Source: a virus. Taken from it: a stretch of 64,000 nucleotides of DNA. Shown here one piece after another: positions 1-64,000 of the stretch. Both the position numbers and the translations under genes were made by a program. Below the pieces are notes generated by a model, which worked only from the letters and a program-made list of their open reading frames with translations, was not told where the DNA came from and made no database searches. The stretch lies in the IMG/VR virus record IMGVR_UViG_3300044846_005100, positions 32,001 through 96,000 of that record; one strand, 5' to 3'. Each line of letters begins with the position of its first letter. Positions within the stretch are counted from its first letter, which is position 1.

Positions 1-130
1 AGTGATGGAGTACCCGTCTCGCTCCAATCTTAACTGCTTTCCCGATTTTTACGGTGCACCGGCAGAGGGTCATGACTATCCTTAGCCTACTTAGCTTGTC
101 GACAGCATAGGTAGAGGCGTCCACTATCTT
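1..130 (-). ncRNA. Unnamed structured RNA candidate, probably truncated by the window edge
   Basis: GC-rich non-coding sequence with several hairpins, starting right after the tRNA-Tyr 3' end. Confidence 0.4.
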
Positions 131-134
131 TTGT

Positions 135-214
135 TGGAAGGGACGGATTCGAACCGCCGTACTCTGAGAGAACAGATTTACAGTCTGCCGGTTTTAGCCA
201 CTCACCCACCTTCC
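135..214 (-). tRNA. tRNA-Tyr(GTA)
   Basis: Cloverleaf GGAAGG..CCTTCC, anticodon loop CTGTAAA, long variable arm, GGTTCGAATCC T-arm. Confidence 0.95.
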
Positions 215-220
215 AATAAA

Positions 221-357
221 TAAGCTGAAGAAAGTTAGAAAGGCATATTTATGTTGCATAAAACGGGGATCGAACCCGTGACCTTTTAAACCCAATTTAA
301 ACGCTCAACCAACTGAGCTATTCACGCGAAGTAACCTTTTCTATTACTATCAGCTTA
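221..357 (-). ncRNA. Y-RNA-like scaffold Y1 with a nested complete tRNA-like module (TGG loop)
   Basis: Terminal stem TAAGCTGA/TCAGCTTA; TAGTAA-N9-TTACTTC motif; internal cloverleaf GCGTGAA..TTTATGC. Confidence 0.8.
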
Positions 358-362
358 ATAAG

Positions 363-506
363 TTAAGACGAGAAAACGAATAGAGTTTTGCTGTTATAAG
401 GCAATTTATGAGATTGCTGTCTTTACCACTTGACTAATTCTCCATGCGGGGAATATAGGATTCGAACCTATGTTTACGAAGTACCTCTAATCTTGCTACG
501 TCTTAA
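363..506 (-). ncRNA. Y-RNA-like scaffold Y2 with a circularly permuted tRNA (T-arm, closed acceptor, D-arm, CAT anticodon arm)
   Basis: Stem TTAAGACG/CGTCTTAA; TAGCAA..TACTTC; ATAGGTTCGAATCCTAT precedes the D-arm TAGTCAAGTGGTAAAGAC. Confidence 0.8.
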
Positions 507-552
507 TAATTCAATGAACTTATTTGTTTTTTAAACCCAGTCGATTAGGTTT

Positions 553-760
553 AAAAAAGAGGCCGGCTTACATTCCATCTTCCGGCCTCTTAGGCTTGAT
601 CTTCATGCTAGCATCTGATCAAAGGTAGAGCTTCGCTTCCAAACTCTTCGCTCTCTAAAAAGGCAGCCGTCTCTTATGGGATCGCCAGCAGGATACCTTA
701 AGTCTTATAGTGAACTTAACAAAACTACTATTAGCTCATAGCTGAGGGAATATCTTCCAA
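553..760 (-). ncRNA. Unnamed structured RNA candidate ending in a terminator-like hairpin
   Basis: GC-rich non-coding sequence; AAGAGGCCGG/CCGGCCTCTT stem followed by a T run on the minus strand. Confidence 0.4.
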
Positions 761-764
761 ATGA

Positions 765-903
765 TAAAGGTAAAGAAAGTTTCCAACCGAGATTTTAGCG
801 CTCTATCCAGCTGAGCTAATGAGGATTACTCCCCATGTTGGATTCGAACCAACGACCTCTCGTTTAACAGACGAAGTAACGGTTTAGATTACTATTACCT
901 TTA
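765..903 (-). ncRNA. Y-RNA-like scaffold Y3 with a circularly permuted tRNA-Asn(GTT)-like module
   Basis: Stem TAAAGGTAA/TTACCTTTA; order is anticodon arm (CTGTTAA), T-arm, acceptor closed by GTAA, D-arm. Confidence 0.8.
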
Positions 904-909
904 ATAAGT

Positions 910-1074
910 TAAGATGAAGAATGTTGCAAATAGTGTTGTTTCTTAACGCGCGTCTACCAGTTCCGCCATTCCCCAATGAGTTGTTTGTAATATAGTCGGG
1001 GAAGAAGGATTCGAACCTTCAATGTACGTGCTCCAAATGCATACGAAGTAACTATTCAGCTTGCTATCATCTTA
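910..1074 (-). ncRNA. Y-RNA-like scaffold Y4 with a permuted tRNA module (T-arm, closed acceptor, Leu-type D-arm)
   Basis: Stem TAAGATGA/TCATCTTA; TAGCAA-N9-TTACTTC; GAAGGTTCGAATCCTTC precedes TGGCGGAACTGGTAGACGC. Confidence 0.8.
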
Positions 1075-1082
1075 TAATAAGT

Positions 1083-1213
1083 TTATCAGGAGAAAGTTGC
1101 AAAGGTGTAACGCTTTCGCGCTTCTGCGGGAATTGAACCCGCGGCCTATTTTGTTTAAGAAAATTGCTCAACCGCTGAGCTAAGAAGTAACCTTTTGCAT
1201 TACTACCCGATAA
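1083..1213 (-). ncRNA. Y-RNA-like scaffold Y5 with D, anticodon (TAA) and T arms fused through the acceptor position
   Basis: Stem TTATCGGG/CCTGATAA; CTTCT/AGAAG replaces the acceptor stem. Confidence 0.8.
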
Positions 1214-1242
1214 TTAATTTTTTCAAAGAACTTGTTTACTTT

Positions 1243-1253
1243 ATTATAATACT
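1243..1253 (-). promoter_or_regulatory. AGTATTATAAT promoter-like motif (also at 6574-6584 and 7087-7097)
   Basis: Identical intergenic 11-mer, three times, about 24-34 nt upstream of an RNA or ORF start. Confidence 0.55.
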
Positions 1254-1294
1254 AAGAATCCCTTTACGTTTAAAATTATTCTTAATATTTTTTG

Positions 1295-1368
1295 TAGTCA
1301 AGACAGGAGTCGAACCTGCAATCTCCCCAACATTCTGTCGGGGCGCGTTACCAATTAGCCACCTGACT
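1295..1368 (-). ncRNA. Atypical tRNA-like RNA (AGTCAGG acceptor family) with an extended anticodon arm
   Basis: AGTCAGG/CTTGACT acceptor, GCAGGTTCGACTCCTGT T-arm, 7-bp anticodon stem with 5-nt loop. Confidence 0.7.
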
Positions 1369-1373
1369 ATAAA

Positions 1374-1464
1374 AAGGATTGCTGGGGGAATACTGTCGAG
1401 AGTATGTTTGGTTTGCGTTTCAGATACAAGAAGTAACTCTGTAACTTGCCACCCAGCAATCTTT
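1374..1464 (-). ncRNA. Y-RNA-like scaffold Y6, minimal, with no tRNA module
   Basis: Stem GATTGCTGGG/CCCAGCAATC; TGGCAA-N9-TTACTTC; begins about 10 nt after the Ro60 stop codon. Confidence 0.75.
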
Positions 1465-1473
1465 ATTTTTTAT

Positions 1474-3102
1474 TTAGATCTTGATCTTTCGAACTTTCTC
1501 TAAGTGATAGTTTGGATTGAATTCGCTTTTCGCGATATCATCGAACATTGAGTATCCGTATCCATAGTAGAAACGAACTTTATCTCCTGCAAGTTGAGTC
1601 GTTCCATAAGCTGCTAGATCCACCGAGTAAACGTATGGGCTTCCGCATGCTTTTGTGTATGACTCGTATGCTTTGTAGCTGCTTCCGCGGTTACACTCAT
1701 TGTCAGATAAGATAAACACTCGGTCATACTGACGTCCAGACATTTGAGCTACTGCCCATGCGGCTGAAAGATTGGTTCCTCCCATATCTCTCTTCATTGC
1801 GCTAGCAATAGAGAATACATCAGAGTTAGCGTTCCATTTTACGTATTCAGCACTTGAACCGAATCGAATAACGTCTCCATTTGTTGCCTTTGCAATGGTT
1901 GCTGCAATTAATGCTGCCTTGTCCATGCATCGGCTAGTGTAACGTTTTCCGCTTCTTGCGCCATCAGTCATTGGAGTACCCATTGATCCAGAGAAATCCA
2001 CCATTACTAGAGTCTTACCAGGAAGCATCTCTGAAAGGTTTGGCACTGCTGCTTCATATCCTTTAAGTAATGCTTGTGCAATCGCTCTGGAGTTAGAATC
2101 AGAAAATTCTGAGATCGTTACCTCGTGAGCTAGGTCAATTTGGTATGGCATAATCTTTCCTTTTCGGATTGCGTCTGGACTAGATAGCAGAGCAGTCAAC
2201 TTAGTAACCGTGTCTCCTTTGTTAACTGTCTTCAATACATTTCTAATATTTCGAAGAGCAGCTAGGATTCCCAGTTTACCGTCAGTTAATAGAGCATCCC
2301 AGTTTTCAGCTTTCGCTTCTTTTAAGATTGTCTCGGCTTCGGACTTGTCGATTTTACCCTCTTTCACAGCTTTCGCAACCTCTTGACCTGCGTCAGATTG
2401 TGCTACTTCCCAAGTATCAGCTGAAACGCTTAAGCCTTTCATGATAGCGGAAAGAACTGGCACTTTTTCTCCATTTACTTCGGCTACTGCACTAGAAGCC
2501 TTTGGATTTGGGTGAACCAGGTTGATCACGTCAACTAGAGAGCTCTTGTATTTAAGTAGTGCATAAGCATCTAAGTTTTCAAGAGCATCCGCGAATCCTT
2601 TTTTCATCGCATTGGTTACCTTTGTTCCATTCAGTGCTGAGAAGCAAGCAACGATTTCTGCCATATCATCTGGACGGAATAGAGTTCCTCCGGATTGAGT
2701 ACGTTTGTTCCATAGGGAATAGAAACGTTTTGCCCATTCTTGACCCGCACAGTGTGGAGCTAGGTAGCTTGCTGCAAGGTGGTTAATTGATCTCATTCCT
2801 TCACCAACACATCTCGAATAAACGATTGATTGAGCTACGAAGTATGCATCTTCTTCTGCACACTCATCGACTAGTCCTTTCAACTCCCTCATCGTTTCTG
2901 TCTCAGAACGATAGAATTGATTTTCTAGCTTTAGTGTGTTTAACATCGTCAGGAGACGAAGCCACTTATCTTGTGAATAAGCTGCATGTCCTTGACGATT
3001 CTTAGTGTCTGGTTTTGGGATTTTCACCGCTTCTACCAGGTTCGCTTGAGGCTGCATTCCAGCTAGCGTCGAACGAAGCTTGTCGTTTCTAAACTTTGTC
3101 AT
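1474..3102 (-). CDS. rsr: Ro60/Rsr-like TROVE-domain RNA-binding protein with C-terminal vWA domain
   Basis: 542 aa; TROVE-like motifs (DTWE, ALRNIRN, MPY), vWA MIDAS DFSGSM, GGTN, LSDNE. Confidence 0.9.
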   Translation of the reverse strand: MTKFRNDKLRSTLAGMQPQANLVEAVKIPKPDTKNRQGHAAYSQDKWLRLLTMLNTLKLENQFYRSETETMRELKGLVDECAEEDAYFVAQSIVYSRCVGEGMRSINHLAASYLAPHCAGQEWAKRFYSLWNKRTQSGGTLFRPDDMAEIVACFSALNGTKVTNAMKKGFADALENLDAYALLKYKSSLVDVINLVHPNPKASSAVAEVNGEKVPVLSAIMKGLSVSADTWEVAQSDAGQEVAKAVKEGKIDKSEAETILKEAKAENWDALLTDGKLGILAALRNIRNVLKTVNKGDTVTKLTALLSSPDAIRKGKIMPYQIDLAHEVTISEFSDSNSRAIAQALLKGYEAAVPNLSEMLPGKTLVMVDFSGSMGTPMTDGARSGKRYTSRCMDKAALIAATIAKATNGDVIRFGSSAEYVKWNANSDVFSIASAMKRDMGGTNLSAAWAVAQMSGRQYDRVFILSDNECNRGSSYKAYESYTKACGSPYVYSVDLAAYGTTQLAGDKVRFYYGYGYSMFDDIAKSEFNPNYHLEKVRKIKI

Positions 3103-3196
3103 TAGTACAAGGAATTAATTTTTGTTTGTGATTAATACTATACAATAATTAAATTGATAGTTTCACGTTTTGCTTAAACTTTTTTCGAAAAAGGTT

Positions 3197-3272
3197 TGGT
3201 GCACCCTACAGGGATCGAACCTGTGACATCTTGCATGTAAAACAAGCGCTCTACCAGCTGAGCTAAAGGTGC
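3197..3272 (-). tRNA. tRNA-Val(TAC), CCA encoded
   Basis: Cloverleaf, anticodon loop TTTACAT. Confidence 0.95.
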
Positions 3273-3339
3273 ATAATAAACTCATTTTTGTTACAATAAA
3301 CAGTATTAGTTTATTGATACAAATTTATGTTTATTGAAT

Positions 3340-3460
3340 TGGTGGGGAAGGGCTTCTTAGGGCCAAATCATTAAATTTACTGTTTAATTGCGATGAAACT
3401 CTTTAATTACTATCATTGCTGAAGAACGGCAAAAGAGCGAATTGTTTTGCATTCTTCCCC
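3340..3460 (-). ncRNA. Inside-out Y-like RNA Y7: acceptor stem plus ACCA enclosing a permuted scaffold motif
   Basis: GGGGAAG/CTTCCCC-ACCA ends; internal CTCTTTTGCCGTTCTTCA-GCAA-TGATAGTAATTAAAGAG. Confidence 0.6.
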
Positions 3461-3465
3461 ATGTG

Positions 3466-3540
3466 TGATCCCGGTGGGGCTCGAACCCACGACTCCCTCA
3501 TTAAAAGTGAGGTGCTCTAAACCAACTGAGCTACGAGATC
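3466..3540 (-). tRNA. tRNA-Lys(TTT)
   Basis: Cloverleaf, loop CTTTTAA. Confidence 0.95.
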
Positions 3541-3593
3541 TCTCGTTTGCGACTCTTGTCGCTCTTGTCACTTTCCATAATCTTTGGATTTTT

Positions 3594-3812
3594 TTAAAGG
3601 TTTGTGATGTATCTGTTTAATAATTTTGCATCCATTAATGGATAAAAATCAGTATCTCCCATGTCTGTAACTGGAACTTGAAATTCAATATCTACTGTTT
3701 TACTTTCATGTTCAATTGGGGCTGAATAATAGGCTACTCCTAATCTGATGAACTTTAATTTTGCAATAGGCTTTTGTTTATAAAGCTCTTTTTTAATTAC
3801 GGTTTTTTCCAT
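3594..3812 (-). CDS. Hypothetical protein within the tRNA array
   Basis: 72-aa ORF with an A-rich leader. Confidence 0.75.
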   Translation of the reverse strand: MEKTVIKKELYKQKPIAKLKFIRLGVAYYSAPIEHESKTVDIEFQVPVTDMGDTDFYPLMDAKLLNRYITNL

Positions 3813-3829
3813 GAGTTTAATTTTTTATT

Positions 3830-3903
3830 TATGGATCACTCTATTTTAATTTGTGGCTCATCAGTCGAATAAAGTGATCCATATTGAATCGACTGATGAG
3901 CCA
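3830..3903 (-). other. H-type RNA pseudoknot
   Basis: 15-bp perfect stem 3854-3868/3889-3903; its loop 3873-3883 is complementary to 3830-3840 (11 bp). Confidence 0.7.
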
Positions 3904-3908
3904 TATTG

Positions 3909-3981
3909 TCTAAGCAGCAGGGATCGAACCTGCGGTCTCGTGGTCCCAAACCACGCGGATTACCAACTTTCCCATGCCTAG
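3909..3981 (-). tRNA. tRNA-Pro(TGG)
   Basis: Cloverleaf, loop TTTGGGA. Confidence 0.92.
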
Positions 3982-4043
3982 TTGTCCACTGTGTAGCATG
4001 CCGAAACAAGACTTTTTATATAGCGCACAGTGGATCGCTTTTG

Positions 4044-4127
4044 AGGAAGCCTGAGGTGTCGATCCCCATACCTTTCAGTACCAACTGTTTTCAAGACAGT
4101 GTTGCAGGCCGCTGCAATTAAACTTCC
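4044..4127 (-). tRNA. tRNA-Ser(TGA), atypical D and T loops
   Basis: Loop CTTGAAA, long variable arm, D-arm TTGCA-GCGGCC-TGCAA, T-loop ATCGACA. Confidence 0.8.
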
Positions 4128-4133
4128 TTATTG

Positions 4134-4204
4134 TTCTCCCCCAAGGATTCGAACCTCGGTCACTTGGCCCAAAACCAAGGGTCCTGCCGCTAGACGAGGG
4201 GAGA
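4134..4204 (-). tRNA. tRNA-Gln(TTG)
   Basis: Cloverleaf, loop TTTTGGG. Confidence 0.92.
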
Positions 4205-4212
4205 ATTTAAAG

Positions 4213-4229
4213 CCAATATGTCAAAGAAC
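4213..4229 (-). promoter_or_regulatory. rrn-type boxA antitermination element (identical copy at 6351-6367; variants at 1222-1231 and 510-519)
   Basis: GTTCTTTGACATATTGG on the minus strand, upstream of tRNAs. Confidence 0.6.
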
Positions 4230-4260
4230 ATTTTTTAGATTGAAGTTCAACAATCTTTTG

Positions 4261-4333
4261 AGCTTTCGACCGGGTTCGAACCGATGGCCACTTGATTACA
4301 AATCAAGAGCTCTACCAACTGAGCTACGAAAGC
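4261..4333 (-). tRNA. tRNA-Thr(TGT)
   Basis: Cloverleaf, loop TTTGTAA. Confidence 0.95.
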
Positions 4334-4341
4334 AATAAAAC

Positions 4342-4373
4342 AAAAAAAACCCGAATCGTTTGGACTCGGGTTT
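4342..4373 (-). terminator. Intrinsic terminator (attenuator 1)
   Basis: AAACCCGAGTC/GATTCGGGTTT stem followed by a T run. Confidence 0.8.
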
Positions 4374-4397
4374 CTTTTAGTTTGATATAGTTAAGAT

Positions 4398-4553
4398 TTA
4401 CATCAATTCCCGAGTATTTTTTAAGTGTTGTTTAGGATCAATAATCGTATTTGAGAAGCGCACAACATTAAAATCACAGTTCGTGTTCCAGCTCATCGGC
4501 GAGCTACTTAACGACTGATACGAAGATTTTAATATGTTGTTAATGTTTTTCAT
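4398..4553 (-). CDS. Putative leader peptide 1 (51 aa)
   Basis: MKNINNILKSSYQSLSSSPMSWNTNCDFNVVRFSNTIIDPKQHLKNTRELM; its 3' end carries ACTCGGG, complementary to the terminator 5' arm. Confidence 0.6.
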   Translation of the reverse strand: MKNINNILKSSYQSLSSSPMSWNTNCDFNVVRFSNTIIDPKQHLKNTRELM

Positions 4554-4668
4554 CGTGTTTATTTATCTTATCAATTTCTAATTTTTAACGCATTGGATCT
4601 TGAGGTTGCTAATATACACCTTTTATTTTAAAATAAAAAATATTTTTAGCTTTTTTTAAATTATTTTT

Positions 4669-4745
4669 TGGTGGTCCTTGCTGGAATCGAACCAGCCACC
4701 TACTGATTATGAGTCAGTTGCTCTAACCGAATGAGCTAAAGGACC
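4669..4745 (-). tRNA. tRNA with CAT anticodon (Ile2 or elongator Met), CCA encoded
   Basis: Cloverleaf GGTCCTT..AAGGACC, loop CTCATAA. Confidence 0.92.
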
Positions 4746-4908
4746 GTGTGCACGTTTTTATATTATCCCCAGAACGTACAAACTGTGCCGACACACGATT
4801 CGGAAGGCGTAGTGCGCATTGATTAAAGAATACCGAAGTATTCTAACTAACGTTCAAGAGGCTATCCCTATCTTCGATCCATACCCAGCGCTAGGCAGAG
4901 GGCTAGTT
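4746..4908 (-). ncRNA. Unnamed structured RNA candidate
   Basis: AGAATAC-TTCG-GTATTCT hairpin and further stems, between tRNA genes. Confidence 0.45.
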
Positions 4909-4909
4909 G

Positions 4910-5008
4910 TAGTCAGGAGGGGAATCGAACCCCTGTTGCCCTTAGTTGCTCTTACTTCTCAGTAAAGTGTGGGATCGAACCACACCTGGACCAAAGCTCC
5001 ACCTGACT
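4910..5008 (-). ncRNA. tRNA-like RNA (AGTCAGG family) with two T-arm-like hairpins
   Basis: AGTCAGG/CCTGACT; GTGTGG-TTCGATC-CCACAC and AGGGG-TTCGATT-CCCCT. Confidence 0.65.
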
Positions 5009-5011
5009 GTA

Positions 5012-5101
5012 AACACACTCTTCAGCTTTCTACTCCCAGCTCCGAGGAATTGTATATAACTTAGCCCATCTCACCGCTGTGTGGGAACTGAAGTTTATGT
5101 G
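5012..5101 (-). ncRNA. Unnamed structured RNA candidate
   Basis: Nested stems CTTCAG/CTGAAG and TCCCA/TGGGA. Confidence 0.5.
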
Positions 5102-5104
5102 ATG

Positions 5105-5219
5105 TAGTCAGGACAGGAATCGAACCTGTAAACCTACTTCCCATCTTCGGTTTTTTAACTCTAATGTTTAGAGTGGGTCAAACCACATTAGAGTACGTAT
5201 ACCATTCCGCCACCTGACT
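5105..5219 (-). ncRNA. tRNA-like RNA (AGTCAGG family) with a greatly expanded anticodon and variable domain
   Basis: Acceptor, D-arm TGGCGGAATGGTATACG, 10-bp ACTCTAATGT/ACATTAGAGT stem, T-arm. Confidence 0.7.
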
Positions 5220-5296
5220 ATGGACGGGCTTTTTGTCGATCTCTCTTAGGCTAGCCCGATACCGCCCTAAGTTCATTCAAGCGCTACTTGACATCG

Positions 5297-5378
5297 TACG
5301 CAAAGAGGGACTCGAACCCTCACACCTTTCGGCACTGGTTCCTAAGACCAGCGTGACTACCAATTCCACCATTCGCGC
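5297..5378 (-). tRNA. tRNA-Leu(TAG)
   Basis: Loop CTTAGGA, long variable arm. Confidence 0.95.
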
Positions 5379-5381
5379 AAA

Positions 5382-5483
5382 TTGAGGTTGAGAAGTCCTC
5401 TGTGTTGTAGTGTACGATTATGTTTTCCATAATTCAAGTAATGTCACTCATCTTTATATTTCCTTTCTCAAGGGAACAACACA
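5382..5483 (-). ncRNA. Kissing-loop RNA element, copy 1
   Basis: GTGTTGT/ACAACAC stem; TGAGAA complementary to the TTCTCA loop; second copy at 5778-5905. Confidence 0.65.
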
Positions 5484-5486
5484 AAA

Positions 5487-5620
5487 ATCATAAACAGAGG
5501 CTATTGGTGGTACCCGCGTCTAGCCATTACCAATCTAACTAGATTTGAGATGATCAAGATCACCTATACTATTTTATTCACGTAGGAATTACCCTTCTAC
5601 CTTTTCCGCGTGTTTATGAT
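5487..5620 (-). ncRNA. Unnamed structured RNA candidate
   Basis: Closing stem ATCATAAAC/GTTTATGAT. Confidence 0.45.
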
Positions 5621-5622
5621 AG

Positions 5623-5774
5623 TGGTTCTAGTAGGAATCGAACCCACCTTGTAAATTACATGCAATATGCCTTAACTTTTTACTCCGATCCTAGTATTAA
5701 GGAGTGTTAAACCAAATTGCCATCATCTACCCACTCGCGACTGCTGGGAGCTACCCACGTTATGCTATAGAACC
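5623..5774 (-). ncRNA. RNA with tRNA-like ends and an insert of about 110 nt
   Basis: GGTTCTA/TAGAACC acceptor, TAGC after the 5' strand, T-arm GTGGGTTCGATTCCTAC. Confidence 0.65.
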
Positions 5775-5777
5775 AAG

Positions 5778-5905
5778 TTGAGGATGAGAAGTCCTCTGTG
5801 TTGTGTGGTGTACCGCCGCCAGCCTTAATACATTATTTGTTGTTTAACCACCCTTAATAATATATCACTGGTACGACCGCACTCTTGTTTCTCAAGAAAC
5901 AACAC
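5778..5905 (-). ncRNA. Kissing-loop RNA element, copy 2
   Basis: Same conserved ends as 5382-5483 with a different insert. Confidence 0.65.
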
Positions 5906-5909
5906 GTAG

Positions 5910-5982
5910 TGGAGCAGGTGGGATTCGAACCCACATCCTCTACCTTGCAAAGGTAGCGCTCAGCCAGTTGAGCTACAACCCC
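5910..5982 (-). tRNA. tRNA-Ala(TGC)
   Basis: Cloverleaf, G3:U70 pair, loop TTTGCAA. Confidence 0.95.
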
Positions 5983-5989
5983 ATTTAAA

Positions 5990-6183
5990 AAACAAGTCTT
6001 CCGTGCTCACCACGGGTTTGGATTTGACTGATGGTTTGTTCCCCATCACCTGTTGACGTGCACATCAGAGCAGGGTCCATTACAGGATACCTTGGGGCAT
6101 TCAAACTCTCAGTAAAGGTTGCGATCCTATGAGAGCCAAGGTTTCTTTCATCCGCGCTATTCGGACTTCTGTAAGACTTGTTT
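5990..6183 (-). ncRNA. Large (about 194 nt) multi-stem ncRNA candidate
   Basis: 11-bp closing stem AAACAAGTCTT/AAGACTTGTTT; internal CCTTGG/CCAAGG, CTCTCA/TGAGAG and TGATGG/CCATCA. Confidence 0.6.
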
Positions 6184-6185
6184 AG

Positions 6186-6259
6186 AGCAGGTAGTCGGAC
6201 TCGAACCGACAACCCTCGCCTTGGAAGGGCGACGCTCTAGCCAATTGAGCTATACCTGC
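6186..6259 (-). tRNA. tRNA-Gly(TCC)
   Basis: Cloverleaf, loop CTTCCAA. Confidence 0.95.
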
Positions 6260-6266
6260 TTATTTG

Positions 6267-6340
6267 TGATCCCGGCACGATTCGAACGTGCGACCTTCGC
6301 CTTAGAAGGGCGTTGCTCTATCCGGCTGAGCTACGGAACC
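6267..6340 (-). tRNA. tRNA-Arg(TCT)
   Basis: Cloverleaf, loop CTTCTAA. Confidence 0.95.
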
Positions 6341-6389
6341 GTTTTTAGATCCAATATGTCAAAGAACTTTGGTACAAAATGTACCGCAG

Positions 6390-6462
6390 TAGCGGGGGCC
6401 AGATTCGAACTGACGTCCTCGGGTTATGAGCCCGCCGAGAATACCATCTTCTCCACCCCGCT
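6390..6462 (-). tRNA. tRNA-Met(CAT), initiator-like
   Basis: GGG/CCC anticodon stem, loop CTCATAA. Confidence 0.9.
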
Positions 6463-6468
6463 ATATTG

Positions 6469-6540
6469 TACTGCCACGGAGAATCGAACTCCGATTTTAT
6501 GGATGAAAACCATAGGTCCTAACCGTTAGACGATGGCAGC
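6469..6540 (-). tRNA. tRNA-Glu(TTC)
   Basis: Cloverleaf, loop TTTTCAT. Confidence 0.93.
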
Positions 6541-6606
6541 ATATTTAAAAAGAACGTTTTCTTTTTTGTTGTCATTATAATACTCTATTTCAAACTATAT
6601 TAAAAC

Positions 6607-6637
6607 AAAAAAACCTCAACTTTTTGGGTTGAGGTTT
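6607..6637 (-). terminator. Intrinsic terminator (attenuator 2)
   Basis: AAACCTCAAC/GTTGAGGTTT stem followed by a T run. Confidence 0.8.
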
Positions 6638-6658
6638 AAATATTCTTATATTCTTGAC

Positions 6659-6742
6659 TCAACTTATTAACCGCACTCTTCCCTCGCCTGCTTCTATCAG
6701 AAGGGCCGCTCTAAGGATTGAGATATTTGTTAATTGTTTCAT
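6659..6742 (-). CDS. Putative leader peptide 2 (27 aa)
   Basis: MKQLTNISILRAALLIEAGEGRVRLIS; GTTGAG across the stop codon pairs with the terminator 5' arm; TATTTTTG -7 box at about 6783-6790. Confidence 0.55.
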   Translation of the reverse strand: MKQLTNISILRAALLIEAGEGRVRLIS

Positions 6743-6820
6743 TGAAAGTATCAATAGTTATTTTGTTGTATTATTTATACTGCAAAAATATAAAAAGTTT
6801 CAATTGTTGAAAAATTTATT

Positions 6821-7063
6821 TTACAATTCATCAAGATTTGCTAGTGTGTCAACACAAACTATTACTTGATCTTTTGGAAAATACCACTTGTCGAGGAAGG
6901 TTCCTCCCTTTTCGTATTCGCCCCAATCGTAATCTTCTTTAAGTGTTTGAAGTACGTGTTCAACGCTTTTTGCCTTCATTTTAAGAAGGTTAGAGTCAGC
7001 TGCTTCTCTGTGAGTTGTTAGTCCAACATTCTCGGTACCGATGATGTAAGTGCGTAATGCCAT
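6821..7063 (-). CDS. Hypothetical protein
   Basis: Co-oriented ORF behind an AGTATTATAAT motif. Confidence 0.75.
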   Translation of the reverse strand: MALRTYIIGTENVGLTTHREAADSNLLKMKAKSVEHVLQTLKEDYDWGEYEKGGTFLDKWYFPKDQVIVCVDTLANLDEL

Positions 7064-7113
7064 TTGGTTAAATTTAAAAGGTTTTAATTATAATACTCTT
7101 TTTAAAGTAAGTT

Positions 7114-7518
7114 TTAAATCAAATTCTTCTTTTTTAGCTCAGCATGTTTTACCATCACACTCTTTCGTATTTTAGAAAAGAGTTTAGGGAATTGGGTGAC
7201 TGTCCACACTAACACTTGTACATGCCACGTAGTTATTAAATTAAAGACTTTAGAAAAGAAGGAGTGTTTCATTTCAGGTTCTATCTTCCAGTCTGGCACA
7301 TTTTCCAAGTAGATCTTAAGTTGTCGATGTAAGACTACTTGATGTTCAAACATGTCATCTGACTGGGTATACTGTCGATATATCCTGACTTTACGTAAGT
7401 ATTCAATTGCATGGTCAACTGCCATCATAGCCTCCTCTTTAGATGGATACATTACTTGCATCTCCTCAATCTTTTTAGGAAAATCTGCTCTACTTCGTAA
7501 GATTATCATCGCTCGCAT
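7114..7518 (-). CDS. Hypothetical protein
   Basis: Operon-packed ORF. Confidence 0.7.
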   Translation of the reverse strand: MRAMIILRSRADFPKKIEEMQVMYPSKEEAMMAVDHAIEYLRKVRIYRQYTQSDDMFEHQVVLHRQLKIYLENVPDWKIEPEMKHSFFSKVFNLITTWHVQVLVWTVTQFPKLFSKIRKSVMVKHAELKKKNLI

Positions 7519-7918
7519 ACTCAGTTTCGATTAATCTTTGAATTCTCATTCTGCCTTTTTCACCAATTGGAATAGGATTTCCCTCTTCATCAATATGTAC
7601 AAATTTGATTTGAGTTTTTAGAACGACTATTTGCTTTCCAGTATAAACGTTATGCGCTCTAGCTTCCATGTATAGAACAATACTAGTATTGCCTAATCCT
7701 GCAGGACCACCATATATCTTTATTAATTGACCCTCTTTTGCAGGTTTCTCAAAGAAACATTTTTCAATAGATACTGTTACCATTCGAGGAGTATCACACA
7801 GTTGCATTGAGTATCCGGCAGCAGCGGCATCGATCCATGCCAGGAGTTTACCCCCAAATAGGTTTCCGTGAAATCCTAGATCAGATTTCTTAATTGGATG
7901 AGTGTTTAATAATTCCAT
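7490..7918 (-). CDS. Hotdog-fold acyl-CoA thioesterase (YciA-like)
   Basis: DLGFHGNLFGGKLLAWID motif; C-terminal FVHIDEEGNP. Confidence 0.85.
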   Translation of the reverse strand: MELLNTHPIKKSDLGFHGNLFGGKLLAWIDAAAAGYSMQLCDTPRMVTVSIEKCFFEKPAKEGQLIKIYGGPAGLGNTSIVLYMEARAHNVYTGKQIVVLKTQIKFVHIDEEGNPIPIGEKGRMRIQRLIETEYASDDNLTK

Positions 7919-8184
7919 TATTCTTTTTCCTTAGTATTGAATTTTACTAATATCTCGTTTCGAAGTTCCAATGCTTTACGTCTTTCAGTAAAGCTTGAAC
8001 CTTTTTCCATGTCTCCAAGTGCAGCTAAGAATACATTTAATTCTTCATCATTTGCTGTTTCTGCAATAAAATCATATTCGTCATCTGTAATATTAAACAG
8101 GACTTTAATTACATTATCAAACATGTCATGGATTCCTCCTCCACTTACAATACATGCCTGTACTTCTGGTCTAAGTATTTTCAT
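7918..8184 (-). CDS. Hypothetical protein
   Basis: Operon-packed ORF. Confidence 0.75.
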   Translation of the reverse strand: MKILRPEVQACIVSGGGIHDMFDNVIKVLFNITDDEYDFIAETANDEELNVFLAALGDMEKGSSFTERRKALELRNEILVKFNTKEKE

Positions 8185-8362
8185 TAATTTTTATTTTTAT
8201 TTCTCGATTCGGTTGATCTGCGTTTTCTCCTAAATCTCTTTTTAATACGCTAACAATCCAGGTTACGGCCCATTCATGTTCACACTCACACATCTTAACA
8301 AATGGATACTCTTCTCCAGTATCTGGATCAATATCTACAAATCCTATGATAAATTTATTCAT
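8171..8362 (-). CDS. Hypothetical protein
   Basis: Operon-packed ORF. Confidence 0.7.
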   Translation of the reverse strand: MNKFIIGFVDIDPDTGEEYPFVKMCECEHEWAVTWIVSVLKRDLGENADQPNREIKIKINENT

Positions 8363-8363
8363 G

Positions 8364-8636
8364 TTAATTTAGATTTTCATCGTGTACCCTTACAAATTGA
8401 CCTTCCTCTAAGTCTTCCTCACACTCAGTCACTACGATCTGGCCTTCTCTACTGAATACTATTACTTTCTGTACTGATTCATCTAGGTGAAACTTTGCAT
8501 CCCCTACAATATCAACCACTAGACCTTCACCCTCTCTTAGGATTAGACTTAGTGTTCTTGCAAAAATTAGGGAAGAGTTTAACCAGTCTTCTGGTTTGTC
8601 CTGATGTTCAGGATCATTTGCATTAGTGTAGTTCAT
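8364..8636 (-). CDS. Hypothetical protein
   Basis: Operon-packed ORF. Confidence 0.75.
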   Translation of the reverse strand: MNYTNANDPEHQDKPEDWLNSSLIFARTLSLILREGEGLVVDIVGDAKFHLDESVQKVIVFSREGQIVVTECEEDLEEGQFVRVHDENLN

Positions 8637-8637
8637 A

Positions 8638-8961
8638 TTAATATGTGTTTATTTTATTTAGGATACGTCCCTTTAATTCAGTGTCCTGTAGATTTTCAGA
8701 ATTGATAATTTCTTCAAGTAGATCTTTCATCTCCTCTTTGGATTTTTCTTTTGCTCTTAGTCTATTTCTAAGTTCAACTTGATAGAGATGATATGCAACT
8801 TCATCAACTTCTCGAAGCTTATTAAAGTATTTTTCAACTCTCTGATCAAGACGTCTGCTTTTTTCCATACTAGTCACATTGGGCAAGGCTTTATGTAATT
8901 CATCAAGTCTTCCTTTAAGATATTGAATCTCTCCAAATTTTTGAATTTCTTGTGAAGTCAT
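8638..8961 (-). CDS. Hypothetical coiled-coil protein
   Basis: Operon-packed ORF. Confidence 0.75.
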   Translation of the reverse strand: MTSQEIQKFGEIQYLKGRLDELHKALPNVTSMEKSRRLDQRVEKYFNKLREVDEVAYHLYQVELRNRLRAKEKSKEEMKDLLEEIINSENLQDTELKGRILNKINTY

Positions 8962-8967
8962 CTTAAA

Positions 8968-9504
8968 TTAATTTTTTACATGGATCTTAAATTCCTTGCA
9001 ATCAGAATCGCTATCTCGAGTCACAGTAATATTAAGGCCAGTTGAACTAGTCCAATTGACAGTTTCTCCCTCGTCCAAGTTAAATCTATCCCCTACGATA
9101 GGAGAAGGTATAACTACTTCAATTGGGTTATCGTAAAACACTACATATGGATAACCTACTTGAGGGTTATTTACGGTAACTAGTACAGGATCATGCTTTG
9201 GATGGTCGATCTCCGCGCTCACGTCCTTAAGAATACCCTGTTGATACATCATCAGCCAGGCAAGATTTGAAGTCTCCTTAAATGGATTAAATATCTCAAA
9301 TGGGCTTAGTCCATATGTTCCGCTCATTGAATTTGATTCGCCGCCTTTAAGTGTTACTTGTCTTTCTTCGTATGGACTTATAGTCAACATATTTAAAGTA
9401 ATTGGAGGTGCAGCTAATCCTCCATCAGGCATAGGAGAAGTTTTTTCCCTAATTATAGTCATTCGACTATCTTTGTAAAACCAATTTCTAAGTGTTTTTT
9501 TCAT
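8968..9504 (-). CDS. Hypothetical protein
   Basis: 178-aa ORF. Confidence 0.75.
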   Translation of the reverse strand: MKKTLRNWFYKDSRMTIIREKTSPMPDGGLAAPPITLNMLTISPYEERQVTLKGGESNSMSGTYGLSPFEIFNPFKETSNLAWLMMYQQGILKDVSAEIDHPKHDPVLVTVNNPQVGYPYVVFYDNPIEVVIPSPIVGDRFNLDEGETVNWTSSTGLNITVTRDSDSDCKEFKIHVKN

Positions 9505-9520
9505 AAGTGTTTAATTATTT

Positions 9521-10744
9521 TTAATTTGAAAGCGGTGCTTTAATATGTGCGTGTGCTTGATAGTTTTCTACTTGAAAATCTGTTGGGTCTAAATGTGTAA
9601 ATACAGATGCATCTTCACTTAACGCTTTATAGAACTCGTCAGTTTTCATATGTTTTAAAGTTGGTAGTGGATATGGTTCTCTTGTTCGAGTTGGAATATT
9701 ATTTTCGTCTAACTCATCTTTTGTGTAGTATGATTGATAATCATTTGTACTTATTTGAATACCGTTTCTTTCCTCCAAGGTTAATTCTCTACCAATTTGT
9801 TCTTTTGCTTGTTCAATATGGTTTGAATACAAGTGAACATCACCCAAGTTTCCAATCAATTCATCTGGAACCATATTAACTACTTTAGCTATGATTTCCA
9901 ATAACAATCCGTAAGATGCAATATTGAATGGTAAACCTAAGAATGTATCTACTGAACGTTGATTCCACATTAAAGAGATTGCTCTGGTTGGAATGTTGTG
10001 TTTGTTACAAAAATCCTTTCTAAAGTCTTTTATATTATGATGTGGGTTAGTTTCTAATGATATTGACAATTCTTTTTCAAATATCTCTAACAAATTAAGG
10101 GTTTCTATAAATCGTAATCTTTCAGTTAATTTCAACTCTCTTGTATAAACTTGAAATCCATAATGGCATGGTGGAAGTACCATTTGGTCTAATTCTCCTA
10201 CATTCCAAGCACTAACCATTAATCGTCTTGAGTCTGGATTTGTTTTAAGGTCATTGATTAGATTTTGGATTTGGTCTATTTCTTTACTTTCGGTCCATTC
10301 ACCATTTCCTAAATAAGATGTATCTACATTCCATTTACGCCAACCAGCTCCATAAATCGGTCCTAATTCACCCCACTTTCTAGCAAAATTATCATCTGTT
10401 TTGATTTTGTTAATGAACTCTTCTTTTGTTTCTAATCTATCGTGTGGAGGATGATTCATTAAAAAATTCTTATAAGCATCCCCATTCCAAATATGGCAAT
10501 CATTATCCACTAAATACTTAATGTTTGTATCACCACGAAGGAACCATAACAATTCAGTTACCATTGTCTTAAATGCCATTTTCTTGGTAGTTAACAATGG
10601 GAATCCTTCTTTCATATTATGTCTTATTTGTCTACCAAATACTGAAATAGTACCAGTACCTGTTCTATCTTTCTTTTCTACTCCATTATCCAAGATGTCT
10701 TGAAGCAATGCTTGATAATCTTTATCTAATTTATTCATAATCAT
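9521..10744 (-). CDS. thyA: Thymidylate synthase with insertions
   Basis: DRTGTGT, LPPCH, NQRSVD, GLPFNIASY, DVHLYSNH. Confidence 0.97.
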   Translation of the reverse strand: MIMNKLDKDYQALLQDILDNGVEKKDRTGTGTISVFGRQIRHNMKEGFPLLTTKKMAFKTMVTELLWFLRGDTNIKYLVDNDCHIWNGDAYKNFLMNHPPHDRLETKEEFINKIKTDDNFARKWGELGPIYGAGWRKWNVDTSYLGNGEWTESKEIDQIQNLINDLKTNPDSRRLMVSAWNVGELDQMVLPPCHYGFQVYTRELKLTERLRFIETLNLLEIFEKELSISLETNPHHNIKDFRKDFCNKHNIPTRAISLMWNQRSVDTFLGLPFNIASYGLLLEIIAKVVNMVPDELIGNLGDVHLYSNHIEQAKEQIGRELTLEERNGIQISTNDYQSYYTKDELDENNIPTRTREPYPLPTLKHMKTDEFYKALSEDASVFTHLDPTDFQVENYQAHAHIKAPLSN

Positions 10745-10940
10745 CTAAATTTATTGTTGATGTTCCATTTTTTTGTGCTTCCTTAGCCTTTTCATACATT
10801 TTATCCCAGCCTATTTTATTAGCTATTTCAATAGCTGTATCAGATATTAAAGGGTATCTAGTTGTTTTATAAAAATTAACAACTGGGCCATTAATAAATA
10901 CATCTAATAAACCTAGTAATATTTCTTTAAATAGTTTCAT
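10731..10940 (-). CDS. Hypothetical protein
   Basis: Overlaps the thyA start. Confidence 0.65.
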   Translation of the reverse strand: MKLFKEILLGLLDVFINGPVVNFYKTTRYPLISDTAIEIANKIGWDKMYEKAKEAQKNGTSTINLDDYE

Positions 10941-10969
10941 CTATTATTAATTATTTTTTTAATTAAAAA

Positions 10970-10989
10970 CCCCCACTTTTCAGTGGGGA
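10970..10989 (-). terminator. Intrinsic terminator
   Basis: CCCCACT/AGTGGGG hairpin with T run on the minus strand. Confidence 0.65.
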
Positions 10990-11189
10990 TTATTTATTTT
11001 AAGTTTACTTTAAAAATTTATCTAGTGCTAATATTACCTTTTCTACAAAAGGATTAAAAATATCCTTGTTAAATAATATGTAAGAAATTAAACCTATTCC
11101 CATCATTATTGTACTTAACGATATAGCTAAAGGAATTAGAATAAATATAAAAAAAGCTCTTTTAAACATATTTTTCATACTTTATATTT

Positions 11190-11423
11190 TTAATTAATAA
11201 TTTGTATTTCATTTTGAGTTTCAATCCAAACCTTAGCTCCACAAGATAGTGGTTTATTTGGACTGTATTTTATTGTAGCAACAATATTACCTTGTTTATC
11301 TAATATATTTACATTATTAGCATAATTATTTGATTTATAATTTTTACAAGTAATAACTGGTAAATTAGCTCCTTTACTATTTGCTTTAATATTGTGTTGA
11401 TTTACATGAATAATATTTTTCAT
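11190..11423 (-). CDS. Small hypothetical phage protein
   Basis: IHVNQHNI...KPLSCGAKVWIET. Confidence 0.75.
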   Translation of the reverse strand: MKNIIHVNQHNIKANSKGANLPVITCKNYKSNNYANNVNILDKQGNIVATIKYSPNKPLSCGAKVWIETQNEIQIIN

Positions 11424-11433
11424 ACTCTATGAT

Positions 11434-13629
11434 TTAAAAGTTAATTTCACATGATCCGCCAGAACAAGCAACTCCAGCTAATTCATCAGCATTTAAATAC
11501 TTTTCTTGGTAATTTACTTTAGAGAAGTCAATAGGCTTATTTTTCAGTACTCTATTAATTTTTACCCATTTGTGGTATAGATGAATATCTTTCAAGCATT
11601 CTGTAGCATTGTTCATGTTATTTTTAAAATAGTTCTTAGCAAACTTTTTAATTCTACTAACAATATCTTTTTTAACCATTACTGTAATTCTATCTCCTGA
11701 CAAAACAAAAGTTCTATCTGTTACTGCAGAACATACATCCCATAGATCATTATTAAAACAATGTAAAGCATCTACAATTAATCCTGAAGCAAATAAGGCT
11801 GCATCTCCATATTTATTTACTAATTGTTCCTGAGTAAGTACTTCTGTAAAAGGAGCTTGCTTATAAATTTTGTCTCCTGAATTTGGTAGAAAAGATAACC
11901 CACAGAAATCTTCTTTATTCTCAAAAATGTAATCAAAAGCTTTATCCCAATCTGATACACTCACTGTGTTAGATACATTATGTGTAATAGTAGCACTATA
12001 CCCAAGTTCTTTATTAGTCCCTGGTAATACCCAATATTTATAGACTAATTGCACTGCTTTTAAAAATTCAATTTCATCTACTTGAGATTTTACAATAGTT
12101 TCAGGAGTTTCTTGCATAGGAATAAAACAAGCGTAATCACTATTGGTTGGGCTCCACACTCCTTCTTCTAACAATTCAGGATAGTTTTCATTCAAAAACT
12201 TAGCCATTGGAGTATCTTTGTTTAATTGTATAGTTCTGAAATAGTTATGTGCATGTGCAGGATGAATCCCTGAAGCTGTCATAGCCAATACAGAAGCATT
12301 TCCCGAAGGTTTTACACAAGTTGTTCTAGCGGCCTGACTAATTCCAATTAATTCTGCAACTATTTTATTAGTTTCTTTAACGATTTCAGCTCCTTTTTCT
12401 AAGATTTCAGGATTCAATAAAATTAAAGGGTTGTTCATAATTCCTGTAATAGAAACTCCTAACAATGCTTCCCAATTAATTAATTCTTCTGTTTCTTTTC
12501 CTAAGAAAGGCATATTAGTGTAAGATGCTTGGAATGTTCCTAATATAGCAGCAGCTTTGCATGCTTCATAGAATTTTTCAGGAGTAGTACATTTTGCCCC
12601 AATAATTTCATTTAAATTACAGAATGACCAACAAGATTTTCCTGTAAAAGGATTGATAGGTTTAAATCCAATTTCAACACAAGGATTCACCATCATATCA
12701 ATATCATCTACTAATACAACACCTGGCTCTCCAAATTGTTTGATAAATTCTTTATAGGCATCCAATTCTTCTTTTGTAATAGAAGATTTTAATATTTTGG
12801 CAGAATTATTAGCTCTTGCTCTCCAAGGAGTATCCATCCACCAATTTCCTGTTTTACAAGAAAGCATATCTTGATCATCTTTATCAAATAAAGAAATTAA
12901 TGCACTTCTTCTAACACCTCCAGATAAAACTGCATCTGATAAAATACAAATAATATCGTGACAGTCTAAAGATTTTAAAACGTATTCTTCTTTAGCTAAT
13001 TTAGCATCTAGTATCTTCTCTATTAGTTCCAAAGATTTTTTTAACCCATCAGGTCCTGGAGCAATAAATTCTCCTGCTATAAGCTCTCCTTTAGCTCTAA
13101 TTTTAGAGTAATCAAATAATACTTTTTGCGTACCATTAAAATAAGAGAATAATAAAGTGTCAATAGCTATTGCCCAACCTTCGATAGAATCATCTATTAC
13201 ATGAACAAAATGAGAGTTTGTGTCTCTCTTCATAATTCTAGGAAGATTTGCAATAAATCTTTTCTCTACTGAGAAACCAACTCCTGCACCACAAAGAAGC
13301 ACATACATAATTTCTTTGAATACTTCAGGTCTATCTACATAAGTAACTGAACAATTGTATAATTTAACATTATGAGCAGTGATATGTTTTTCTCTAAATT
13401 GAAGATTTCTTTGAGAAGCCAATATCTCCATATTATTGTATGCTTGTTTAGCAATGTCAAAATAAGGTTGTATTTGGCCCCAATTTTCTCTTTGAGAGAA
13501 TTTATTATAATGCATTTGCATCACATCATTTACCGACTCTTCCCAAGTCTCTAAACGATTTTCATTTTTTAAGAATTTTGCATAAGATTCTTTAAACTTT
13601 AGCTGTGAAGCTATTTCTTTACCATTCAT
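11434..13629 (-). CDS. nrdJ: Ribonucleotide reductase, class II-like
   Basis: YNC, GGVRRSA, NPCVEI, TCVKPSG, C-terminal CSGGSC; no beta subunit nearby. Confidence 0.85.
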   Translation of the reverse strand: MNGKEIASQLKFKESYAKFLKNENRLETWEESVNDVMQMHYNKFSQRENWGQIQPYFDIAKQAYNNMEILASQRNLQFREKHITAHNVKLYNCSVTYVDRPEVFKEIMYVLLCGAGVGFSVEKRFIANLPRIMKRDTNSHFVHVIDDSIEGWAIAIDTLLFSYFNGTQKVLFDYSKIRAKGELIAGEFIAPGPDGLKKSLELIEKILDAKLAKEEYVLKSLDCHDIICILSDAVLSGGVRRSALISLFDKDDQDMLSCKTGNWWMDTPWRARANNSAKILKSSITKEELDAYKEFIKQFGEPGVVLVDDIDMMVNPCVEIGFKPINPFTGKSCWSFCNLNEIIGAKCTTPEKFYEACKAAAILGTFQASYTNMPFLGKETEELINWEALLGVSITGIMNNPLILLNPEILEKGAEIVKETNKIVAELIGISQAARTTCVKPSGNASVLAMTASGIHPAHAHNYFRTIQLNKDTPMAKFLNENYPELLEEGVWSPTNSDYACFIPMQETPETIVKSQVDEIEFLKAVQLVYKYWVLPGTNKELGYSATITHNVSNTVSVSDWDKAFDYIFENKEDFCGLSFLPNSGDKIYKQAPFTEVLTQEQLVNKYGDAALFASGLIVDALHCFNNDLWDVCSAVTDRTFVLSGDRITVMVKKDIVSRIKKFAKNYFKNNMNNATECLKDIHLYHKWVKINRVLKNKPIDFSKVNYQEKYLNADELAGVACSGGSCEINF

Positions 13630-13720
13630 TTATTTTTTGTTTTAGGGTTAATTAATTTTTTTATTTTTTTAAGGGAGGCAAAGATAAGTAAAAATTATTT
13701 ATTACTAAATAATAAATTAC

Positions 13721-13912
13721 TTATTTTTCAAAAAGATTGTATTCTTCGGCATATTCTAAAATACCACCATGAAAAGTATTTTCACTATAACCCAAAGAAA
13801 GGGAGATTGTTTTAAATACCCTTAAAAGGTCAGTAATATTTATATCTTCTTCTACCTCTATTTTGATTTTAGTGTTAAATCCCTCTGCCTTAATTTTTAT
13901 TTTTTCTATCAT
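13721..13912 (-). CDS. Hypothetical protein
   Basis: Operon-packed ORF. Confidence 0.7.
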   Translation of the reverse strand: MIEKIKIKAEGFNTKIKIEVEEDINITDLLRVFKTISLSLGYSENTFHGGILEYAEEYNLFEK

Positions 13913-13923
13913 AACTATTTAAT

Positions 13924-14853
13924 TTAAAAGTTATTATATTCTGTTTGTAGGACTTTAAATCCAAGATTTCTAGCATAATCTACTACTTGATTCCTGTCAT
14001 CTACCATAAATTGAATATAGTGTGTTTTACAAATTTCTTCCCACATTTCTGCTTTTACCTGCCAATCAGGTCTATTATCTCCAGATTTTCTCATATACAA
14101 ATCATCTTTATGTACATATATACAGTTTTGGTATAACCAATATAAAGTATCTACTTTACATATTTCATCTCTACCACTACAAAATATAATCTTATGGTCA
14201 TCTGAAATTTCTTTTTTAAACTGATCGTAAACATAAGCAATATCTACAATTGAATCTATAGGCTTATCTTCTAACACTCTTCCCCAATCAAAAGGATTTC
14301 TTTTTCCTTTTTCAGCCAAAGTACCGTCAATATCAAATACAATGCATTTAGTTTTTTGGGGATCATTTTCAATGAATTTAATGGTAAAATCTATAGGATT
14401 TTCTTGTAAAGATTTTTTTAAGTTTTGAAATTGAGAATACTGTTTTTTAATTATTTCGTCATCCACTTGTCTAGTTCTTCTTTTATTGTATTCTAAACAT
14501 CTCTCCAAGCTAATATTAAAAAATTCTAAGTTAACCACACAGTTGAAATATTTAAATCTTTCTAAATATTCTCTCTTTAGGTGAGTAGCATCTATGATAG
14601 GAGTTTTTGATGAAGCAAGAGCTTCTTTTATCAATAAATTTTCATACTGAGTAACTTCTTTTTCTCTTTTATTTAGATCTGGTCTTTTGTAATACTCTGA
14701 TATAGTTGATTCAGTATATCCAAACAAAAGTTCTCGTATTTTATCTCTATTGACAGAGATAAACTGATCAGGGGCATTTTGTACTAATGCACAAGCGTGT
14801 GTGCTTTTTCCTGAACCGCTTGGGCCTACCAATACTATTATTTTTCTAGTCAT
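13924..14853 (-). CDS. pseT: Polynucleotide 5'-kinase/3'-phosphatase (T4 PseT-like)
   Basis: GPSGSGKS P-loop, NRD, HAD motif DIDGT, SGR, DDR. Confidence 0.92.
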   Translation of the reverse strand: MTRKIIVLVGPSGSGKSTHACALVQNAPDQFISVNRDKIRELLFGYTESTISEYYKRPDLNKREKEVTQYENLLIKEALASSKTPIIDATHLKREYLERFKYFNCVVNLEFFNISLERCLEYNKRRTRQVDDEIIKKQYSQFQNLKKSLQENPIDFTIKFIENDPQKTKCIVFDIDGTLAEKGKRNPFDWGRVLEDKPIDSIVDIAYVYDQFKKEISDDHKIIFCSGRDEICKVDTLYWLYQNCIYVHKDDLYMRKSGDNRPDWQVKAEMWEEICKTHYIQFMVDDRNQVVDYARNLGFKVLQTEYNNF

Positions 14854-14854
14854 A

Positions 14855-16363
14855 TTATTCTTGATTATCTTCTAAATTTGTTTCTCCTTTTTCTTGAGCA
14901 TCAGATTCTCCTAAAATAAATCTTTTAGATTTTAATTTATATGCTTCATAAGAATACATGTTTTCTTTTCTCAAGATTATTCCTTCTTCTGGAACTTTAT
15001 TATTACACATATAACAATCTTTTTCATTATATTTTATTTCTAAATCAGCTAACATAGGTTCTCTGAAATCTAAAAATCCTGTTAAATTATTTTTTTCTAA
15101 ATAATTCTGAACAGTACCGTAATAAATAAAAGTGTCTTTGTATAACAACCCTACTTTTTCACAATATTCTTCAATTTGTTTATCAGTTAAAAAGATTACT
15201 TTTCCATCAGGATTTACCACTGAAATTTTGTAAACATAAAATTTATGTTGTGGTTTTTTAACTGTTTCTAATTCTTTTAACAAATCTTGAGGAATTGTTT
15301 CAAAAATATCATCCAATCTACCAATAAAAAATTTAAACTTTTCTTCATCGTATAAATTATATTTTTTTAATAAATCTTCTTTTTGCTTTTTATTTAAAGC
15401 TTTCCAAGCTTCTTTATAGGATTTTTTATCATCGCTACCTAAAACAGTACAACCGTAATCATACGCTCCTTGTATTGGGGCCCCTGAAGCAGTGTAACCT
15501 AAAATTTCTCCATAAAGTGTCCAATTTTTAGGAATTAAATGTCCTATTTCTTTGGCCACAACTCCCCAAATATCTTCTCCATAAAATCCTCCTCCTTTTG
15601 TTGGATTCAAATATTGGTTTTTAATTACTTTTCTCGAAGAATAAACAATGTCATAATCTTCTTCCTTAATATTCACTCCTACTTTTTTCAATAATTTTTC
15701 ATACCATGATAAAGGAGTTTTTACTAATACATTTCCAACTACCATTGAAGTACCATGCTTCTTGTAGTGAATACCGATAATATCATCAGGATTGATTTTA
15801 TCCATATTTTTACGAAGATTATCAGTATCTCCATGTAAATAAAATTGGCCTTCAATTAATCTATCAATACCTTTTGGCTGTTTATGGGATTTAGTAGCAT
15901 TACTTCCTCTTTGTTGTACAGGTACAATATATTTTTCACAGAGAGTATTACCATTAATTTCTGTAAATTCATCTCCTATATTTAAAGAGTCAATAGATGA
16001 ACTTTCTAAAAAAGAGTTTAAACTACTTAAAGGCATCAACATTCCATCAGATATTTCTCCTCTGAGTTTGATTGCTTTTACACGTTTTTGTTTAAAACTG
16101 ATAAACCCTTTTTGGGCTGTATCTAAATTTTCTTCAGATTTATCATACAAATTATTTTTTTTACAATAATCTGCATTTAATTTAGTACCAGATACAAAAT
16201 AAAGCATTATATCTCCTTCTTTTACATTTTTGGAACATACTACTGTATTACCATTTACAATAGTTTTTACGATCATATCTGCTCCTTCTATTGGGAGAAT
16301 TTTTTTAACTTCAACTACACTACATGCATAGTTTTTGGAATTTTCATTTACTGATAATGTCAT
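14855..16363 (-). CDS. ATP-dependent RNA ligase (DRB0094/Rnl2-like) with N-terminal OB-type domain
   Basis: PIEGAD, KLRGEISDG, motif I KKHGTS, YGE, EEGIIL, YKLK. Confidence 0.85.
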   Translation of the reverse strand: MTLSVNENSKNYACSVVEVKKILPIEGADMIVKTIVNGNTVVCSKNVKEGDIMLYFVSGTKLNADYCKKNNLYDKSEENLDTAQKGFISFKQKRVKAIKLRGEISDGMLMPLSSLNSFLESSSIDSLNIGDEFTEINGNTLCEKYIVPVQQRGSNATKSHKQPKGIDRLIEGQFYLHGDTDNLRKNMDKINPDDIIGIHYKKHGTSMVVGNVLVKTPLSWYEKLLKKVGVNIKEEDYDIVYSSRKVIKNQYLNPTKGGGFYGEDIWGVVAKEIGHLIPKNWTLYGEILGYTASGAPIQGAYDYGCTVLGSDDKKSYKEAWKALNKKQKEDLLKKYNLYDEEKFKFFIGRLDDIFETIPQDLLKELETVKKPQHKFYVYKISVVNPDGKVIFLTDKQIEEYCEKVGLLYKDTFIYYGTVQNYLEKNNLTGFLDFREPMLADLEIKYNEKDCYMCNNKVPEEGIILRKENMYSYEAYKLKSKRFILGESDAQEKGETNLEDNQE

Positions 16364-16404
16364 TTTAAAAAATTTTAGTGTTAATAATAATGTTATAAGT
16401 AAAC

Positions 16405-16431
16405 AAAAGGGAACATAATTTTGTTCCCTTT
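16405..16431. terminator. Hairpin / terminator
   Basis: AAAGGGAACA/TGTTCCCTTT. Confidence 0.55.
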
Positions 16432-16467
16432 ACTTTTACTTTTTTTAAAATTTACTTGAAGCAAGTA

Positions 16468-16722
16468 TTATTCTTTTTTCTCTTCATTAAAGTTTTTTAT
16501 AAAGTCATTTACTTGTCCTGAAGAAAAAACTTTGTCTCCAAATATGATGATAGGCACCGTTCTTTGGTTTATTCTTCTCATAAAAGGTAGAAAATCTGAC
16601 AATCTATCATCATATTTGATGATTTCATATTGTTCTGGTTGGAGATGTTTCTCCGCTAGCATTGCTGCTGTTTTACATGGGCCACATTTTTCAAGGCCGA
16701 TAATTTGAATTTTTGGAGTCAT
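16468..16722 (-). CDS. Glutaredoxin/thioredoxin-like protein
   Basis: CGPC and RTVP motifs. Confidence 0.85.
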   Translation of the reverse strand: MTPKIQIIGLEKCGPCKTAAMLAEKHLQPEQYEIIKYDDRLSDFLPFMRRINQRTVPIIIFGDKVFSSGQVNDFIKNFNEEKKE

Positions 16723-16724
16723 TA

Positions 16725-18077
16725 TTAAATAATTTTTTCTGTTAATAAAATTTGTTTTACTTTTTCAATAAGTTCTTCAATAGTACCATTATTAATAATT
16801 TCATAATCAAGTTTGTGATTATCAAGACTTGTTTCACTAGGGTGTTCACTTTGAAATGATTTAGAACAACTCATCTTATGTTGATAAATTTCGTTACATT
16901 CAAAACAAGGTCTTTTAACTCCTATAGTAATTCCTCCTCTAGCTTTTACAGCATCATATTCATTGGGGAATCTCATGTCTGTAATGCACCACGAAGGATA
17001 AACTAGATTTTTATTTTCTTCCTGTTCATACAAACCCTCTCTTTCTAAAAATGCTTCCTCATAAGCTTCTGATGCTTCTTCTAATGTATTAAAATAACCT
17101 AAAAATTTAATTTTACCTTTAATTTGAATATTAGCTCTAATTCTATTATTATTTTTCTTATCTAAGCTTACTCCTTTATATCCAGTAGTGTTATCTTTTC
17201 TAATACTTGTATTAATAGCTTGTGTACCATAAGTAACCCATCTACAATTATTTGGGTTATAACCTTCATTATTATCTTTTCTATCTAATGTTAAATTATC
17301 TTTATATCCATTAGAATTTGACCAGTTTATAAAAGATTCAAAAGACTCTTCCCATTCTTTACATAGTTTAATACCTCTTTCACCATAACTAGAATATCTG
17401 GGATGTTTAGGATTATTACATCTTTGTTTAATATTATGGTAAACTCTAAAAATTCTAGTTTTATTATAACCGTGCTTTAATCTACTATCAATAAAAGTAT
17501 TACTTTTCTCTATTTCATTATTTATTGGTTTATACTCACTCATTAAAGCATTTACCCAAATTGAAGGATGTATAATATCTCTACCACATTCTGTACCTAA
17601 TAATTGAAGAAGTAGTCTAGGGGTTAAAACTTCAGATTTTACTTCCCACCACTCAGGAGAGTGTTCTCTTAAGTTTAAACATAGTTCTTCTTTTTTGTTA
17701 AAAGCCTCTTGTTCTGTATTAAAATATTTATTATTATTATCCCAATTAAATGAATCATAAACTGAACTAAAATTTTTAACTTTACCTCTTGTAAGATAAT
17801 ATCTTTTCCATTCTTCCCCTAATTCACTATTCTTAAAATCTTGGTCTTCAAGTTGCTCTCTAGTACAACCTAAAAGTAAACATACAATATCTTTAAGTTT
17901 ATCTGCGAATTTTTTGATTTTCCAACCAGAATCTTCTCTTTGTTCAATTGTACCTGCATCAATTTTAATAGAATTAAAAATTTCTTCACTGTTATGACCT
18001 AAACATAATTCTTTAATAATTTTCCCAACAGTATCCTTTCCAGACGATATACGTCCATTTATACTAATTATACTCAT
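16725..18077 (-). CDS. dNMP kinase with an in-frame HNH-AP2 endonuclease insertion
   Basis: GRISSGKDT, LQLLGTECGR, DMRFPNE; internal KQRC..YGERGI..DRKDN..NCRW and an AP2-like segment. Confidence 0.85.
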   Translation of the reverse strand: MSIISINGRISSGKDTVGKIIKELCLGHNSEEIFNSIKIDAGTIEQREDSGWKIKKFADKLKDIVCLLLGCTREQLEDQDFKNSELGEEWKRYYLTRGKVKNFSSVYDSFNWDNNNKYFNTEQEAFNKKEELCLNLREHSPEWWEVKSEVLTPRLLLQLLGTECGRDIIHPSIWVNALMSEYKPINNEIEKSNTFIDSRLKHGYNKTRIFRVYHNIKQRCNNPKHPRYSSYGERGIKLCKEWEESFESFINWSNSNGYKDNLTLDRKDNNEGYNPNNCRWVTYGTQAINTSIRKDNTTGYKGVSLDKKNNNRIRANIQIKGKIKFLGYFNTLEEASEAYEEAFLEREGLYEQEENKNLVYPSWCITDMRFPNEYDAVKARGGITIGVKRPCFECNEIYQHKMSCSKSFQSEHPSETSLDNHKLDYEIINNGTIEELIEKVKQILLTEKII

Positions 18078-18104
18078 AACTTATCAATTTTATCTTTTGT
18101 TTCT

Positions 18105-18401
18105 TTAATCTTTTCTACTTATAAAAACTTTTAATGTTTTACCAAAATCCTGGATAGATAATTCTACTTTTTCACAATCTTTTTTAACATAAACTCTACC
18201 TGTTTCAGGTGTCTGATGGTCTATTACTTCAAATCTTGTTACTTTAGGTAAATTAATTACTTTATTAAAATTCTCTTCAATAATGTTACTAATAATATCA
18301 ATAATTTCATACGGAACAAGAGTAGTTTTATCTTCCAAATCTTCTCCGATTTGTTTTACTCTATCCATGTAGAGTTTTAATAATAGTTCTTTATTTATCA
18401 T
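18105..18401 (-). CDS. Hypothetical protein
   Basis: ORF with VTRFEVID. Confidence 0.75.
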   Translation of the reverse strand: MINKELLLKLYMDRVKQIGEDLEDKTTLVPYEIIDIISNIIEENFNKVINLPKVTRFEVIDHQTPETGRVYVKKDCEKVELSIQDFGKTLKVFISRKD

Positions 18402-18541
18402 TCTTTAAAGATTTAGTTAATAATAATATTTTATCCTTGAACATTGTAATGACAATTAGATTATCTTTACTAAATACTTCCACAAATAATGTAAAATCTA
18501 AAAAATTAAGTGTGTGTACTATACTTTCTTCAAGTATTTCT

Positions 18542-18763
18542 TTACTGTATTTCATTTTTTTTATTTTTCATTAAAAAATTTCTAGTTTTTCTATCATAAA
18601 AAACATCTTCATCTGGTATAATCTTTACCTCACTAATTAGTATTTTACAAGGTTCATCTAAATACCAAATGTATTCTGGGTCTGTTTCTGAAATCATACC
18701 TCTTTCACAATATTTTTTATTGATTCCTGGAGGTTGAAAGTAAACAAATTTATTAGTTGTCAT
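18542..18763 (-). CDS. Hypothetical protein
   Basis: Operon-packed ORF. Confidence 0.7.
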   Translation of the reverse strand: MTTNKFVYFQPPGINKKYCERGMISETDPEYIWYLDEPCKILISEVKIIPDEDVFYDRKTRNFLMKNKKNEIQ

Positions 18764-18764
18764 A

Positions 18765-19010
18765 TTATTTTATTTTATCTAAAGGATATGCATTTAAAAT
18801 TGAGTCTTTATCTACATATTCATCATAAAATTCAGAACCTGTATTACCAGAGTAATTATATTGAATTTTAGCTTTTTCAGATGCAATTCTCAAAGCTTCC
18901 GTTACGTGCATTTGTGCAAACTCGATCATAAACTCTTCAATGTTTCTTAAAACAAATACTCCATTATTATTTGGAAATTTATTTTCTATTAATTCTATTG
19001 CTTTTATCAT
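18765..19010 (-). CDS. Hypothetical protein
   Basis: Operon-packed ORF. Confidence 0.75.
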   Translation of the reverse strand: MIKAIELIENKFPNNNGVFVLRNIEEFMIEFAQMHVTEALRIASEKAKIQYNYSGNTGSEFYDEYVDKDSILNAYPLDKIK

Positions 19011-19012
19011 AA

Positions 19013-19399
19013 TTATTCTTTTATAGTTAATTCTTTACCTGTAAGTGAAAAATAAAGGTTTTGAAGTTGATGGACGTATTTAAGATCTGAAAAATCTGAA
19101 TAACTTTTAAGACCAATACTCCACCCTTTTTCTCCTAAATAATAAATTAAATCTAAATTACCTACTAAATTTAACGAAAAAGTCCAAATTCCAATTTTTT
19201 CTAATCCAAGTTTCAAAAGCCATTCCTCTGTTAAAGGAATTGGTTTAAAATGAAAACTTTTAGCTTCTATTTTAGGTTCAACAGTTTTTATCCAATAAAT
19301 ACCGTCTTCTCTAAACTCCGTAATATTTTTAAATGTTACTACATCATCTATAATAAATAGTAATTTATTTCCATATCTTAATTCTTGAGCGTTTATCAT
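19013..19399 (-). CDS. Hypothetical protein of a Bacteroidota-phage-type family
   Basis: PIPLTEEWLLKLG..YVHQLQNLYF motif. Confidence 0.8.
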   Translation of the reverse strand: MINAQELRYGNKLLFIIDDVVTFKNITEFREDGIYWIKTVEPKIEAKSFHFKPIPLTEEWLLKLGLEKIGIWTFSLNLVGNLDLIYYLGEKGWSIGLKSYSDFSDLKYVHQLQNLYFSLTGKELTIKE

Positions 19400-19400
19400 A

Positions 19401-20000
19401 TTATTTTAAATTTGAGTATAAAATTGTTGGATTATTTTTCTTAACATCACATTTATAATAGACATCTTGATGAGTCATGAATTGCTGAGTGTTGAACCCT
19501 TTTGTAACAATATGTATTCCGTTTGGAGTAGGAATTGTGGTAATTATATGATCACCTCCTGGCTCACAATCATTAATTATAGTTTTTATCCTAAGAATAT
19601 CATTTTCAGTAACATCTTTATAGTCTATATCTACTATCCAAATCTTTTTTTCAGAAGACATATTACCTATAGCTTTTGTTACTAAACTATTATAAGAATA
19701 CTCTTTATTTTGCATCCTTTGCGAAAGAACTTCAAAAAGTTTAAATCCTAATTTTGTCAGGGAATAAGGTTGAAGTTTTATGTAAACTCTAGCATTAAAT
19801 ACCTCAGCTAAGGTTTTCATTTCATCATATCTTTCTAAAAGACTATCTAAATCTTTAATCATATAAGATTTTATGATTCTTACATTTTGATTATTAACTA
19901 AATGAGGGTTATCTTTTTTTCTTTGAAGCACCATTACTTCATAGAACCAATCTTCTTTAAATTCCAATAAGGGAATTATTCTATCTATATTGTCTGTCAT
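19401..20000 (-). CDS. Hypothetical protein, possible AEP/prim-pol fold
   Basis: IVDID and TPNGIH motifs. Confidence 0.6.
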   Translation of the reverse strand: MTDNIDRIIPLLEFKEDWFYEVMVLQRKKDNPHLVNNQNVRIIKSYMIKDLDSLLERYDEMKTLAEVFNARVYIKLQPYSLTKLGFKLFEVLSQRMQNKEYSYNSLVTKAIGNMSSEKKIWIVDIDYKDVTENDILRIKTIINDCEPGGDHIITTIPTPNGIHIVTKGFNTQQFMTHQDVYYKCDVKKNNPTILYSNLK

Positions 20001-20002
20001 GG

Positions 20003-20221
20003 TTAAGGATTTAAATTGTTTAATAATTGTTCTAATTCTTTTTTTATTAAAAATAATTGATTGAAAACTTCTATACTTAAAGGGTCATTTAATGTTGGTA
20101 GTTCCTTTTCTAAAGCTTTGCTATTATCAATATCTATAATAGCTGCTTTTATAGCCTGAGTTTTATTTAACCCTAAAAAAAGATATTTGTTTACTAAAGT
20201 TTCGGCATTATATTCTAACAT
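20003..20221 (-). CDS. Hypothetical protein
   Basis: ORF, start moved to the internal ATG. Confidence 0.65.
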   Translation of the reverse strand: MLEYNAETLVNKYLFLGLNKTQAIKAAIIDIDNSKALEKELPTLNDPLSIEVFNQLFLIKKELEQLLNNLNP

Positions 20222-20258
20222 GTTTTTTAGGTTAAAGTGCAAAAATAAATATTTTTTA

Positions 20259-20666
20259 CTAAAGAAGTGAAATTAATTTTTTTAATTTACTTATTTTGGG
20301 TTTTATTACAGATATTGTAACAGACGATAGATTCTTTTTCAAATCTTCCTCCAGCTCAAAAAGTTCTAAAATATACTCGGATTTACGAGCATTTCTAAGA
20401 AATAAACTATTTTCTTCAGTACAAACCTGATAAACAGTTTTACCTTCTGAGGTAGATACAGGAACAATAAGACAAAGTTCTTCTAGTTCTTTTAATCTTC
20501 CTGTTACGGAGCACTTATCCTCTAAAGATAAGTGCTTTTTTATTTCTTCGCTATTTAAAGGACCTTTTTGGGTTAAGCAATCATACACTTGTTTTTGTCT
20601 ATTTGCTAAATTTTTTAAAATCTCTTTATAAGCTTCATTTCTATTTGATATACTGATACTATTCAT
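20259..20666 (-). CDS. Winged-helix DNA-binding protein
   Basis: RQKQVYD..SVTGRLKEL; start moved to the internal ATG. Confidence 0.65.
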   Translation of the reverse strand: MNSISISNRNEAYKEILKNLANRQKQVYDCLTQKGPLNSEEIKKHLSLEDKCSVTGRLKELEELCLIVPVSTSEGKTVYQVCTEENSLFLRNARKSEYILELFELEEDLKKNLSSVTISVIKPKISKLKKLISLL

Positions 20667-20673
20667 ATAATCA

Positions 20674-21123
20674 TTATTTTCCACTAGAGCCATAACCCCC
20701 TGCCCCTCTTTCGGTTTCAGAAATTTCATTTACTTCTTTCCATTCAACTTCAGGATAAGGCATTATAATTAATTGGCCTATTCTGTCTCCTACATGATAA
20801 ATTGCATCATTTTTTTGCTCTTCATTTTTTAGGAAATACTGATAATTAGGTTTATATTTAAACATAATTTCGCCTCGGTATCCAGAATCAATAACTCCTA
20901 CAGAGTTTGTAAGAGCTAAAGATTTGTTGGCATTTGAAGATCTGGGGAATAATAAGCCCATAAATCCTTCAGGAATTTCTACCGCCAAACCTGTTTTATA
21001 AACATAATTACCTTGGGCATCTAAATCTACCTCTGTACAAGTAAGGTCCATTCCTGCATCCCCAGGCTTTGAGTAAGAAGGTATCACTGCCTTTTCATTT
21101 AATCTTTTGATTTTTACTATCAT
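20674..21123 (-). CDS. dut: Trimeric dUTPase
   Basis: AGMDL, PRSS, GVIDSGYRGE, RGAGGYGSSG. Confidence 0.97.
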   Translation of the reverse strand: MIVKIKRLNEKAVIPSYSKPGDAGMDLTCTEVDLDAQGNYVYKTGLAVEIPEGFMGLLFPRSSNANKSLALTNSVGVIDSGYRGEIMFKYKPNYQYFLKNEEQKNDAIYHVGDRIGQLIIMPYPEVEWKEVNEISETERGAGGYGSSGK

Positions 21124-21132
21124 ATTTTATTT

Positions 21133-21522
21133 TTAATTTATTAAGGTTCTATAATTTTTTTCATTAATCATGATTTCTCTATAAGAATCTGATACATGTG
21201 GATACACTATTAAAGCCTCCAAATGTTCTTGTCCAAGGTCTTTTATTTTAGTAAATTTTAAAGAATCTGTACCATTGATTCCTCTTGAACCCCATTCACA
21301 AAACTCTCTAATTACATTATGAGGGTCTTGTTCATTTAAGGTTAAAAGAGCAATTTTTTCTACATCTTTTCCTCCAAATCTAACATAATCAAATCCTCCA
21401 TCTAAAAAGGTTTCATTATTACAAGGACATTTAACAAAATCATGTCTATGTCGGGAAACTAATACTGTATTGCAATTTAAACAAGTTGCTTGGCTATATA
21501 CTATTCTATTTTTTTCTTTCAT
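21133..21522 (-). CDS. Zn-binding hypothetical protein
   Basis: CxxC..HRHDFVKCxC..DGG. Confidence 0.75.
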   Translation of the reverse strand: MKEKNRIVYSQATCLNCNTVLVSRHRHDFVKCPCNNETFLDGGFDYVRFGGKDVEKIALLTLNEQDPHNVIREFCEWGSRGINGTDSLKFTKIKDLGQEHLEALIVYPHVSDSYREIMINEKNYRTLIN

Positions 21523-21528
21523 TTTTTT

Positions 21529-22530
21529 TTATTTAAATTCAAAATTTACATTATCTCTTTGGAATTTTTCCTTTATTATCTGCATTAAAGCACCAATACC
21601 CAAATCTTTTATTACATCAGAAGGGTCAGTTTGTTGCATATCTGAAGGATTGTTTATATATTTTAGTCTTTTATCAATCTCAAGGGTTAATAAACGAGAA
21701 AATTTCTTCCCTGCATCATCATTGTTTAGATAAACATAAATGTGTTCATATTTGGAAAATAAATCTTCTATAATAGGTAAAAGAATTTTATAACTATTTT
21801 CACTAGGCAGATTAAAAGCATCAAACCCTCTTTCATGTAGACACATTGTATCCTTTAAAGAAGATGTAATAAACAATACATTGGAGGTATATTCTAATTG
21901 TTTATACCCTTCCAAAACAGCTTTTATTGTTCTCCATTTCTGCATTTTTATTCCTATAGGATTGTATATTTTATATGGAAGACCTTCATCACAATAAGCA
22001 AATATTGGATTATATTCACTGCTGGAATAGTTTAACACTCCATTTCTGAATACAAATTTCACAGGCATTACATTATACTTTTTAAGTGTTTTTTCAGTAA
22101 TAGAGAATTTTTTCCAATAGTCTAAATCATGTTTTTCAAAACCATTTTTTAACTTTGCAGTGTAAACTATTTTTTCTTCTTCACTAGATGAAATGGATTG
22201 TTCTTTTAAAGTAGAAGAAAGGGGTGCTTGTGACACCCCTATATTTTCTCCTGAAAAGCTTCCTTTCACTTTATTAGTATATTTTAAATCGTAATTAATT
22301 TTATTAATAGCTTCTTTGTTGGTTAAATTATACTTTTGTGATACAAAGGAAATACAATCTGTATGTGTAGGATTATTGGCCCAATCAATAAATAATATTT
22401 TATCGTTTATCACTTTAAAATAACATTTCGGAGATTTATCTCTCCTCAAAGGATTGGTAAAGTTGCCTTTAGTATCCCAACTTCCAAAATAGTTTCTCCA
22501 TATATCACTTTGTTGATCTAAAGTGAACAT
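21529..22530 (-). CDS. DNA primase (Toprim, crAss-like)
   Basis: NPLRRD, ITSSLKD, NNDDAG, DPSD. Confidence 0.8.
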   Translation of the reverse strand: MFTLDQQSDIWRNYFGSWDTKGNFTNPLRRDKSPKCYFKVINDKILFIDWANNPTHTDCISFVSQKYNLTNKEAINKINYDLKYTNKVKGSFSGENIGVSQAPLSSTLKEQSISSSEEEKIVYTAKLKNGFEKHDLDYWKKFSITEKTLKKYNVMPVKFVFRNGVLNYSSSEYNPIFAYCDEGLPYKIYNPIGIKMQKWRTIKAVLEGYKQLEYTSNVLFITSSLKDTMCLHERGFDAFNLPSENSYKILLPIIEDLFSKYEHIYVYLNNDDAGKKFSRLLTLEIDKRLKYINNPSDMQQTDPSDVIKDLGIGALMQIIKEKFQRDNVNFEFK

Positions 22531-22541
22531 ATTTATTTGTT

Positions 22542-23384
22542 TTAGAAGGGGAGGTCATCTGAATACTCTGGCATGCTTTCTCCTTCTTGAGAAGAAGTTG
22601 TTTCAGCCTCTAAATCTTCTGAATTAAACTCTTGGAATTTTGAAGTAATAGGAGCAACATTCTTTTTGAATGAAGAATACTCTCCTCTCAAACTATTGAT
22701 AATTTTATCAAAACTTTTGATTCCTGGGTAATCTTTGATGAAAGCTTTTGTGTAAATACTCATATCATAATAAGTCTTACCTTCACTCTCTCTTGAAGTT
22801 ATTCCAACATATACTTTAATTCCTCTGCCTTCCTCAAAAAGAGGGTTTATATCAGAGTAATCTTGTTTAAATAATTTCTCCAATGGAAGAAAAATACCAG
22901 GAATATCTCCTTCTTTTAAAGTATATTTAGACAAATCTGTTTCCCAATTTTTCAAGTTGATAAAGAAATCTACTACTAGGTCTTCTCCTACCATTGCTTT
23001 TCTTTGGTTATCTCCGTAATACCACATTTTGTTTTTGTTCATAACAGAAGGGTCTTCATTATAAGAAGTAAGACCTTGTCCGTTAATATATTTTTGTTTT
23101 CCACTACGAGAAATATCGTGTCTAGCTTCTAACCAAAATGTAATTTTAGTTTTTGTGTCTTCAGCTTCTGGAAGAACTCCCCAAATATCAAGTTTTAACA
23201 CTCTTACTTGCTTACCCTCTACATCTTTTGTAGTTAAGTATTCAGGATCTTTTTCTAAATCTTTTCCTAGAAATTCTGACAATTGAGCCTTTGTAGGGTT
23301 GATTAATTGAGGTACAAAAGTTGTCACCCCATAAAATAATTTTCTGGCACCTGTGCCTGTTGAAATTTTTACATTACTGTTCAT
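22542..23384 (-). CDS. Single-stranded DNA-binding protein
   Basis: Acidic tail ending DDLPF, within the replication module. Confidence 0.65.
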   Translation of the reverse strand: MNSNVKISTGTGARKLFYGVTTFVPQLINPTKAQLSEFLGKDLEKDPEYLTTKDVEGKQVRVLKLDIWGVLPEAEDTKTKITFWLEARHDISRSGKQKYINGQGLTSYNEDPSVMNKNKMWYYGDNQRKAMVGEDLVVDFFINLKNWETDLSKYTLKEGDIPGIFLPLEKLFKQDYSDINPLFEEGRGIKVYVGITSRESEGKTYYDMSIYTKAFIKDYPGIKSFDKIINSLRGEYSSFKKNVAPITSKFQEFNSEDLEAETTSSQEGESMPEYSDDLPF

Positions 23385-23423
23385 GCTTAATGATTTTAAA
23401 AATTAAAAATATTGTTTTGTGTG

Positions 23424-24155
23424 TTAAATAAAAATCTTTTCCCAATGAGTTACTAGTTTGTCGTCATCAACTAACTCAGAAATCTCAAATTCTTTGTTTC
23501 TTAGGTGCTTACATCTTGTTCCTCCTACAATTTCTTCAGAGTGTATAAATGAAAGCATATTTACATTAGATTTTTCAGTATTTCTGTACATGTAACCTAT
23601 GGCATCTACTCTAAGAGCTAATAAATCTTTTAGTTTTCCTTCAAGATTTAATTCTTTGATAGTTTGGCCTGAAGTAGAAATACTTTTGTCAGCAACGTGT
23701 CCTACAATGATAAGTGTATCACAAAATCTTGTAAAAAATTCCATGATTTTAAAGAGGCCCTCTCTTTTGTAAACTTGTCCTTTTCCATACTCCAATCTGT
23801 CAATGTCAAAATCAGAAGACTCTGCTTTGCCAGTATCTTTGTTGTAAGTTCTAACTGCTAATTGATTAAGCAATTTTTCTTTCAAAGAAGTAACCGTGTC
23901 AAGTGTAATGTACTTGTAATGAGGCTTTTCTTTGTGGAAAAGTTGAGCCAACTCATCAAATTGTTGCAATGAATCAATATTGATTCTCATAGACTCATAA
24001 AAGTCTGCACCATGCTCGAAGTTAATAATAAGGTTTCCTTCCAATTCTGAAAGTGCATGGGTTTTTCCTGTCTTCTTTTGGGAGAAGATAACCATTGTTC
24101 TTGGATTCACCACTGTAGGTGCAATCCTTCCTGTAGGTAATGTTAAACTACTCAT
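23424..24155 (-). CDS. Sak4/AAA_24-like ATPase
   Basis: SQKKTGKT, LDT, IIVGH. Confidence 0.8.
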   Translation of the reverse strand: MSSLTLPTGRIAPTVVNPRTMVIFSQKKTGKTHALSELEGNLIINFEHGADFYESMRINIDSLQQFDELAQLFHKEKPHYKYITLDTVTSLKEKLLNQLAVRTYNKDTGKAESSDFDIDRLEYGKGQVYKREGLFKIMEFFTRFCDTLIIVGHVADKSISTSGQTIKELNLEGKLKDLLALRVDAIGYMYRNTEKSNVNMLSFIHSEEIVGGTRCKHLRNKEFEISELVDDDKLVTHWEKIFI

Positions 24156-25272
24156 CTGTTAAAATTGTTTTTTTATGGGTTAATAAATGATTTAAATTTT
24201 CGGTATCATCATTTCTAGGCATACTAAAAAATGAGAAACCTTTTGGGTTAAAAAATACTGGTTCAGCTATACCTGTTCTTCCAAACCTGTTTTTACAGAT
24301 ATGGACAGTTCTAAAACATTCCTCAAATCCTTCTGTTCTATCAGAATTTAAGATTTGGTATTTGTAATAATTGGTAAGCTTGTGCTTATAAGGGGAGAAT
24401 AATCCAATAATTACTTGATAAGATCTAGCAACTTTTATATTATCTCCGAGTTTTTGTGGTTCGGGTTCTAATTTACCTGCTTTATAGTGATTTAAATCAC
24501 CTGCGGCCATTTGTTGTTGTTGGACACAGCATACATGCCATTTCCAATGCTTAGTAACTTGCTTTCTCATGTAGCTATTTACAAGTTTGTCTATACACCC
24601 TGACAAGTCTAGTGACATTCCCAATTCATTCTTTTCTAGTTCAAGAATGTTTACGTTATCTATAACAACCGTAACAATTTGATTGGGATCTTCTTGAGTG
24701 TAATGACTATACAAGTTTATAACTTTACCATTAGCAAGAGTTTTTTCTTTGTAGTGATGCTCTCCAATTTCTTTAGAGTAATCTTGACAAGATTTATAAA
24801 TACCTGTAGCATGTCCTGTTTGGTCATCAAATTTTGTAAAAGATTTAACCGTATTAAAATACGTTACAACAGGATGAGATTTTATCATAGAGATTATTTC
24901 ATCTGAAATTGGATTTATCCTACTTAATAACTCATCTTGAGTACAGTATTTATTATAATATTTTGAGATGGCATACTGAAGAATACTAATATCAAATTCT
25001 TCTTCGGATTCTTCTAAACCAAACCACAAACATTTGTATTTAAAATTACTAAAAGAAGGGTCATCCAATATGTAATCTGCTACGCTAAATAAATATAAAT
25101 ATTTTGCCAAACTTGTCTTACCTACAGAAGTTTCTGCCGTAACACAAACTAATGCTCCAGGGAATATACCACTAAAAGCTTTTCTAATACCTTTAAAAGG
25201 CATTGGAATACTATTAATGTGTCCTCGGATAAGGGCATCTCTGTTTTCTTCTATCAGATTTATTATTTGCAT
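24148..25272 (-). CDS. DnaB-like replicative helicase
   Basis: AETSVGKT, GLEES, VIDN, KNRFG. Confidence 0.85.
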   Translation of the reverse strand: MQIINLIEENRDALIRGHINSIPMPFKGIRKAFSGIFPGALVCVTAETSVGKTSLAKYLYLFSVADYILDDPSFSNFKYKCLWFGLEESEEEFDISILQYAISKYYNKYCTQDELLSRINPISDEIISMIKSHPVVTYFNTVKSFTKFDDQTGHATGIYKSCQDYSKEIGEHHYKEKTLANGKVINLYSHYTQEDPNQIVTVVIDNVNILELEKNELGMSLDLSGCIDKLVNSYMRKQVTKHWKWHVCCVQQQQMAAGDLNHYKAGKLEPEPQKLGDNIKVARSYQVIIGLFSPYKHKLTNYYKYQILNSDRTEGFEECFRTVHICKNRFGRTGIAEPVFFNPKGFSFFSMPRNDDTENLNHLLTHKKTILTDE

Positions 25273-25766
25273 TAATAGTATAATTTATCTTGTGTTGTAT
25301 AAATACCTAACTTTATTTCATTTATGGTGTCTAAAAGCAGGCTTCCTCCTTCTTTGTCAATAAAATATTGAGCATCTAAAGTATATCGTAAATCTCTAGC
25401 ATTTTCATGGTAGTAATTTACAGCATCTAAAATTTCTTGTTCAGAAACTTTATATTTTTTCATAAAAGTCTCTAATTTTTGTTTTACTTTTGTTTTAGGA
25501 CTAAAAGATTTCTTACATAATCCTTGTAAATTTTCTTTACTAAACAAAAATATATAATTCTCTAAAAACTCTAAAGAAACTAATGGTTCGTATTTTTGAT
25601 TTTCTAATATTGAAAATCCATATTCAGTAATTTCAAAGTTATCTAAATTTGAATCATCTATATTTTCTGTATCAATGTAACGTATAACTCCTTGTTTTAA
25701 AAGGATTTCTGGAAATTTAATTTTAGGTAGTTTTACTACCAATTTCCCTATTTCTTCATAATTCAT
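25272..25766 (-). CDS. Hypothetical protein
   Basis: Adjacent to the helicase. Confidence 0.75.
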   Translation of the reverse strand: MNYEEIGKLVVKLPKIKFPEILLKQGVIRYIDTENIDDSNLDNFEITEYGFSILENQKYEPLVSLEFLENYIFLFSKENLQGLCKKSFSPKTKVKQKLETFMKKYKVSEQEILDAVNYYHENARDLRYTLDAQYFIDKEGGSLLLDTINEIKLGIYTTQDKLYY

Positions 25767-25814
25767 TTTCCTTTGATTTAAAAGTTTACAAAATTAATAC
25801 ATTTTTTTTAATTG

Positions 25815-26231
25815 TCAAGAGTTATGTTTACTTTTTTCAGTAAAAAGTAAATGACAATGTTTACAAAGTACTTCTAATTTAGAAATATCATCAACAAAAA
25901 GCTTGTCATGAAAAGTTTTTATTTCATCGTAGTCTCTTAAACTACCACAAGGTTCTATGTGATTAACTTCTATTTCTTTTTTCGGAAACATTTTTTTACA
26001 ATCATTGCATTGCCATTTTTTTAGTAAACTAGAATAAGCTTGTTTTAACACCTCTTTTCTGAAAGGACAGGAATACATCCACCTTTGTCTTAAAAATGCT
26101 CTAATGGCCCCAAAGAATGCTGATTTGGTCATTGTGCCTCCACAATACTCTCTAGGTACTCTTGGGTTTACTACTTTTTTCTTTTTCTTTGGAGTAGTAG
26201 TGGGTGATTTATTTATTTTTTTTCTTCTCAT
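25815..26231 (-). CDS. HNH-type endonuclease
   Basis: CxxC..EVNHIEP..LCKHCH. Confidence 0.8.
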   Translation of the reverse strand: MRRKKINKSPTTTPKKKKKVVNPRVPREYCGGTMTKSAFFGAIRAFLRQRWMYSCPFRKEVLKQAYSSLLKKWQCNDCKKMFPKKEIEVNHIEPCGSLRDYDEIKTFHDKLFVDDISKLEVLCKHCHLLFTEKSKHNS

Positions 26232-26248
26232 TATTTTAAATTTAATTT

Positions 26249-28279
26249 TTACTTCGCATTATACCATGTATCTGCTACTTTAGCTTCTGCACTCATGAAT
26301 AGAACAGGATTTGTTAAAAACATATTTCCTCCAACTATCATACATTTTTCTAGTATTCTAGCATATTTTTCAGACAAATTATGTTTAGTTTCCATTACAA
26401 TTTCATCATGAATTACATTTGCAATTCTGACATTCCAATAGTCATTATTTTTTTCAATTTCATTAAATAATAATATTGTAGCCATTTTGGTTTGATGAGC
26501 GGCAGTACCTTGAGTAGGTGCATTTAAACAAAGTCTCATATATTGTGATTTTAAACTAAAATAGTCTTTCATCATCAATTTATTGGCATTAAAAGTATTA
26601 TAAGCTTCTTGATTTTCTATAATATAATTATTTCCTTTGGCTAAAGCTTTTTCCGCTTTTTGATGTTCTGCTTTTCCTGCACGATACTTACTCCAAAACT
26701 CTTGCCCAAGATTACTAATTTTATCGTCAAGGGTTTTATATATATCAAACATAGGGAGTTTAAGTTTAAATCCCATAGCATATTGAATATACCCTAAATC
26801 TAAGGCTTCTTTTAATTTAGCATCCCCATAAGAATATACTCCATAATGAAGCTCTTTGAATAACTTTTCTATTCTATTTCCTTCTTCGATCGACAACCCT
26901 TCGTTTTCTGCTAATGTAAACCCTGTTCCTCCAAATTGAAAACAAAATCTTGGGGCCTTGGAAGCATTACGTTTTGATTTATGTTCTTTAATAATTTCTT
27001 CATCGGATAAGTCTAGTAATTCAGGATACAATACCCTTGCAAAAGCACAGTGTAAATCCTTACCATCCACAATGGAAGCAATCATGGCTTCATCTCCTGT
27101 AATATCAGCCCCCACTACTGTTTCTTGTCCAGCATAGTCCGATACTATTATATCAAATCCTTCATTTGCCGTGAAACAATCTCTTGTTTCTTTATTGGAA
27201 GGAAAGTTTAGAAAATTAATTTCTCCTTTTCTTGAAGAAATTCTTGCTGTATCCACAATTGGTTTAAAATGAGTATAAATTCTACCATCCCTTATTTTTG
27301 AATAAATACCTTCTCCAAAAGTAGTAACATTGTGTTCAAATTCTTTAAACTTTAACCATATTTTAACAAATTCATGGTTTGATTTAGAAATTACAGATTT
27401 TTCTAAGCTTTCTTTTACCACTCCTTTTTCTTTAAAAGAAACATTAATACCAAAACTTTTAAAAACTTCTAACATTTGTTTTGGAGAACTTAACATGCAT
27501 GTCACTTTCTTTTCATTTGTGAACATATCCATCTGCAAAACTCTATACTTAGGTAAATTGTCAAATATGTAATTGATAATTTCTCTTTCACATTCTTTGT
27601 ATTGGAAAAAATCTTTATCCATCTTAGCTTTCCATTTATCAGCAGAAATAGGTAGTCCACACAATTCCATATATGTAAGAGCTCTAATATGCTTGCAATG
27701 TAATTTATAAGAATCTAATGCTTGATATTCAATAAGTTTGTCTACTAAATTAGAGTGTAAATCTAAAAGTTTATCAACATCATTAAAGCAATACTCAATA
27801 GTAGAAGCCTGGGAAAGCTGAACTCTAGCTATATTAGCCTGTTCTGTTTTGTCATAAAAAATACCCAACTCTCTTTCCATACAGTTTTTAAAGGAATGCG
27901 ATACCCCAAATTCTCCATTATGGAGAACCATAGAAGCTAACATGGTATCTCCAACTTTTTTAGGAAAATAATTTTTTATAAAAAAGAAACTCAAATCAAA
28001 AGCACTATTGTGAAATATCATGGTTTTATCCATTATATAAGGCATCACTTCTTTTAGTAGAATTTTATTTTCTTTATGGTCTTGAAGATCCATTAGATAA
28101 TTATTCTTACCTGTGCCTATTTGGATGGCAAATATTTCTCCATCAAATGCAGAAAGGGAAGTAGTCTCTGTATCCACAGATATTATTTCAGGTAACACCA
28201 TATCTTCAAGATTGCAGTAGGAATAATTTCCTATATTCTCAAAGAATTTTTTATTTCTAGTTATAATATAATTTGCCAT
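26249..28279 (-). CDS. Family A DNA polymerase with 3'-5' exonuclease
   Basis: DTET, HNSAFD, DYAGQE, DLH, QGTAA, IHDE. Confidence 0.95.
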   Translation of the reverse strand: MANYIITRNKKFFENIGNYSYCNLEDMVLPEIISVDTETTSLSAFDGEIFAIQIGTGKNNYLMDLQDHKENKILLKEVMPYIMDKTMIFHNSAFDLSFFFIKNYFPKKVGDTMLASMVLHNGEFGVSHSFKNCMERELGIFYDKTEQANIARVQLSQASTIEYCFNDVDKLLDLHSNLVDKLIEYQALDSYKLHCKHIRALTYMELCGLPISADKWKAKMDKDFFQYKECEREIINYIFDNLPKYRVLQMDMFTNEKKVTCMLSSPKQMLEVFKSFGINVSFKEKGVVKESLEKSVISKSNHEFVKIWLKFKEFEHNVTTFGEGIYSKIRDGRIYTHFKPIVDTARISSRKGEINFLNFPSNKETRDCFTANEGFDIIVSDYAGQETVVGADITGDEAMIASIVDGKDLHCAFARVLYPELLDLSDEEIIKEHKSKRNASKAPRFCFQFGGTGFTLAENEGLSIEEGNRIEKLFKELHYGVYSYGDAKLKEALDLGYIQYAMGFKLKLPMFDIYKTLDDKISNLGQEFWSKYRAGKAEHQKAEKALAKGNNYIIENQEAYNTFNANKLMMKDYFSLKSQYMRLCLNAPTQGTAAHQTKMATILLFNEIEKNNDYWNVRIANVIHDEIVMETKHNLSEKYARILEKCMIVGGNMFLTNPVLFMSAEAKVADTWYNAK

Positions 28280-29155
28280 TTAAAAAAAAGTTAAAGTTTC
28301 TTCTTCAGGTATTTCTTGCCACCCATTTTCAATGTATTTGTCTATTTTATCTAAAGTTTCTTCTAAAATACGTTTACCTTCCATTTCATCTTTATAAGAA
28401 AGAGGGTAAATTAAAATACTATCCACTTTAGTAGAATTACAAACCACCCAATGAAATGTTTTGAGTACATAATGACTTAAATCATTTTTCTCCATCCAAT
28501 CCTCTACTGCTTTAGTATAAAGAGCTCCTTGTAAATGATAATAATACTTTTGAATACTATCTGGGAATTTAGGAGGATAACTGCTTGATTTCAAATCTGT
28601 TATAATGATTTCTTGTCTTTCATGGTCTACTTTTAAGTAGTCTGCTTTGATAAACATATTAAATCCTCTATAAACAAAACTCCATTCAAACTGTGCTTTA
28701 CCTTTGCTAAACAAGAAATTAGCTTCTCTATCTAATAGAATATTGTTACCAATATTAATACCTAAATCATAATTAGGTTTTAAAAATTTACCTCTAGGAT
28801 TTTTTACATATTCAATATAATCAGGATACTCTAAAACAGTTTGTTGTATCTTAGTAAAATTCTTAGATTTTACATCCAATTCCGTACAAACTTTTTCCAA
28901 ATTTTCGAGAGAAGGATTAAAATCATAATCTTGAGTGAAAATCATTTCAATAATGGCTTTAATTTGTGGCTTCGGAATAGGAATATCTATCACTGTTTCT
29001 GTAATAGGTTCTCCAAATACTACTTTATCTATAATAGATCCTTTCTCTAAAGCATTATTTCTTTTATACACAGGATTTAAAAATCCTTGTACACCCTCTT
29101 TTATTAGTCTCGTGAGGGAACTATAACTGAGACGATCGGTTTCTTTATTAAACAT
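28280..29155 (-). CDS. PD-(D/E)XK exonuclease (RecE/DUF3799-like)
   Basis: LSYSSL, KAD, DLKSS, YHLQGALY. Confidence 0.85.
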   Translation of the reverse strand: MFNKETDRLSYSSLTRLIKEGVQGFLNPVYKRNNALEKGSIIDKVVFGEPITETVIDIPIPKPQIKAIIEMIFTQDYDFNPSLENLEKVCTELDVKSKNFTKIQQTVLEYPDYIEYVKNPRGKFLKPNYDLGINIGNNILLDREANFLFSKGKAQFEWSFVYRGFNMFIKADYLKVDHERQEIIITDLKSSSYPPKFPDSIQKYYYHLQGALYTKAVEDWMEKNDLSHYVLKTFHWVVCNSTKVDSILIYPLSYKDEMEGKRILEETLDKIDKYIENGWQEIPEEETLTFF

Positions 29156-30215
29156 TTTTTTTATTATTTATGGTTACATTAATAATTTTGTCTTTGAATT
29201 TATCCATACCGTTTAACACCCATTTTTCTTCGATAGTTCCTTTAGCTACAATAAAATAAATAAAACTTTCTTCATGTACTGCTATTCTACAAAATCTACC
29301 AATAAGTTGTTCTTTGGATGCTACAGAACTATCAATACCCAGAACAAACCCATATTTAAGTTTAGGAATACTTACTGATTCCTTGAGGATGCCTACATTT
29401 ACCAATTTACCTGAAATAGATTGATAAAATTCATCGTAAATTGTTTTCTTAAACTTTTTTTCCATAGAAGAATTATATTGAGGAAAATTAAAAGATTCCC
29501 CTTGTTCTATACTTCCTGCATAAATTAATAGTTTTTTATCAGAAAACTTTGACTTTATAATTTGGTTTGTTAAATCTACTTTACTTTGTAGATTGTTTAA
29601 ATGTCTTTTTAAAACACTTAGTTCGGGTGGGTATCCATTATATGACCTTGGGGCCAATAAATAGTTTTTATAATGATATTCATGAACGCTTCTTTCTTCG
29701 GCAGTCATATCATATTTAATAATAACCATTTTAAAGTTATTCAAAAGAGAATTATTAATGGCATTATTAATTAAATATGTATAGCAGATAGGAAAAGCTT
29801 GGTGGATAGGATGTGTAGTGCTCGGAGTACCTGTCAAACCTAACACAGAAACTTTAGGATTTATTCTTATAAGCCTTAAACATTGTTCTAATATCAAATC
29901 CTGTTCTTTGTGCATTTCATCTATGATGATTAAATCAAACTTTTCATTATAATTTTTCAAAGATTTATTACAAGTGAAAGTGATATTTTTTTCAGAACAA
30001 TTCCATATCTTCAACTCGTCTTTAAAGTTAACTATATATATTTGACGAGCTCCACTAAACAATATTTTGCAATCAGGGTTAACTTGTCTATAAGTATTAA
30101 TAATATCTATTGAACATTTAGTTTTACCCATCCCTACTGCTAGAGCAATAGTAGCCCTTCTGTCTTTTGAACTAAGAAAGGCTTCAACTGCTTTTTTTTG
30201 AACTTCGGATTTCAT
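29148..30215 (-). CDS. SF2 helicase
   Basis: GMGKT, DEMH, GLTGT, QLIGR. Confidence 0.9.
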   Translation of the reverse strand: MKSEVQKKAVEAFLSSKDRRATIALAVGMGKTKCSIDIINTYRQVNPDCKILFSGARQIYIVNFKDELKIWNCSEKNITFTCNKSLKNYNEKFDLIIIDEMHKEQDLILEQCLRLIRINPKVSVLGLTGTPSTTHPIHQAFPICYTYLINNAINNSLLNNFKMVIIKYDMTAEERSVHEYHYKNYLLAPRSYNGYPPELSVLKRHLNNLQSKVDLTNQIIKSKFSDKKLLIYAGSIEQGESFNFPQYNSSMEKKFKKTIYDEFYQSISGKLVNVGILKESVSIPKLKYGFVLGIDSSVASKEQLIGRFCRIAVHEESFIYFIVAKGTIEEKWVLNGMDKFKDKIINVTINNKKNV

Positions 30216-30448
30216 AAAAAATAATTACAATCTTTTCTAGGATCTTTTAAAACTTCTCCACAAAATTCAGCAGATTGAAATTTATTATCAGGCTTTTTAG
30301 AATCCTCTAAGTATGCTTTTAATCTTTTACAATCCTGAGCCTTGCATGCAATGCAGGTGCATCTTATTACATTTTGAGGTAGAAAGAAAGATTGTTCTAC
30401 CAAATACCCTTCCCCTCCTTCGGGACACTTTTCTATATTATTATCCAT
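30212..30448 (-). CDS. Cys-rich hypothetical protein
   Basis: Operon-packed ORF. Confidence 0.65.
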   Translation of the reverse strand: MDNNIEKCPEGGEGYLVEQSFFLPQNVIRCTCIACKAQDCKRLKAYLEDSKKPDNKFQSAEFCGEVLKDPRKDCNYFL

Positions 30449-30679
30449 TTTTTTATTGTTTTTTTTGTTACTATTTTTTGAAGTTTTTTTGGATTATGGT
30501 CTCTTTATAATCTTTTCATATTTTTCTTTAAAGAACATATAGATTACATAAGGTTTAACCAAAACCCAAGCAATAATTTCCATTAAAATTATTAATATTA
30601 TCCCTAGTATAGAACCTATAAAATATTGTATATTATTAGTTATTTTTTGCATGATTTTGTGTTTTGAATGATTATTCCT

Positions 30680-30862
30680 TTATTCTATTAAACTTGAATA
30701 AGCCTTTGTAATACTCATTAAAACTTTAAGTGAATTACGTTTCATTAGTGCTAAGAAGAATCTGCAAATAATGTAAGGAATTACAAATATGTAAGAAAAA
30801 ATATCTAACAAGGTAAGTATAAAAGCAATAATTGCTAACAAAATAATTTTTAAAATTTTCAT
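30680..30862 (-). CDS. Small membrane protein
   Basis: Hydrophobic ORF. Confidence 0.6.
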   Translation of the reverse strand: MKILKIILLAIIAFILTLLDIFSYIFVIPYIICRFFLALMKRNSLKVLMSITKAYSSLIE

Positions 30863-31077
30863 ATAATTAATTTTATGTGTAAAAAAAAATGCCAGGTCGT
30901 CTCTGTCCCTGGCTTTAATACTTTAAGATATTTCTATCTAAGGTTTTGTCCATTTAAGGGGGCAGGCTGTATCTTACCTTTAACCCGAAGAGATTTAAAA
31001 AAAAATGGCAGACATCGCTTAACTGCCTGGCTTTCGACACCATTGTTCCCATTAGGTACTACGATTTTTAAACCTTT

Positions 31078-31887
31078 TTATTTTACAGGAATACTCATTA
31101 TTGTAGAACCACCTGTTACTGCGGAAGGCATAACACCATTCCATCTATTAATAGCTTTTTCCTTTAGAATTTGATCTGTAAGACCCTTACTACGAATTAA
31201 ATTCTGTTCAGTTACCAATTGTTCTAATTCATTTAATTTCTTTTGTTCAACAATTTCTTGATCTATTACTGAAATATTGGTATTAACTTCATTTCTATTG
31301 TCAATTTTTTTCTTTACTTTATCAGAGAAATCTAATTGGCAACTAAAAGTCATCAACTTCAAGCCTTTTTTCTCAAATTCTTCTCCAATAACTTTTTGTA
31401 CATTTTCCTCAAATTTTAATGAACCTCCATTAGCCATTAATTCATCAGTAGTGTACTTTCTTGATTCTTCTTTCATAACATCATAGATTTTAGTTTCTAA
31501 GATATTGTTTTCTAAAGTTGTCATAAAGTCTTCACCTGCTCCTAAATGTTTATTTTCAAAAACTACATCAACAGCTCTTTTTTCAATAACCATAAATGAA
31601 TAAATAGGTTTAGAAGTAAACTCCGTGTTATCAGAAGCTTTTAAATGAAGAACTTTAGAATCATTGTCATCAAATGAAGCTCTTTGTTCAAATAATGGTA
31701 CTTGAAATAATTCTGTACCTGGAGACCAAGTACTTACTCTTCCTTTTACAAGAGAGAAATCACTTTTTCCATCTTTACCATAATTTTCCATTAATACTCC
31801 TACATAATTAGGTGCAACTCTTTCACAAGAAGTGAATGTCAACGCTATTGTTAAAGCAAATAGCAAGCTCATAAATGTTTTTTTCAT
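31078..31887 (-). CDS. SPFH/band-7 family lipoprotein
   Basis: Lipobox FTSC, coiled coil, RWNGVMP C-terminus. Confidence 0.85.
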   Translation of the reverse strand: MKKTFMSLLFALTIALTFTSCERVAPNYVGVLMENYGKDGKSDFSLVKGRVSTWSPGTELFQVPLFEQRASFDDNDSKVLHLKASDNTEFTSKPIYSFMVIEKRAVDVVFENKHLGAGEDFMTTLENNILETKIYDVMKEESRKYTTDELMANGGSLKFEENVQKVIGEEFEKKGLKLMTFSCQLDFSDKVKKKIDNRNEVNTNISVIDQEIVEQKKLNELEQLVTEQNLIRSKGLTDQILKEKAINRWNGVMPSAVTGGSTIMSIPVK

Positions 31888-32082
31888 TTTGATTTGGGTT
31901 TAATTGTTAAAAAAATTTTTTTTGATATATAAAGACAGAAAGTAGAAATACAATCCTGCCATTAAAAATCCTATCCAAGCGTTGATATGGTTAAATACCC
32001 AGATAGAAAAATATCCTACGATAAGGGATAAAAGGGTTAGTGCTAAAAATTTGTTGGTTGTCATTTTTTATAAAATTTTAAG

Positions 32083-32394
32083 TTAAAAATATCTTTTTCT
32101 TCTTTTTATTTGTTCAGAAACGGATTCTAAATTATTTCTCAAAAATTCACTACCAATAATATCTGATGTGTTACTACGATTTTGCTCATCTTGATATATG
32201 TAATCTAATATACTTTCTAAAGTTTGAGCGGACATATCTTTTCTTTCATTATTGGAAAGTGTTAAGTCTTTTAAATTATTACCTTGTCCAGATCCTGAAG
32301 CACCTGATTCATTACCAGAATCACCTTGTTGAGGGTCTTGAGGAGGATTTACTCTTTTAAAGTAACTGCTGTCTATTGTTATACTTTTTGTCAT
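32083..32394 (-). CDS. Hypothetical protein
   Basis: Coupled to the AAA operon. Confidence 0.7.
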   Translation of the reverse strand: MTKSITIDSSYFKRVNPPQDPQQGDSGNESGASGSGQGNNLKDLTLSNNERKDMSAQTLESILDYIYQDEQNRSNTSDIIGSEFLRNNLESVSEQIKRRKRYF

Positions 32395-33290
32395 AAATTT
32401 GCTATTTTAATAATTCTTTGTACGGTGGAGTCTTCACTTAATTCTTTATTAACCATGTTACCTGAAATTATATCATATCTATCAGATAAATCTTCTATAA
32501 TTTGGGATTCATAGATGAATGATTCTATACTGGAGTCTCTGCCTAAAGCTAAATAAGAGTTGAACAAAGTGTAGTGAAAAAATTCAGGGTGAGAAAAAGC
32601 AAAAATATTAGTTAAATTAAGTTTACAACTAGATTTAGCAACATTTACAATGGTGTAACCCCATCCTCCTCCAAAAGCATTTGTGTCTGAATCAAAAACA
32701 TCAATGTTTAAGCTGATATTTAAAGCTTGGCAAGAAAGAATTAGTTTTAAAATCTTTATAAAAGATGTTTCATAACATTCGTCTGCAAATGTTCCTACTT
32801 GGAAAGCAATATTTAAAGTTTTGCTTTTTTTACCTTGTACTTGTTTATTAAATATTTTATCACTTTGTTTAGCGTATTCAACTATTGATAAGTTACCTGA
32901 AAATTTATCTAAATTATACTTTCTTTTGGCACTTTTACCTTCATGTATAATTTTTAAAAAATCTTTGTCAGCATTTAACTGCTTTCTAGCTTTTTCAAGA
33001 ATTAATTTTTTGTTAGCAGTAATTTCACCTCTTTCTCGAAAATAAGAACGAGGAGTGTTTCCTATATTTTTGTATCCTGTACTTAGTAATACTTCAGGTA
33101 AATTTGCAGGATTATCATAAAAATATAAGTCATATAAATTTTCAAATCTTATTAATCCATTACCACTCGCTAATGTTTCTCTATGAAATTTAGGCTTGTA
33201 ATTTTCAGGATATTTTATATGTGGTTGTTTCTTGCAAAGATCTAGTCTAATTTCGTCTGCTGTAGAGAGCACCCTTGTTCCTAATGTCAT
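32391..33290 (-). CDS. Probable vWA-like partner of the MoxR/CobS ATPase
   Basis: Adjacent to the AAA gene; AFSHPEFF motif. Confidence 0.5.
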   Translation of the reverse strand: MTLGTRVLSTADEIRLDLCKKQPHIKYPENYKPKFHRETLASGNGLIRFENLYDLYFYDNPANLPEVLLSTGYKNIGNTPRSYFRERGEITANKKLILEKARKQLNADKDFLKIIHEGKSAKRKYNLDKFSGNLSIVEYAKQSDKIFNKQVQGKKSKTLNIAFQVGTFADECYETSFIKILKLILSCQALNISLNIDVFDSDTNAFGGGWGYTIVNVAKSSCKLNLTNIFAFSHPEFFHYTLFNSYLALGRDSSIESFIYESQIIEDLSDRYDIISGNMVNKELSEDSTVQRIIKIANL

Positions 33291-33302
33291 ATTAATATTG
33301 AT

Positions 33303-34634
33303 TTACATGTTAGATTTTACAGAATTTTTATCAGTTTCTTCTAATGAACTTAAAAGAGTATCTATACATTCTTCATAAGACTCTCCTGATTTTACCATAT
33401 TGGCTATATCTTCTATATTTCTAGTAGAAAGATATGAACCAATTTTTTGTAAACTCTCTCTTAATTTAGTTACTTTATAGTATTGAACTCCTGATTCATC
33501 ACATAATTTTCTCTCCAAAGGCTCATGGTAATCTACGAAGAATTTACACATTCTAAATCTATCCATTAATGCCATATCCTGAAAATCTCTTCCTGAAAAA
33601 TCTTGTGACCCATTTCCCCATGTATTACCACACATAATGATATAGAAATCTTTATGTTTAACGGCAATAGGATTAGAGTCTCTATGAGGAATAGAGATTG
33701 AAGTAGAGTTATCTGCTACACCATTAAAGAATAAAGACATATCTCCACTCATTGCATCGTACTCATCAACTAAGAATATACCTCCATTCTCATAGCAATT
33801 TAAAAATGTAGTATTCAAATACGTTTCAGATGCAGGTTGTTTGTATCCCATCAAATCATGTACTGAACTATCTCTTGAACAAGAATATTTATAGAATGGA
33901 AGCCCTAATGATTTTGCAAACTCTTGAGCCATAAAAGTCTTTCCTGTACCAGCAGGCCCTACTAACATTAATTTTTTAGAAAAAACTAAAGTTTTTAATG
34001 CTTTTTCATAAATAGGGTGGGCTAAATGGTCTACGTTAGCTGAAACAGTAGTATCTCCCACAGTAATATTAATAATGCTTCTGCCTTTATTAAACTCCTG
34101 TAATAAGTCTTCTTTTATGTTGCTAACTATTCTGGAAGTTTCTGTAAAATAAGCTTCTTTTAATTCCTCAGTCTTTTCTTCTAAAAGTTCTTGGTAAGAA
34201 GAAAGAATATTTGAAGAATTTTCAATGTACTTACCTTGTGTTTCTTGGAACACTTCATCAATTTCTTTAGCTAGTCTTTCCAAATCAAACTCTAAAGGTA
34301 ATTTAACTTCTCCTTGATTTTGATTGTCCATTTGTTGCTCTAAATTTTCTTGTTTTTCCATTTGTTTATTGTTTTTATTTAATGATTGATTTTCTTCTTT
34401 TAAAGAGTATTTTTTTATAAAATCTGTAAAGGTAATATTAGTTTTTGGTGCTGTATCATTCCAATCTGGTTGCAGAGCCCATTCACTACTAATTGATTGT
34501 GACCATGAAATGCAACACCATTTTTCATTATCAAAAGTAAGCTTATCAAAAACAATTTCACCTTTTTTTCTCAAGAACTCTATTATTTCTTTATACTCTT
34601 GTTCAGATCTTAATTGAATAATTTCTTTTCTCAT
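33303..34634 (-). CDS. MoxR/CobS-type AAA+ ATPase
   Basis: GPAGTGKT, LVDEYD, GNTWG, DRF, STR. Confidence 0.85.
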   Translation of the reverse strand: MRKEIIQLRSEQEYKEIIEFLRKKGEIVFDKLTFDNEKWCCISWSQSISSEWALQPDWNDTAPKTNITFTDFIKKYSLKEENQSLNKNNKQMEKQENLEQQMDNQNQGEVKLPLEFDLERLAKEIDEVFQETQGKYIENSSNILSSYQELLEEKTEELKEAYFTETSRIVSNIKEDLLQEFNKGRSIINITVGDTTVSANVDHLAHPIYEKALKTLVFSKKLMLVGPAGTGKTFMAQEFAKSLGLPFYKYSCSRDSSVHDLMGYKQPASETYLNTTFLNCYENGGIFLVDEYDAMSGDMSLFFNGVADNSTSISIPHRDSNPIAVKHKDFYIIMCGNTWGNGSQDFSGRDFQDMALMDRFRMCKFFVDYHEPLERKLCDESGVQYYKVTKLRESLQKIGSYLSTRNIEDIANMVKSGESYEECIDTLLSSLEETDKNSVKSNM

Positions 34635-35179
34635 TTTTTTATTTTTAATTTATCAAAATATTTCTTATCTTCAGCGTAACCTTTGAGAGATGTACCATTA
34701 TAAATTTCATAAATATATCTATCGAAAATACTAAAAATCCAATGGTCATAGTGTCTATAGTCATTTCTAGTTGACTTACATCCAGGTTGAGGTCTTTTAC
34801 CTGCGTTGCGCATTCCTAGCAAATTTTTATTAGTCATTACAAGTTTTGACTTTAAATTATCTGATTCCAATCTATATTGTTGTTTTATAAGATTTTTATC
34901 TTTAAAAGGAAGTTGGTCAATCAACCAATCTACTGTTTTTAAAGTTAGTGGTAAATCTTTAGATTTTGACAAGCTATCTAAATTTGATTTTAAGCACTTA
35001 ATTTCTTTAGCTTGATAACTAATCGTATCTTTTTGTTTCTGTGCATCAGCGTTAAAATAAAGCACCATTACAAGAAAAGTTATCACTACTCCTATGGTTG
35101 CTTTTTTGAAGAAATTGTATTTTATTTGTTTTTCTTCATCCAACTCCCACAAGAGAGTTTCTTTATTAAATTTGTACAT
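34631..35179 (-). CDS. Membrane-anchored glucosaminidase/lysozyme-like protein
   Basis: TM segment, LES..NLLGM..YAEDKKY. Confidence 0.6.
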   Translation of the reverse strand: MYKFNKETLLWELDEEKQIKYNFFKKATIGVVITFLVMVLYFNADAQKQKDTISYQAKEIKCLKSNLDSLSKSKDLPLTLKTVDWLIDQLPFKDKNLIKQQYRLESDNLKSKLVMTNKNLLGMRNAGKRPQPGCKSTRNDYRHYDHWIFSIFDRYIYEIYNGTSLKGYAEDKKYFDKLKIKK

Positions 35180-35301
35180 AATTTTAATTTTTAAATTTTT
35201 AAAAGAACTGTATAAACCCTACAATATACAATTTGTTAACTTTAGATTAATTTGATTTAATGTTCAAGGTTTGTAAGGTTTAAACATCTTCTTAAATAGA
35301 T

Positions 35302-35508
35302 TTAATTTTCAAATGGTGAATCATGTTTAGGTTGAACAAGTTTACTTTTCAATAATTTTTCACTCATATCTTTATTTTTACTTCGTTCCAATACAACAGC
35401 AACCCTACCATGATCCATAGTAGCTGTTACTGATTCAACTCTCCAACCATCATCTATATATTTTTGGATGATTTCTTGATTGTTACTTATTATAAATTTC
35501 TGTTCCAT
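35302..35508 (-). CDS. Hypothetical protein
   Basis: ORF. Confidence 0.7.
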   Translation of the reverse strand: MEQKFIISNNQEIIQKYIDDGWRVESVTATMDHGRVAVVLERSKNKDMSEKLLKSKLVQPKHDSPFEN

Positions 35509-35621
35509 TTAATTTTAATTTAATTTTTTAAAAAGACTACACAAAGACTAAGTTGTTTATTTCAAATATAAGAATAGTGTTATTTGATTAGCCTTTGTGT
35601 ATCATCTTGGGTTATTTCTTT

Positions 35622-36434
35622 TTAAATTGTTTTCCATTTCCAATCACAGCTTGATTCTGATTTTGTTTGGCAAGTAAATATATTATAAGATTCTCTCCAA
35701 TTTGCTAGATAAACAATACCCTCTGGACTTTTTACTAATAATTCAACGTGTATTGGGGGTGTTTCTTCGTAAACTGTTTTCCATCTATCTTGTTCTTGTT
35801 GCCATTTAGCACCTTTAATAAACATTAATTTTTCTCTATCACAATAAGGATGAGTTATACTTTGGCAGTTTAAAATAGCAGCTTCTTCATCTATCTCTTG
35901 TTTATCCCTTTTACTGTTCAACCAATCTGTTAATGATTCTTTAGTTTCTTTAGATAATGCATTGTCTAATTTAGATTCAAGTTTTTCAAGATTTAATGGT
36001 TCTTGTTTAGGTTCTTCTTGTTTACCACAAGCACATCCATATTTACTAATAGCTTGTTTACAATTTTCACAAATTTGTTTAGTTTCTTCTTGTGGGATGA
36101 TTATTTTTCTTTTTAAATTACCATAATATGGTGGAACATCTATATCTTCTTCAAATGTTCTATACATACCATAACGTGGCTCTAATTTAATCTCAACATA
36201 TTCACAACTTGGGTTTTTTACAAACCATTCTAAAAAAGTATCATCAATAGATTGTACGCCATCTTCAATTAGCAAATTATTAGTAGTAAGTATTACTTTA
36301 TAAGCATATTGACCATTTCTATTTTTTAAAATATCTCCTGTAAATGAGCATTTTGCCCATATTCCATTTTGATTAACTTTTTCATTGTTATCTATTATAT
36401 ATAACTCGTCTTGTATTTTGTATAAATTTTTCAT
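35622..36434 (-). CDS. Hypothetical protein of a Flavobacterium-phage-type family
   Basis: DGVQSIDDTFLEWFVKNPSCE motif. Confidence 0.75.
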   Translation of the reverse strand: MKNLYKIQDELYIIDNNEKVNQNGIWAKCSFTGDILKNRNGQYAYKVILTTNNLLIEDGVQSIDDTFLEWFVKNPSCEYVEIKLEPRYGMYRTFEEDIDVPPYYGNLKRKIIIPQEETKQICENCKQAISKYGCACGKQEEPKQEPLNLEKLESKLDNALSKETKESLTDWLNSKRDKQEIDEEAAILNCQSITHPYCDREKLMFIKGAKWQQEQDRWKTVYEETPPIHVELLVKSPEGIVYLANWRESYNIFTCQTKSESSCDWKWKTI

Positions 36435-36994
36435 ATTTTAGGTAAATTAAGGTGTTTCCAATATCTATTTGTTCTAATACCATCTATTGTACTGTAAGAT
36501 ATGTTATAGCTTTCTGACAATTCTTTTGTTGTAGTTCCTCTTTGCAACAAAGAATGTATTTTAATAACATCTACATCTTTTAATTTAGAATTACGATTTT
36601 CTTCTCCTTTTAAGGTTAAATTGTTTTTAATAGCGTGGTCTAAATTCTCTCTATGAGAAACCCATTCTAAATTTTCAATAGCATTATCAGTTTTATCTCC
36701 ATTAATATGGTTTACTTGAAGTTTAGATTCAGTATTATCTATAAAATGTTCTGCTACAAGTCTATGAACAAGTACCATTTTTCTTGTTGCATTTTTTTGT
36801 AAAACAACAGTTAAATAACTTTTACTTTGAGGAGATAATTTAAGTAATCTTTCTTTTCTTGAAAATTCATTTCCTAAAGATTTTACATTTCCAAAATTAG
36901 AAACTTGATAAAATGTTTCATAACCTATAATATCTTTCCAAGTTTCTTTACTAGGTTTTTTCGTTGGTAAAACCCATATATTTTTTTCTTCCAT
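36431..36994 (-). CDS. NUMOD4-HNH homing endonuclease
   Basis: WKDIIGYE..YQVSNFGNVKS, VHRLVA, VNHINGDKTDN..NLEW. Confidence 0.92.
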   Translation of the reverse strand: MEEKNIWVLPTKKPSKETWKDIIGYETFYQVSNFGNVKSLGNEFSRKERLLKLSPQSKSYLTVVLQKNATRKMVLVHRLVAEHFIDNTESKLQVNHINGDKTDNAIENLEWVSHRENLDHAIKNNLTLKGEENRNSKLKDVDVIKIHSLLQRGTTTKELSESYNISYSTIDGIRTNRYWKHLNLPKI

Positions 36995-36999
36995 AATTA

Positions 37000-37263
37000 T
37001 TATTTTAAAATAATTGTTGATTGATTATAATTACTTTTACCACTACTTTGATTTGTTACAATGACTTCAGGAGTTTCTGTATTAGAATCTAATGGAATCA
37101 TAATCCAAACAGCTTTACTATAATTAGATGGAGATATTTGTAAAAACTTATATTGTTTTCCATTAATTTCATATATAGAGTGAGGAGTACTTATTACTTC
37201 TCCTTCATCATAACAAGAAGTTAATAATGCAATTGATGCTAATACTAATAATAATTTTTTCAT
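37000..37263 (-). CDS. Lipoprotein
   Basis: MKKLLL..LTSC lipobox. Confidence 0.75.
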   Translation of the reverse strand: MKKLLLVLASIALLTSCYDEGEVISTPHSIYEINGKQYKFLQISPSNYSKAVWIMIPLDSNTETPEVIVTNQSSGKSNYNQSTIILK

Positions 37264-37273
37264 GATTTTAATT

Positions 37274-37618
37274 TTAATTTTTTTGAAAAATTCCAAATAC
37301 ATTATGTTGTGTTCTATCTAAAATAAGTGTATGTTTTAAAACTTTAAGTCCAACATCACTTGGTTCATATAATCTTACAGTATCTTTATGAGTAAAGTAT
37401 TCAAACTCCAATCCTGTAAATGATATATATCCACTTTCATAATCTCCTTCTTTAATACAAGGATACCAATTAAATCCACTCCAATATTGAATACCAAAAC
37501 TATTCTGATTGAATCTGAATTTTTTATTATTGGTTGAAATGTAATTTTCAATTGGGTTTTCATATACTTTACCACAACTAGACAAAGTAATAATTAAGAT
37601 AACTAATAGTTTTTTCAT
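37274..37618 (-). CDS. Lipoprotein
   Basis: LSSC lipobox. Confidence 0.75.
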   Translation of the reverse strand: MKKLLVILIITLSSCGKVYENPIENYISTNNKKFRFNQNSFGIQYWSGFNWYPCIKEGDYESGYISFTGLEFEYFTHKDTVRLYEPSDVGLKVLKHTLILDRTQHNVFGIFQKN

Positions 37619-38128
37619 GATTTTAATTTTTAATTAAAAAAAATACTCCAACCTATCTACTCGTCAGTAGCATCAGTTGGAGGGTTCTCCGCTTATTTTC
37701 TTCGTCAGAGTGCTAAGACCTATCCGCAGTGAGCATTGCTAAGAGGCTTGACAGGTACTATTCAATAAGAGGTTTCATTGTTTCTAAATAAACAATTACG
37801 TTATTGAAAAAATTCCCTTCCTTTATACGTTGTATAGGGATAACCACTCATTGCAATTTTAAAGAAATTATCTTTACAGCATTGCGAGTATCATTAAAAA
37901 CTTACATAGCCATCAAGACTTGGGATAAAATTTGGATTGTTTAACTGCCTTACTCAAGCTATTCTCACTCAATTGGGGATTCAGCTCCATTTTACCATAC
38001 TCAACAAACATAACACCTCTTGATAGTGTTGTAATGACACTGGGGACAATTTACAGGAATCGAACCATACCCATCTACCAATTCATACATTACTTGTTTG
38101 TCTTTCTCTATGTAAGTCTTTTTTTTTA

Positions 38129-38578
38129 TTACATCAACAATAAAAGATTGTTATTTGGGCTTACCAAAACAGATTTTGTAGGAATAACTTTGTCTTGATT
38201 ATTTTTCAAGTATGTTGAAAATTTGTTATTACCAAATAACATTTCTTCTGCATCTTGAGAGGAATTTGGGATACCTTTAACATAAGCATAAGGGTATCCT
38301 GAACAAATAGCCCCTTCAGAGTAAAAAGTAACTTTTGTTTTATAAAAACCTATTTCTCCACTTCCTCTTTTTTTATAAGCTAATATAACCTTATCTTGAT
38401 ATTCTGGAGGTATGCACGCTGAATAAATATTTCCTTCAAAATCAAATTTAGGTAAGATTACTACAACTATATCCGTTATAGGGTCAAGAGGAAGTTCCTC
38501 TATTCCATGTTCATTAAAAATATTTAGGACTTTTTCAGATGCATCCTGAGCAACTAAATTTACTCTTAATTTTCCCAT
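38129..38578 (-). CDS. Hypothetical protein
   Basis: ORF. Confidence 0.75.
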   Translation of the reverse strand: MGKLRVNLVAQDASEKVLNIFNEHGIEELPLDPITDIVVVILPKFDFEGNIYSACIPPEYQDKVILAYKKRGSGEIGFYKTKVTFYSEGAICSGYPYAYVKGIPNSSQDAEEMLFGNNKFSTYLKNNQDKVIPTKSVLVSPNNNLLLLM

Positions 38579-38584
38579 ATCTTA

Positions 38585-38920
38585 TTATTTTGAAAAGTAT
38601 TTGTTAAAAGTTTCTTGTTTCACTTTTAATTCTACTTCCAAAAGAGCTTTTTGGTATTCAGCATTTATGATTTTTTCAAATCTTTCTTGACACTCCGCTT
38701 TGGTAATAGCTGACTTACCTGAATTTAAGTCTGTTTCTAAAGTAAAGTCTTCCAATTCAAAAATAGTGTCCTCAAGGGTCTCTATTTTAGTCTGAATAGT
38801 GTCTAATACTTCTTTTTGTAAGTCTCTTTTAATAGAGACTTCAAATTTACTTGCTCTTTCTTTTACTGATTTGTTTTGAGACATTAAAGTGTTTGCTCTG
38901 CTCATTATTTCTTTTGCCAT
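38585..38920 (-). CDS. Coiled-coil hypothetical protein
   Basis: ORF. Confidence 0.75.
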   Translation of the reverse strand: MAKEIMSRANTLMSQNKSVKERASKFEVSIKRDLQKEVLDTIQTKIETLEDTIFELEDFTLETDLNSGKSAITKAECQERFEKIINAEYQKALLEVELKVKQETFNKYFSK

Positions 38921-38947
38921 AAAAATTTGTTTTATTTTGTTAATAAA

Positions 38948-39340
38948 TTAAAGTTGTATTCCTAAGATTTCAAGGCTTATTTCATCCCATTTAGTGTCTG
39001 CTCTAAATCGTGTATCTGCTTCACCAGCAAAACATTCAATTTCTTCCTCTAATCCGTTTTCATAGGTTAAAATTAAAGTAGGAGTTGCCCAATTTGAAGA
39101 CAAATAAGTGTAATTATCATTAGTGGGCTTGCCTTTTTCAAAAATTTCACCACCTGTGAAATCCCAATCACCTTCTAAACCTGCCTCTGCTTCTAAAGTA
39201 GGATGCTCCTTAAATCTCTCTTTAATAATAGAGGCGGCTTTATCCCAATCAAAAGCTCTTTGAGGTCTACCTTGTCTCCCTGCAATCTTTGCATTATTTC
39301 CCATGAATCCTTCCGCAAAGGTAAAATTACTTTCTTTCAT
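38948..39340 (-). CDS. Hypothetical phage protein
   Basis: FDWDKAA..AGLEGDW..YLSSNWATP. Confidence 0.8.
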   Translation of the reverse strand: MKESNFTFAEGFMGNNAKIAGRQGRPQRAFDWDKAASIIKERFKEHPTLEAEAGLEGDWDFTGGEIFEKGKPTNDNYTYLSSNWATPTLILTYENGLEEEIECFAGEADTRFRADTKWDEISLEILGIQL

Positions 39341-39710
39341 TGTTTAAATTTTAATATGAATAATTAGCACCCTATTCTACTACTTGCGTTTGCTACCTCG
39401 ACCAGGTTTCCGTAATAGAATAGGGTCACAATAGTTGTGAGTGTGTAGTTTAATCTACCATTTAGTTTCATCTAACTATCTTGCTGATAACTCCCAATAC
39501 CATAGCATTTACATTCCGCTACATTAAACAAGCATATATCATGTATCTTGTGTGTATTCTGCATATTACTATGCAGTTTCAATCAGGGTTTAGATTATTT
39601 TAAGTTAATAATTTTTTTCTATGGGCTACTAAACCTTTTATAGTAGCAAATTTTTTCAAAAAAAAATGTCAATGAACGCTATTCCCCGAAGGGATTTTAT
39701 TTTGATTTGT

Positions 39711-39887
39711 TTAAGACTCTCTCAAACAAATTTCTTTTTTTCTTTCTTCTTGGTAATGATACCAATCTTTTTGTGTTTTTGTTAAAGGCTTTTCTTTTTT
39801 ATCTCTCTCGGAAGCTAAGTATCCTTCATCATAAATCCTTGCATATACTTTAGGAAAAACTTTTTCGATTATTTTTTTTACTACCAT
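39711..39887 (-). CDS. Hypothetical protein
   Basis: ORF downstream of a TAnnTTTG box. Confidence 0.6.
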   Translation of the reverse strand: MVVKKIIEKVFPKVYARIYDEGYLASERDKKEKPLTKTQKDWYHYQEERKKEICLRES

Positions 39888-39949
39888 GATATATTTTTTA
39901 AGGGGTTGCAAAATTAATACTATTTTTTTTTAATCAACGTATTTTTTTT

Positions 39950-40333
39950 CTATTCCTGATAAAATTCAATATAAGTGTCCGAATGCCAAATTCTTATCAT
40001 ACTGATTTTTTTGAAAATTTGTACCTTAATCACTTTGTTCATCTCATCCAAATAACGCTGATAGGTATAAGGTGTTCCGTTTTCAGTAGTTCCTTCTTCA
40101 ATTTCTCCAAAAGGAGTGAATACTTCTGATGCTCCTCCAACTATAACCATCTTTATTTTAGGAGAGCAGTTATAATTCACATAAAACAAAACCTGCTTAT
40201 TTATCATTCTTTTCTCCTCTGTGAGCCTTTTTTGTGCTATAAGGGTAGTTGTGTTCATTAAATACTCATCGCATTGAGAGAAGGCATTAAATGAAGCCAA
40301 AATAGAGATTAATATTATTGTTATTTTTTTCAT
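39950..40333 (-). CDS. Secreted hypothetical protein
   Basis: Signal peptide ending AFSQ. Confidence 0.75.
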   Translation of the reverse strand: MKKITIILISILASFNAFSQCDEYLMNTTTLIAQKRLTEEKRMINKQVLFYVNYNCSPKIKMVIVGGASEVFTPFGEIEEGTTENGTPYTYQRYLDEMNKVIKVQIFKKISMIRIWHSDTYIEFYQE

Positions 40334-40337
40334 CTGA

Positions 40338-40709
40338 TTAGTTTTTAAAACTGATTGTTAAATTTTCTATTGAAACCATATTATTTTCAAAATACTTTGT
40401 TTCTTTGTAGAATCCTTCAAGAAATTCTTTTGTATCTAAAGGTAGAGAATCAAAATGTCTTCTGATTTTAGCCCTTGTCTTTGACTTTTTAAATTTATCC
40501 TTACAATACAAATATTTTTCGGTAAGTCTTTTGTACAAAAATATAGGCTCTACCATTGATAATAATTCTTTTATTGTTTCGGTTTCTTTCAGCTTAACAA
40601 TAAAATCTTTTGCCTGCTCAAAGGTATCAAAGATTTCAGTAGAATATACTACTATTTCTTCTCCGATTTTTTCCAATGCTATAAAGCCGATTGTTTTTAA
40701 TTTTAACAT
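40338..40709 (-). CDS. Early hypothetical protein
   Basis: Packed ORF. Confidence 0.7.
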   Translation of the reverse strand: MLKLKTIGFIALEKIGEEIVVYSTEIFDTFEQAKDFIVKLKETETIKELLSMVEPIFLYKRLTEKYLYCKDKFKKSKTRAKIRRHFDSLPLDTKEFLEGFYKETKYFENNMVSIENLTISFKN

Positions 40710-40719
40710 AATTTTAAAT

Positions 40720-41268
40720 TTAAGAAATTATTGAATGAAACTTTTTTAAACTACACTCTGATAATAAAATATTTTTCTTGTTATTTGCTTCAATATTAAT
40801 GCCTGATGCTGATTCTATTATTAAATAGTCTGCTTCGGTTTGTTGTAAAATATTTTGAAAAGGAATATGTGAAGAACCCGAAGAGATTTCCACTATAAAA
40901 ATAGGTTCTTCATCTCCTTTATAAGAATTATTTTTAACTCTAAATCTTTTTATTGTAAAAGCACTATTGTTTTCTAACATAGTGTATAAGTCGGTAGCGG
41001 ATTTAGTAGTGGTAGCCAAAGGAATATTTAAAGTGAAAATAATTTCTATCTTTACTATTTCCTTATAAGAAGTAATTACAAAATCTAACATGGTGTTTTC
41101 TCCCTCTGCAATAGCTTCTTTCAAGTCAGTTTCACTCCAGCCATACTCGAATATTTCATCGTCAGCTTGTTCATCTTGTTCAGCATCGTCATACTCTTTA
41201 ACAATGTAACCATTAATCTCTGACTTATCATCTTTCCAATATCCTTCTATTTCAAAATACTTACTCAT
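40720..41268 (-). CDS. Early protein with an acidic N-terminal domain
   Basis: Packed ORF. Confidence 0.75.
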   Translation of the reverse strand: MSKYFEIEGYWKDDKSEINGYIVKEYDDAEQDEQADDEIFEYGWSETDLKEAIAEGENTMLDFVITSYKEIVKIEIIFTLNIPLATTTKSATDLYTMLENNSAFTIKRFRVKNNSYKGDEEPIFIVEISSGSSHIPFQNILQQTEADYLIIESASGINIEANNKKNILLSECSLKKFHSIIS

Positions 41269-41275
41269 AATATTA

Positions 41276-41872
41276 TTATTTTATTTCAATTAATTCTCCA
41301 TTTTCATTTTCCATGTATTGAGCATCTTCGGGGTCTTCCCATTCTGTATAGTAATACACTTCGTTTTTGTAAGCCTCTTCAAGCAATTTTTTATCACTAA
41401 CATTGGCTGAATCGGGATTACTTTCTCTCAAATATTCTATCAAATATTTTTCTTCTGAAAAGTATTTTTCCCCATCCATAACACAATATCCCTCATTCAT
41501 ACCTTTACCTGTGGCATCACATTTTCTAGCGAAAAAAGTAGTAGAACCTACAACATCCTCGATAGATAACTCCACACTCTCAAAGTAATCTGAACTATCA
41601 TTTTTGTATTCGGTGTAAATGTAAATACTATTAGAATAAACTATCAATTGGATGATATTTGTTCTCCATTCAGTTTCTTCATCCTCATCATCAAAAAACT
41701 TAACATCCCCATCAATATCAACCCTCATATTACTGATAAAAGGATTTTGTTTTATAAGTTCTTGACAGACAGTTATTCTGCCTTTATCTACATCTGTAAA
41801 GTTGATTCCAATAGAGTGGACATCATAACTATTTCCGTTTTCGGTAGAATACCCTTTTAATACTTTTTTCAT
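41276..41872 (-). CDS. Early acidic two-domain protein
   Basis: ARKCDATGKGMNEGY..YYYTEWE. Confidence 0.75.
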   Translation of the reverse strand: MKKVLKGYSTENGNSYDVHSIGINFTDVDKGRITVCQELIKQNPFISNMRVDIDGDVKFFDDEDEETEWRTNIIQLIVYSNSIYIYTEYKNDSSDYFESVELSIEDVVGSTTFFARKCDATGKGMNEGYCVMDGEKYFSEEKYLIEYLRESNPDSANVSDKKLLEEAYKNEVYYYTEWEDPEDAQYMENENGELIEIK

Positions 41873-41881
41873 GGATGTATA

Positions 41882-42112
41882 TTATTTAGTTAATGTGAAA
41901 AATTCGTGTAAATCATAAATGTCAAATAAATGCTCATCTTCTTGGTCATCTATAATAATAATAGCTTCTTTAGCATAAGGATTTTCAGGTTCAAATCCTA
42001 TAATAGGATATGCTTTCCCTATGGTTAAGGCTTCTTCTCTTGTGCTGTGCATTACACATTTTTGTATTGCATACAAGTTAGTACCTATTTCTAAATCTCC
42101 TCTTTCTATCAT
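41882..42112 (-). CDS. Early hypothetical protein
   Basis: First ORF after a promoter cassette. Confidence 0.75.
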   Translation of the reverse strand: MIERGDLEIGTNLYAIQKCVMHSTREEALTIGKAYPIIGFEPENPYAKEAIIIIDDQEDEHLFDIYDLHEFFTLTK

Positions 42113-42145
42113 AACATTATTGTTTTTGTTGGTTAAAAAATATGA

Positions 42146-42214
42146 TGCAAAATTACTGCTTTTCGTGTTGGGTGTGTTAGCAATTTTGTTGCAAAAACTT
42201 TAAAAATTGTTGCA
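42146..42214 (-). promoter_or_regulatory. Early promoter cassette 1
   Basis: Two TGCAACAA boxes 21 bp apart plus TAnnTTTGCA -7 box. Confidence 0.85.
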
Positions 42215-42223
42215 AAAAAATAT

Positions 42224-44997
42224 TTATATATCTTTTGCAATTTTTACGAGTTCTGCAAATTCCCGATAAGACAATATTTTTCGCTCCATATTGGTTAATC
42301 CTAAATACTTGTAGTCAATATCCTCAAAGCTATACACAAACATTCTCCCGATGGCTTTATATGTAGTGGTTTTAACCAATCTATACCCAAATAATCCTAA
42401 AATAAATTTTATCATAATTTTTTTATTTGTTTTTTAATAATAAATTAATTTGTTCTAATTGTGCTTCTTTTACAAATTGATAATCTTCTGCACCAACTGC
42501 ATTTTCCAATACCTCTTCAATTCCGTCTTCAAATCTATTGTAGCCTACAATTTTTCCGTCTCCTGCATTAATTATTTTTGCACATTCAGCATAATCATCC
42601 TCCCAAAGAGCAAAACACAATTTCTTTCCAAAGGCAATGTTATACACATACTTCGGGCATCTTATTTCTTTTTCAAGGTCAAACAATGCTTGTCCTACTT
42701 CGTCATCGTGCTGAAATAGGTCATATAATTCCATTTTGTTTTTTAATGCTTCAAATTTTTCTTTAATGTTTTTCATTTGCTTTTATCTATTTATTCTAAC
42801 GTGTCCAAAATAAGTTTCTTCTAAATTCTCTATAATTCGGTCATTCACTAAGTCCATAAATGTCGATATTTCATAATAGCCTAAATGCTCCTCTTCATCG
42901 CTTGTCATACCTAAGTTTTTCAACTCATCTATCATTTCGTGGGTATTATCAAATACTTGATTTTCGATTTCTTCTAAAATTCTTCTATTTTCTAATAATA
43001 ATACTATAATTTTCATAATTTTTTATTTAACTAATTCTTTAATTATATCTTCTACTTCTCCTTCTTCTAAAGCATCACAAATGGAATTAAACTCTCTTCC
43101 ATTTTCTTCTTTAGTTATTCCTCTTAGTCTTGCTATCTCATCAAGAAGTCCTATTATTTCCACGTTACTTTGTGGATTAGGAGATAAAAATCTTGATTCA
43201 GTTTCGTTATTTTGAGCTATATATTTTAACAGCTCTTTCCATTTGTCTTCCATAAACTATTGAATTTTACTTGTTTTTAAATTTTCTATTGTTATAAATC
43301 TAATTACATCAATGCTTGAATGTATTTCCTCTTCATTGAAAGCACGTTGGAATCCTTCTAAGGTATAAACTCTACCTTGTCTTTCACATTCATCCATCCA
43401 TTCTTTTTCTGTTAATTCCGTAAATCCTTTGTCGATTGAAATATCTTGACAATCTAAAACATATACTCTAATTTCTTTATTCATATTTTTTTTATTTTAA
43501 TTGTTCTTAATAATTATCCTGCAATCCTTCATACCAAAAGTCAGGGAAGTCACAAGGCTCACTACTGAAACCACAAACACAATTAATTTCTTCATCATCT
43601 GTGTTGCAAAACATAACATCCCCACAACCACCACAATTAACTAAATTTACTCCTATTGCTTGTATTTTCTCTTGGAAGGCTATTTGGCTTATTGCAAACT
43701 CTCTTTTTGTCATAATTTTTAATTTTAATATAAACCACTTTCTTGTTCAAAAATACACTCTGCTATAATCCAATCCGAATCCTCTCCATAAATTTCAATG
43801 ATTTCCTCCACGCTATTATAATAAGAGGAAATGTGTTCTTCTATTTCTTCTTCTGTGTAATTGTCTAAGTTTATATAACTCTCAATAAATTCATCATCCT
43901 CATACTCTGGCAACTCTCTATTTTTTTCTTTAAACTGAAAATATCTTTTATCAAGTTGTCTTCCGTATTGTTGATTATCTAAATCTGTACATTTCCAACC
44001 TAGCTCCTCCATTATTTTTTCTGAATTAAATTCAGCACTATCTTCTAATCCTTCATACCAATAGTCTTGGCAATCGTTGAAATATACTTTTTCTCCACAA
44101 CCAAAACATTCAGTTTCTTCCTCGTTTATATCGTGCATTATGATTGCTGAACATTCATTACATTCTACAATATTTATATTGGCAAATTCTTGGATTCTTT
44201 TTTGCAATTCTATTTGTCTTATTGCTAATTCTCTTCTGTCCATTATTTGATAAGTTTTTAGTTAATACATCCTTTTACAAATTTCTCAATAGCTTCATCC
44301 CAATCTAAATCCTCGTCTTCCCATTTGTGGTCTTCGGGATATATGAAAATAAATCTTTCTGCGATTGTGATAGCGGTATCTATTTGTTGGAAAAAACTAC
44401 CATTAATTTTTTCTTCTAATAATTGGTTGTACATTATGTAACCTACCACTCTTGCTAATTCCTTATTCATATTATTTGATATGTTTTAATGAATATAAAC
44501 TCGTCCAAATATGAGCAAATCCTTTCTCTACACAGAAGTTGTATAAATCTTTGTCTGACATTCCTTCAAAATCATGGTCATCAAACATAGTAGATAATTC
44601 TTCCTCACAATGTGTTCTTTCATCCTCTATATAAAAATTTACTACTGAAATTATTGAGGTACGTTCTTCTCTTCCTATGGTCATAATACTATTGGTTTAA
44701 ATCGTTAAAAAATATTGAATAAATGAATTCGTAGATAGCCACCATATCATCGGTTTCTAAGTCTCCTAAATCCGTTTCTGTGTCATCGGATGTACGGATA
44801 ATAATCAAGTTTCTACGCATTTCTATTTCTTTCACTACTTCGGGGGAATAACAATCTCCCACTACTACAATAGACACATCGTCTTCCTTACTTACTGATA
44901 TGATACTATCTGTTTCAATAATTTCAGAGCAATCTTTTAAAATATTTGCTCTAAGCGTTTGGATAGTTTCATTATAATCTACAAATTGTTTTTTCAT
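42224..44997 (-). other. Run of 10 small early ORFs (42224-42415, 42423-42776, 42783-43016, 43023-43253, 43257-43484, 43507-43713, 43725-44243, 44258-44470, 44472-44684, 44689-44997)
   Basis: Tightly packed, mostly acidic; two are Zn-ribbon paralogs. Confidence 0.75.
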
Positions 44998-45026
44998 ATT
45001 CTTTTTATTTTAAATAATTAATTTAC

Positions 45027-45095
45027 TGCAAAATTACTACCTTTTGGTGTTTGGGTGTTACAACTTTTGTTGCAATTTATTTAATTTTTGTTGCA
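45027..45095 (-). promoter_or_regulatory. Early promoter cassette 2
   Basis: Same architecture as cassette 1. Confidence 0.85.
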
Positions 45096-45157
45096 TTATT
45101 TTGATAATTTTGTTGATACAAAGGCTATCAAGAATAATATGCCCATAATACAAACTC

Positions 45158-45736
45158 CTAACCACATACCACATTTTTTATATATCTTTTTTTCATTGAA
45201 ACAAATATTTCCAAAGTCTTAAATTTAGATACTAAACAATCTTCACTAAATTGTAACTTGCTACCCATGATAGGACTATCTCCATGTCCATTTGTAACTT
45301 TTTGGCAAATCTCTTCTGCTTTTTCAGAAGTGAATTGAGTAGGCTCAATAGACATTGTGGTACAAATTTGTTTATTATTATCCACTCCTAAAGAAATACA
45401 AGTTTCTTTATAATAAACAATAGTGTTACATCGTTCCAAACAAGGATATTTTTTGATATTATCAATTATTTTCTCTAATTGACTTATACTTTTTTCAGTA
45501 AATTCAATTATGGAAGACATTTCCTTGATATTGGTAGCAAAAGGGTCTGCTATATCATGGATGATGATTCCATTTTCAGTTTGTTGGGCAAACTTATTTT
45601 GATTTTCTAATAGTGAATAATATTCTTTTTTGTCCATTGTGTACCCTCCATTATTTGAATAGCCCATATTCTGTGGGAGTTGTCCTACATTTGTTTCTTG
45701 AATCGCATAATCTGCGTTTGTTACTAATTTGTGCAT
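45158..45736 (-). CDS. Early protein with an N-terminal GYSNNGGYTM domain
   Basis: N-terminus is paralogous to 52022-52186. Confidence 0.75.
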   Translation of the reverse strand: MHKLVTNADYAIQETNVGQLPQNMGYSNNGGYTMDKKEYYSLLENQNKFAQQTENGIIIHDIADPFATNIKEMSSIIEFTEKSISQLEKIIDNIKKYPCLERCNTIVYYKETCISLGVDNNKQICTTMSIEPTQFTSEKAEEICQKVTNGHGDSPIMGSKLQFSEDCLVSKFKTLEIFVSMKKRYIKNVVCG

Positions 45737-45755
45737 AATATATAATTTAATTTTT

Positions 45756-46172
45756 TTAATCTAAAAATAATGATGTAATATCTTCTACATGAACAATATC
45801 CTCCTTGCTAAATAGTACTTGATAATCTCCTTCTAAATAATCCTTCACTTCAATTAATAATACTTTAAAATCATGATTGGTTAGCAAAAATTTCAACTCT
45901 TCCTTTATAATCCATTGGTAGAAACATTCAAGGTTTTTATAAGCACAAAATCTACCTTTCATTATTTTATCATCAAATACATCTCTATTTATATATTTTC
46001 CTCCATTAATTCCTGCATCCTTAAAAGGTGCTGGTAATTCCTCATGTAATTTAAGCATATTTTCTGTTTCAGAAGTTTTCCCTAAAACATATCTATCGGA
46101 ATCAATAGCTCTATTGGCTCTAAACATTCCATATCCGTCTGTGTGTTCTACTCTAACTATTTTCTTGTTCAT
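45756..46172 (-). CDS. Early hypothetical protein
   Basis: VRVEH..GYGMF. Confidence 0.75.
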   Translation of the reverse strand: MNKKIVRVEHTDGYGMFRANRAIDSDRYVLGKTSETENMLKLHEELPAPFKDAGINGGKYINRDVFDDKIMKGRFCAYKNLECFYQWIIKEELKFLLTNHDFKVLLIEVKDYLEGDYQVLFSKEDIVHVEDITSLFLD

Positions 46173-46201
46173 ATTTTATTATTATTGGTTAAAAAATATA
46201 G

Positions 46202-46269
46202 TGCAAAATTATGATGTTTTGGGATTCTATCCTAACAATTTTGTTGCAATTAGTTTAAATTTTGTTGCA
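46202..46269 (-). promoter_or_regulatory. Early promoter cassette 3
   Basis: Same architecture as cassette 1. Confidence 0.85.
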
Positions 46270-46460
46270 TTGTTTCTAACTTCGGGATTAACTCTTCAAG
46301 TAACTCTTTTTTACCTAAAAAAAATCCATAAGATTCCGTATCTTCATAATTCATTACATCGGGTGTATTATCTATTATGTTAGAATACTCCTCTAGTCTT
46401 TCTTTTAATTCTTTTATAAGATTTTCCATTTTTTATGCTTTTATTGTGAAATAATTTTGA

Positions 46461-48524
46461 TTATGCTTCTTTTGAGGAATTATACCATTGTACAAATTCA
46501 ACACAAGCGTTATAAACTGCTTCAATTTTAGTATTGCAATCATTTGAAAAAGCAAACCCATTCTCTATATATACATCAATAGCACAACCTTGTGGCGCAA
46601 ATAATACATTTGTAAATTCATTATAGTTTTCTATCTTCTCCACTACTTGCATAAGCCAATTCCAATCGGTGTCGTATTTTGTACAATCTAAAAATCTATC
46701 AGTATGCCATTTTTTATGATTAGGAGTATTTTCAAAACCCCAAAATCCTTCATTATTTTGGTAGCAACCCATAAACTCTGCTAATAACTTATTATTTTCT
46801 ATAATTTGTGTATTCATTTTAACAATAATTTAGTATAAAATTTATTAATTTTTCATCAACTCCTTTAGCCTCCAATTCTCTATAAACATGGTCAGCATCT
46901 AAGCATTCACTTATCCACTTGTTACCATTTATATCTAAAAAGCCTATAACATATCCACTATTCATTTCTCCTTCAACTTCGGGAGTTTTCCAAAAGCCTG
47001 CCATTGAAATTTGTTCGTTTGGGGTGCTTATCGACACACATTTCTTAAAATCTATTTCTTGCATAATTTTAGTTATTTATTTTGATTATAATGTTCAACA
47101 AAAGAAACACAACCATTGAAAACTCCTTCGATATTCAAATCCGCCAATGAATAATAAATTTTTTCATAATCTTCCCCCATAAATTCACTTAATGAATAAC
47201 ATTTTTTTACCACTTCTACAAGCAAATTCCAATCCGAATCGTATTTTAAATATCTTGCAATATTCTCAATTATCTTTTCTTTTTCTATTTCTCGTGTGAA
47301 ATAATAAGGGCTATCACTCCATGAATAATGCCCTCCATGATATGAAAGATTATCAAATACTCCCATAAATTCTGCCAACAATTGTTTTTTTGCTACTATG
47401 TCCGTAATGGAAACTATTTCTTTTAACTCAATTTGAGATAAATCCATATCTATTGTAAATCCTAAGGTAACATCACAACTATTAAAAACATGATTTGCTT
47501 TTTCAAGATTATAAGTAATCTCTTTTTTTGCCATTTCTAAAGCCTCTTCTCTACTATCTGTATATACTACTCCATTATCGAAAGAAGTCCATATTGTGCT
47601 TGTAGTTAAGCTATATTCCCATTTTTTGTTTGATTGATTCATTTTTTTAATTTTTAATAAGTTAAACTATCTAAATAAGTGCTTGGAAATTCCCACGTTA
47701 TATCCTCATAAACTCGTTCTACAAATTCATTGATAAATTTATCATCTATTGTAGGCATAACTCCGTCATAGGATTCTAATAGATATTCCTTTGCTTCTTC
47801 TTTGTTAAGCCAATTAGTAACAACTTCTTTTATTCTATTCCTACTATAAACATCGTCTATATCCTCTGCATTTTCGGGAATATAACAAGGTGCATCGGGG
47901 TTATTTTTGAAATTTTCATCGTTATAATACCCTCCCTCCGCATTGGATTCTAAGCCGTATTTTTCTATTATTGTATTTAAATTTTCCATTTTATATTTAA
48001 AATTGATAAAGATTTTAAAAAATTAATAACTTTTTCTTTTTCTTCTTGTGTAGCCTTCGGGAACATACCATAGTCAGAAGTAAAAAAGCTACTACCTACA
48101 AATCCTAAATTGTTTTCTTCCATTTCAAAAGATATATCTTGTATCTCGTAACAATCAATTGGCTCATCTCCCCAAAATAACTTATTTTCAGCATCCGCCA
48201 TAGTTACTATATGAATATTTCCATTAATGTTTAAAAATTCTATAATTTGCTCCATACTTATTTGTTTAAATGATTATTACCTAATAAAATTATATCTGTC
48301 TCTATTATATCTTCTTTGGTATTAAACTCTTGAAATCTTAAATCAAAATTAAGATTATTATCTACTAATAATTTTATATATTGATTCATTTCTTCAATTT
48401 GCCAAATTTCAAAAAATTCATCGGGTTTTACTCCTGCAATTCCATTTGTTTTATCGCACCAAATAGTATAATAAAATGTATTTTTATCTTTTACTGATTC
48501 TAATAAGTTTTTTAAATTTTCCAT
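46461..48524 (-). other. Run of 6 early ORFs (46461-46817, 46819-47064, 47073-47642, 47654-47989, 47977-48255, 48258-48524)
   Basis: Packed; two share an LLAEFMG..KYD.DWN domain. Confidence 0.75.
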
Positions 48525-48557
48525 TTTTTATGATTTTTACTTGTTAAATAATTTTAC

Positions 48558-48626
48558 TGCAAAGTTACTGCGGATTCTATTCTCAATGTTAGCAATTTTG
48601 TTGCAATTTTATTAATTTTTGTTGCA
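48558..48626 (-). promoter_or_regulatory. Early promoter cassette 4
   Basis: Same architecture as cassette 1. Confidence 0.85.
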
Positions 48627-48634
48627 ACTTTATT

Positions 48635-48952
48635 TTAATTATTTTTTATTGTGTTTGGTTTAGGCTCTGCCATACTATCCTTTGAGGCACTACCTCCTTC
48701 GGGAACAACAAAGTCTTTTTTATCACTATTATAATAATACTTTTCTGCTTCCTCTATCTCGTGTACATAGGCTAATTTCAAATCTATCTCTCCGTTTTCT
48801 ATGCACATGAGTCTAATTAGTTTATCGGGTGCATAGTCTTCGGGTATTACCTCCACTCCCATGATAGGAAAAATTATTTTGGTGCTTTCAGGTACATATA
48901 CCATTGGCGTACCTGCCTTGCAACACTTAATTAATTCTTTTATAGTCTTCAT
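48635..48952 (-). CDS. Early hypothetical protein
   Basis: ORF. Confidence 0.7.
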   Translation of the reverse strand: MKTIKELIKCCKAGTPMVYVPESTKIIFPIMGVEVIPEDYAPDKLIRLMCIENGEIDLKLAYVHEIEEAEKYYYNSDKKDFVVPEGGSASKDSMAEPKPNTIKNN

Positions 48953-48955
48953 ATT

Positions 48956-49636
48956 CTATTGATTTTCTACTTTTTTATAGATACTCTCTCCGTTGCTAAA
49001 CGTTGCTAAACGTCCGTACTCTTCACTTGATTCTTTAAAGGCTTTTTCTACCATTTCAATTGCTTCTGCCTTTGTTTTTTCTACCCATTTAACTATGTTT
49101 TTAGCTTGCATAGCTTTTAAGCCTGCGTTCATTTCTGTAGTATATAAAAACTCCTCTTCCACTCTGTCCTCGTCTATTTCATAGCCGTTTATCATAACAT
49201 CATATTCCCAATCCAATGTAGCACCCTCGTAATAACCTGCCACGAGTTGCATTGTTATTTCAAAGGTACATTCTATATCCCCGAAATTTTTACTTTTTTG
49301 CATTTCAAAGAAATTTGTACAAGGATAATTTCTATCCATATCGCATTTATTTACGCAATAGCCATACCATTTTTTATACAAAGGATTTTCTTTTAATTTC
49401 TCGATAGTACAATCTTTTTGATGTTCTATATCATCTAAATCTATCTCTTCGGTTTCTACTCCCTCTGAAAGCATATTGTGTCCACAACTTTGGCACTCGT
49501 TTAATGTATCTAAATCATATTCCCAATCTCTATGTATTTCCTCACAATCTTGACAAACTTTTGTTTGAATCTCTTGGTTTGTAAGTACTACAAAGTAGTT
49601 GCTTGCGTTTGTTTTTGCGAAATTACTTGCACCCAT
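48956..49636 (-). CDS. Early acidic protein with a Zn ribbon
   Basis: Two CxxC, GYYEGATLDW, FSNGESIY. Confidence 0.8.
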   Translation of the reverse strand: MGASNFAKTNASNYFVVLTNQEIQTKVCQDCEEIHRDWEYDLDTLNECQSCGHNMLSEGVETEEIDLDDIEHQKDCTIEKLKENPLYKKWYGYCVNKCDMDRNYPCTNFFEMQKSKNFGDIECTFEITMQLVAGYYEGATLDWEYDVMINGYEIDEDRVEEEFLYTTEMNAGLKAMQAKNIVKWVEKTKAEAIEMVEKAFKESSEEYGRLATFSNGESIYKKVENQ

Positions 49637-49642
49637 ATTTTT

Positions 49643-49891
49643 TTATTTTTTAGTGTTATTTAATGTTTTTCTGAAATAATATTGTTCAATGTATCTCAAA
49701 GTATCTATAGCTTTAGATGATATTCTATCTTTGCCTATTTCAAACCCTATACTTTTAAGATAGGCTTTCTTTGTTTCTATACTATGAATATCTAAAAGAT
49801 TTTGACTATTTAGCCAATTAAAATAATGTGTATTTTCAATTGGAATACTTGTATCTATATCTTTAATTTTGAATAACGTATTTTTAGCCAT
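49643..49891 (-). CDS. Early hypothetical protein
   Basis: ORF. Confidence 0.7.
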   Translation of the reverse strand: MAKNTLFKIKDIDTSIPIENTHYFNWLNSQNLLDIHSIETKKAYLKSIGFEIGKDRISSKAIDTLRYIEQYYFRKTLNNTKK

Positions 49892-49970
49892 TTTAAGCGT
49901 GTTTATTTTTGTTTTGAATAAGAACGCCCACTCAAGGACGTTCTGTTTAAATTTGCTATATTAGAGTAGC

Positions 49971-50381
49971 TTAATTGATAGTAGGTAGATAGTTTAAAAA
50001 ATAATCTTCATCAAACCATTGCATAGTACCTTTATAATTATCATTGTATATTAATACTCCATTTGATTCAATTGATTCATAGTGTACCAATACGGCTATG
50101 GACTCTTGAAACGTGTCCTTACAAAGTATTTTTGTAGTGTCAAACAATATAGTGGCTAATTCCTCTACAAAAAAGTCTACATAAATTTTAACCACAATTG
50201 TAGGTTCTATTTGTAGCACTCCATTGGATTCATATTTACCTTCTCGCAATTGGCACAATATTTCAGTATTGTTTGCTTTTAAGCCTCCATACAATTCAAT
50301 GATTCTGTCTTTTGTTTTTTCAAAATCTAATTTGCCTAACGTTCCAATATTCATACCAACGTTTAATTCTATTTTACGCAT
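49971..50381 (-). CDS. Probable SAM lyase (T3 gp0.3-like anti-restriction protein)
   Basis: LNVG..G.Y..EPTIVV..LC..QESIAV..G.LI..F...YF pattern; start corrected to MRKIEL. Confidence 0.6.
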   Translation of the reverse strand: MRKIELNVGMNIGTLGKLDFEKTKDRIIELYGGLKANNTEILCQLREGKYESNGVLQIEPTIVVKIYVDFFVEELATILFDTTKILCKDTFQESIAVLVHYESIESNGVLIYNDNYKGTMQWFDEDYFLNYLPTIN

Positions 50382-50414
50382 GTTTTTTTCTTTTTTAATG
50401 ATTAATAAATATGA

Positions 50415-50482
50415 TGCAAAATTACTACCTTTGTGTATTGTGTCCAACAAGTTTTGTTGCAAAAAACACAACTTTTGTTGCA
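50415..50482 (-). promoter_or_regulatory. Early promoter cassette 5
   Basis: Same architecture as cassette 1. Confidence 0.85.
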
Positions 50483-50486
50483 ATTC

Positions 50487-50717
50487 TTAATAAGTTTTAT
50501 TTTTATATAGGCTTGAAATTCTTTGGTTACGCACCCTTGTATTTGTCTTTCTTACTGAAATTCTTATCATTTCAATAAAAGATACTACCAAAAATAAACA
50601 TCCATAAGATACAATAAAGATATAAATATCAAAGTGCAATATATCTAAAATCATTGCGTATGTACTTGATATTATTGTTATTGTGCTAATAGCCAGCACT
50701 AAAATTGTTTTTTTCAT
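50487..50717 (-). CDS. Small membrane protein
   Basis: Two hydrophobic segments. Confidence 0.7.
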   Translation of the reverse strand: MKKTILVLAISTITIISSTYAMILDILHFDIYIFIVSYGCLFLVVSFIEMIRISVRKTNTRVRNQRISSLYKNKTY

Positions 50718-50977
50718 TTTACTTTAATTTAATTTTTTTTATTAATACACGTTTCACATTGGAGGCATAAACCTAATTTATGTTTTTCTACAAAAAATAC
50801 ATTTTTACACGTATTATTTATGCAAAGTATTGGATATTTTTTCATTTTACTTTAATTTAATTTTGTTAAGTTTTTCTAAAATTAATACTATAAAAACTAT
50901 AAATATATACACTAAACAAGGTATAGTTGCTATTTTTAAGTCTGTGAACAAAAGTTCTTTTAATTCTACTATCATTT

Positions 50978-51217
50978 TTAATCTATTATTTCATTACCAA
51001 ACGTGTCTAAATTTTTACCCTCAAGTATATATATCATTGCTTCAAGGCTTTCATCCCCCCCGAATCCTTCTTCTTTTTCATGTACCTGCTTATATCTTAT
51101 CTCTATAGCTTTTTTAGCTTGTTGTTTTGATAGGTATGCACCTAAAAGTAAGCCCACCCCGAAACATATAATAAACATCCCGAATAAATTGTAATAGTTT
51201 AAACTTGTCTTTTTCAT
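50978..51217 (-). CDS. Small membrane protein
   Basis: N-terminal TM segment. Confidence 0.7.
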   Translation of the reverse strand: MKKTSLNYYNLFGMFIICFGVGLLLGAYLSKQQAKKAIEIRYKQVHEKEEGFGGDESLEAMIYILEGKNLDTFGNEIID

Positions 51218-51247
51218 TTTGATTATATTTTAAGTTGTTATTTAATA

Positions 51248-51496
51248 TTAATTTTCTACTATTTCATTTTCAAAAATAGATTGATACTTTTTTGGTAGTT
51301 TTTTATACTTTGTAATTTTGTGTCCACTACTCCATGAATTTATGAACGTCTCAAGGATAACAAACGAATTATTTAAGCCACTTAGCACCCAATGCCCCGA
51401 ACCCAAAACTCCCTCGTTAAATTGGTGCGCTATGCCCCCTTTATCAATATAATCATTGATTAATTTGTCCGCAGTTTGATAATTGTATAATTTCAT
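51248..51496 (-). CDS. Early hypothetical protein
   Basis: EGVLGSG..NSWSSGH..YKKLPKKY. Confidence 0.75.
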   Translation of the reverse strand: MKLYNYQTADKLINDYIDKGGIAHQFNEGVLGSGHWVLSGLNNSFVILETFINSWSSGHKITKYKKLPKKYQSIFENEIVEN

Positions 51497-51533
51497 ATCT
51501 TTATAATTTTAAGTTGTTATTATTTTAAATTTT

Positions 51534-51941
51534 TTATATTGTACTTTTTGAATAATTATTTACCAATTCTTTTATCTGATTTTCACTATATTTTTTGCAA
51601 ACATACTCCAATGCTTCTGAAATACTTGTAGCGTTTGGTACTTTTATAGTGGCTTTTGTTTTTAAATGTAGTGTATTTAATTCGGGTGCATATTTATGTA
51701 CCTCCAATCCAATTACTTTATTTTCAATCAAAGATAGTTTTTTCAATTCAAACGCTAAATTTACCACCTCTATAGTGAAATTAAATTTTTGAATATTTTC
51801 GGACGTTAAAGCCTCTAATTTGTCTATATTTTGAGTATAATAGTCAATCCTTAGCTTTTTAGCTTTTAACCCGAATTTGCCCTTACAATTCACTTTGTAT
51901 ATGCAATTTTTTACTAATTCTAATTTGTGTAATTTATTCAT
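51534..51941 (-). CDS. Early hypothetical protein
   Basis: ORF, start moved to the internal ATG. Confidence 0.7.
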   Translation of the reverse strand: MNKLHKLELVKNCIYKVNCKGKFGLKAKKLRIDYYTQNIDKLEALTSENIQKFNFTIEVVNLAFELKKLSLIENKVIGLEVHKYAPELNTLHLKTKATIKVPNATSISEALEYVCKKYSENQIKELVNNYSKSTI

Positions 51942-52021
51942 ATTTTTTATTTTTACTACTTGCACCCCGAAAGGTGCAACGCTTTTGGCTTAAAGTCTAT
52001 TTATAGTTGCCAAAACAACTT

Positions 52022-52186
52022 TTAGTGTATTATAACTCCATTCGGAGTACGTTCGATTTTTTTGCCTATAGATTCTAAATATCTATAGTATTCGGCTTTA
52101 TTCATAGTATATCCACCATTATTTGAATATCCTACACTACTTGGAACGTTTGACACTTGTGTTTCTTTTTTTTGATTTTGTACCAT
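52022..52186 (-). CDS. 54-aa early protein not in the ORF track
   Basis: MVQNQKKETQVSNVPSSVGYSNNGGYTMNKAEYYRYLESIGKKIERTPNGVIIH. Confidence 0.75.
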   Translation of the reverse strand: MVQNQKKETQVSNVPSSVGYSNNGGYTMNKAEYYRYLESIGKKIERTPNGVIIH

Positions 52187-52219
52187 TTTGATTATAATTT
52201 AAATTTATGAATAATTTGT

Positions 52220-52528
52220 TTAATTTGATTGAATTTTGCCATTTTTTACATCTATAATACCTTTAGGTATTTCCCCCCCTCTAAACATTACTTTTTGCCA
52301 CATTGGATAAAAGCACCCCGAAAAATATCTTACCGCAAAACAAGTACTATCAATTGCAATTAGTTTGTAATAGTTAGCCGAAACTCCAATTTCATTATCC
52401 ATGAATTTTGTAGTATTTGAGAAACCGTTGCCAAACCCCCTGCTATTATCTACAAGTCCATTTTTTTCTAATTGTAGCCAATTTGCTTTTGTTAAATCGT
52501 AAAAAACTAAATTTTTGTTATCTATCAT
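52220..52528 (-). CDS. Early hypothetical protein
   Basis: VRYFSGCFYP. Confidence 0.75.
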   Translation of the reverse strand: MIDNKNLVFYDLTKANWLQLEKNGLVDNSRGFGNGFSNTTKFMDNEIGVSANYYKLIAIDSTCFAVRYFSGCFYPMWQKVMFRGGEIPKGIIDVKNGKIQSN

Positions 52529-52734
52529 TTTAATATAATTTAATTTTGTGAATTTTGTTTTAATTCCTTAATAATAGTTTTAATACCACCTTGTAAATAT
52601 CCTATAGTATAGGCATGAGACACTTTTTTTTCAGTAAATTGTGTTTCACTATCTTGTAAAAGACTTTCCAAAGTTTTTAAAATTGCATTTTTTTGTTGAT
52701 TTTTCATTTTGATTATATTTTAATTTGTGAATAA

Positions 52735-53070
52735 TTAGTTTAATGTTATTAAAAAGTGTCTATCAAATTTATACCCTAATTCCTTAGCTATGTTATTGCA
52801 CGCCTTTAGCCAAAGGCTTGTATATAGCACCATTTTTGGACTTGTAGGATATTGTGTACCTAAATACCACAATATAGTATCTTTATTATCTATTTGACTT
52901 TGCAAACATTTGTATTTGTGCATAGATTCGCTTAACTCGCTTTTTGCCTCGTTTAACGTTTCACAATCTTTGAAAATAACATCCCAAACACTTTGTTCTA
53001 AATTATCATTGCTTTTAATAGCACCGCTTTTAATCATTGCAAATTTTGCTTTTTTACTTAATTTTTTCAT
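52735..53070 (-). CDS. First early gene, hypothetical
   Basis: Downstream of cassette 6; start MKKLSKK. Confidence 0.75.
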   Translation of the reverse strand: MKKLSKKAKFAMIKSGAIKSNDNLEQSVWDVIFKDCETLNEAKSELSESMHKYKCLQSQIDNKDTILWYLGTQYPTSPKMVLYTSLWLKACNNIAKELGYKFDRHFLITLN

Positions 53071-53197
53071 TTTATATTTTTTTAAGTTTTTAAATATTGT
53101 GTTTAACAGGAAACATAGTACACCCATTCACTTTTTGACATACCTCTAGCAGTAGCCTTTTAGTGCTTATGTACCAATCCCTCCCGATTAATAACAA

Positions 53198-53266
53198 TGC
53201 AAATATACAACATTCCGCACCCCTATTCCTACAACTTTTGTTACACAAAATAGTAATTTTGTTGCA
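53198..53266 (-). promoter_or_regulatory. Early promoter cassette 6
   Basis: Same architecture (one box is TGTAACAA). Confidence 0.8.
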
Positions 53267-54162
53267 AAAGTAAAATAATTTCACAAAGGCTTCTATCCCC
53301 TCCCTCCCGAATATTTGCTATAATGGATAATAGAGAGGCAATCCACAGAGAGGCTATAATGGATGAATATACGGAGTTTGTCCTATACCCAACTCTATAT
53401 TCTCCCACTCGATACAAAATCGTGGCTTAGAACGCAAATATGGAGGTCATTATATTTCATCCACTGAAATATTTACACAACTCCCCCGAATTTTCCCCGA
53501 ATCATATCATAATAAACTCCCCTCGATTGGGTTAAGTAATTACCGCCCCCACTTGTGTAGCGTACCGCCCGAACGTCCGCCCCTTGCCCTTTGTATATTG
53601 TACTAATGGAACGCACCGAGTACCCACGTCTATACATTGCCTTATATAACTACCGCCTTATATATGTATAAACTAACTCAAGCCTCCGCCACCACCACCC
53701 ACGCACCCGAACAAGTGCCACGAGTGCCACCCCCTCGTCTCGATTCGTCCGCCTCGATTCGTTCCGAGTGCCTCCGCCACGTCCTCCGCACCTCCTCCGA
53801 GTTATTTTTTTTTGGGTATGCAAAAACTCCACAGAACTTTTCTCAAGGGGGGATTTCAAAATTGGGCTTTGTATGGTGGGCTTCGTAGGGAGGATACCCC
53901 ATTTTTTATCCACACAAACCATTTCGGGTATGTGAGTAAAAAAAATAAAATGGTGATATGGGGGTGATGATTATTTTTTATCCTCATATATGATTTTGGG
54001 TAGAGGGTAAAAAAATTTTAGGGGGTGGGGGTATGGATCTTTTTTTTGGATTTTTTCTGGGTGATTTTTTAGGCTATTTTGGATATTCAAAAACTGCACA
54101 TAAATAAATAAAGAAGGGATAAAAAAAGTGCCCAGTAAAATCAAGGGTTCCGAGAGGGCAAA

Positions 54163-54402
54163 AGTACATTTTTGTACTTTTCGTGTACATTTTTGTACTT
54201 TTGACACGCTGAAACCCGCATTTCTTCGTTGAGGGGTTTTTAAAAAATGGGTGACTTAGGGGGTGACTTAGGGGGTTATAATTTGTAAAGTAAAATGCTT
54301 ATAATTTGTAAAATAATTCTTGCTATTTGTACAAAAGTTTGTATCTTTGTATTTTAAAAAATAGAAAAAATAATTATGTTCACAAAATAATTATGTTCAC
54401 AA
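54163..54402. repeat. Cluster of short duplications
   Basis: GTACATTTTTGTACTTTT x2, GGTGACTTAGGG x2, TTATAATTTGTAAA x2, AAAATAATTATGTTCAC x2. Confidence 0.8.
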
Positions 54403-54485
54403 TCCGTGAACAATAAAGAAAAATGAACAAGTATTAAAAAATGGTTGAAATAATAAAAAATAATAAATAATTTTTATAAAAAAAT

Positions 54486-54499
54486 TTGTATCTTTGTAT
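54486..54499 (+). promoter_or_regulatory. Bacteroidota -7 promoter box (also at about 54340, 56660 and 59043)
   Basis: TAnnTTTG consensus upstream of plus-strand genes. Confidence 0.65.
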
Positions 54500-54515
54500 T
54501 TTAAAATAATAAATA

Positions 54516-54899
54516 ATGAAAATAGCAATGTATGATTTGGAAGGAAACTTCCTAGATATTTTTGAAGTAAAGAGTTTCAAGGAATTGGAAACTTCTTTAG
54601 AGATTCCTAGTGGATCCTTGAGAGCATGTATAGTGGGTAAACAGTTGTCCACTATTAATAGACAATTCAGATTGGTGTCTGATAAAGGAAGATTGATTAA
54701 TAGAATTGGAGACATTTCCAGTCTTACTTCTGATTTTAATAAGCCAGTATTTAAGTTTTATAAGGGAAGGTATATTAATACATATTCTTCTGTGAGAAAT
54801 GCTTCAGAGATCAATGGTATAGATGAGGCAGCTATAAATAGATGCTGTAAAGGTAAGGGAAACTCTGCTGGAGGATTTGAATGGAAATATGCAAAATAA
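54516..54899 (+). CDS. NUMOD1-type DNA-binding protein (homing-endonuclease-derived)
   Basis: YDLEGNF, YSSVRNAS..INRCCKG..SAGGFEWKY. Confidence 0.8.
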   Translation: MKIAMYDLEGNFLDIFEVKSFKELETSLEIPSGSLRACIVGKQLSTINRQFRLVSDKGRLINRIGDISSLTSDFNKPVFKFYKGRYINTYSSVRNASEINGIDEAAINRCCKGKGNSAGGFEWKYAK

Positions 54900-54908
54900 A
54901 TAAGATAT

Positions 54909-55397
54909 ATGAATTATGTAACTTATCATGTTGGGGATGTTTTAGTGTTTGATCCAGAAAGCCCAAGGCCAATGAATGCAAACCCAGGATCTCAAGCAAG
55001 AGTAATACATCATAGTTCAAATTATGATAGTATGGTTGAGGTTGTATGGATTGATGGATTATCAAATGGCCAAGTAAATGGAAAATATTATAAACATAAT
55101 TTCAAAAAAGTTTGTAGTACTTTAGAAGAAAGTAATGGATGGCATTCTATGAGCATACCTAGCAATGGAGCATGGATAGAAGATTGTTCAGGTGTAGATA
55201 GACAAGGACCTTCTACATATTCTATCCCTGCTGACACTTTACCCTGGAATGAAAAAGAAGAAGAAGAAGAACCTGCTTCTAAAGAAGTAATAAAAGGCAG
55301 TTTAAAAAATATTTTAGATTGTATCAAAGAAGCTCCTGAGTTGGTAGATATTCTTGAAAGGATGGCAATCAATTACGTTAAAAACAAAAAGAAATAA
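54909..55397 (+). CDS. Hypothetical protein
   Basis: ORF. Confidence 0.75.
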   Translation: MNYVTYHVGDVLVFDPESPRPMNANPGSQARVIHHSSNYDSMVEVVWIDGLSNGQVNGKYYKHNFKKVCSTLEESNGWHSMSIPSNGAWIEDCSGVDRQGPSTYSIPADTLPWNEKEEEEEPASKEVIKGSLKNILDCIKEAPELVDILERMAINYVKNKKK

Positions 55398-55398
55398 A

Positions 55399-55578
55399 AT
55401 GAAAAAGTATTTAATAAATTTATTAATAATAACAGCAATATTTGCTTGTATGAGATTCTGTATAGAATTTGTATTTGGTTTAACACCTAATGAAGGCTTA
55501 AAATGGTTTTTATTAGTATGTTGGTTTTTTTGTATAGGTTTTGCAACTGCATCCCATTTAATTAGTTTATATGAATAA
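55399..55578 (+). CDS. Small membrane protein
   Basis: Hydrophobic ORF. Confidence 0.65.
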   Translation: MKKYLINLLIITAIFACMRFCIEFVFGLTPNEGLKWFLLVCWFFCIGFATASHLISLYE

Positions 55579-55888
55579 TATGATAGAACAATTAAGAGAA
55601 TATTTTGAAAATACTCCAAGAGAAAAAGTGTTAGAAGACTGGGGTAAAAGTGCTCATTTAGATAATGTGGGACCTACAATGGATGAATTCATGGATAATA
55701 CCTATGAAAATTGCATTAAGCAAGAAGCTTCTATATATGCAGAGGATTGGGAAGAAATCAATCAATTAGATTGGGAAACAATGGTTCCTATTGAAGTTAG
55801 TAAGATTGATTTTATTACAGGAGCCAAATCAGATTCTGCAAAAGCTTATTGGTATAATCAATTTTTAAAAGAAAGGGGAGAGATTTAA
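55571..55888 (+). CDS. Hypothetical protein
   Basis: ORF. Confidence 0.75.
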   Translation: MNNMIEQLREYFENTPREKVLEDWGKSAHLDNVGPTMDEFMDNTYENCIKQEASIYAEDWEEINQLDWETMVPIEVSKIDFITGAKSDSAKAYWYNQFLKERGEI

Positions 55889-55910
55889 AGTATTTCAATA
55901 AAAATATATT

Positions 55911-56096
55911 ATGAAAAATATAGAATTTTATGAGAAACTTTCGGCCCCATGTGATATACATGTCTGTACATGTGAGCAATGTAGGGCTGTGAAGAGAAAA
56001 ACAAAAAACAGATCTTTAAAAAAGAGAATAAAAAGACTTTTAAACAAAAAAAGAAGGAAACAATTTGGTAAAAAGATATGTTATATGTGGGGATAA
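55911..56096 (+). CDS. Small basic Cys-containing protein
   Basis: CTCEQC followed by a K/R-rich tract. Confidence 0.65.
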   Translation: MKNIEFYEKLSAPCDIHVCTCEQCRAVKRKTKNRSLKKRIKRLLNKKRRKQFGKKICYMWG

Positions 56097-56107
56097 AGTA
56101 AAATTAT

Positions 56108-56629
56108 ATGTACGAGAAGGTAATTAAATTAAAACATCACGAGAAAGCAGCTAAAATTAATTTAGAAACTGGAGCAGTGGAAGAAATTGAGGGTAAAGAA
56201 AGGGTTGTTAAGAAGCCAAAAGACCCTACAATGAATTTTTTTATCAGTTCCGAGAGCTATTCTAGGTTTTTTACAAAAGCTTGGTTACTTTTAGAGACTC
56301 AAACTACAGATGTTGAGTTTAAAGTTGCTTATAAGATGTCTATGATGGCCCATGCCTACACAAATAGTCTGGAACCATTAAGACCAGAGAGTACTATGAA
56401 GGAATTAGCGGATTTTTTTAATGTAGACAGAAGAAAAATTCTCACTATAATAGAAAAATTATTTAAATTAGGAGTTATTGGGAAGTTTCAGGTGTATGAT
56501 CGGTTTGAAAATCACCATAACTACTGGGTATTCAACCCATATTTATCTTTTAACGGCAAAATTATTAAAAAAGATGTACAAGGATTATTTGATAAGACAC
56601 ATTATGCTGCTTTAGCAAAGGATTTTTAA
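56108..56629 (+). CDS. RepL-like HTH protein
   Basis: INLETG, ELADFFNV, WVFNPY. Confidence 0.65.
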   Translation: MYEKVIKLKHHEKAAKINLETGAVEEIEGKERVVKKPKDPTMNFFISSESYSRFFTKAWLLLETQTTDVEFKVAYKMSMMAHAYTNSLEPLRPESTMKELADFFNVDRRKILTIIEKLFKLGVIGKFQVYDRFENHHNYWVFNPYLSFNGKIIKKDVQGLFDKTHYAALAKDF

Positions 56630-56687
56630 AAAAAAATAATTTGTATTTAAAAAAATAGTTGTATCTTTGCAAAATAAATATAAAAAT

Positions 56688-56897
56688 ATGTCAAATTCAA
56701 GTAAAAATTCAGGAGGAATAGGAATAGGTTTAATTATATTTCTCATATTCCTTACACTCAAATTAGCAAAAGTAGGAATAGTAGCTAATTGGTCATGGTG
56801 GACAGTAACAAGTCCGTTATGGGGGCCAATTGTAGCGGTGTTTTTGTTGGCTACTATCCTTAGCATTATCAATAAAGTATATGATATTGTAAGTTAA
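56688..56897 (+). CDS. Small membrane protein
   Basis: LKL..WSWWTVTSPLW motif. Confidence 0.75.
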   Translation: MSNSSKNSGGIGIGLIIFLIFLTLKLAKVGIVANWSWWTVTSPLWGPIVAVFLLATILSIINKVYDIVS

Positions 56898-56960
56898 TTT
56901 ATTTAAGTTATCCAGGGAACTATAGCCTTGGCGGTTGGCAACTCCGTATAAGTTGTATTT

Positions 56961-57031
56961 GCCTCTATGACCGAGTGGCTAGGTGTAGGTCTGCAAAATC
57001 TATTACGGAGGTTCGATCCCTTCTGGAGACT
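56961..57031 (+). tRNA. tRNA-Cys(GCA), one acceptor mismatch
   Basis: Loop CTGCAAA, GGTTCGATCCC, U73. Confidence 0.75.
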
Positions 57032-57058
57032 CTTTTTAAAACAAAAAACATTAAAATT

Positions 57059-57340
57059 ATGTATCAAAAATGTCCAATATGTAATGGAGCAGGAAAAATT
57101 ACTGAATTAGGTGTTTCCTACACTACTTGTCCTTCATGTAAAGGAGAAAGAATAATTTCTGAGTTAACAGGGTTGCCGCCAAAAAAACCTACAGAAACAG
57201 CAGTAAATCAAAATACTGATTTTCCTTTTAAACCTTTTATTAAATACAGTTGTTCAGGAGCTTGTTTTTGTGATGGAAGTTGCAAGAAAAATTCAGATAT
57301 TGATATAGATGCTTTAAAACTATTTGCAGGAATATTATAA
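57059..57340 (+). CDS. DnaJ-like Zn-finger small protein
   Basis: CPICNGAG, CPSCKGE. Confidence 0.7.
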   Translation: MYQKCPICNGAGKITELGVSYTTCPSCKGERIISELTGLPPKKPTETAVNQNTDFPFKPFIKYSCSGACFCDGSCKKNSDIDIDALKLFAGIL

Positions 57341-57357
57341 AATAATAACAAAAAAAT

Positions 57358-57672
57358 ATGTGTAGATTAATATGCATCAATGATGCAAACAGACCGAAAG
57401 AAATTCCAAAGAAAAAATGGATTACCAAAGACCAAGAGTACACTTGTATTTGGATTACTATTCACCCCGATCAAGGTAATATCCAGGGTGTAATGCTGGC
57501 CGAAGTTACTTTAGATGAAACCTGTGCTCCTTATGAGACTTATAAGCTGAGTAGATTTGGTATTCATATAGATGATTTGGAAGACTTTATTGCTTTGGCA
57601 AAAGAATGTAGTGGGTTTAGTTCAGATACAATTAAAGAAATTATAGAACAAGAAAATCTAGTAATGGTATAA
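57358..57672 (+). CDS. Hypothetical protein
   Basis: ORF. Confidence 0.75.
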   Translation: MCRLICINDANRPKEIPKKKWITKDQEYTCIWITIHPDQGNIQGVMLAEVTLDETCAPYETYKLSRFGIHIDDLEDFIALAKECSGFSSDTIKEIIEQENLVMV

Positions 57673-57673
57673 T

Positions 57674-57916
57674 ATGAATATAGAATATAGTAGTCCAGAA
57701 AAATACGCAGAACTTATCCTGAAGAATTATTTAAAAACACTTTCTTCTGGAGTTAGTAGAAACTTTGTTCAGCATTATGCAAAACAATGTGCTTTGAATG
57801 ATATTGAAAGCAGCATAAAATTATGGGAAAATATAGCTCCTCCTTATTTATCCTATGAGCCCTCATTAAACTTTTTAAAAGAAACAAAGAATTATATAGT
57901 TTCCTACCAATTTTAG
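57674..57916 (+). CDS. Hypothetical protein
   Basis: ORF. Confidence 0.7.
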   Translation: MNIEYSSPEKYAELILKNYLKTLSSGVSRNFVQHYAKQCALNDIESSIKLWENIAPPYLSYEPSLNFLKETKNYIVSYQF

Positions 57917-57966
57917 TAGGAAACTTTTTTTTATTTATAAACGTTATATACAAAAACACAAAACAG

Positions 57967-58383
57967 ATGGGATTATATAAACAAACAATACAAAAAAGCA
58001 AGAAAGAATGCTTTATGGATAGGGCCAGAGTTTTGTTGGCCACAAAAGGATTATTACTATCCGACAAAACACTAGAAGTATTATATTGGGTACTATACTA
58101 TAAAATAGATTATCCTAAATTACATCCAAACAATGTAGATCAATTTAAGAACATGAATCAAATGCATGTAGTGATTGCAAAACACATGCAGGTATTTTCT
58201 TCTTATATCGGGGCCTATATAAATGATAGGATTGTTCCTTTTAAGATATTAAAAAAAGTAGTATCAAATCCAGTGGATAAGTTTTCTAAGCCAAGAGTAT
58301 TGGATTATGAGATACCAGAATGGCTTGAGAAAATGTACAAAGAAAAAACATTTAACATTAATATAAATTACGTTTATGAATAA
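57967..58383 (+). CDS. Hypothetical protein
   Basis: ORF. Confidence 0.75.
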   Translation: MGLYKQTIQKSKKECFMDRARVLLATKGLLLSDKTLEVLYWVLYYKIDYPKLHPNNVDQFKNMNQMHVVIAKHMQVFSSYIGAYINDRIVPFKILKKVVSNPVDKFSKPRVLDYEIPEWLEKMYKEKTFNININYVYE

Positions 58384-58567
58384 AAGCATAGTAGAAATAA
58401 TAAAAAATTTAAACTCTCCTTTCCGAAAGATTATGATTATGAATCAGGCTACTTACGAAGAATTAAAAAGAGAATTAGGAATGGAGTATTACGAAGAACT
58501 TGTTAAATACAAGAATCTAACCATAGCAATTAGCCTAGATGATAACTTAAAAATATTATTAGTATAA
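58376..58567 (+). CDS. Hypothetical protein
   Basis: Packed ORF. Confidence 0.7.
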   Translation: MNKSIVEIIKNLNSPFRKIMIMNQATYEELKRELGMEYYEELVKYKNLTIAISLDDNLKILLV

Positions 58568-58761
58568 TGGAGATCTTATTTAAACTTTTTTTTACCTGTA
58601 TATTGCTATCATCTATGATATTATTACATTTTAACTCTTTCAGAGAACATGGAAAGTTTCCATATTTGGAAACTAATAACAGTTTTTCTAAATATTTTTT
58701 TAAGATACTATACTTTATTTTCTTAGTATCATTAATCACAGTAATTATTTTAAACTCATAA
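58567..58761 (+). CDS. Small membrane protein
   Basis: Two hydrophobic segments. Confidence 0.65.
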   Translation: MEILFKLFFTCILLSSMILLHFNSFREHGKFPYLETNNSFSKYFFKILYFIFLVSLITVIILNS

Positions 58762-59024
58762 TGACTATTTTTGAAGAAGTAGCTAAAAACCTTGGGAATA
58801 TTTCTCCAGAAGAAGTGCAAAAAATCTATCAAGACTATGTTAAAACAGTTTCAAAAGAAATGAGTGCTTCTCCTGCAAGAGAAATTTACTTTCCTAAATT
58901 TGGAAAATTTTCTCCGAGCGTTATAAAAATAAGAAAAAGACTTAGAATGTTTTTTAAACTACGAGAAGTAGAAAAAACAAAAAAAATGATAAATACTTTA
59001 CGAATATTAAAAAATAAAAAATAA
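58761..59024 (+). CDS. HU/IHF-like DNA-binding protein
   Basis: EVAKNL..IYFPKFGKF. Confidence 0.65.
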   Translation: MTIFEEVAKNLGNISPEEVQKIYQDYVKTVSKEMSASPAREIYFPKFGKFSPSVIKIRKRLRMFFKLREVEKTKKMINTLRILKNKK

Positions 59025-59085
59025 AAATAAAAATTATTTTCGTATATTTGCAAAATATATTTTAAACACACAAAAAAAATTAATT

Positions 59086-59517
59086 ATGACAATTAAAGAA
59101 TTCAAAGATCAAGAAATCCCAAATTTTGGATTTGAGATCAAAAGAGAAAATCACATTTTAGTACAATGTTATGCTAAAAGAAGTGAATTAGCTTCTCAAT
59201 TAGTGGGTATGGAAAACCATAGAAACACTGAAATCAAAAATGCTTTTAAAGTATTAATGGCTAATGGTTCTAAAAACTTCACAGAAGGTGATATTATTTC
59301 TATTGGAGATAATCTAGTAGACAAACCAATTGTAAGTTACAAGCCACCTGTAGGAGGGGATCCTAATGGAGATGCTAGACCTGTATATGGTTTTTATTTA
59401 CAAGGATTGATGCCTTTTACATTCTATTGCCACAAACTAGAAGAAACAGAAAACCCTTTGGAGTTGACATTCTTGATTCCAGAAGATTTGATTACAGTAA
59501 AACACATAATAGACTAA
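59086..59517 (+). CDS. Hypothetical protein
   Basis: ORF behind a -7 box. Confidence 0.75.
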   Translation: MTIKEFKDQEIPNFGFEIKRENHILVQCYAKRSELASQLVGMENHRNTEIKNAFKVLMANGSKNFTEGDIISIGDNLVDKPIVSYKPPVGGDPNGDARPVYGFYLQGLMPFTFYCHKLEETENPLELTFLIPEDLITVKHIID

Positions 59518-59526
59518 AAATATATC

Positions 59527-59799
59527 ATGAAAGAGAAAAATAATAAACAAAATAAGGTTTCTACACCAAAACAAAAGCCATCTACTCCTAAAAGTAAAAA
59601 AAGAACTAGCTCAGGAGTATCTAAAAAAGAAGAAAAAGCTTTCTTAGAAACAAATAAAATTGAGGATAATATTGTAAATGAAACTCCAGTAGTTTATGAG
59701 ACTCCTCAGTGTTCTTTTCCTACAAGAACCGTTCTTAAAAATAAACCAGCAAAATTATCTTTGTGGGAAAGATTTGTAGACTTTATTATTAACCTATAA
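59527..59799 (+). CDS. Basic low-complexity protein
   Basis: ORF. Confidence 0.7.
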   Translation: MKEKNNKQNKVSTPKQKPSTPKSKKRTSSGVSKKEEKAFLETNKIEDNIVNETPVVYETPQCSFPTRTVLKNKPAKLSLWERFVDFIINL

Positions 59800-59809
59800 C
59801 TATAAAAAA

Positions 59810-60130
59810 ATGGAAACCAAAAAAAGCAAAATGACAATCAGTAAAGAGACAGGAGAAGATAGCGAAAAAGTTATTCTTTCTAAAAGAACTGATACTGAGG
59901 ACATTACAAAAACAATCGAAAAGATTTCAAATGGTTATTTACTTACTGTAGAGATTTGGAATTTTAAAGAAAACATGAAATCAAAAAACATGAAAAAGTT
60001 TTTTGAAAAAAACCCTCTTGAAATGGATGAAGAAAACGAAGAAGAAGATTCTGAAGATTCTTCTGAAAATTCAAAGATGAAGGGTACATCAGAATTTATG
60101 GAAAACTGGAATATATTAGAAATAAAATAA
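59810..60130 (+). CDS. Hypothetical protein
   Basis: ORF. Confidence 0.7.
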   Translation: METKKSKMTISKETGEDSEKVILSKRTDTEDITKTIEKISNGYLLTVEIWNFKENMKSKNMKKFFEKNPLEMDEENEEEDSEDSSENSKMKGTSEFMENWNILEIK

Positions 60131-60134
60131 GACA

Positions 60135-60443
60135 ATGTTTGCAAATCCTGATGCAGCTAATCCTGCAAAAATAACTTTTAAAAATGTAAAGAACTACCTC
60201 TCTGCTCAAGTTAGAGAGGCAGGTTTTTTACCAGAATGGGAAAAAGAACAAGTGTTATGGAGAAATGAAGTAGCACAAGCTTGTTCTTTAAATGGAAGTT
60301 GCCTAGAATGTGGATGTGAAACTCCTGATCTTTACTATGGCACTGATGGTTGTAAAAGAAAAGAAAATCCTTGCTTTCCTGATATGATGAATAAAGAAGA
60401 TTGGGAAGCTTATAAAATACAAAACAATATAAAAATAGAATAA
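60135..60443 (+). CDS. Cys-rich protein, crAss-like
   Basis: EQVLWR..C..GSCLECGC..CFPDMM. Confidence 0.75.
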   Translation: MFANPDAANPAKITFKNVKNYLSAQVREAGFLPEWEKEQVLWRNEVAQACSLNGSCLECGCETPDLYYGTDGCKRKENPCFPDMMNKEDWEAYKIQNNIKIE

Positions 60444-60444
60444 T

Positions 60445-60774
60445 ATGTCAGAAAATATAAATCCAAATTTAAAACTCACTACGGTGGTATTTGAACCAGA
60501 GATCATAGTTGTAGAGGGTAAAAGAGATCAAACAGTTGGAGGGTCCGTTATGGTAAAAAATATAGGAGATGAAACCTTTATATGTCAAAGTGTGGCTAAA
60601 AGTTGTGGATGTACAACTCCTTCAGGTGTAACTACTGGAACAATAATAGAACCAGGAGAAAGTAAAGAATTAAGTTTTACTATTAAACTCGGAACTCCTT
60701 CAGATAAGTTTATTTATGTTTACGGAAATGCTACGGCTATTTCTTTAAGAATAGCTAAACGCATATTGGAATAA
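60445..60774 (+). CDS. DUF1573-like Ig-fold protein
   Basis: SCGCTTP..IEPGES. Confidence 0.75.
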   Translation: MSENINPNLKLTTVVFEPEIIVVEGKRDQTVGGSVMVKNIGDETFICQSVAKSCGCTTPSGVTTGTIIEPGESKELSFTIKLGTPSDKFIYVYGNATAISLRIAKRILE

Positions 60775-60776
60775 TT

Positions 60777-61301
60777 ATGATAGAAACTACAGAAATGGTT
60801 TTAGAACCAAAGAAAATAAATTATATTTTTGAAGGAGGATTTGATCTACAAAATATAAACGAAGCTCTTTCTTTTTTAAATGGAAATGATCTTCCTGTTA
60901 ATTTGTTTATTAACACTCCTGGGGGGTATGTAAGTTATGTACATCCTTTTAGTAAAGCCATAGAAGAATATGGAGATATTGTCCTCTATCCTATCGAGGA
61001 ATGTTCTAGTGCAGGATTCTTTTTATTATTAAATACTTCCGTACCTATTTGTCTATTAGACAGATCTATACGATGTTTGATTCATTTTCCTAGAATAGAT
61101 TCTATTTTGGATATGAATAAAAATCACATTTACGATAAAGTTGATTTTAAAAATAAAACAGAACAAAAAGGATTTTCAGAATTACTAAAAAGTCTTCCTT
61201 TACCAAATAAGCAAATGAAAAAATTATTAAAAGGAGAAGATATAGTCTTATACTATAATGATTTATTAGAAATATTTAAAACGAGAATAATACATGAGTA
61301 A
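60777..61301 (+). CDS. ClpP-like protease
   Basis: INTPGG, CSSAG, LIH. Confidence 0.7.
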   Translation: MIETTEMVLEPKKINYIFEGGFDLQNINEALSFLNGNDLPVNLFINTPGGYVSYVHPFSKAIEEYGDIVLYPIEECSSAGFFLLLNTSVPICLLDRSIRCLIHFPRIDSILDMNKNHIYDKVDFKNKTEQKGFSELLKSLPLPNKQMKKLLKGEDIVLYYNDLLEIFKTRIIHE

Positions 61302-61707
61302 TAATAATAATCATTTTGAAATTGTAAAAAACAAAAAATTTAAAGAAGTTATTTCAAATAAGGAATTTTTCACTGGTCAGACAGTCCTATTTATATGTTG
61401 TGAAGAATCTAAAACACCTACTCAACACACAATACAATTAGACACAAATTACCATGTATTAGATCCTATTGTAAAATACATAAAACATTCCTTCGATCCT
61501 AATGTTAGGGTTGAAGGACACTCTTTAGTGGCTATTAGAAAAATAAAGCCAGGAGATGAAATAAAGAGAAACTACTACGAAACAGAAGAGATTATAGTAA
61601 AAGAATTCACAGACAGAGAAACTGGAGAAAGAGTTAATACAAAAAATCTTTATTTATTCAATAATAAAAATACAGAAGATGGATTATTATTTGATGCAGA
61701 ATTTTGA
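61294..61707 (+). CDS. SET-domain protein
   Basis: KHSFDPN..AIRKIKPGDEIKRNY. Confidence 0.75.
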   Translation: MSNNNNHFEIVKNKKFKEVISNKEFFTGQTVLFICCEESKTPTQHTIQLDTNYHVLDPIVKYIKHSFDPNVRVEGHSLVAIRKIKPGDEIKRNYYETEEIIVKEFTDRETGERVNTKNLYLFNNKNTEDGLLFDAEF

Positions 61708-62233
61708 TTATGAGAAGAATAGATATTCTTTCTGGGATGTAAATCCTGAATTTAAATTCACAGAACCTTTTGATGATTATTACAATGCTACTGAAAATAA
61801 AGATTATTCTTCGGAAGTAATGTGGGCCATTTTTTTATTTTGCGATATTAAGTCTCCTAAAATAAGGCTTAGAAAAGACGAAAGAGATCTTGATATTAAG
61901 AAATATTTTCTTAAAGATGAGACTTTTAGTTTTGATTACCATGAAGATTTAGTAGATGCCTACCCAAAAGTAGTAATGACTAAAATACAGAGAGAACTTA
62001 AAGTATGGCAAGATAAGATAGAAGAAAGAAATAAGTTTTTAGAATCAGTTACTTATGATTTAAGTACTTATGAAGCCCTAGACAAGATGATGAAAGACTC
62101 TAAACTTATTTGGGAGTCTTTTGGAAAAATTTATAAAGAATATCAAGACGAAAATATAGAAACCAGAGCTAGAGGTGGAAGAGAAGAATCTTTCACCGAA
62201 AAGCTCGTAAGTAAAGCAAAAAAAGCAAATTAA
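61679..62233 (+). CDS. Hypothetical protein upstream of the terminase
   Basis: SFWDVNP..SSEVMWAI..RGGREES. Confidence 0.75.
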   Translation: MDYYLMQNFDYEKNRYSFWDVNPEFKFTEPFDDYYNATENKDYSSEVMWAIFLFCDIKSPKIRLRKDERDLDIKKYFLKDETFSFDYHEDLVDAYPKVVMTKIQRELKVWQDKIEERNKFLESVTYDLSTYEALDKMMKDSKLIWESFGKIYKEYQDENIETRARGGREESFTEKLVSKAKKAN

Positions 62234-62258
62234 TTATTCACATACAAAACAATAAATT

Positions 62259-62474
62259 ATGTTCCCAGTAAACAAACCAAATCAATACAATCAACCTAAA
62301 GCTAAAGCAAATCCTTTAGAGTTAAAACACGGAAGTTACTTTTGGCTTTCAAGACTTCTTGGCACTTACTCCAAAGAAAGATTCAAAGAGATGCAAGATG
62401 CTTTAGAAAAAATTAAGCAAAATGCTTCAGAACAGCAAGATGCTCCTGAAAAAGCATTTGAACAAATAGACTAG
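62259..62474 (+). CDS. Hypothetical protein
   Basis: ORF. Confidence 0.7.
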   Translation: MFPVNKPNQYNQPKAKANPLELKHGSYFWLSRLLGTYSKERFKEMQDALEKIKQNASEQQDAPEKAFEQID

Positions 62475-62480
62475 AATATT

Positions 62481-62699
62481 ATGATAATAATGATTGACTT
62501 AAAAAACAACTATATTGAGATAGATGGTAATAAAGATCCTGATCTAAATATACAGAATGTTTTAGAAAAAATTTCTCAAAACATAGATAAGTATGATGTA
62601 AAACAAGTCAACATTAGGGAAGAATTAATAAAAATGCTTTCCAAAAAAATTATAATAAGAAACAAAGATATTATACCTAGAGCTCCTATACAAAAATGA
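62481..62699 (+). CDS. Hypothetical protein
   Basis: Overlaps the terminase start. Confidence 0.7.
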   Translation: MIIMIDLKNNYIEIDGNKDPDLNIQNVLEKISQNIDKYDVKQVNIREELIKMLSKKIIIRNKDIIPRAPIQK

Positions 62700-64000
62700 T
62701 AATTAATACAGAAAATATATTTCCAAAAATATATGATAACACCCCTTTTATAAAAAATCATCCTACCTTACACCCTCATAGTACAGCCTATGAGGAATAT
62801 TGGACTAGGGAATTAGAAGAGTTTATATTAGGGGTTTGGGGGGAGGAAGAAACTCCTGAAGGATTACGTTGGAGATATATGAATCCTCAGTTAAATTATT
62901 TCACTAATTATCACACTATTACCATTCAAGATGGTAAACAACGTATTAAATCAAGGCCAAGTTTATTGGATATAAACTGGACCATATTAAATTGTTGGTT
63001 TATTTGTAGAGGTTTTAGTGGATTTGAACAAGATGAAGAATACACTTGTAATTGGACAGTGAAACTAAAAGAGGATAAATTAAACAATCCTCTATCCCCT
63101 GACATTCCTTTAAAATTTTTAAATAACCTATCTGACCATTGTTATAAGCCTGACGGAACCTTTAAAACATATATTGATCCTTTAGAATACTTAAATAAGA
63201 CTCATGATAAGAATTTAGGCAATCCTATTTATGATAACAATGCTTTAAATTTATTTTTATTAGGATCTCGATCGGGAGGAAAATCCTTTATGGCTTCAGC
63301 ATTAATGGAACATGAATGGTTATCGGATGGTGCTAAAACTGTAGAAGATTATCTTTCAGGAAAAAATAAAGTGGAAATTTTTTGTGGATCGGCCAGTTCG
63401 GGAAAATCTTCTCAACTATTAGACAAATTCTCCAACTCTTTGAAAAACTTACCTGGAGAATATTTTGATAGAGAGTATTTCCCTTCTCCTTTTAGTAGAA
63501 CTTTTTCTGGTACACTTAAAGTAGGAAACTCTAAAAATCCTTATAGATTTGAGTATGAAAAGAAAATCGGGAATTCTAATGTAAAAGAAGGTACAGGATC
63601 TCTACTTATCCACGAGACCTACAAAGACAATAAACAAGCAGCCGTTGGAGGCCGTTACAATGTGTTAGTAGTGGAAGAGGTGGGATTGGAAGATAAAATT
63701 CTTACAGTGCATGGTGCCAACGAATCTACACAGGATATGGGGGCAGGTAAGTTTGGATCTTCATTCTACCTTGGAACAGGTGGAGACATGGAAAAAGTTA
63801 TTGAATCTGAGATTATATTTAGAGATCCTGAAGCTTATGACTTTTTAGGGTTTAAAGATATTTATGAAGGAAGAGGAGTAATAGGTTTTTTCCTACCAGC
63901 AATTTATACAAACTTAGCCTACAAAGATGATAATGGCAATACAGATGTAGAGACTGCTTTGAAGTATGAAATGGAGCGAAGAGAAGAGAAAAAACAAGCT
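62696..64000 (+). CDS. terL: Terminase large subunit, 3'-truncated
   Basis: Frame from ATG 62696 appears open to the window edge; Walker A GSRSGGKS, Walker B VVEEVG, GTGG. Confidence 0.85.
   Translation, partial: MIINTENIFPKIYDNTPFIKNHPTLHPHSTAYEEYWTRELEEFILGVWGEEETPEGLRWRYMNPQLNYFTNYHTITIQDGKQRIKSRPSLLDINWTILNCWFICRGFSGFEQDEEYTCNWTVKLKEDKLNNPLSPDIPLKFLNNLSDHCYKPDGTFKTYIDPLEYLNKTHDKNLGNPIYDNNALNLFLLGSRSGGKSFMASALMEHEWLSDGAKTVEDYLSGKNKVEIFCGSASSGKSSQLLDKFSNSLKNLPGEYFDREYFPSPFSRTFSGTLKVGNSKNPYRFEYEKKIGNSNVKEGTGSLLIHETYKDNKQAAVGGRYNVLVVEEVGLEDKILTVHGANESTQDMGAGKFGSSFYLGTGGDMEKVIESEIIFRDPEAYDFLGFKDIYEGRGVIGFFLPAIYTNLAYKDDNGNTDVETALKYEMERREEKKQA

What the first reader, a model, noticed from the sequence alone, without database searches (positions are those of the whole stretch)
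221..3102. Phage Ro60 followed by an array of six Y-RNA-like scaffolds with interchangeable tRNA cargo
Seen: six minus-strand units downstream of the TROVE-vWA gene share one architecture. Each has a terminal stem, then TRGYAA, exactly 9 nt, then TTACTTC (TACTTC in Y2), then cargo, then the complementary strand, an RYWTTCY loop strand and the closing stem. The stem sequences differ between units yet still pair, which is covariation rather than recent duplication. The linker AACTTATTA recurs between Y1/Y2, Y3/Y4 and Y4/Y5. Known: bacterial Rsr binds Y RNAs encoded nearby, usually one or two, and YrlA carries a tRNA-like D/T/acceptor module that lacks an anticodon arm. Inference: this is a modular Ro60-RNA system with a constant handle and a variable payload. 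The payloads could be tRNA decoys for host anticodon nucleases, or guides for tRNA repair or decay. The handle does not match the GNCGAA-type motif I recall for YrlA, so it may be a new Y RNA class.
Basis: partly seen in the sequence, partly recalled or inferred. Interest (0 to 1): 0.95.

Follow-up and report, generated by a model that had tools for sequence, protein, structure and literature searches.

The report
Phage Ro60 with tRNA-mimic RNA array
An uncultured 140-kb phage encodes the ring-shaped RNA-binding protein Ro60 followed by six small RNA genes that share one conserved stem "handle" but each display a different tRNA look-alike. This is a diverged and much expanded form of the known Ro60-Y RNA partnership, and the look-alikes' anticodons change unusually fast between related phages.

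Summary
A Ro60 gene lies at 1474-3102 on the minus strand; its sequence and predicted fold match solved Ro60 structures. Six same-strand units follow at 222-1460. These six are the only matches to the handle motif in the whole 140-kb phage genome.

Each unit has four parts:
- a 7-9 bp closing stem;
- a conserved helix (bulged U, covarying R-Y pair, G-C, invariant pyrimidine-U mismatch, A-U);
- a covarying second helix;
- GUUACUUC, followed by the cargo.

Cargo differs by unit. Y6 has none and resembles YrlB. Y3 and Y4 carry YrlA-style permuted tRNA-like domains. Y2, Y5 and Y1 carry tRNA bodies that keep an anticodon arm, with the scaffold attached at different points.

A covariance model built only from cargo-less units found 89 hits in 29 Ro60-anchored viral loci, all on the Ro60 strand. 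It found 3 hits in 79 control loci.

Anticodon positions are among the most variable columns, while U33 and purine 37 stay fixed. Phages with 99% identical Ro60 carry 3 units rather than 6.

Verdict: a divergent, expanded YrlA/YrlB-type Y RNA family, and a new variant of a known kind. Ro60 binding, expression and any decoy role are untested. This scan has noted similar arrays on other DNA.

The parts
1474..3102 (-). Ro60 (TROVE + vWA) gene, 542 aa, P0001
   Evidence: Pfam TROVE 30.3 bits (cut-off 23) and vWA_Ro60 25.1 bits. phmmer to Thermus phage phiLo Ro60 (9KOP/9L5Y) gives E 1e-12 over residues 31-516. In the AlphaFold model (pLDDT 76.8) the top 12 listed PDB fold matches are all Ro60 structures. 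The MIDAS motif DFSGS is present.
1378..1460 (-). Y6: cargo-less unit (UGGCAA...AUUCC handle, A/C-rich loop), 13 nt after the Ro60 stop; YrlB-like
   Evidence: Fold z -2.9. Orthologues lie directly after Ro60 in L001, L009, L010, L015, L022, L029 and L032. It belongs to alignment A3: 90.4% of cells paired versus 70% in shuffles. CM R1 scores it 77.6 bits.
1294..1368 (-). tRNA-like gene between Y6 and Y5 with an oversized (9-11 nt) anticodon loop; no handle
   Evidence: ARAGORN calls tRNA-Phe(gaa). Rfam tRNA scores only 39.5 bits, with an 11-nt insert in the anticodon loop.
1084..1212 (-). Y5: handle plus a tRNA body (D, anticodon arm UAA, T). A 5-bp acceptor is built from CUUC of the handle and capped by a GAAA hairpin, so there is no free 3' end.
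   Evidence: Rfam tRNA 52.8 bits, model positions 3-68. Alignment A1 of 15 orthologues is 97.2% paired, with 19 pairs showing compensatory change; slid controls give 40-52%. CM R1 scores it 39.8 bits.
1074..1083 (-). Linker AACUUAUUAU between Y5 and Y4
911..1073 (-). Y4: handle plus a permuted class-II (Leu-like) tRNA domain in the order V hairpin, 4-bp stem, T arm, closed acceptor with a 21-nt loop, D arm
   Evidence: Alignment A6 has 24 of 39 pairs with compensatory change. The 5' half matches the phage tRNA-Leu D arm best. The unit is absent from the closest relatives L001/L002.
902..910 (-). Linker AACUUAUUA between Y4 and Y3
767..901 (-). Y3: handle plus a YrlA-type permuted tRNA-like domain (V hairpin, T arm, acceptor closed by GUAA, D arm)
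   Evidence: Rfam YrlA 33.2 bits (gathering score 69), E 5e-6 on the local search, model positions 24-84. Window 789-880 is about 80% identical to RNAs beside TROVE genes in Xanthomonas/Xylella and Caulobacter phages. CM R1 scores it 21.5 bits with filters off.
553..766 (-). Conserved spacer of unknown function. It ends in a stem (590-582 / 566-558) plus a T-run (557-553) that looks like an intrinsic terminator.
   Evidence: It keeps the same position after the Y3-type unit in L001-L003 (86% identity) and in L006 and L014 (70%). No Rfam match. The terminator was read from the sequence; the scan tool missed it because the loop is longer than 8 nt.
365..504 (-). Y2: handle (TACTTC variant) plus a permuted tRNA in the order T arm, acceptor closed by a 4-nt loop, D arm, anticodon arm (CAU). 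The scaffold leaves at the variable-loop position.
   Evidence: Alignment A4 of 11 orthologues has 24 of 33 pairs with compensatory change. Absent from L001/L002.
357..364 (-). Linker AACUUAUU between Y2 and Y1
222..356 (-). Y1: handle enclosing a whole cloverleaf (7-bp acceptor, anticodon UGG, A73, no CCA)
   Evidence: Rfam tRNA 60.1 bits at 255-327. In alignment A2 of 14 orthologues the same body carries anticodons UGG, UAG, CAG, AGG, UCA, UUG and one 8-nt loop. CM R1 scores it 30.9 bits. Absent from L001/L002.
3340..3458 (-). Related 'inside-out' element upstream of Ro60. It has a tRNA-type acceptor stem GGGGAAG/CUUCCCC plus ACCA, and inside it a handle whose closing stem is capped by GCAA.
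   Evidence: Fold and reading of the sequence. A fuller version occurs in L174, L183 and L189: acceptor, D arm, T arm and CCA, with a handle hairpin in place of the anticodon arm.
13924..16363 (-). Context: polynucleotide kinase-phosphatase (13924-14853) and RNA ligase (14855-16363), the T4-type tRNA repair pair
   Evidence: Pfam HAD_PNKP 1e-35 and AAA_33 2e-16. The PHA02142 OB-fold (8e-9) passes its cut-off; RNA_ligase (7e-5, 23.5 bits) falls below its 27-bit cut-off.

Best explanation
The locus encodes a phage Ro60 ribonucleoprotein system with an expanded set of Y RNAs.

Shown computationally:
- The protein is a Ro60.
- The six RNAs are paralogues built on one scaffold. The scaffold is a closing stem; a conserved helix 5'-U(bulge)-R-G-Y-A-A / 3'-Y-C-U-U-W with an invariant pyrimidine-U mismatch; a second covarying helix with one bulge; and then G-UUACUUC.
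- The scaffold carries either no cargo (Y6), a YrlA-type permuted tRNA-like domain (Y3, Y4), or a tRNA body that keeps a well-formed anticodon arm. In those, the acceptor end is closed (Y2, Y5) or buried in the scaffold (Y1).

Inferred:
- The units are transcribed with Ro60 and the surrounding tRNA genes.
- They are separated at the A/U-rich AACUUAUU(A) linkers.
- Ro60 binds the conserved helix and the 5'-strand motif, as Ro60 binds the bulged helix of other Y RNAs.
- The tRNA-shaped module is what the particle shows to tRNA-binding factors.

The most likely role is in the conflict over the tRNA pool during infection. The RNAs would tether Ro60 to proteins that recognise tRNA, or act as bait for them. 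Ro60 would bring with it a host 3'-5' exonuclease such as PNPase, as in the RYPER complex, or the phage's own Pnkp and RNA ligase. Different anticodon displays would address different targets.
For: Ro60 identity.

Six units and nothing else in the 140-kb genome.

Scaffold covariation:
- Alignment A3 is 90.4% paired, versus 70% in shuffles and 41-57% in slid controls. The R-Y pair splits AU:7 and GC:7.
- Alignment A1 is 97.2% paired, with 19 compensatory pairs.
- RNAalifold recovers the same helices on its own.
- Across 91 distinct units the Y.U position is never a standard pair, while R-Y is paired in 83 of 91.

Family and linkage:
- 35 Ro60-anchored viral loci hold about 109 units. All except one low-scoring minus-strand match in two duplicate loci are on the Ro60 strand, at a median distance of 433 nt.
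- CM R1, trained only on cargo-less units, gives 89 hits at E<=0.01 in 29 such loci, all on the + strand. It gives 3 hits in 79 control loci that contain the 5' motif by chance.
- The Y3-type V-arm pattern hits about 10 further distinct viral lineages. All but one of these have a distant Ro60 (24-28% identity) within 1-3 kb.

Homology to YrlA: layout and YUAY motif; cultured-phage relatives beside TROVE genes.

Precedent: phage phiLo Ro60 binds two phage Yrl RNAs and forms a complex with host PNPase (PMC12135203). YrlA mimics tRNA (PMC4201824).

tRNA-conflict context: Pnkp plus RNA ligase and a 26-tRNA island.
Against: - No binding or expression data.
- The defining YrlA motif GNCGAAN0-1G is absent, and no unit reaches the Rfam gathering score; the best is 33 bits against 69.
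- Two lineages carry units on contigs with no detectable Ro60: L100 (38.8 kb, 11% complete) and L177/L178 (77 and 39 kb, 26% and 13% complete). The 'inside-out' L174-type RNAs also lack a nearby Ro60. So close linkage is not universal, or these fragments simply miss the gene.
- Y1-type units hold a complete cloverleaf that RNase P, 3' trimming and CCA addition could release as an ordinary tRNA.
Confidence: 0.72

Rival explanations
1. Anticodon-display decoys or sensors. This is a specialisation of the best explanation. The closed-acceptor tRNA mimics (Y2, Y5, perhaps Y1) would be baits for host anticodon nucleases or other anticodon-reading defence proteins. The anticodon would be retuned as hosts change. 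Ro60 would stabilise the bait or couple it to decay or repair.
For: - The anticodon triplet is among the most variable parts of otherwise conserved molecules. It ranks 2, 15 and 17 of 128 columns in Y5-type, 5, 21 and 47 of 140 in Y2-type, and 4, 22 and 75 of 131 in Y1-type.
- U33, purine 37, the 7-nt loop and the covarying stem are kept.
- There are 8 different anticodons among 15 Y5-type orthologues.
- Acceptor ends are closed, so these RNAs cannot be charged.
- The bodies are not recent copies of the phage's own tRNAs.
- The phage carries the Pnkp/RNA ligase pair known to undo anticodon-nuclease cuts.
- All three window mimic anticodons (UGG, CAU, UAA) duplicate tRNAs that the phage also supplies.
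Against: - There is no nuclease, cleavage or host information.
- High variability of three loop bases could simply mean they are unconstrained.
- Some 'orthologues' may be paralogues.
- Y3, Y4 and Y6 have no anticodon arm, so this cannot be the function of the whole family.
Confidence: 0.25
2. The units are unusual tRNA genes, whole or circularly permuted. The scaffold would be a processing or expression cassette, and cutting, with ligation for the permuted ones, would yield working tRNAs.
For: - Y1 contains a full cloverleaf scoring 60 bits on the Rfam tRNA model.
- M. smegmatis YrlA is cut by RNase P and receives CCA (PMC4201824).
- The phage has an RNA ligase.
Against: - Y5-type acceptors are 5 bp and capped by a conserved GNRA hairpin. 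Y2- and Y3-type acceptors are closed by 4-nt loops.
- Y3, Y4 and Y6 have no anticodon arm.
- One conserved body carries anticodons for different amino acids and for stop codons. That would cause mistranslation if the RNA were charged.
- The phage already has ordinary tRNAs for the same anticodons.
Confidence: 0.08
3. The handle binds some other protein of the tRNA island, or is a processing signal, and sits near Ro60 only because both lie in phage tRNA islands.
For: - Units occur in tRNA islands on contigs without a detectable Ro60.
- No binding data exist.
Against: - Units are on the Ro60 strand in 89 of 89 model hits, at a median of 433 nt from the gene.
- The cargo-less type always follows the Ro60 stop codon directly.
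- Linkage persists down to 24-28% Ro60 identity and in 43-kb Xanthomonas phages.
- The layout is homologous to YrlA.
Confidence: 0.1
4. Chance repeats, a recent tandem duplication, or a mobile element with terminal inverted repeats.
For: The units have a tandem arrangement and inverted ends.
Against: - Stem sequences differ between units but stay complementary.
- The motif count is far above chance.
- The family is conserved across Ro60 proteins of 37-99% identity.
Confidence: 0.01

Closest known systems
Bacterial Rsr (Ro60) with YrlA and YrlB Y RNAs (Salmonella, Mycobacterium; Rfam RF02553; Chen et al. 2014, PMC4201824)
   Same: - The RNAs are encoded beside Ro60 on the same strand.
- The 5' and 3' ends pair into a long stem interrupted by a conserved internal region.
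- YUAY starts the V region.
- Y3 and Y4 carry a permuted tRNA-like domain in the order V-T-closed acceptor-D.
- Y6 is a shorter partner without a tRNA domain, like YrlB.
- The 3' strand contains AACUU, as in the Rfam consensus.
   Different: - The 5' motif is U-R-G-Y-A-A, not GNCGAAN0-1G.
- No unit reaches the Rfam gathering score.
- There are six units per locus rather than one or two.
- Three layouts are not described for YrlA: a whole tRNA inside the scaffold (Y1), a scaffold leaving from the variable-loop position with the anticodon arm kept (Y2), and a scaffold branching from the acceptor stem (Y5).
- Anticodons vary between relatives.
Thermus phage phiLo Ro60 with Yrl1 and Yrl2 (PMC12135203; PDB 9KOP, 9L5Y)
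   Same: - A phage-encoded Ro60 with phage-encoded Y-like RNAs next to the gene.
- It is the best sequence and fold match of the protein here.
- The authors report that it forms a complex with host PNPase.
   Different: phiLo has two RNAs with a CGAA motif, and one search found no tRNA cargo described for them. Here there are six RNAs, a different motif and tRNA-type cargo.
Deinococcus radiodurans Rsr-Yrn1-PNPase (RYPER)
   Same: It gives the model for how a Y RNA works: one module binds Ro60 and the other tethers an effector.
   Different: The effector here is unknown, and no PNPase gene was seen in the part of the window that I annotated.
Unannotated Y3-like RNAs beside TROVE genes in cultured Xanthomonas/Xylella phages (e.g. 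Usme) and Caulobacter phages CcrColossus and CcrPW
   Same: They are about 80% identical to the Y3 core. They lie on the same strand 65-400 nt upstream of a TROVE+vWA gene and share UUACUUC plus the V hairpin.
   Different: The search with window 200-3200 found one matching place per record, although a Rfam scan found a second YrlA-like hit in CcrColossus. The handle 5' strand is UGUAG- or GCGUAG-like.
Circularly permuted tRNA genes of the red alga Cyanidioschyzon merolae (from my own knowledge, not checked here)
   Same: The 3' half of the tRNA is encoded before the 5' half.
   Different: Those genes are processed into working tRNAs. Here the acceptor ends are closed by short loops and the anticodon side is fused to a Ro60-type scaffold.
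Phage answers to anticodon nucleases: T4 Pnkp plus Rnl1 against PrrC (from my own knowledge; PMC2610378 appeared in the search list but was not read)
   Same: The phage encodes Pnkp and an RNA ligase and a large tRNA set.
   Different: No known system uses Ro60-tethered tRNA mimics. The link is inference only.

Membership tests
Ro60 / TROVE protein family | TROVE domain | tested here: met
   PF05731 scores 30.3 bits against a cut-off of 23.
Ro60 / TROVE protein family | C-terminal vWA domain with a MIDAS motif | tested here: met
   vWA_Ro60 scores 25.1 bits, just under its 27.7 cut-off. DFSGS is present, and the predicted fold matches vWA domains.
Ro60 / TROVE protein family | Full-length likeness to solved Ro60 structures | tested here: met
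   phmmer gives E 1e-12 to 9KOP/9L5Y over residues 31-516. The top 12 listed Foldseek matches are all Ro60 (phiLo, D. radiodurans, Xenopus, human), with E 2e-14 to 2e-10 and TM 0.40-0.60.
YrlA (Rfam RF02553) | Encoded within 4 kb of Ro60 on the same strand | tested here: met
   All six units lie 13-1250 nt downstream of the stop codon on the minus strand.
YrlA (Rfam RF02553) | GNCGAAN0-1G motif near the 5' end | tested here: not met
   The units have UAGYAA or UGGCAA instead. Only the overall layout and the 3' AACUU resemble the Rfam consensus.
YrlA (Rfam RF02553) | tRNA-like domain in the order V, T arm, closed acceptor stem, D arm, with YUAY at the start of V | tested here: met
   Met for Y3 and Y4. 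Y2 is a variant that adds an anticodon arm. Not met for Y1 and Y5 (normal tRNA order) or Y6 (no tRNA domain).
YrlA (Rfam RF02553) | Score at or above the Rfam gathering threshold (69 bits) | tested here: not met
   The best score is Y3 at 33.2 bits. Phage relatives reach 35-50 bits.
YrlA (Rfam RF02553) | Bound by Ro60; carries tRNA-type modifications; substrate of RNase P and the CCA-adding enzyme | not testable with these tools
   Needs RIP or EMSA and RNA biochemistry.
Functional tRNA (for Y1 and Y5 cargo) | Cloverleaf with D, anticodon and T arms | tested here: met
   Rfam tRNA scores 60.1 bits (Y1) and 52.8 bits (Y5).
Functional tRNA (for Y1 and Y5 cargo) | 7-bp acceptor stem with a free, chargeable 3' end | tested here: not met
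   Y5 has a 5-bp acceptor capped by a conserved GNRA hairpin. Y1 has a 7-bp acceptor plus A73 but is enclosed by the scaffold and has no CCA, so it would need processing; for Y1 alone the result is inconclusive.
Functional tRNA (for Y1 and Y5 cargo) | Anticodon conserved together with the body, as identity rules require | tested here: not met
   The same body carries 8 (Y5-type) or 7 (Y1-type) different anticodons or loops, including UUA and UCA.

The most novel reading that the evidence does not exclude
Phages keep a cassette system in which one Ro60-binding handle is recombined with tRNA bodies attached at any point: acceptor, position 26, anticodon stem or variable loop. The displayed anticodon is retuned quickly. 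The resulting particles would be decoys, sensors or adaptors aimed at host anticodon nucleases or other anticodon-reading defence and translation factors. That would be an RNA-based, fast-evolving counter-defence layer tied to Ro60 and RNA repair.
Probability: 0.25. Interest if true: 0.9.

Novelty: new variant of a known kind. Interest (0 to 1): 0.7.

Why it matters
Ro60 and Y RNAs are conserved from bacteria to humans. What the RNA's second module does is known in very few cases.

This clade offers a natural series. One handle and one protein are combined with many tRNA-shaped modules, and those modules differ in topology and in anticodon. Units are gained and lost between near-identical phages.

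The series makes three questions directly testable:
- which part of a Y RNA Ro60 reads;
- what the tRNA mimic recruits;
- whether phages use tRNA mimics in the fight over host tRNA cleavage.

It also shows that the Rfam YrlA model misses a large phage branch. Some 'tRNA genes' called in phage tRNA islands are not ordinary tRNAs; here that applies to tRNA-Pro at 255-327 and tRNA-Leu at 1118-1189.

Tried and rejected
- **Plain handle pattern in viral contigs.** I reused those loci as a negative control.
- I first read the hit coordinates as window coordinates and took 590-681 for a separate conserved RNA. They are query-relative and equal window 789-880, which is the Y3 core. Alignment A5 therefore mixes unrelated stretches and is void.
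- **Rfam at gathering score.** It finds no YrlA in the window.
- **Promoter and terminator scan.** Uninformative, about as many sites as in shuffles.
- **CM R1 sensitivity.** With default filters it misses Y2, Y3 and Y4. With filters off it recovers Y3, but only the 5' halves of Y2 and Y4, probably because their cargo is too long for the model.
- **Closing-stem search bias.** My search is lenient. Shuffled controls reach a score of at least 11 in 25% of cases against 85% for real units, and a score of 12 in 2% against 42%. I therefore rely for covariation.
- **Cargo as recent copies of the phage's own tRNAs.** Rejected.
- **Likeness to Dictyostelium Class I RNAs.** This lead came from earlier notes of this scan. 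The published 11-nt motif keeps T, C, C, A, A at positions 3, 6, 9, 10 and 11. This handle shares only the final CAA, and only in the UAGCAA half of the units. That is too weak to use.
- **Mobile-element or duplication reading.** Rejected.

Full report
**Where this is.** The window is positions 32001-96000 of a 140,223-bp IMG/VR virus record that CheckV rates as complete. Its first 6.5 kb belong to a minus-strand tRNA island that holds 26 ARAGORN-called tRNAs in the genome. The rest of the annotated part is a replication and nucleotide-metabolism module. It contains family A DNA polymerase, a helicase, thymidylate synthase, a weak ribonucleotide reductase match and a dNMP kinase. It also contains a T4-type polynucleotide kinase-phosphatase (13924-14853) and, next to it, an RNA ligase (14855-16363).

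**The protein.** The ORF at 1474-3102 (-) encodes 542 aa. It matches Pfam TROVE above threshold and vWA_Ro60 just below. It has the MIDAS motif DFSGS. It matches the solved Ro60 of Thermus phage phiLo over nearly its full length, with E 1e-12. A model built from 12 relatives has mean pLDDT 76.8. Its top 12 listed PDB fold matches are exclusively Ro60 structures from phage phiLo, Deinococcus, Xenopus and human. It is a Ro60.

**The observation.**
- Five units contain TRGYAA-N9-TTACTTC exactly. Y2 has TACTTC.
- The tool finds 6 matches with at most 1 mismatch against 0.62 expected. Five are the units and one is a stray.
- A looser regex finds only the six units in the entire genome.
It recurs at unit junctions in related phages.

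**Anatomy of the handle.** The 'loop strand' is in fact paired. Next to the 7-9 bp closing stem (H1) lies a conserved helix, built as follows:
- a bulged U;
- an R-Y pair that covaries (A-U in UAG...UUCU units, G-C in UGG...UUCC units);
- a G-C pair;
- a pyrimidine opposite U that is never a standard pair in 91 distinct units;
- an A-U pair.

After that comes a second helix (H2) of about 8 bp with one bulged base, variable in sequence. Then comes G-UUACUUC and the cargo.

The covariation evidence is as follows.
- For 14 cargo-less units, 90.4% of cells pair, against 70% in shuffles and 41-57% when the partners are slid. Twelve of 18 pairs show double changes.
- For 15 Y5-type units the figures are 97.2%, 86.9% and 40-52%, with 19 of 39 pairs showing double changes.
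- RNAalifold finds the same helices unaided.

**The cargo.**
- **Y6** has a 30-nt A/C-rich loop and no tRNA part.
- **Y3** has a V hairpin started by the motif's ACUUC, a T arm, an acceptor stem closed by GUAA, and a D arm. This is the YrlA design, and it is the only unit with a clear, though sub-threshold, Rfam YrlA hit (33 bits).
- **Y4** has the same design with a class-II, Leu-like body and the 4-bp enclosing stem also seen in the Rfam YrlA consensus.
- **Y2** is permuted too, but keeps a 5-bp anticodon stem and a 7-nt loop (CAU). Its scaffold therefore leaves at the variable-loop position.
- **Y5** has the normal tRNA order (D, anticodon arm UAA, T). Its acceptor is 5 bp, made with CUUC of the handle and capped by a conserved GNRA hairpin.
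- **Y1** encloses a complete cloverleaf with anticodon UGG.

Relatives add further forms. One is permuted with the break after the D arm. Another has mini-cargo of 14-20 nt. 'Inside-out' RNAs have free tRNA ends and carry the handle as a hairpin in place of the anticodon arm. The window has a reduced inside-out element at 3340-3458.

**Is it a family, and is it tied to Ro60?**
- A search with the protein gave 35 viral loci with Ro60 at 37-99% identity.
- They hold about 109 units. All but one low-scoring minus-strand match, seen in two duplicate loci, are on the Ro60 strand. Units lie upstream and downstream, at a median of 433 nt from the gene, with up to six per locus.
- Covariance model R1 was built only from cargo-less units. 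In window 1-8000 its four best hits are Y6, Y5, Y3 and Y1.
- R1 gives 89 hits at E<=0.01 in 29 Ro60 loci, all on the Ro60 strand. These include loci where the regex failed.
- In 79 control loci that contain the 5' motif by chance, R1 hits only one locus, L100, three times.
- A pattern for the Y3-type V arm hit 33 viral stretches. The Y-type ones outside the near clade fall into about 10 distinct lineages. All but one (L177/L178) have a distant Ro60 (24-28% identity, or a TROVE hit) within 1-3 kb.
- The Y3 core is about 80% identical to unannotated RNAs 65-400 nt upstream of TROVE+vWA genes in cultured Xanthomonas/Xylella phages and in Caulobacter phages CcrColossus and CcrPW.

There are exceptions.
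- L100 is a true three-unit array, and L177/L178 carry units as well. These contigs have no detectable Ro60, but they are only 11-26% complete.
- L169 is cut at the contig end where Ro60 would lie.
- The inside-out L174 type is not Ro60-linked on its fragments.

**Relation to YrlA.** Chen et al. 2014 define YrlA by four features: position beside Ro60, a GNCGAAN0-1G motif, YUAY at the start of the V loop, and the T, closed-acceptor and D arms. Here the position, the YUAY motif (as UUAC) and the domain order fit for Y3 and Y4. The 3' strand shares AACUU with the Rfam consensus. The GNCGAA motif is replaced, and no unit passes the Rfam threshold. More distant phage relatives have intermediate 5' strands such as UGGCGUAG, UGCAGU and GCGGCAA, and they score 35-50 bits on YrlA. 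I therefore read the family as a diverged phage branch of YrlA/YrlB, not as an unrelated class.

**What is new.** My literature searches turned up YrlA, the phiLo Ro60 with two Yrl RNAs, and a remark that some jumbo phages carry a TROVE protein with a tRNA-like partner. I found no description of three things seen here.
- *Arrays of units.*
- *The alternative attachment topologies.*
- *Anticodon-bearing mimics.*

Two comparative results stand out.

First, whole units turn over fast. The nearest relatives, with 99% identical Ro60, have only the Y6, Y5 and Y3 types and lack Y4, Y2 and Y1.

Second, the anticodon is among the most variable parts of otherwise conserved molecules. U33, purine 37, loop length and the covarying stem are all kept.
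- Y5-type has 8 anticodons in 15 sequences: UAA, UUA, AUC, UUG, GCA, UCA, UUU and GAA.
- Y1-type has UGG, UAG, CAG, AGG, UCA, UUG and one 8-nt loop.
- Y2-type has CAU, UAU, AAC, AAA, GCA and UGA.

The bodies are not recent copies of the phage's own tRNAs.

**How it most likely works.** Shown by computation: a Ro60 gene; a structured and conserved handle; tRNA-shaped cargo; linkage and strand bias; and unit and anticodon turnover. Inferred:
- the units are co-transcribed with Ro60 and the tRNAs;
- they are cut at the A/U-rich linkers;
- Ro60 binds the conserved helix;
- the tRNA-shaped module is displayed to tRNA-binding factors.

Three things point to a role in the contest over tRNAs during infection: the closed acceptor ends, the variable anticodons and the phage's Pnkp and RNA ligase. 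The RNAs could be tethers that bring Ro60 and an exonuclease or repair enzymes to tRNA-related targets, or baits for anticodon-reading nucleases. I put 0.72 on 'Ro60-partner Y RNAs of the YrlA/YrlB kind' and about 0.25 on the specific decoy or sensor reading. The rivals score 0.08 (real or permuted tRNA genes), 0.1 (handle for another protein) and 0.01 (chance or a mobile repeat).

**Standing in this scan.** Earlier notes of this scan describe the same stretch and similar Ro60-plus-handle arrays in many other genomes; 386 notes hold the search words. I treated them as leads only. They do not change the literature-based novelty class, but the phenomenon is clearly recurrent.

Noticed in passing
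window 553-766 (-): A roughly 215-nt stretch after Y3 that ends in a terminator-like stem plus T-run (590-553). It is conserved at the same place in L001-L003 (86%) and in L006 and L014 (70%). It has no Rfam match, and its function is unknown.
   Followed up: partly
window 1294-1368 (-): A tRNA-like gene between Y6 and Y5 with a 9-11-nt anticodon loop (ARAGORN calls Phe-GAA; Rfam tRNA only 39.5 bits).
   Followed up: no
window 3340-3458 (-); L174, L183, L189: 'Inside-out' RNAs with a tRNA acceptor stem and (A)CCA end, in which the handle appears as an internal hairpin. In L174-type loci a full tRNA (D arm, T arm, CCA) has the handle hairpin in place of its anticodon arm.
   Followed up: partly
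window 13924-16363 (-): Adjacent polynucleotide kinase-phosphatase and RNA ligase genes, the T4-type tRNA repair pair.
   Followed up: partly
window 6023-6084 (-) and 51954-52020 (-): freshwater-1 RNA (86 bits) inside the tRNA island and a Pistol ribozyme (65 bits), both above the Rfam gathering scores.
   Followed up: no
L034 3519-3933, L035 3444-3860: GOLLD RNA (277-281 bits) about 1 kb upstream of the distant Ro60 genes, with handle units between them.
   Followed up: no
L201 1661-2980 (Xylella phage Usme, CAA2366833.1) and the Xanthomonas phages of the same group: The protein annotated 'hypothetical protein' is a TROVE+vWA Ro60 homologue (Pfam 1e-10). An unannotated YrlA-like RNA lies 65 nt upstream.
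   Followed up: yes
L011 5806-5940: A Y1-type unit whose anticodon loop has 8 nt (UUAG in the anticodon position), like a frameshift-suppressor loop.
   Followed up: no
L100 5546-6141: A three-unit array in a tRNA island on a 38.8-kb contig (11% complete) with no detectable Ro60.
   Followed up: partly
L188 7587-7917, L027 7818-8196: A permuted tmRNA and a standard tmRNA in Ro60-bearing phage tRNA islands.
   Followed up: no

What the first reader, a model, noticed from the sequence alone, without database searches (positions are those of the whole stretch)
221..357. A complete tRNA nested inside a Y-like stem (Y1), versus acceptor-fused Y5 and empty Y6
Seen: Y1 encloses a full cloverleaf (acceptor GCGTGAA/TTTATGC, loop ATTGGGT) whose acceptor is unlike the tRNA-Pro at 3909. 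Y5 uses the scaffold's CTTC as a 5-bp acceptor and presents a TAA loop. Y6 has no tRNA module. Inference: the scaffold has captured tRNA modules several times independently. Y1 may be a caged tRNA that is released on processing.
Basis: partly seen in the sequence, partly recalled or inferred. Interest (0 to 1): 0.7.

Follow-up and report, generated by a model that had tools for sequence, protein, structure and literature searches.

The report
Whole tRNA inside phage Y-RNA stem
A freshwater phage carries, next to its Ro60 gene, a small RNA in which a complete tRNA-shaped fold is held by its acceptor end inside a conserved stem; relatives keep the shape but change the anticodon freely, so it is most likely a Ro60-partner (Y-type) RNA with a tRNA mimic, not a working tRNA.

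Summary
On the minus strand, 357-221 is a 137-nt RNA. A 7-bp closing stem, a conserved bulged "handle", a second stem and an invariant single-stranded UUACUUC enclose a full cloverleaf (327-255, Rfam tRNA 60 bits, anticodon UGG).

It lies 1.1 kb downstream of a Ro60 (TROVE+vWA) gene, as the last of six RNAs sharing this handle. The handle motif occurs nowhere else in the complete 140-kb phage genome.

I found 40 distinct orthologues in viral and metagenome contigs. The stems and cloverleaf covary (90% of cells paired against 72% in shuffles, 0/500 shuffles as good). Tertiary pairs 15:48 and 19:56 covary as well.

The anticodon is not conserved: at least 16 triplets, plus 6- and 8-nt loops. Free tRNAs from the same loci with ≥85% body identity share the anticodon in 92/93 pairs; nested ones in 8/38.

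Best reading (0.6): a Ro60-associated Y-type RNA with an in-order tRNA mimic, similar in layout to Deinococcus Yrn1 and not to permuted YrlA. "Caged tRNA released for decoding" is disfavoured. "Independent capture" is not shown.

It is a new variant of a known kind. Unchecked notes from this scan describe similar handle-tagged tRNA mimics beside Ro60-like genes in other phages.

The parts
221..357 (-). Y1: whole stem-enclosed RNA (about 137 nt)
   Evidence: Sequence. Covariance model R1 matches 216-358 at 156.5 bits over its full length. Covariation.
350..356 (-). Closing stem, 5' strand (AAGCUGA)
   Evidence: Pairs with 222-228. Every pair shows 4-6 pair types among 40 orthologues.
222..228 (-). 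Closing stem, 3' strand (UCAGCUU)
   Evidence: A free tRNA-Tyr starts 6 nt further on.
344..349 (-). Handle core, 5' strand: bulged U followed by AGUAA
   Evidence: Conserved as UAG(U/C)AA in all six copies in the window and in about 105 scaffolds of related loci. The A:U pair changes to G:C in 6 distant members.
229..233 (-). Handle core, 3' strand (UUUCU)
   Evidence: Pairs with AGUAA around a central pyrimidine-pyrimidine mismatch.
335..343 (-). Second stem, 5' strand with one bulged A
   Evidence: Pairs with 236-243; covaries.
236..243 (-). Second stem, 3' strand
328..334 (-). Invariant UUACUUC, unpaired in Y1, ending at C(-1)
   Evidence: Invariant columns in A1 and A3. C(-1) and G1 are present in 40/40.
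255..327 (-). Nested tRNA-shaped module (D, anticodon and T arms in normal order; 7-bp acceptor; A73; no C74)
   Evidence: ARAGORN. Rfam tRNA 60.1 bits. Arms 98-100% paired. Tertiary pairs covary.
290..296 (-). Anticodon loop AUUGGGU (triplet UGG at 294-292)
   Evidence: The triplet differs among orthologues, while U33 and purine 37 are kept.
244..254 (-). A-rich 3' linker between discriminator and second stem
   Evidence: Variable and A-rich in all orthologues.
1474..3102 (-). Ro60 homologue (542 aa), the presumed protein partner
   Evidence: Pfam TROVE 30.3 bits (cut-off 23) and vWA_Ro60 25.1 bits (cut-off 27.7). Matches Thermus phage phiLo Ro60 structures 9KOP/9L5Y over residues 31-516, E 1e-12.
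133..215 (-). Free tRNA-Tyr whose 5' end probably sets the 3' end of Y1

Best explanation
Y1 is a discrete small RNA of the Y-RNA kind, most likely a partner of the phage's own Ro60 protein.

Its 5' and 3' ends pair into a rod made of a closing stem, a conserved bulged handle and a second stem. This rod is the presumed Ro60-binding part. It presents, as the effector module, a complete L-shaped tRNA mimic attached through its acceptor end.

The module is selected for tRNA shape (cloverleaf, elbow, U-turn loop), not for a codon. It probably stays attached to the handle and serves as a docking surface for a tRNA-recognising factor. It does not act as a decoder.

RNase P may nick it between C(-1) and G1, with the two pieces staying paired.

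Shown: the structure, its conservation, its position beside Ro60, and the loss of anticodon constancy.
Inferred: Ro60 binding, non-release, and the partner.
For: 1. Location. Six copies of the handle motif lie in 1.25 kb directly downstream of Ro60 on the same strand. None occurs elsewhere in the complete 140-kb genome.
2. Recurrence. The same handle recurs beside Ro60 genes of 37-99% identity in viral contigs. It also lies within 0.3-4.4 kb of a Ro60 homologue in 11 of 26 loci that were found by an RNA pattern alone.
3. Structure. The stems and cloverleaf covary. Tertiary pairs covary too: 15:48 is G:C in 25 and A:U in 12; 19:56 is G:C in 29 and A:U in 7.
4. Shared handle. The same handle carries permuted, YrlA-like modules (about 64 scaffolds) and empty ones (about 13). 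The handle's role therefore does not depend on releasing a tRNA.
5. Anticodon. Nested pairs with ≥85% body identity share the anticodon in 8/38 cases, against 92/93 for free tRNAs. There are at least 16 triplets plus 6- and 8-nt loops. The sister Y5-type carries UUA and UCA.
6. 3' end. Y1 has A74 where all 15 free tRNAs of the window have C74.
7. Defined end. A free tRNA starts 5-8 nt after the closing stem in about 20 of 39 orthologues, and a U-run follows in several others.
8. Precedent. Y RNAs with tRNA-like modules lie beside Ro60, and Yrn1 has the D-anticodon-T order (PMC4201824). A phage Ro60 binds phage-encoded Y-like RNAs (PMC12135203).
Against: - No binding or expression data exist.
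- The handle lacks the GNCGAAN0-1G / CGAA motif of described bacterial and phage Y RNAs. Rfam YrlA gives no hit on Y1.
- Some loci with good flanks show no Ro60 within 4-7 kb (L104, L103, L096). One 38.8-kb fragment with five scaffolds has none.
- The module is a very good tRNA with a 7-bp acceptor, a single-stranded leader and A73, so release by RNase P and 3' processing cannot be excluded.
- Variation at positions 34-35 is about as high as at unconstrained linker positions. It may therefore be drift, not function.
Confidence: 0.6

Rival explanations
1. Caged pro-tRNA. The stem is a processing or storage device. RNase P and a 3' nuclease release a working tRNA, which receives CCA, is charged and decodes.
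For: - The cloverleaf is full, with all tertiary pairs.
- G1 is preceded by a single-stranded leader in 40/40 orthologues.
- Most free tRNAs of this phage also lack an encoded CCA.
- M. smegmatis YrlA is cut by RNase P and receives CCA in vivo (PMC4201824).
- 9 of 17 close orthologues have G3:U70 with A73. From general knowledge this is the alanine identity set, which does not depend on the anticodon.
Against: - The same body carries Pro, Leu, Gln, Gly, Ile, Ser, Cys, Asp, Arg, Lys and opal-reading triplets, and non-7-nt loops.
- The other 8 of 17 close orthologues have A3:U70.
- Y1 has A74 where the free tRNAs have C74.
- It duplicates a normal tRNA-Pro(UGG) in the same genome, which carries C1:G72 where Y1 has G1:C72; from general knowledge C1:G72 is the bacterial proline type.
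- The same handle holds permuted and empty cargo.
- The genome shows no CCA-adding enzyme or RtcB.
Confidence: 0.15
2. The handle has nothing to do with Ro60. It is a stabilising or processing stem (for example a double-strand nuclease or RNase E site, or a terminator) used for tRNA-like RNAs inside phage tRNA arrays, or it binds another protein.
For: - The handle differs from the known Ro60-binding motif.
- Several loci show no Ro60 nearby.
- The scaffolds always sit among tRNAs.
Against: - In the one complete genome, all six copies abut Ro60.
- The association holds down to 37% Ro60 identity and in loci found through the RNA alone.
- Invariant unpaired and bulged nucleotides indicate sequence-specific protein recognition, beyond what a plain processing helix needs.
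Confidence: 0.15
3. A decaying tRNA gene whose flanks pair by chance.
For: The single-sequence fold is only marginally better than shuffles (z -1.9). The region is AT-rich.
Against: There are 40 orthologues with compensatory changes in every closing-stem pair and in tertiary pairs. Model R1 gives 85-157 bits for full-length hits, whereas free tRNAs match only positions 32-115 at 66 bits or less.
Confidence: 0.01

Closest known systems
Deinococcus radiodurans Yrn1 (Ro60/Rsr-bound Y RNA; Chen et al. 2014, PMC4201824)
   Same: The terminal stem is formed by the 5' and 3' ends. The tRNA-like part is in D, anticodon-like, T order, so the Y stem stands where the acceptor stem would be. The gene lies beside Ro60.
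   Different: As described in that paper, Yrn1 has no clear D arm, a 6-nt 'anticodon' loop and no variable arm. Y1 has its own 7-bp acceptor and a complete cloverleaf that tRNA finders call a tRNA. The handle sequence differs. I did not test sequence homology.
YrlA (Rfam RF02553; Salmonella, Mycobacterium, mycobacteriophages)
   Same: It is a Ro60-adjacent RNA on the same strand, with a terminal stem and a tRNA mimic that keeps the tRNA tertiary pairs, including covarying 15:48. M. smegmatis YrlA is cut by RNase P.
   Different: YrlA runs V, T, closed acceptor, D, with the Y stem at the anticodon position. Y1 is in normal order, with an anticodon arm and an acceptor that is open into the Y stem. 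There is no GNCGAAN0-1G motif. Rfam YrlA gives no hit on Y1, while the neighbour Y3 reaches only 33 bits against a threshold of 69.
Thermus phage phiLo Ro60 with Yrl1/Yrl2 (PMC12135203; PDB 9KOP, 9L5Y)
   Same: A phage Ro60 homologous to the one here (E 1e-12), with phage-encoded partner RNAs next to the gene.
   Different: As described in that paper, Yrl1 and Yrl2 have a stem-bulge-stem layout with a CGAA motif. No tRNA module or array is reported for them.
Ordinary phage tRNA genes in tRNA arrays
   Same: Cloverleaf, tertiary pairs, and position inside a 27-tRNA array.
   Different: Y1 is enclosed by a conserved covarying stem, its anticodon is not conserved among orthologues, and it lacks the C74 shared by the free tRNAs.

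Membership tests
tRNA (RF00005), as a working decoder | Cloverleaf with 7-bp acceptor, D, anticodon and T arms | tested here: met
   60.1 bits. ARAGORN. Arms 98-100% paired in orthologues.
tRNA (RF00005), as a working decoder | L-shape tertiary pairs (U8:A14, 15:48, 19:56) | tested here: met
   U8:A14 in 40/40. Pairs 15:48 and 19:56 covary.
tRNA (RF00005), as a working decoder | Anticodon (amino-acid identity) stable among close orthologues | tested here: not met
   8/38 nested pairs against 92/93 free pairs at ≥85% body identity. At least 16 triplets, plus 6- and 8-nt loops.
tRNA (RF00005), as a working decoder | 3' end like the phage's own tRNAs (C74 or CCA) | tested here: not met
   A74 in Y1 against C74 in 15/15 free tRNAs of the window.
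tRNA (RF00005), as a working decoder | Processed to 73-76 nt, given CCA and aminoacylated | not testable with these tools
   Needs RNA from infected cells.
YrlA (RF02553) | Encoded within about 4 kb of Ro60 on the same strand | tested here: met
   1.1 kb downstream on the same strand.
YrlA (RF02553) | Module order T arm, closed acceptor hairpin, D arm | tested here: not met
   Y1 has D, anticodon, T order. Its neighbours Y2-Y4 do have the YrlA order.
YrlA (RF02553) | GNCGAAN0-1G motif on the 5' strand | tested here: not met
   The 5' strand reads U-AGUAA-U here, and UAG(U/C)AA across the family.
YrlA (RF02553) | Reaches the Rfam gathering score | tested here: not met
   No YrlA match over 221-357, even at E up to 10.
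Y RNA in the broad sense (Ro60 partner RNA) | 5' and 3' ends form a long stem with a conserved bulged helix | tested here: met
   The conserved sequence is different from described ones.
Y RNA in the broad sense (Ro60 partner RNA) | Bound by Ro60 | not testable with these tools
   Only gene neighbourhood is available.

The most novel reading that the evidence does not exclude
The in-order modules (Y1-type and Y5-type) are Ro60-tethered displays of an anticodon loop. The triplet is swapped quickly between related phages while the tRNA shape is held. This would make them exchangeable baits, decoys or sensors for anticodon-specific factors, such as host anticodon nucleases and other tRNA-targeting defences, or tRNA-modifying enzymes. 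If so, a phage Ro60 particle would be part of the tRNA arms race.
Probability: 0.2. Interest if true: 0.85.

Novelty: new variant of a known kind. Interest (0 to 1): 0.62.

Why it matters
**Extends the Y-RNA picture.** Described bacterial and phage Y RNAs carry a partial or permuted tRNA mimic. This family has a different handle, comes in arrays, and includes a class whose module is a complete in-order tRNA. A natural series (full, acceptor-fused, permuted, empty) on one handle could help find what the tRNA-like module of Y RNAs binds, a question Chen et al. 2014 (PMC4201824) left open.

**Practical consequence for annotation.** tRNA finders call these modules tRNAs. Some calls are Sup(UUA) or SeC(UCA). 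That inflates phage tRNA counts and could mislead inferences about stop-codon recoding or codon supplementation.

**A concrete hypothesis.** The free-running anticodon on a fixed body can be tested against tRNA-targeting defence systems (context: PMC10264068, PMC11464382).

Tried and rejected
- **TrmD-type G36G37 loop as the conserved feature.** It holds in 14 of 17 close orthologues but fails in the wider set of 40.
- **Conserved alanine identity (G3:U70).** Present in only 9 of 17; the rest have A3:U70.
- **Nested anticodon copies a free tRNA of the same phage.** 11/27 observed against 13.2 in shuffles, so no signal. The data are partial loci.
- **Local hairpin AGUAA/UUACU** (present in the single-sequence MFE). 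Rejected because the UAGCAA variants break it with no compensating change in UUAC.
- **Recent capture from a free tRNA.** The nearest free tRNA is 72% identical, which is background.
- **RNA-repair context.** The genome has no RtcB and no CCA-adding enzyme, and only a sub-threshold ligase-family hit.
- **Cultured relatives.** No cultured phage has a Ro60 above 33% identity. blastn against phages found only short tRNA-like matches.
- **Whole-contig check.** Checking metagenome contigs for Ro60 was not possible.
- **Dictyostelid Class I RNA lead** (from earlier scan notes). No Rfam match at E up to 10. The paper gives only a 'stem plus adjacent motif ending CAA' layout (PMC7919456). I could not test it further.
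- **Two reviews on bacterial Y RNAs** were not held in the library.

Full report
**1. What is there**

Everything relevant lies on the minus strand. An ORF at 3102-1474 encodes a 542-aa Ro60 homologue.
- Pfam TROVE scores 30.3 bits (cut-off 23). vWA_Ro60 scores 25.1 bits, just under its cut-off.
- The protein matches the solved Ro60 of Thermus phage phiLo (9KOP/9L5Y) over residues 31-516, E 1e-12.

The gene sits inside a 27-tRNA array of a complete 140-kb virus record.

Directly downstream are six RNAs with one shared architecture: a closing stem, UAG(U/C)AA, about 9 nt, (U)UACUUC, cargo, the complementary strand, UU(U/C)CU, and the closing stem again. This composite motif occurs six times in the 140 kb, all of them here.

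Y1 (357-221) is the last of the six. Its cargo at 327-255 is called tRNA-Pro(UGG) by ARAGORN and scores 60.1 bits with Rfam tRNA. So are the descriptions of Y5 and Y6.

**2. Is it more than chance?**

The single sequence is only marginal (z -1.9). With the cloverleaf enforced, however, the flanks fold into the proposed stem within 0.7 kcal/mol of the MFE.

The decisive evidence is comparative.
- The Ro60 protein retrieved 35 viral loci at 37-99% identity. Nearly all carry the handle motif.
- Seventeen distinct Y1-type RNAs (handle plus a full in-order tRNA starting right after UUACUUC) gave alignment A1.
- A pattern scan of metagenomes and a covariance model (R1) raised this to 40 distinct RNAs.
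- Full-length model matches score 85-157 bits. Free tRNAs match only the tRNA part, at 66 bits or less.

On the MAFFT alignment of the 40 RNAs, which was not fitted to the structure:
- 90.2% of cells pair, against 72.4% in shuffles.
- 30 of 40 pairs show changes on both sides.
- No shuffle in 500 does as well.
- Slid registers give 41-56%.
- Every closing-stem pair has 4-6 pair types.
- One of the near-invariant handle pairs (A:U) changes to G:C in six distant members.

The tRNA core is also under selection for shape.
- U8:A14 is present in 40/40.
- The 15:48 pair is G:C in 25 and A:U in 12.
- The elbow pair 19:56 is G:C in 29 and A:U in 7.
- C(-1) and G1 are invariant.

**3. What it is**

The layout is that of a Y RNA: the ends pair into a stem with a conserved bulged helix, an effector module sits at the far end, and the gene is next to Ro60 on the same strand. 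Chen et al. (PMC4201824) used exactly the "within 4 kb, same strand" criterion.

The association is not only a product of how I searched. Of 26 loci found through the RNA pattern alone, 11 have a Ro60 homologue in the fetched piece, 0.3-4.4 kb away. These include very distant Ro60s.

The association is not universal. Three loci with 4-7 kb of flank show no Ro60, nor does one 38.8-kb fragment.

The handle is not the described Ro60 site.
- There is no GNCGAAN0-1G / CGAA motif.
- Rfam YrlA does not hit Y1 at all.
- Rfam YrlA hits the neighbour Y3 only in its tRNA-like core (33 bits against a threshold of 69; model positions 24-84).

Among about 105 distinct scaffolds in the viral loci:
- about 64 carry T-arm-first (YrlA-order) modules;
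- about 17 carry Y1-type modules;
- 10-13 carry Y5-type modules;
- about 13 carry nothing.

Y1 is therefore a recurrent minority class. Its topology (D, anticodon, T, with the Y stem at the acceptor) matches what Chen et al. describe for Deinococcus Yrn1, not YrlA.

**4. Does it work as a tRNA?**

Probably not as a decoder.

(a) The anticodon is not conserved.
- Among tRNAs called in the same loci, free-standing pairs with ≥85% identity outside the anticodon loop share the anticodon in 92 of 93 cases. Handle-nested pairs do so in 8 of 38.
- The window's Y1 and its orthologue in L006 are 97% identical in body but read UGG and UAG.
- Across the 40 there are at least 16 triplets, two 8-nt loop types and one 6-nt loop. 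U33 (about 37/39) and a purine at 37 (about 36/39) are kept.

(b) The sister Y5-type carries UUA (ochre-reading) and UCA (opal-reading) triplets in several phages.

(c) All 15 free tRNAs of the window have C74 after the discriminator. Y1 has A74, and so do most of its orthologues.

(d) The genome already has a normal tRNA-Pro(UGG) with C1:G72. From general knowledge this is the bacterial proline type. Y1 has G1:C72.

(e) The same handle carries cargo that cannot yield a tRNA.

Against this, the module is an excellent RNase P substrate on paper. M. smegmatis YrlA is cut by RNase P and receives CCA while remaining Ro60-bound (PMC4201824). A nick is therefore plausible, and release cannot be excluded without RNA data.

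Variability at positions 34-35 is about that of unconstrained linker columns. I can say the triplet is unconstrained. I cannot say it is under diversifying selection.

**5. Ends and dynamics**

- In about 20 of 39 orthologues a normal tRNA starts 5-8 nt after the closing stem (tRNA-Tyr here). In several others a U-run follows. The 3' end of the stem-enclosed RNA is thus well defined.
- Upstream, Y1 abuts Y2.
- A terminator-like hairpin with a U6 tail lies between Y3 and Y2.
- The Y2-Y1 block is missing in the closest relatives (L001/L002, about 92% DNA identity).
- The block lies upstream of Ro60 in L006 and L014.
- Y1 is 92% identical between the window and L006, while the Ro60 genes are only 73% identical.
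- The units therefore behave as movable cassettes.

**6.

"Captured several times independently" is not shown. Each type is an old lineage, and the nearest free tRNA is at background similarity.

"Caged tRNA" is disfavoured for the reasons given in section 4.

**7. Novelty**

Y RNAs with tRNA mimicry, and phage Ro60 with partner RNAs, are known (PMC4201824, PMC12135203). I found none of the following in the papers searched or in Rfam:
- this handle;
- arrays of it;
- a class with a complete in-order tRNA;
- the free-running anticodon.

No cultured phage has a close Ro60.

Unchecked notes from this scan report similar handle-tagged tRNA mimics beside Ro60-like genes in many other phages. The general phenomenon has therefore been seen before on other DNA by this scan. 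None of the notes my word searches returned mentions the anticodon control or the tertiary covariation.

Noticed in passing
window 1118-1189 (-), and Y5-type modules in L005, L007, L012, L029, L008, L010: ARAGORN calls the acceptor-fused modules tRNA-Leu(UAA), tRNA-Stop(UUA), tRNA-SeC(UCA) and so on. They have no long variable arm, although a true type II tRNA-Leu(UAA) exists at genome 31132-31219. Such calls could be mistaken for suppressor tRNAs or as evidence of recoding.
   Followed up: partly
window 1294-1368 (-): A weak tRNA-Phe(GAA) (39.5 bits) lies between Y6 and Y5. It duplicates a tRNA-Phe(GAA) at genome 30771-30846 and may be another non-standard tRNA-like RNA.
   Followed up: no
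window 551-591 (-): A strong terminator-like hairpin (10-bp GC-rich stem) followed by U6 lies between Y3 and Y2. The array may therefore be two transcription units.
   Followed up: partly
window 133-6540 (-) and 56961-57032 (+): All 15 free tRNAs have C74 after the discriminator, but only two (Val at 3197-3272 and Met at 4669-4745) encode a full CCA.
   Followed up: partly
window 185-550 compared with L001/L002 (6409-6450), L006 (3373-3535) and L014 (2085-2722): The Y2-Y1 block is an indel between phages of about 92% identity and sits on the other side of Ro60 in others. Y1 is far better conserved (92%) than the Ro60 gene (73%) between the window and L006.
   Followed up: partly
window 3335-3462 (-): A further element upstream of Ro60 has a handle-like UAGUAA stretch inside a 7-bp GGGGAAG/CUUCCCC stem ending ACCA. 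Its fold is not better than shuffles (z -1.15).
   Followed up: partly
window 6023-6084 (-) and 51954-52020 (-): freshwater-1 RNA (86 bits) lies inside the tRNA array. A Pistol ribozyme (65 bits) lies elsewhere in the window.
   Followed up: no
Xylella phage Usme LR743523.1, 39002-39095 and 39280-40386 (and 10 related Xanthomonas phages): An unannotated stretch 80% identical to the Y3 tRNA-like module lies about 200 nt from an unannotated Ro60-like 'hypothetical protein'. This is probably an unannotated YrlA-type RNA in cultured phages.
   Followed up: no

What the first reader, a model, noticed from the sequence alone, without database searches (positions are those of the whole stretch)
363..1074. 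Circularly permuted tRNAs with different breakpoints that retain anticodon arms
Seen: Y2 reads T-arm, acceptor closed by GCAT, D-arm, then a CTCATAA anticodon arm, so it opens in the variable loop. Y3 reads CTGTTAA anticodon arm, T-arm, acceptor closed by GTAA, D-arm, so it opens between the D and anticodon arms; its TCCTCAT..ATGGGGAG ends are Asn-like. Y4 has the Y3 order with a 21-nt acceptor loop, a weak TTG-loop hairpin and a Leu-type D-arm. Known: permuted tRNA genes are described in some algae and an archaeon, and YrlA opens in the anticodon. Inference: either these are non-chargeable mimics that display intact anticodon loops, or they are precursors matured by cutting and ligation. No canonical tRNA-Asn is visible in this window.
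Basis: partly seen in the sequence, partly recalled or inferred. Interest (0 to 1): 0.88.

Follow-up and report, generated by a model that had tools for sequence, protein, structure and literature searches.

The report
Phage Y RNAs with rearranged tRNAs
Three small RNA genes beside a phage Ro60 gene are tRNA look-alikes written in rotated order on a shared docking stem; they belong to the known tRNA-mimicking Y RNAs (YrlA type), but they keep a full anticodon arm and are opened at different points, which the published descriptions I could read do not cover.

Summary
Relatives support the helices by compensatory changes (96.9%, 96.8% and 99% of cells paired).

They are not a new class. They are three of six units directly downstream of a Ro60/Rsr gene (1474-3102, minus). 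All six share one handle: outer stem, UAGYAAK, second stem, GUUACUUC. Y3 gives a sub-threshold match to Rfam YrlA.

The Y3/Y4 order is YrlA with its published 'V stem-loop', which here is a 5-bp, 7-nt anticodon arm. I did not find the Y2 order (anticodon arm after the D arm, handle at the variable-loop position) in the papers I could read. It recurs in at least 40 viral contigs.

Across 50 modules, loop position 33 is U in 48, position 37 is a purine in 49, and the 15:48 pair is G:C or A:U in 48. The triplet is conserved in the Asn family but varies in the Y2 family.

A canonical tRNA-Asn lies about 160 nt outside the window, so maturation into a missing tRNA is unlikely.

Earlier notes of this scan report the same kind of RNA on other DNA.

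Verdict: new variant of a known kind; function untested.

The parts
1474..3102 (-). Ro60/Rsr gene (542 aa), directly upstream of the six-unit RNA array on the same strand
   Evidence: Pfam TROVE 3e-7 and Ro60 vWA 2e-5. Matches PDB 9KOP/9L5Y, the Thermus phage phiLo Ro60, at E 1e-12 over residues 31-516.
911..1073 (-). Y4 unit as a whole: handle, weak anticodon-like hairpin, T arm, closed acceptor, Leu-type D arm, handle 3' strand
   Evidence: Absent from the nearest relatives L003-L005.
1044..1073 (-). Y4 handle 5' strand: outer stem, UAGCAAG, second stem, GUUACUUC
   Evidence: Aligns with the other five handles.
1024..1044 (-). Y4 interrupted hairpin with 7-nt loop AUUUGGA. Relatives have UUUAGGA, a Leu UAG-type loop.
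   Evidence: The inner pairs are invariant, so covariation says nothing for or against it. It is not in the minimum-energy fold.
1004..1020 (-). Y4 T arm
969..1003 (-). Y4 7-bp acceptor stem closed by a 21-nt loop
   Evidence: 6 of 7 pairs covary.
950..966 (-). Y4 D arm of tRNA-Leu type (3-bp stem)
766..902 (-). Y3 unit as a whole: handle, Asn-type anticodon arm, AGGUC, T arm, closed acceptor, D arm, handle 3' strand
859..875 (-). Y3 anticodon-like arm, 5 bp plus loop CUGUUAA. Its 5' strand overlaps the conserved UUC of the handle.
   Evidence: The loop is identical in 11 of 12 family members. The loop-closing pair is G-C 7, A-U 3, U-A 2.
837..853 (-). Y3 T arm, preceded by the class-I variable loop AGGUC (854-858)
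819..836 (-). Y3 7-bp acceptor stem closed by GUAA
   Evidence: 7 of 7 pairs covary. Loop length in relatives is 4-25 nt.
800..816 (-). Y3 D arm
   Evidence: Matches the Rfam YrlA core. Invariant in the family.
553..591 (-). Intrinsic-terminator-like hairpin (10-bp G+C-rich stem, then a run of U) between Y3 and Y2. The rest of 592-765 has no ORF and no significant fold.
363..506 (-). Y2 unit as a whole: handle, T arm, closed acceptor, D arm, anticodon arm, handle 3' strand
477..504 (-). Y2 handle 5' strand: outer stem, UAGCAAG, second stem, GGUACUUCG
455..471 (-). Y2 T arm
   Evidence: 4 of 5 pairs covary.
437..454 (-). Y2 7-bp acceptor stem closed by GCAU
   Evidence: 6 of 7 pairs covary. Relatives have GCCA, GCAA or GCC at the start of this loop.
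419..434 (-). Y2 D arm (3-bp stem)
   Evidence: The 15:48 pair covaries with the base before the T stem.
401..417 (-). Y2 anticodon arm, 5 bp plus loop CUCAUAA, in the normal tRNA position after the D arm
   Evidence: All 5 pairs covary. The loop is always 7 nt with the pattern C-U-NNN-A-A, and the triplet varies.
222..362 (-). Y1, context: the same handle enclosing an unpermuted cloverleaf that ARAGORN calls tRNA-Pro(UGG)
1085..1212 (-). Y5, context: the same handle with an unpermuted tRNA-like body whose acceptor 5' strand is the handle's CUUC
1370..1462 (-). Y6, context: the handle without a tRNA module

Best explanation
Y2, Y3 and Y4 are YrlA-type Y RNA genes of a phage Ro60 (Rsr) particle, three of an array of six.

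Inferred mechanism: each RNA folds into a long handle made of its two ends (outer stem, a UAGYAAK internal loop equivalent to the GNCGAA(N)G Ro60 motif, a second stem, then GUUACUUC, which contains the family's YUAY). The phage Rsr ring binds this handle. At the far end sits an L-shaped tRNA body whose acceptor end is sealed by a loop.

The bodies arose from tandem tRNA genes. The first copy gave the T arm and the acceptor 3' strand, and the second copy gave the acceptor 5' strand and the D arm. Truncation at different points left different layouts:
- In Y3 and Y4 the first copy's anticodon arm and variable loop were kept, so the handle leaves the body between positions 26 and 27.
- In Y2 the second copy's anticodon arm was kept, so the handle takes the place of a variable arm.

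They do not decode. They present a tRNA elbow and an anticodon-shaped loop to some tRNA-binding factor while tethered to Rsr.

Shown: the anatomy, its conservation, the linkage to rsr and the kinship with YrlA.
Inferred: Rsr binding, the L-shape, the tandem-gene origin and the non-decoding role.
Unknown: the partner and the biological effect.
For: Linkage to rsr:
- The units lie 12-1100 nt downstream of a TROVE+vWA gene on the same strand.
- Homologous units lie beside rsr in 35 related viral contigs.
- The Y3 module is 80% identical to unannotated DNA next to the TROVE genes of Xylella/Xanthomonas phages and of Caulobacter phage CcrColossus, where similar arrays stand.

Shared handle: six 5' strands align as outer stem, U(A/G)G(U/C)AA(G/U), second stem, G(U)UACUUC.

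Kinship with YrlA:
- Rfam RF02553 matches the Y3 core at 33 bits.
- It matches units of the Usme, CcrColossus and Gordonia phage arrays at 30-50 bits, E 1e-8 to 8e-3.
- The motif order GNCGAA, YUAY, (V hairpin), T, closed acceptor, D is that of Chen et al. 2014 (PMC4201824).

Structure: helices covary. In 32 + 18 distinct modules, the tertiary 15:48 pair is G:C or A:U in 31/32 and 17/18, U33 is present in 31/32 and 17/18, and position 37 is a purine in 31/32 and 18/18.

Tandem-gene origin:
- D arm type and loop triplet agree within a module: Glu, Leu, Asn and Lys types.
- N-CCA sits exactly at positions 73-76 in 5/25 and 7/21 distinct acceptor loops, against about 1.6% at other loop offsets. 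This fits the dimeric-tRNA model quoted in 10.1101/312249.

Not decoders:
- The genome has canonical Asn, Met (two), Gln and Leu(UAG) genes.
- Y3 is not a copy of the resident tRNA-Asn.
- The Y2-family triplet changes to A34 forms, which bacteria very rarely use for decoding outside ACG (my own knowledge), while the body stays the same.
- Acceptor sequences vary freely.
Against: - No binding or expression data exist for this uncultured phage.
- All Rfam YrlA scores are below the gathering score of 69.
- The handle motif differs in letters from the published GNCGAA(N)G.
- Single-sequence folds are no more stable than shuffles.
- Acceptor stems of exactly 7 bp and conserved G-CCA in many Y2-type relatives suggest that the sealed acceptor may be opened in vivo. 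That would make 'closed mimic' incomplete.
- The loop CUGUUAA is almost invariant in the Asn family, which points to selection on the triplet itself and is not explained by a pure elbow mimic.
- Which helix stacks under the D stem in Y3/Y4, the hairpin or the handle, cannot be decided from sequence.
Confidence: 0.75

Rival explanations
1. Same RNAs, but the sealed acceptor is opened after transcription. RNase P cuts at the 5' end of the acceptor 5' strand, and the other piece is trimmed and given CCA, as shown for M. smegmatis YrlA. The result is a two-piece RNA held together by the handle that has every tRNA feature including an anticodon arm, and might even be aminoacylated. This refines the best explanation rather than excluding it.
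For: - Acceptor stems are 7 bp in 28/32 and 17/18 modules. Chen et al. name this length as the reason only M. smegmatis YrlA is an RNase P substrate.
- N-CCA is enriched at positions 73-76 of the loops.
- G-CCA persists in Y2-type relatives whose acceptor stems have diverged.
- The Y2 loop GCAU begins with G-C.
Against: - Many loops are GNRA or UUCG-type tetraloops (GUAA in Y3, GAAA and UUCG in relatives), which suggest a stable cap rather than a processing site.
- CCA has decayed to CUA or CAA in many Y3/Y4-type loops.
- No CCA-adding enzyme is encoded by the phage, although the host would supply one.
- No experimental data exist.
Confidence: 0.3
2. The anticodon-shaped loops are the working part. 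The array displays several anticodon loops on Ro60 handles as decoys, sensors or baits for host enzymes that read or cut tRNA anticodon loops, such as anticodon nucleases or modification enzymes.
For: - U33, R37 and A38 are kept while stems and, in the Y2 family, the triplet change.
- CUGUUAA is kept across phages of very different hosts.
- Related arrays show Asn, Ile, Gly, Glu, Gln, Phe, Lys, Ser, Asp, Leu and Met-type loops.
- The phage encodes a putative RNA ligase: PHA02142 OB-fold 36 bits, RNA_ligase 23.5 bits, under the cut-off. Phage RNA ligases are known from tRNA repair after anticodon-nuclease attack (my own knowledge of T4 Rnl1/PrrC).
Against: - The evidence is purely circumstantial, and no nuclease or partner is identified.
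- The Y4 hairpin is weak, and some units in the same arrays have no such hairpin (Y6 here, Usme unit at L001 3481-3576).
- Loop-shape conservation could simply be inherited from a recent tRNA origin.
Confidence: 0.2
3. They are true permuted tRNA genes. The handle is cut away, the 26/27 junction (Y3, Y4) or the variable-loop junction (Y2) is ligated into a circle, and the acceptor loop is opened to give working tRNAs, as in Cyanidioschyzon merolae and Thermofilum pendens.
For: - The arm order is that of permuted tRNA genes.
- 7-bp acceptors and relic CCA are present.
- A putative RNA ligase is encoded 12 kb away.
- Wang et al. raised this possibility for YrlA.
Against: - Canonical genes for the same anticodons are present.
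- The junction is flanked by a conserved Ro60-type handle shared with units that have no tRNA body, not by a bulge-helix-bulge motif.
- No RtcB is encoded.
- Splicing endonucleases are not known in bacteria (statement in 10.1101/312249).
- A34 triplets (AAU, AAA) and other swaps occur on one body.
- Acceptor identity is not conserved.
Confidence: 0.04
4. They are inert debris of recombination among the phage's tandem tRNA genes.
For: - They lie in a large tRNA cluster.
- Array content differs between phages whose Rsr is 99% identical.
- Y4 has few relatives and a degenerate hairpin.
Against: - Compensatory changes maintain all helices over long divergence, with Rsr identity down to 37% and hosts from Xanthomonas to Caulobacter.
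- The handle is conserved.
- The tertiary 15:48 pair covaries.
Confidence: 0.03

Closest known systems
YrlA Y RNAs of bacteria and phages (Rfam RF02553; Chen et al. 2014, PMC4201824; structure of S. Typhimurium YrlA, Wang et al. 2018, 10.1101/312249)
   Same: Encoded beside rsr on the same strand. A handle with a Ro60 motif and YUAY. T arm, loop-closed acceptor and D arm in that order. The tertiary 15:48 pair covaries. Many members carry a hairpin just before the T arm (the 'V stem-loop'). Already described as resembling circularly permuted tRNAs.
   Different: - Here the pre-T hairpin is a full 5-bp/7-nt anticodon arm followed by a normal AGGUC variable loop. The papers call it a variable arm and state that YrlA lacks the anticodon loop.
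- Y2 has the anticodon arm after the D arm, an order I did not find in those papers.
- Six units with four layouts stand in one array.
- Scores are below Rfam's threshold, and the handle letters differ (UAGYAAK, GUUACUUC).
M. smegmatis YrlA (Chen et al. 2014)
   Same: A 7-bp acceptor stem. That RNA is cut by RNase P in the acceptor loop and gains CCA, and both halves stay with Rsr.
   Different: Processing is untested here. The M. smegmatis RNA is not described with an anticodon arm.
D. radiodurans Yrn1
   Same: A Y RNA with a T arm and a possible 5-bp 'anticodon arm'. Its arm order is unpermuted, like Y1 and Y5 of this array.
   Different: Yrn1 has a 6-nt loop, no full D arm and a metazoan-type Ro60 helix. 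Y2-Y4 are permuted.
Circularly permuted tRNA genes of Cyanidioschyzon merolae and Thermofilum pendens (cited in 10.1101/312249; otherwise my own knowledge)
   Same: The 3' half is encoded before the 5' half, and the acceptor is initially a closed hairpin. Breakpoints differ between genes.
   Different: Those are matured through a bulge-helix-bulge cut, ligation and RNase P/Z, and they supply tRNAs that are otherwise missing. Here the flanks are a Ro60 handle and canonical genes exist.
Thermus phage phiLo Ro60 with Yrl1/Yrl2 (PMC12135203)
   Same: The nearest solved relative of the protein. Phage Ro60 with Y-like RNAs encoded next to it, with a CGAA-type internal loop between two stems.
   Different: The text I searched describes Yrl1/Yrl2 as a stem-bulge-stem with a CGAA motif and uses the word tRNA only twice; I saw no tRNA-like module described.

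Membership tests
YrlA-type Y RNA (RF02553) | Encoded within a few kb of a Ro60/Rsr (TROVE) gene on the same strand | tested here: met
   rsr is at 1474-3102(-) and the units lie at 363-1073(-). The same linkage holds in 35 viral contigs and in the Usme and CcrColossus phages.
YrlA-type Y RNA (RF02553) | T arm, then loop-closed acceptor-like stem, then D arm, with tRNA tertiary pairs possible | tested here: met
   The 15:48 pair is G:C or A:U in 48 of 50 modules.
YrlA-type Y RNA (RF02553) | 5' motif GNCGAA(N)G and conserved YUAY before the tRNA-like domain | tested here: inconclusive
   YUAY is present as UUAC within GUUACUUC in 5 of 6 units. The Ro60 motif appears as UAGYAAK here and as GGYG(U/A)AG in Usme and CcrColossus, at the right spacing but not letter for letter.
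YrlA-type Y RNA (RF02553) | Score at or above Rfam's gathering threshold (69 bits) | tested here: not met
   33 bits for Y3 and 15 bits for Y4. Phage units that Chen et al. would count, such as those of CcrColossus and a Gordonia phage, also score only 30-50 bits.
YrlA-type Y RNA (RF02553) | Bound by Rsr in vivo | not testable with these tools
   Needs immunoprecipitation or reconstitution.
Circularly permuted tRNA genes (matured to working tRNAs) | 3' half encoded upstream of the 5' half, joined through a closed acceptor | tested here: met
Circularly permuted tRNA genes (matured to working tRNAs) | Leader and trailer form a bulge-helix-bulge motif at the junction to be ligated | tested here: not met
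   By inspection, the junction is flanked by 4 nt on one side and 9-15 A-rich nt on the other, then by the conserved handle. No splicing endonuclease family was searched for.
Circularly permuted tRNA genes (matured to working tRNAs) | The permuted gene supplies an isoacceptor not otherwise encoded | tested here: not met
   Canonical Asn(GUU), Met(CAU) twice, Gln(UUG) and Leu(UAG) are in the same 140-kb genome.
Circularly permuted tRNA genes (matured to working tRNAs) | Anticodon and identity elements conserved among orthologues | tested here: inconclusive
   The loop is conserved in the Asn family, 11 of 12. The triplet is variable in the Y2 family, CAU in only 7 of 18. Acceptor sequences are not conserved in either.
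Circularly permuted tRNA genes (matured to working tRNAs) | Mature, ligated, CCA-ended tRNA detectable | not testable with these tools
   Needs tRNA sequencing.

The most novel reading that the evidence does not exclude
The phage Ro60 array is a rack that displays complete tRNA bodies of several identities, anticodon loops included. After RNase P cutting and CCA addition these become two-piece, possibly chargeable tRNAs tethered to Ro60. They would serve as baits or decoys for host enzymes that attack or read tRNA anticodon loops. The different breakpoints in one array would also be living intermediates showing how Y RNAs are born, repeatedly, from tandem tRNA genes.
Probability: 0.15. Interest if true: 0.85.

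Novelty: new variant of a known kind. Interest (0 to 1): 0.55.

Why it matters
What the tRNA-like end of bacterial Y RNAs binds is an open question, and the published model says it lacks an anticodon loop.

These phage units, and about a third of the 37 bacterial YrlA-like modules I parsed, keep an anticodon-shaped hairpin with U33 and a purine at 37. This widens the list of candidate partners to factors that read the anticodon arm.

One array holds four layouts: an unpermuted body, a body opened at 26/27, a body opened at the variable loop, and no body at all. Relic CCA sits in the acceptor loops. Together these give concrete sequence support to the idea that Y RNAs arise from tandem tRNA genes.

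Practically, such units are missed by tRNA finders and by Rfam thresholds, so phage genomes are under-annotated here.

Tried and rejected
- Thermodynamic support: z-scores of single folds are not significant. I rely on covariation instead.
- Spacer 592-765 between Y3 and Y2: no ORF of 35 aa or more (the longest are 34 aa) and no significant fold, only a terminator-like hairpin.
- Alignment A3 of all hairpin-plus-T-arm pieces: MAFFT shifted the hairpin columns between groups with 4-, 5- and 6-nt variable loops, so I did not count pairs on it. I used a position-exact tally in Python instead.
- TROVE search in five contigs that carry the second Y2-type scaffold: nothing found, but the contigs are only 3-14% complete, so this says nothing.
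- Papers not held: the Annual Review 2020 and Microbiology Spectrum 2018 reviews by Sim and Wolin, and the supplements of Chen et al. 2014. I therefore cannot exclude that an anticodon-like reading of the V stem-loop, or the CcrColossus array, is described there.
- Y3 as a recent copy of the resident tRNA-Asn: rejected. Only the D arm and loop are shared, and all stems differ.
- Searches for RtcB, T4 Rnl1 and a CCA-adding enzyme in the genome: none found. The Rnl1 search rang in no control genome, so it is uninformative.
Full report
**What is there**

The window starts inside a large minus-strand tRNA cluster of an uncultured 140-kb phage with 32% G+C. ARAGORN finds 16 tRNAs between 133 and 6540.

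In the middle of the cluster, ORF 1474-3102(-) encodes a 542-aa Ro60/Rsr protein:
- Pfam TROVE 3e-7 and Ro60 vWA 2e-5;
- its nearest solved relative is the Ro60 of Thermus phage phiLo, E 1e-12 over almost the full length.

Six units follow directly downstream on the same strand.

| Unit | Coordinates |
|---|---|
| Y6 | 1370-1462 |
| Y5 | 1085-1212 |
| Y4 | 911-1073 |
| Y3 | 766-902 |
| Y2 | 363-506 |
| Y1 | 222-362 |

In each unit the two ends pair into a long stem. The six 5' strands align as outer stem, U(A/G)G(U/C)AA(G/U), second stem, G(U)UACUUC. GTTACTTC occurs five times in 328-1437 and once elsewhere in 64 kb.

**The observation**

Reading the minus strand, the arms run as follows.
- Y2: T arm (455-471), 7-bp acceptor closed by GCAU (437-454), D arm (419-434), then a 5-bp hairpin with loop CUCAUAA (401-417).
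- Y3: hairpin with loop CUGUUAA (859-875), AGGUC, T arm (837-853), 7-bp acceptor closed by GUAA (819-836), D arm (800-816).
- Y4: the Y3 order, with an interrupted hairpin (loop AUUUGGA, 1024-1044), a 21-nt acceptor loop (969-1003) and a Leu-type D arm (950-966).

Single-sequence folding is no better than shuffled sequence, so I tested the arms by comparison.

**Relatives**

The Rsr protein retrieved 35 viral contigs at 99% to 37% identity. Y1, Y2, Y3 and Y5 have homologues in many of them. Y4 has few. The nearest relatives, with Rsr 99% identical, lack Y4, Y2 and Y1. Units are therefore gained and lost as cassettes.

The Y3 module is also 80% identical to unannotated DNA in two other phage groups:
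- Xylella/Xanthomonas phages (Usme group), next to a protein that matches the window's Rsr in tblastn;
- Caulobacter phages CcrColossus and CcrPW, next to an annotated TROVE gene.

Both places hold arrays of units with GGUGG(U/C)G(U/A)AG ... GGUUACUUC ... UUGUUCCCC handles.

**Covariation**

| Family | Sequences | Cells paired | Main result |
|---|---|---|---|
| Y2 | 18 | 96.9% | 17 of 20 pairs changed on both sides; all 5 pairs of the anticodon-like stem covary; 0/500 shuffles reach the score; slid controls 24-46% paired |
| Y3 | 12 | 96.8% | all 7 acceptor pairs covary; the hairpin's loop-closing pair is G-C, A-U or U-A; three pairs are fixed because they belong to the conserved UUCG |
| Y4 | 6 | 99% | 6 of 7 acceptor pairs covary; nothing for or against its hairpin |

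A position-exact tally covered 32 distinct modules of the Y3/Y4 order and 18 of the Y2 order.

| Feature | Y3/Y4 order | Y2 order |
|---|---|---|
| Loop position 33 is U | 31/32 | 17/18 |
| Position 37 is a purine | 31/32 | 18/18 |
| 15:48 pair is G:C or A:U | 31/32 | 17/18 |
| Acceptor stem is 7 bp | 28/32 | 17/18 |

The hairpins were selected for 5 bp and a 7-nt loop. They were not selected for these letters.

**What the refutation test says**

- In the Asn family the loop CUGUUAA is identical in 11 of 12 members from very different phages. One member has CUGAUAA.
- In the Y2 family the shape C-U-NNN-A-A is kept, but the triplet is CAU in only 7 of 18. The others are AAU, AAA, UAU, GCA, UGU, UGA, GAA, UGA-shifted and AAC.

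Related arrays carry modules whose loop and D arm agree in type: Glu, Asp, Leu, Gly, Lys, Phe, Ser, Gln and Ile. The Y4 relatives have the Leu-type loop UUUAGGA where Y4 has AUUUGGA.

**What it is**

These are Y RNAs of the YrlA kind. Chen et al. 2014 describe RNAs beside rsr with the following parts in order:
- a GNCGAA(N)G motif;
- a conserved YUAY;
- often a 'V' stem-loop;
- a T arm;
- a loop-closed acceptor-like stem;
- a D arm.

They found them in 22 phages. According to PMC12135203, these include CcrColossus.

Rfam YrlA matches the Y3 core at 33 bits. It matches units of the Usme, CcrColossus and Gordonia phage arrays at 30-50 bits. All are under the gathering score of 69, yet with E-values down to 1e-8.

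Wang et al. 2018 already say that most YrlAs 'resemble circularly permuted tRNAs'. They also say that YrlA 'lacks the anticodon loop', and they quote the model that YrlA arose from dimeric tRNA transcripts.

**How new is the Y3/Y4 order?**

I scanned bacterial genomes for a YrlA-type T arm followed within 10-40 nt by the D arm. Of 124 matches, 43 are not inside canonical tRNAs. Most of these carry GCGAAUGC ... CUAC handles.

I parsed 37 of them. About a third have a short hairpin with a 7-nt loop of the form YU-NNN-AA, then a 5-nt variable-loop-like stretch before the T arm. Examples of such loops are CUCUUAA, UUGCUAA, AUGUUAA and CUCAUAA.

The hairpin at the Y3 position is therefore the published V stem-loop. 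In these phages it is simply a well-preserved anticodon arm. The point of opening, between 26 and 27, is a matter of reading, not a new architecture.

**The Y2 order**

The Y2 order is different. The anticodon arm follows the D arm as in a real tRNA, and the handle enters where a long variable arm would sit. I did not find this layout in the papers I could read.

A pattern scan of viral contigs gave 100 stretches, which sort as follows:
- 43 distinct modules lie outside canonical tRNAs;
- 15 of these have an rsr homologue on the same strand within 150-1800 nt;
- another group carries the same module on a second handle (GGGAAAACGAAAAG ... UUUACAG ... UAUUCCC) with a clear CGAA motif.

**Origin and possible processing**

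The acceptor loops often begin with N-CCA. It sits exactly at positions 73-76 in 5 of 25 distinct loops of the Y3/Y4 order and in 7 of 21 of the Y2 order from the viral scan. At other loop offsets the frequency is about 1.6%. Many more loops have one-letter decays (UCUA, ACAA).

This is what a tandem pair of tRNA genes would leave behind, with its spacer turned into the loop. It fits the dimeric-tRNA model.

It also keeps open that RNase P and the CCA enzyme open the loop, as shown for M. smegmatis YrlA. Chen et al. hold the 7-bp stem of that RNA responsible. The loop of Y2 is GCAU. The loop of Y3 is the tetraloop GUAA, which looks more like a cap.

**Against maturation into working tRNAs**

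- The genome has a canonical tRNA-Asn(GUU) at 31769-31842, about 160 nt outside the window. It also has two Met, Gln(UUG) and Leu(UAG) genes.
- Y3 shares only the D arm and loop with that tRNA-Asn.
- The junctions are flanked by the conserved handle, which is also used by a unit without any tRNA body (Y6), and not by a bulge-helix-bulge motif.
- No RtcB is encoded.
- A putative RNA ligase is encoded at 14855-16363(-): PHA02142 OB-fold 36 bits, RNA_ligase 23.5 bits, under the cut-off. Ligation capacity as such therefore cannot be excluded.

**Verdict**

'Non-chargeable' remains open.

The units are members of a known kind (YrlA-type Y RNAs next to Ro60) with features the literature I could read does not describe:
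- full anticodon arms with conserved loop shape;
- a second breakpoint (Y2);
- several layouts in one array.

Earlier notes of this scan report the same features in other phages and bacteria. I checked their main claims here independently:
- the hairpin is common in the family;
- the loop shape is kept while the triplet swaps;
- permutation occurs at the variable arm, with built-in CCA.

The function is untested. The most likely mechanism is a Ro60-bound tRNA mimic.

Noticed in passing
window 356-364, 902-910, 1075-1083 (minus strand): A short linker AACUUAUUA stands just before the outer stem of Y1, Y3 and Y4 (8 copies in the window against 3.0 expected). It may be a processing site or the joint along which units are gained and lost.
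   Followed up: partly
L003:5140-6010 (and L004, L005) versus window 125-1462: Phages whose Rsr is 99% identical have only Y6, Y5 and Y3. Y4, Y2 and Y1 are missing and Y5 abuts Y3. Array content therefore changes faster than the protein.
   Followed up: partly
window 51954-52020 (minus): Rfam Pistol self-cleaving ribozyme, 65 bits against a gathering score of 34.5.
   Followed up: no
window 6023-6084 (minus): Rfam freshwater-1 RNA, 86 bits against a gathering score of 72, inside the tRNA cluster.
   Followed up: no
window 4924-4931, 4974-4981, 5119-5126, 5637-5644 (minus): Four further GGTTCGAT T-loop motifs upstream of rsr lie outside any ARAGORN tRNA.
   Followed up: no
window 1294-1368 (minus): The 'tRNA-Phe(GAA)' between Y6 and Y5 scores only 39.5 bits. 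Its anticodon region is irregular: 11 nt where the model has 9. A normal tRNA-Phe exists at genome 30771-30846.
   Followed up: no
window 14855-16363 (minus): A 502-aa protein with a PHA02142 OB-fold domain (36 bits) and a sub-threshold RNA_ligase domain (23.5 bits). It is a putative phage RNA ligase.
   Followed up: partly
L202:4450-4700, L196:590-800, L184, L205, L246: A second Y-type handle (GGGAAAACGAAAAG ... UUUACAG ... UAUUCCC) carries the Y2-type module, often with an encoded GCCA after the acceptor 3' strand. No TROVE gene was found on these contigs, but they are only 3-14% complete.
   Followed up: partly
L040:4055-4198 (Bacteroides phage crAss001, downstream of its Ro60-like gene): A tRNA match of 46.6 bits has 82 nt where the anticodon region should be. 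This is either a tRNA with a large insert or another tRNA-like partner RNA.
   Followed up: no
L138 (bacterial genome contig), two modules: A bacterial contig carries two units with the same GGUGGUGAAG ... GUUACUUCG handle as the phage arrays, one with a CUGCAAC hairpin. It may be a prophage.
   Followed up: no
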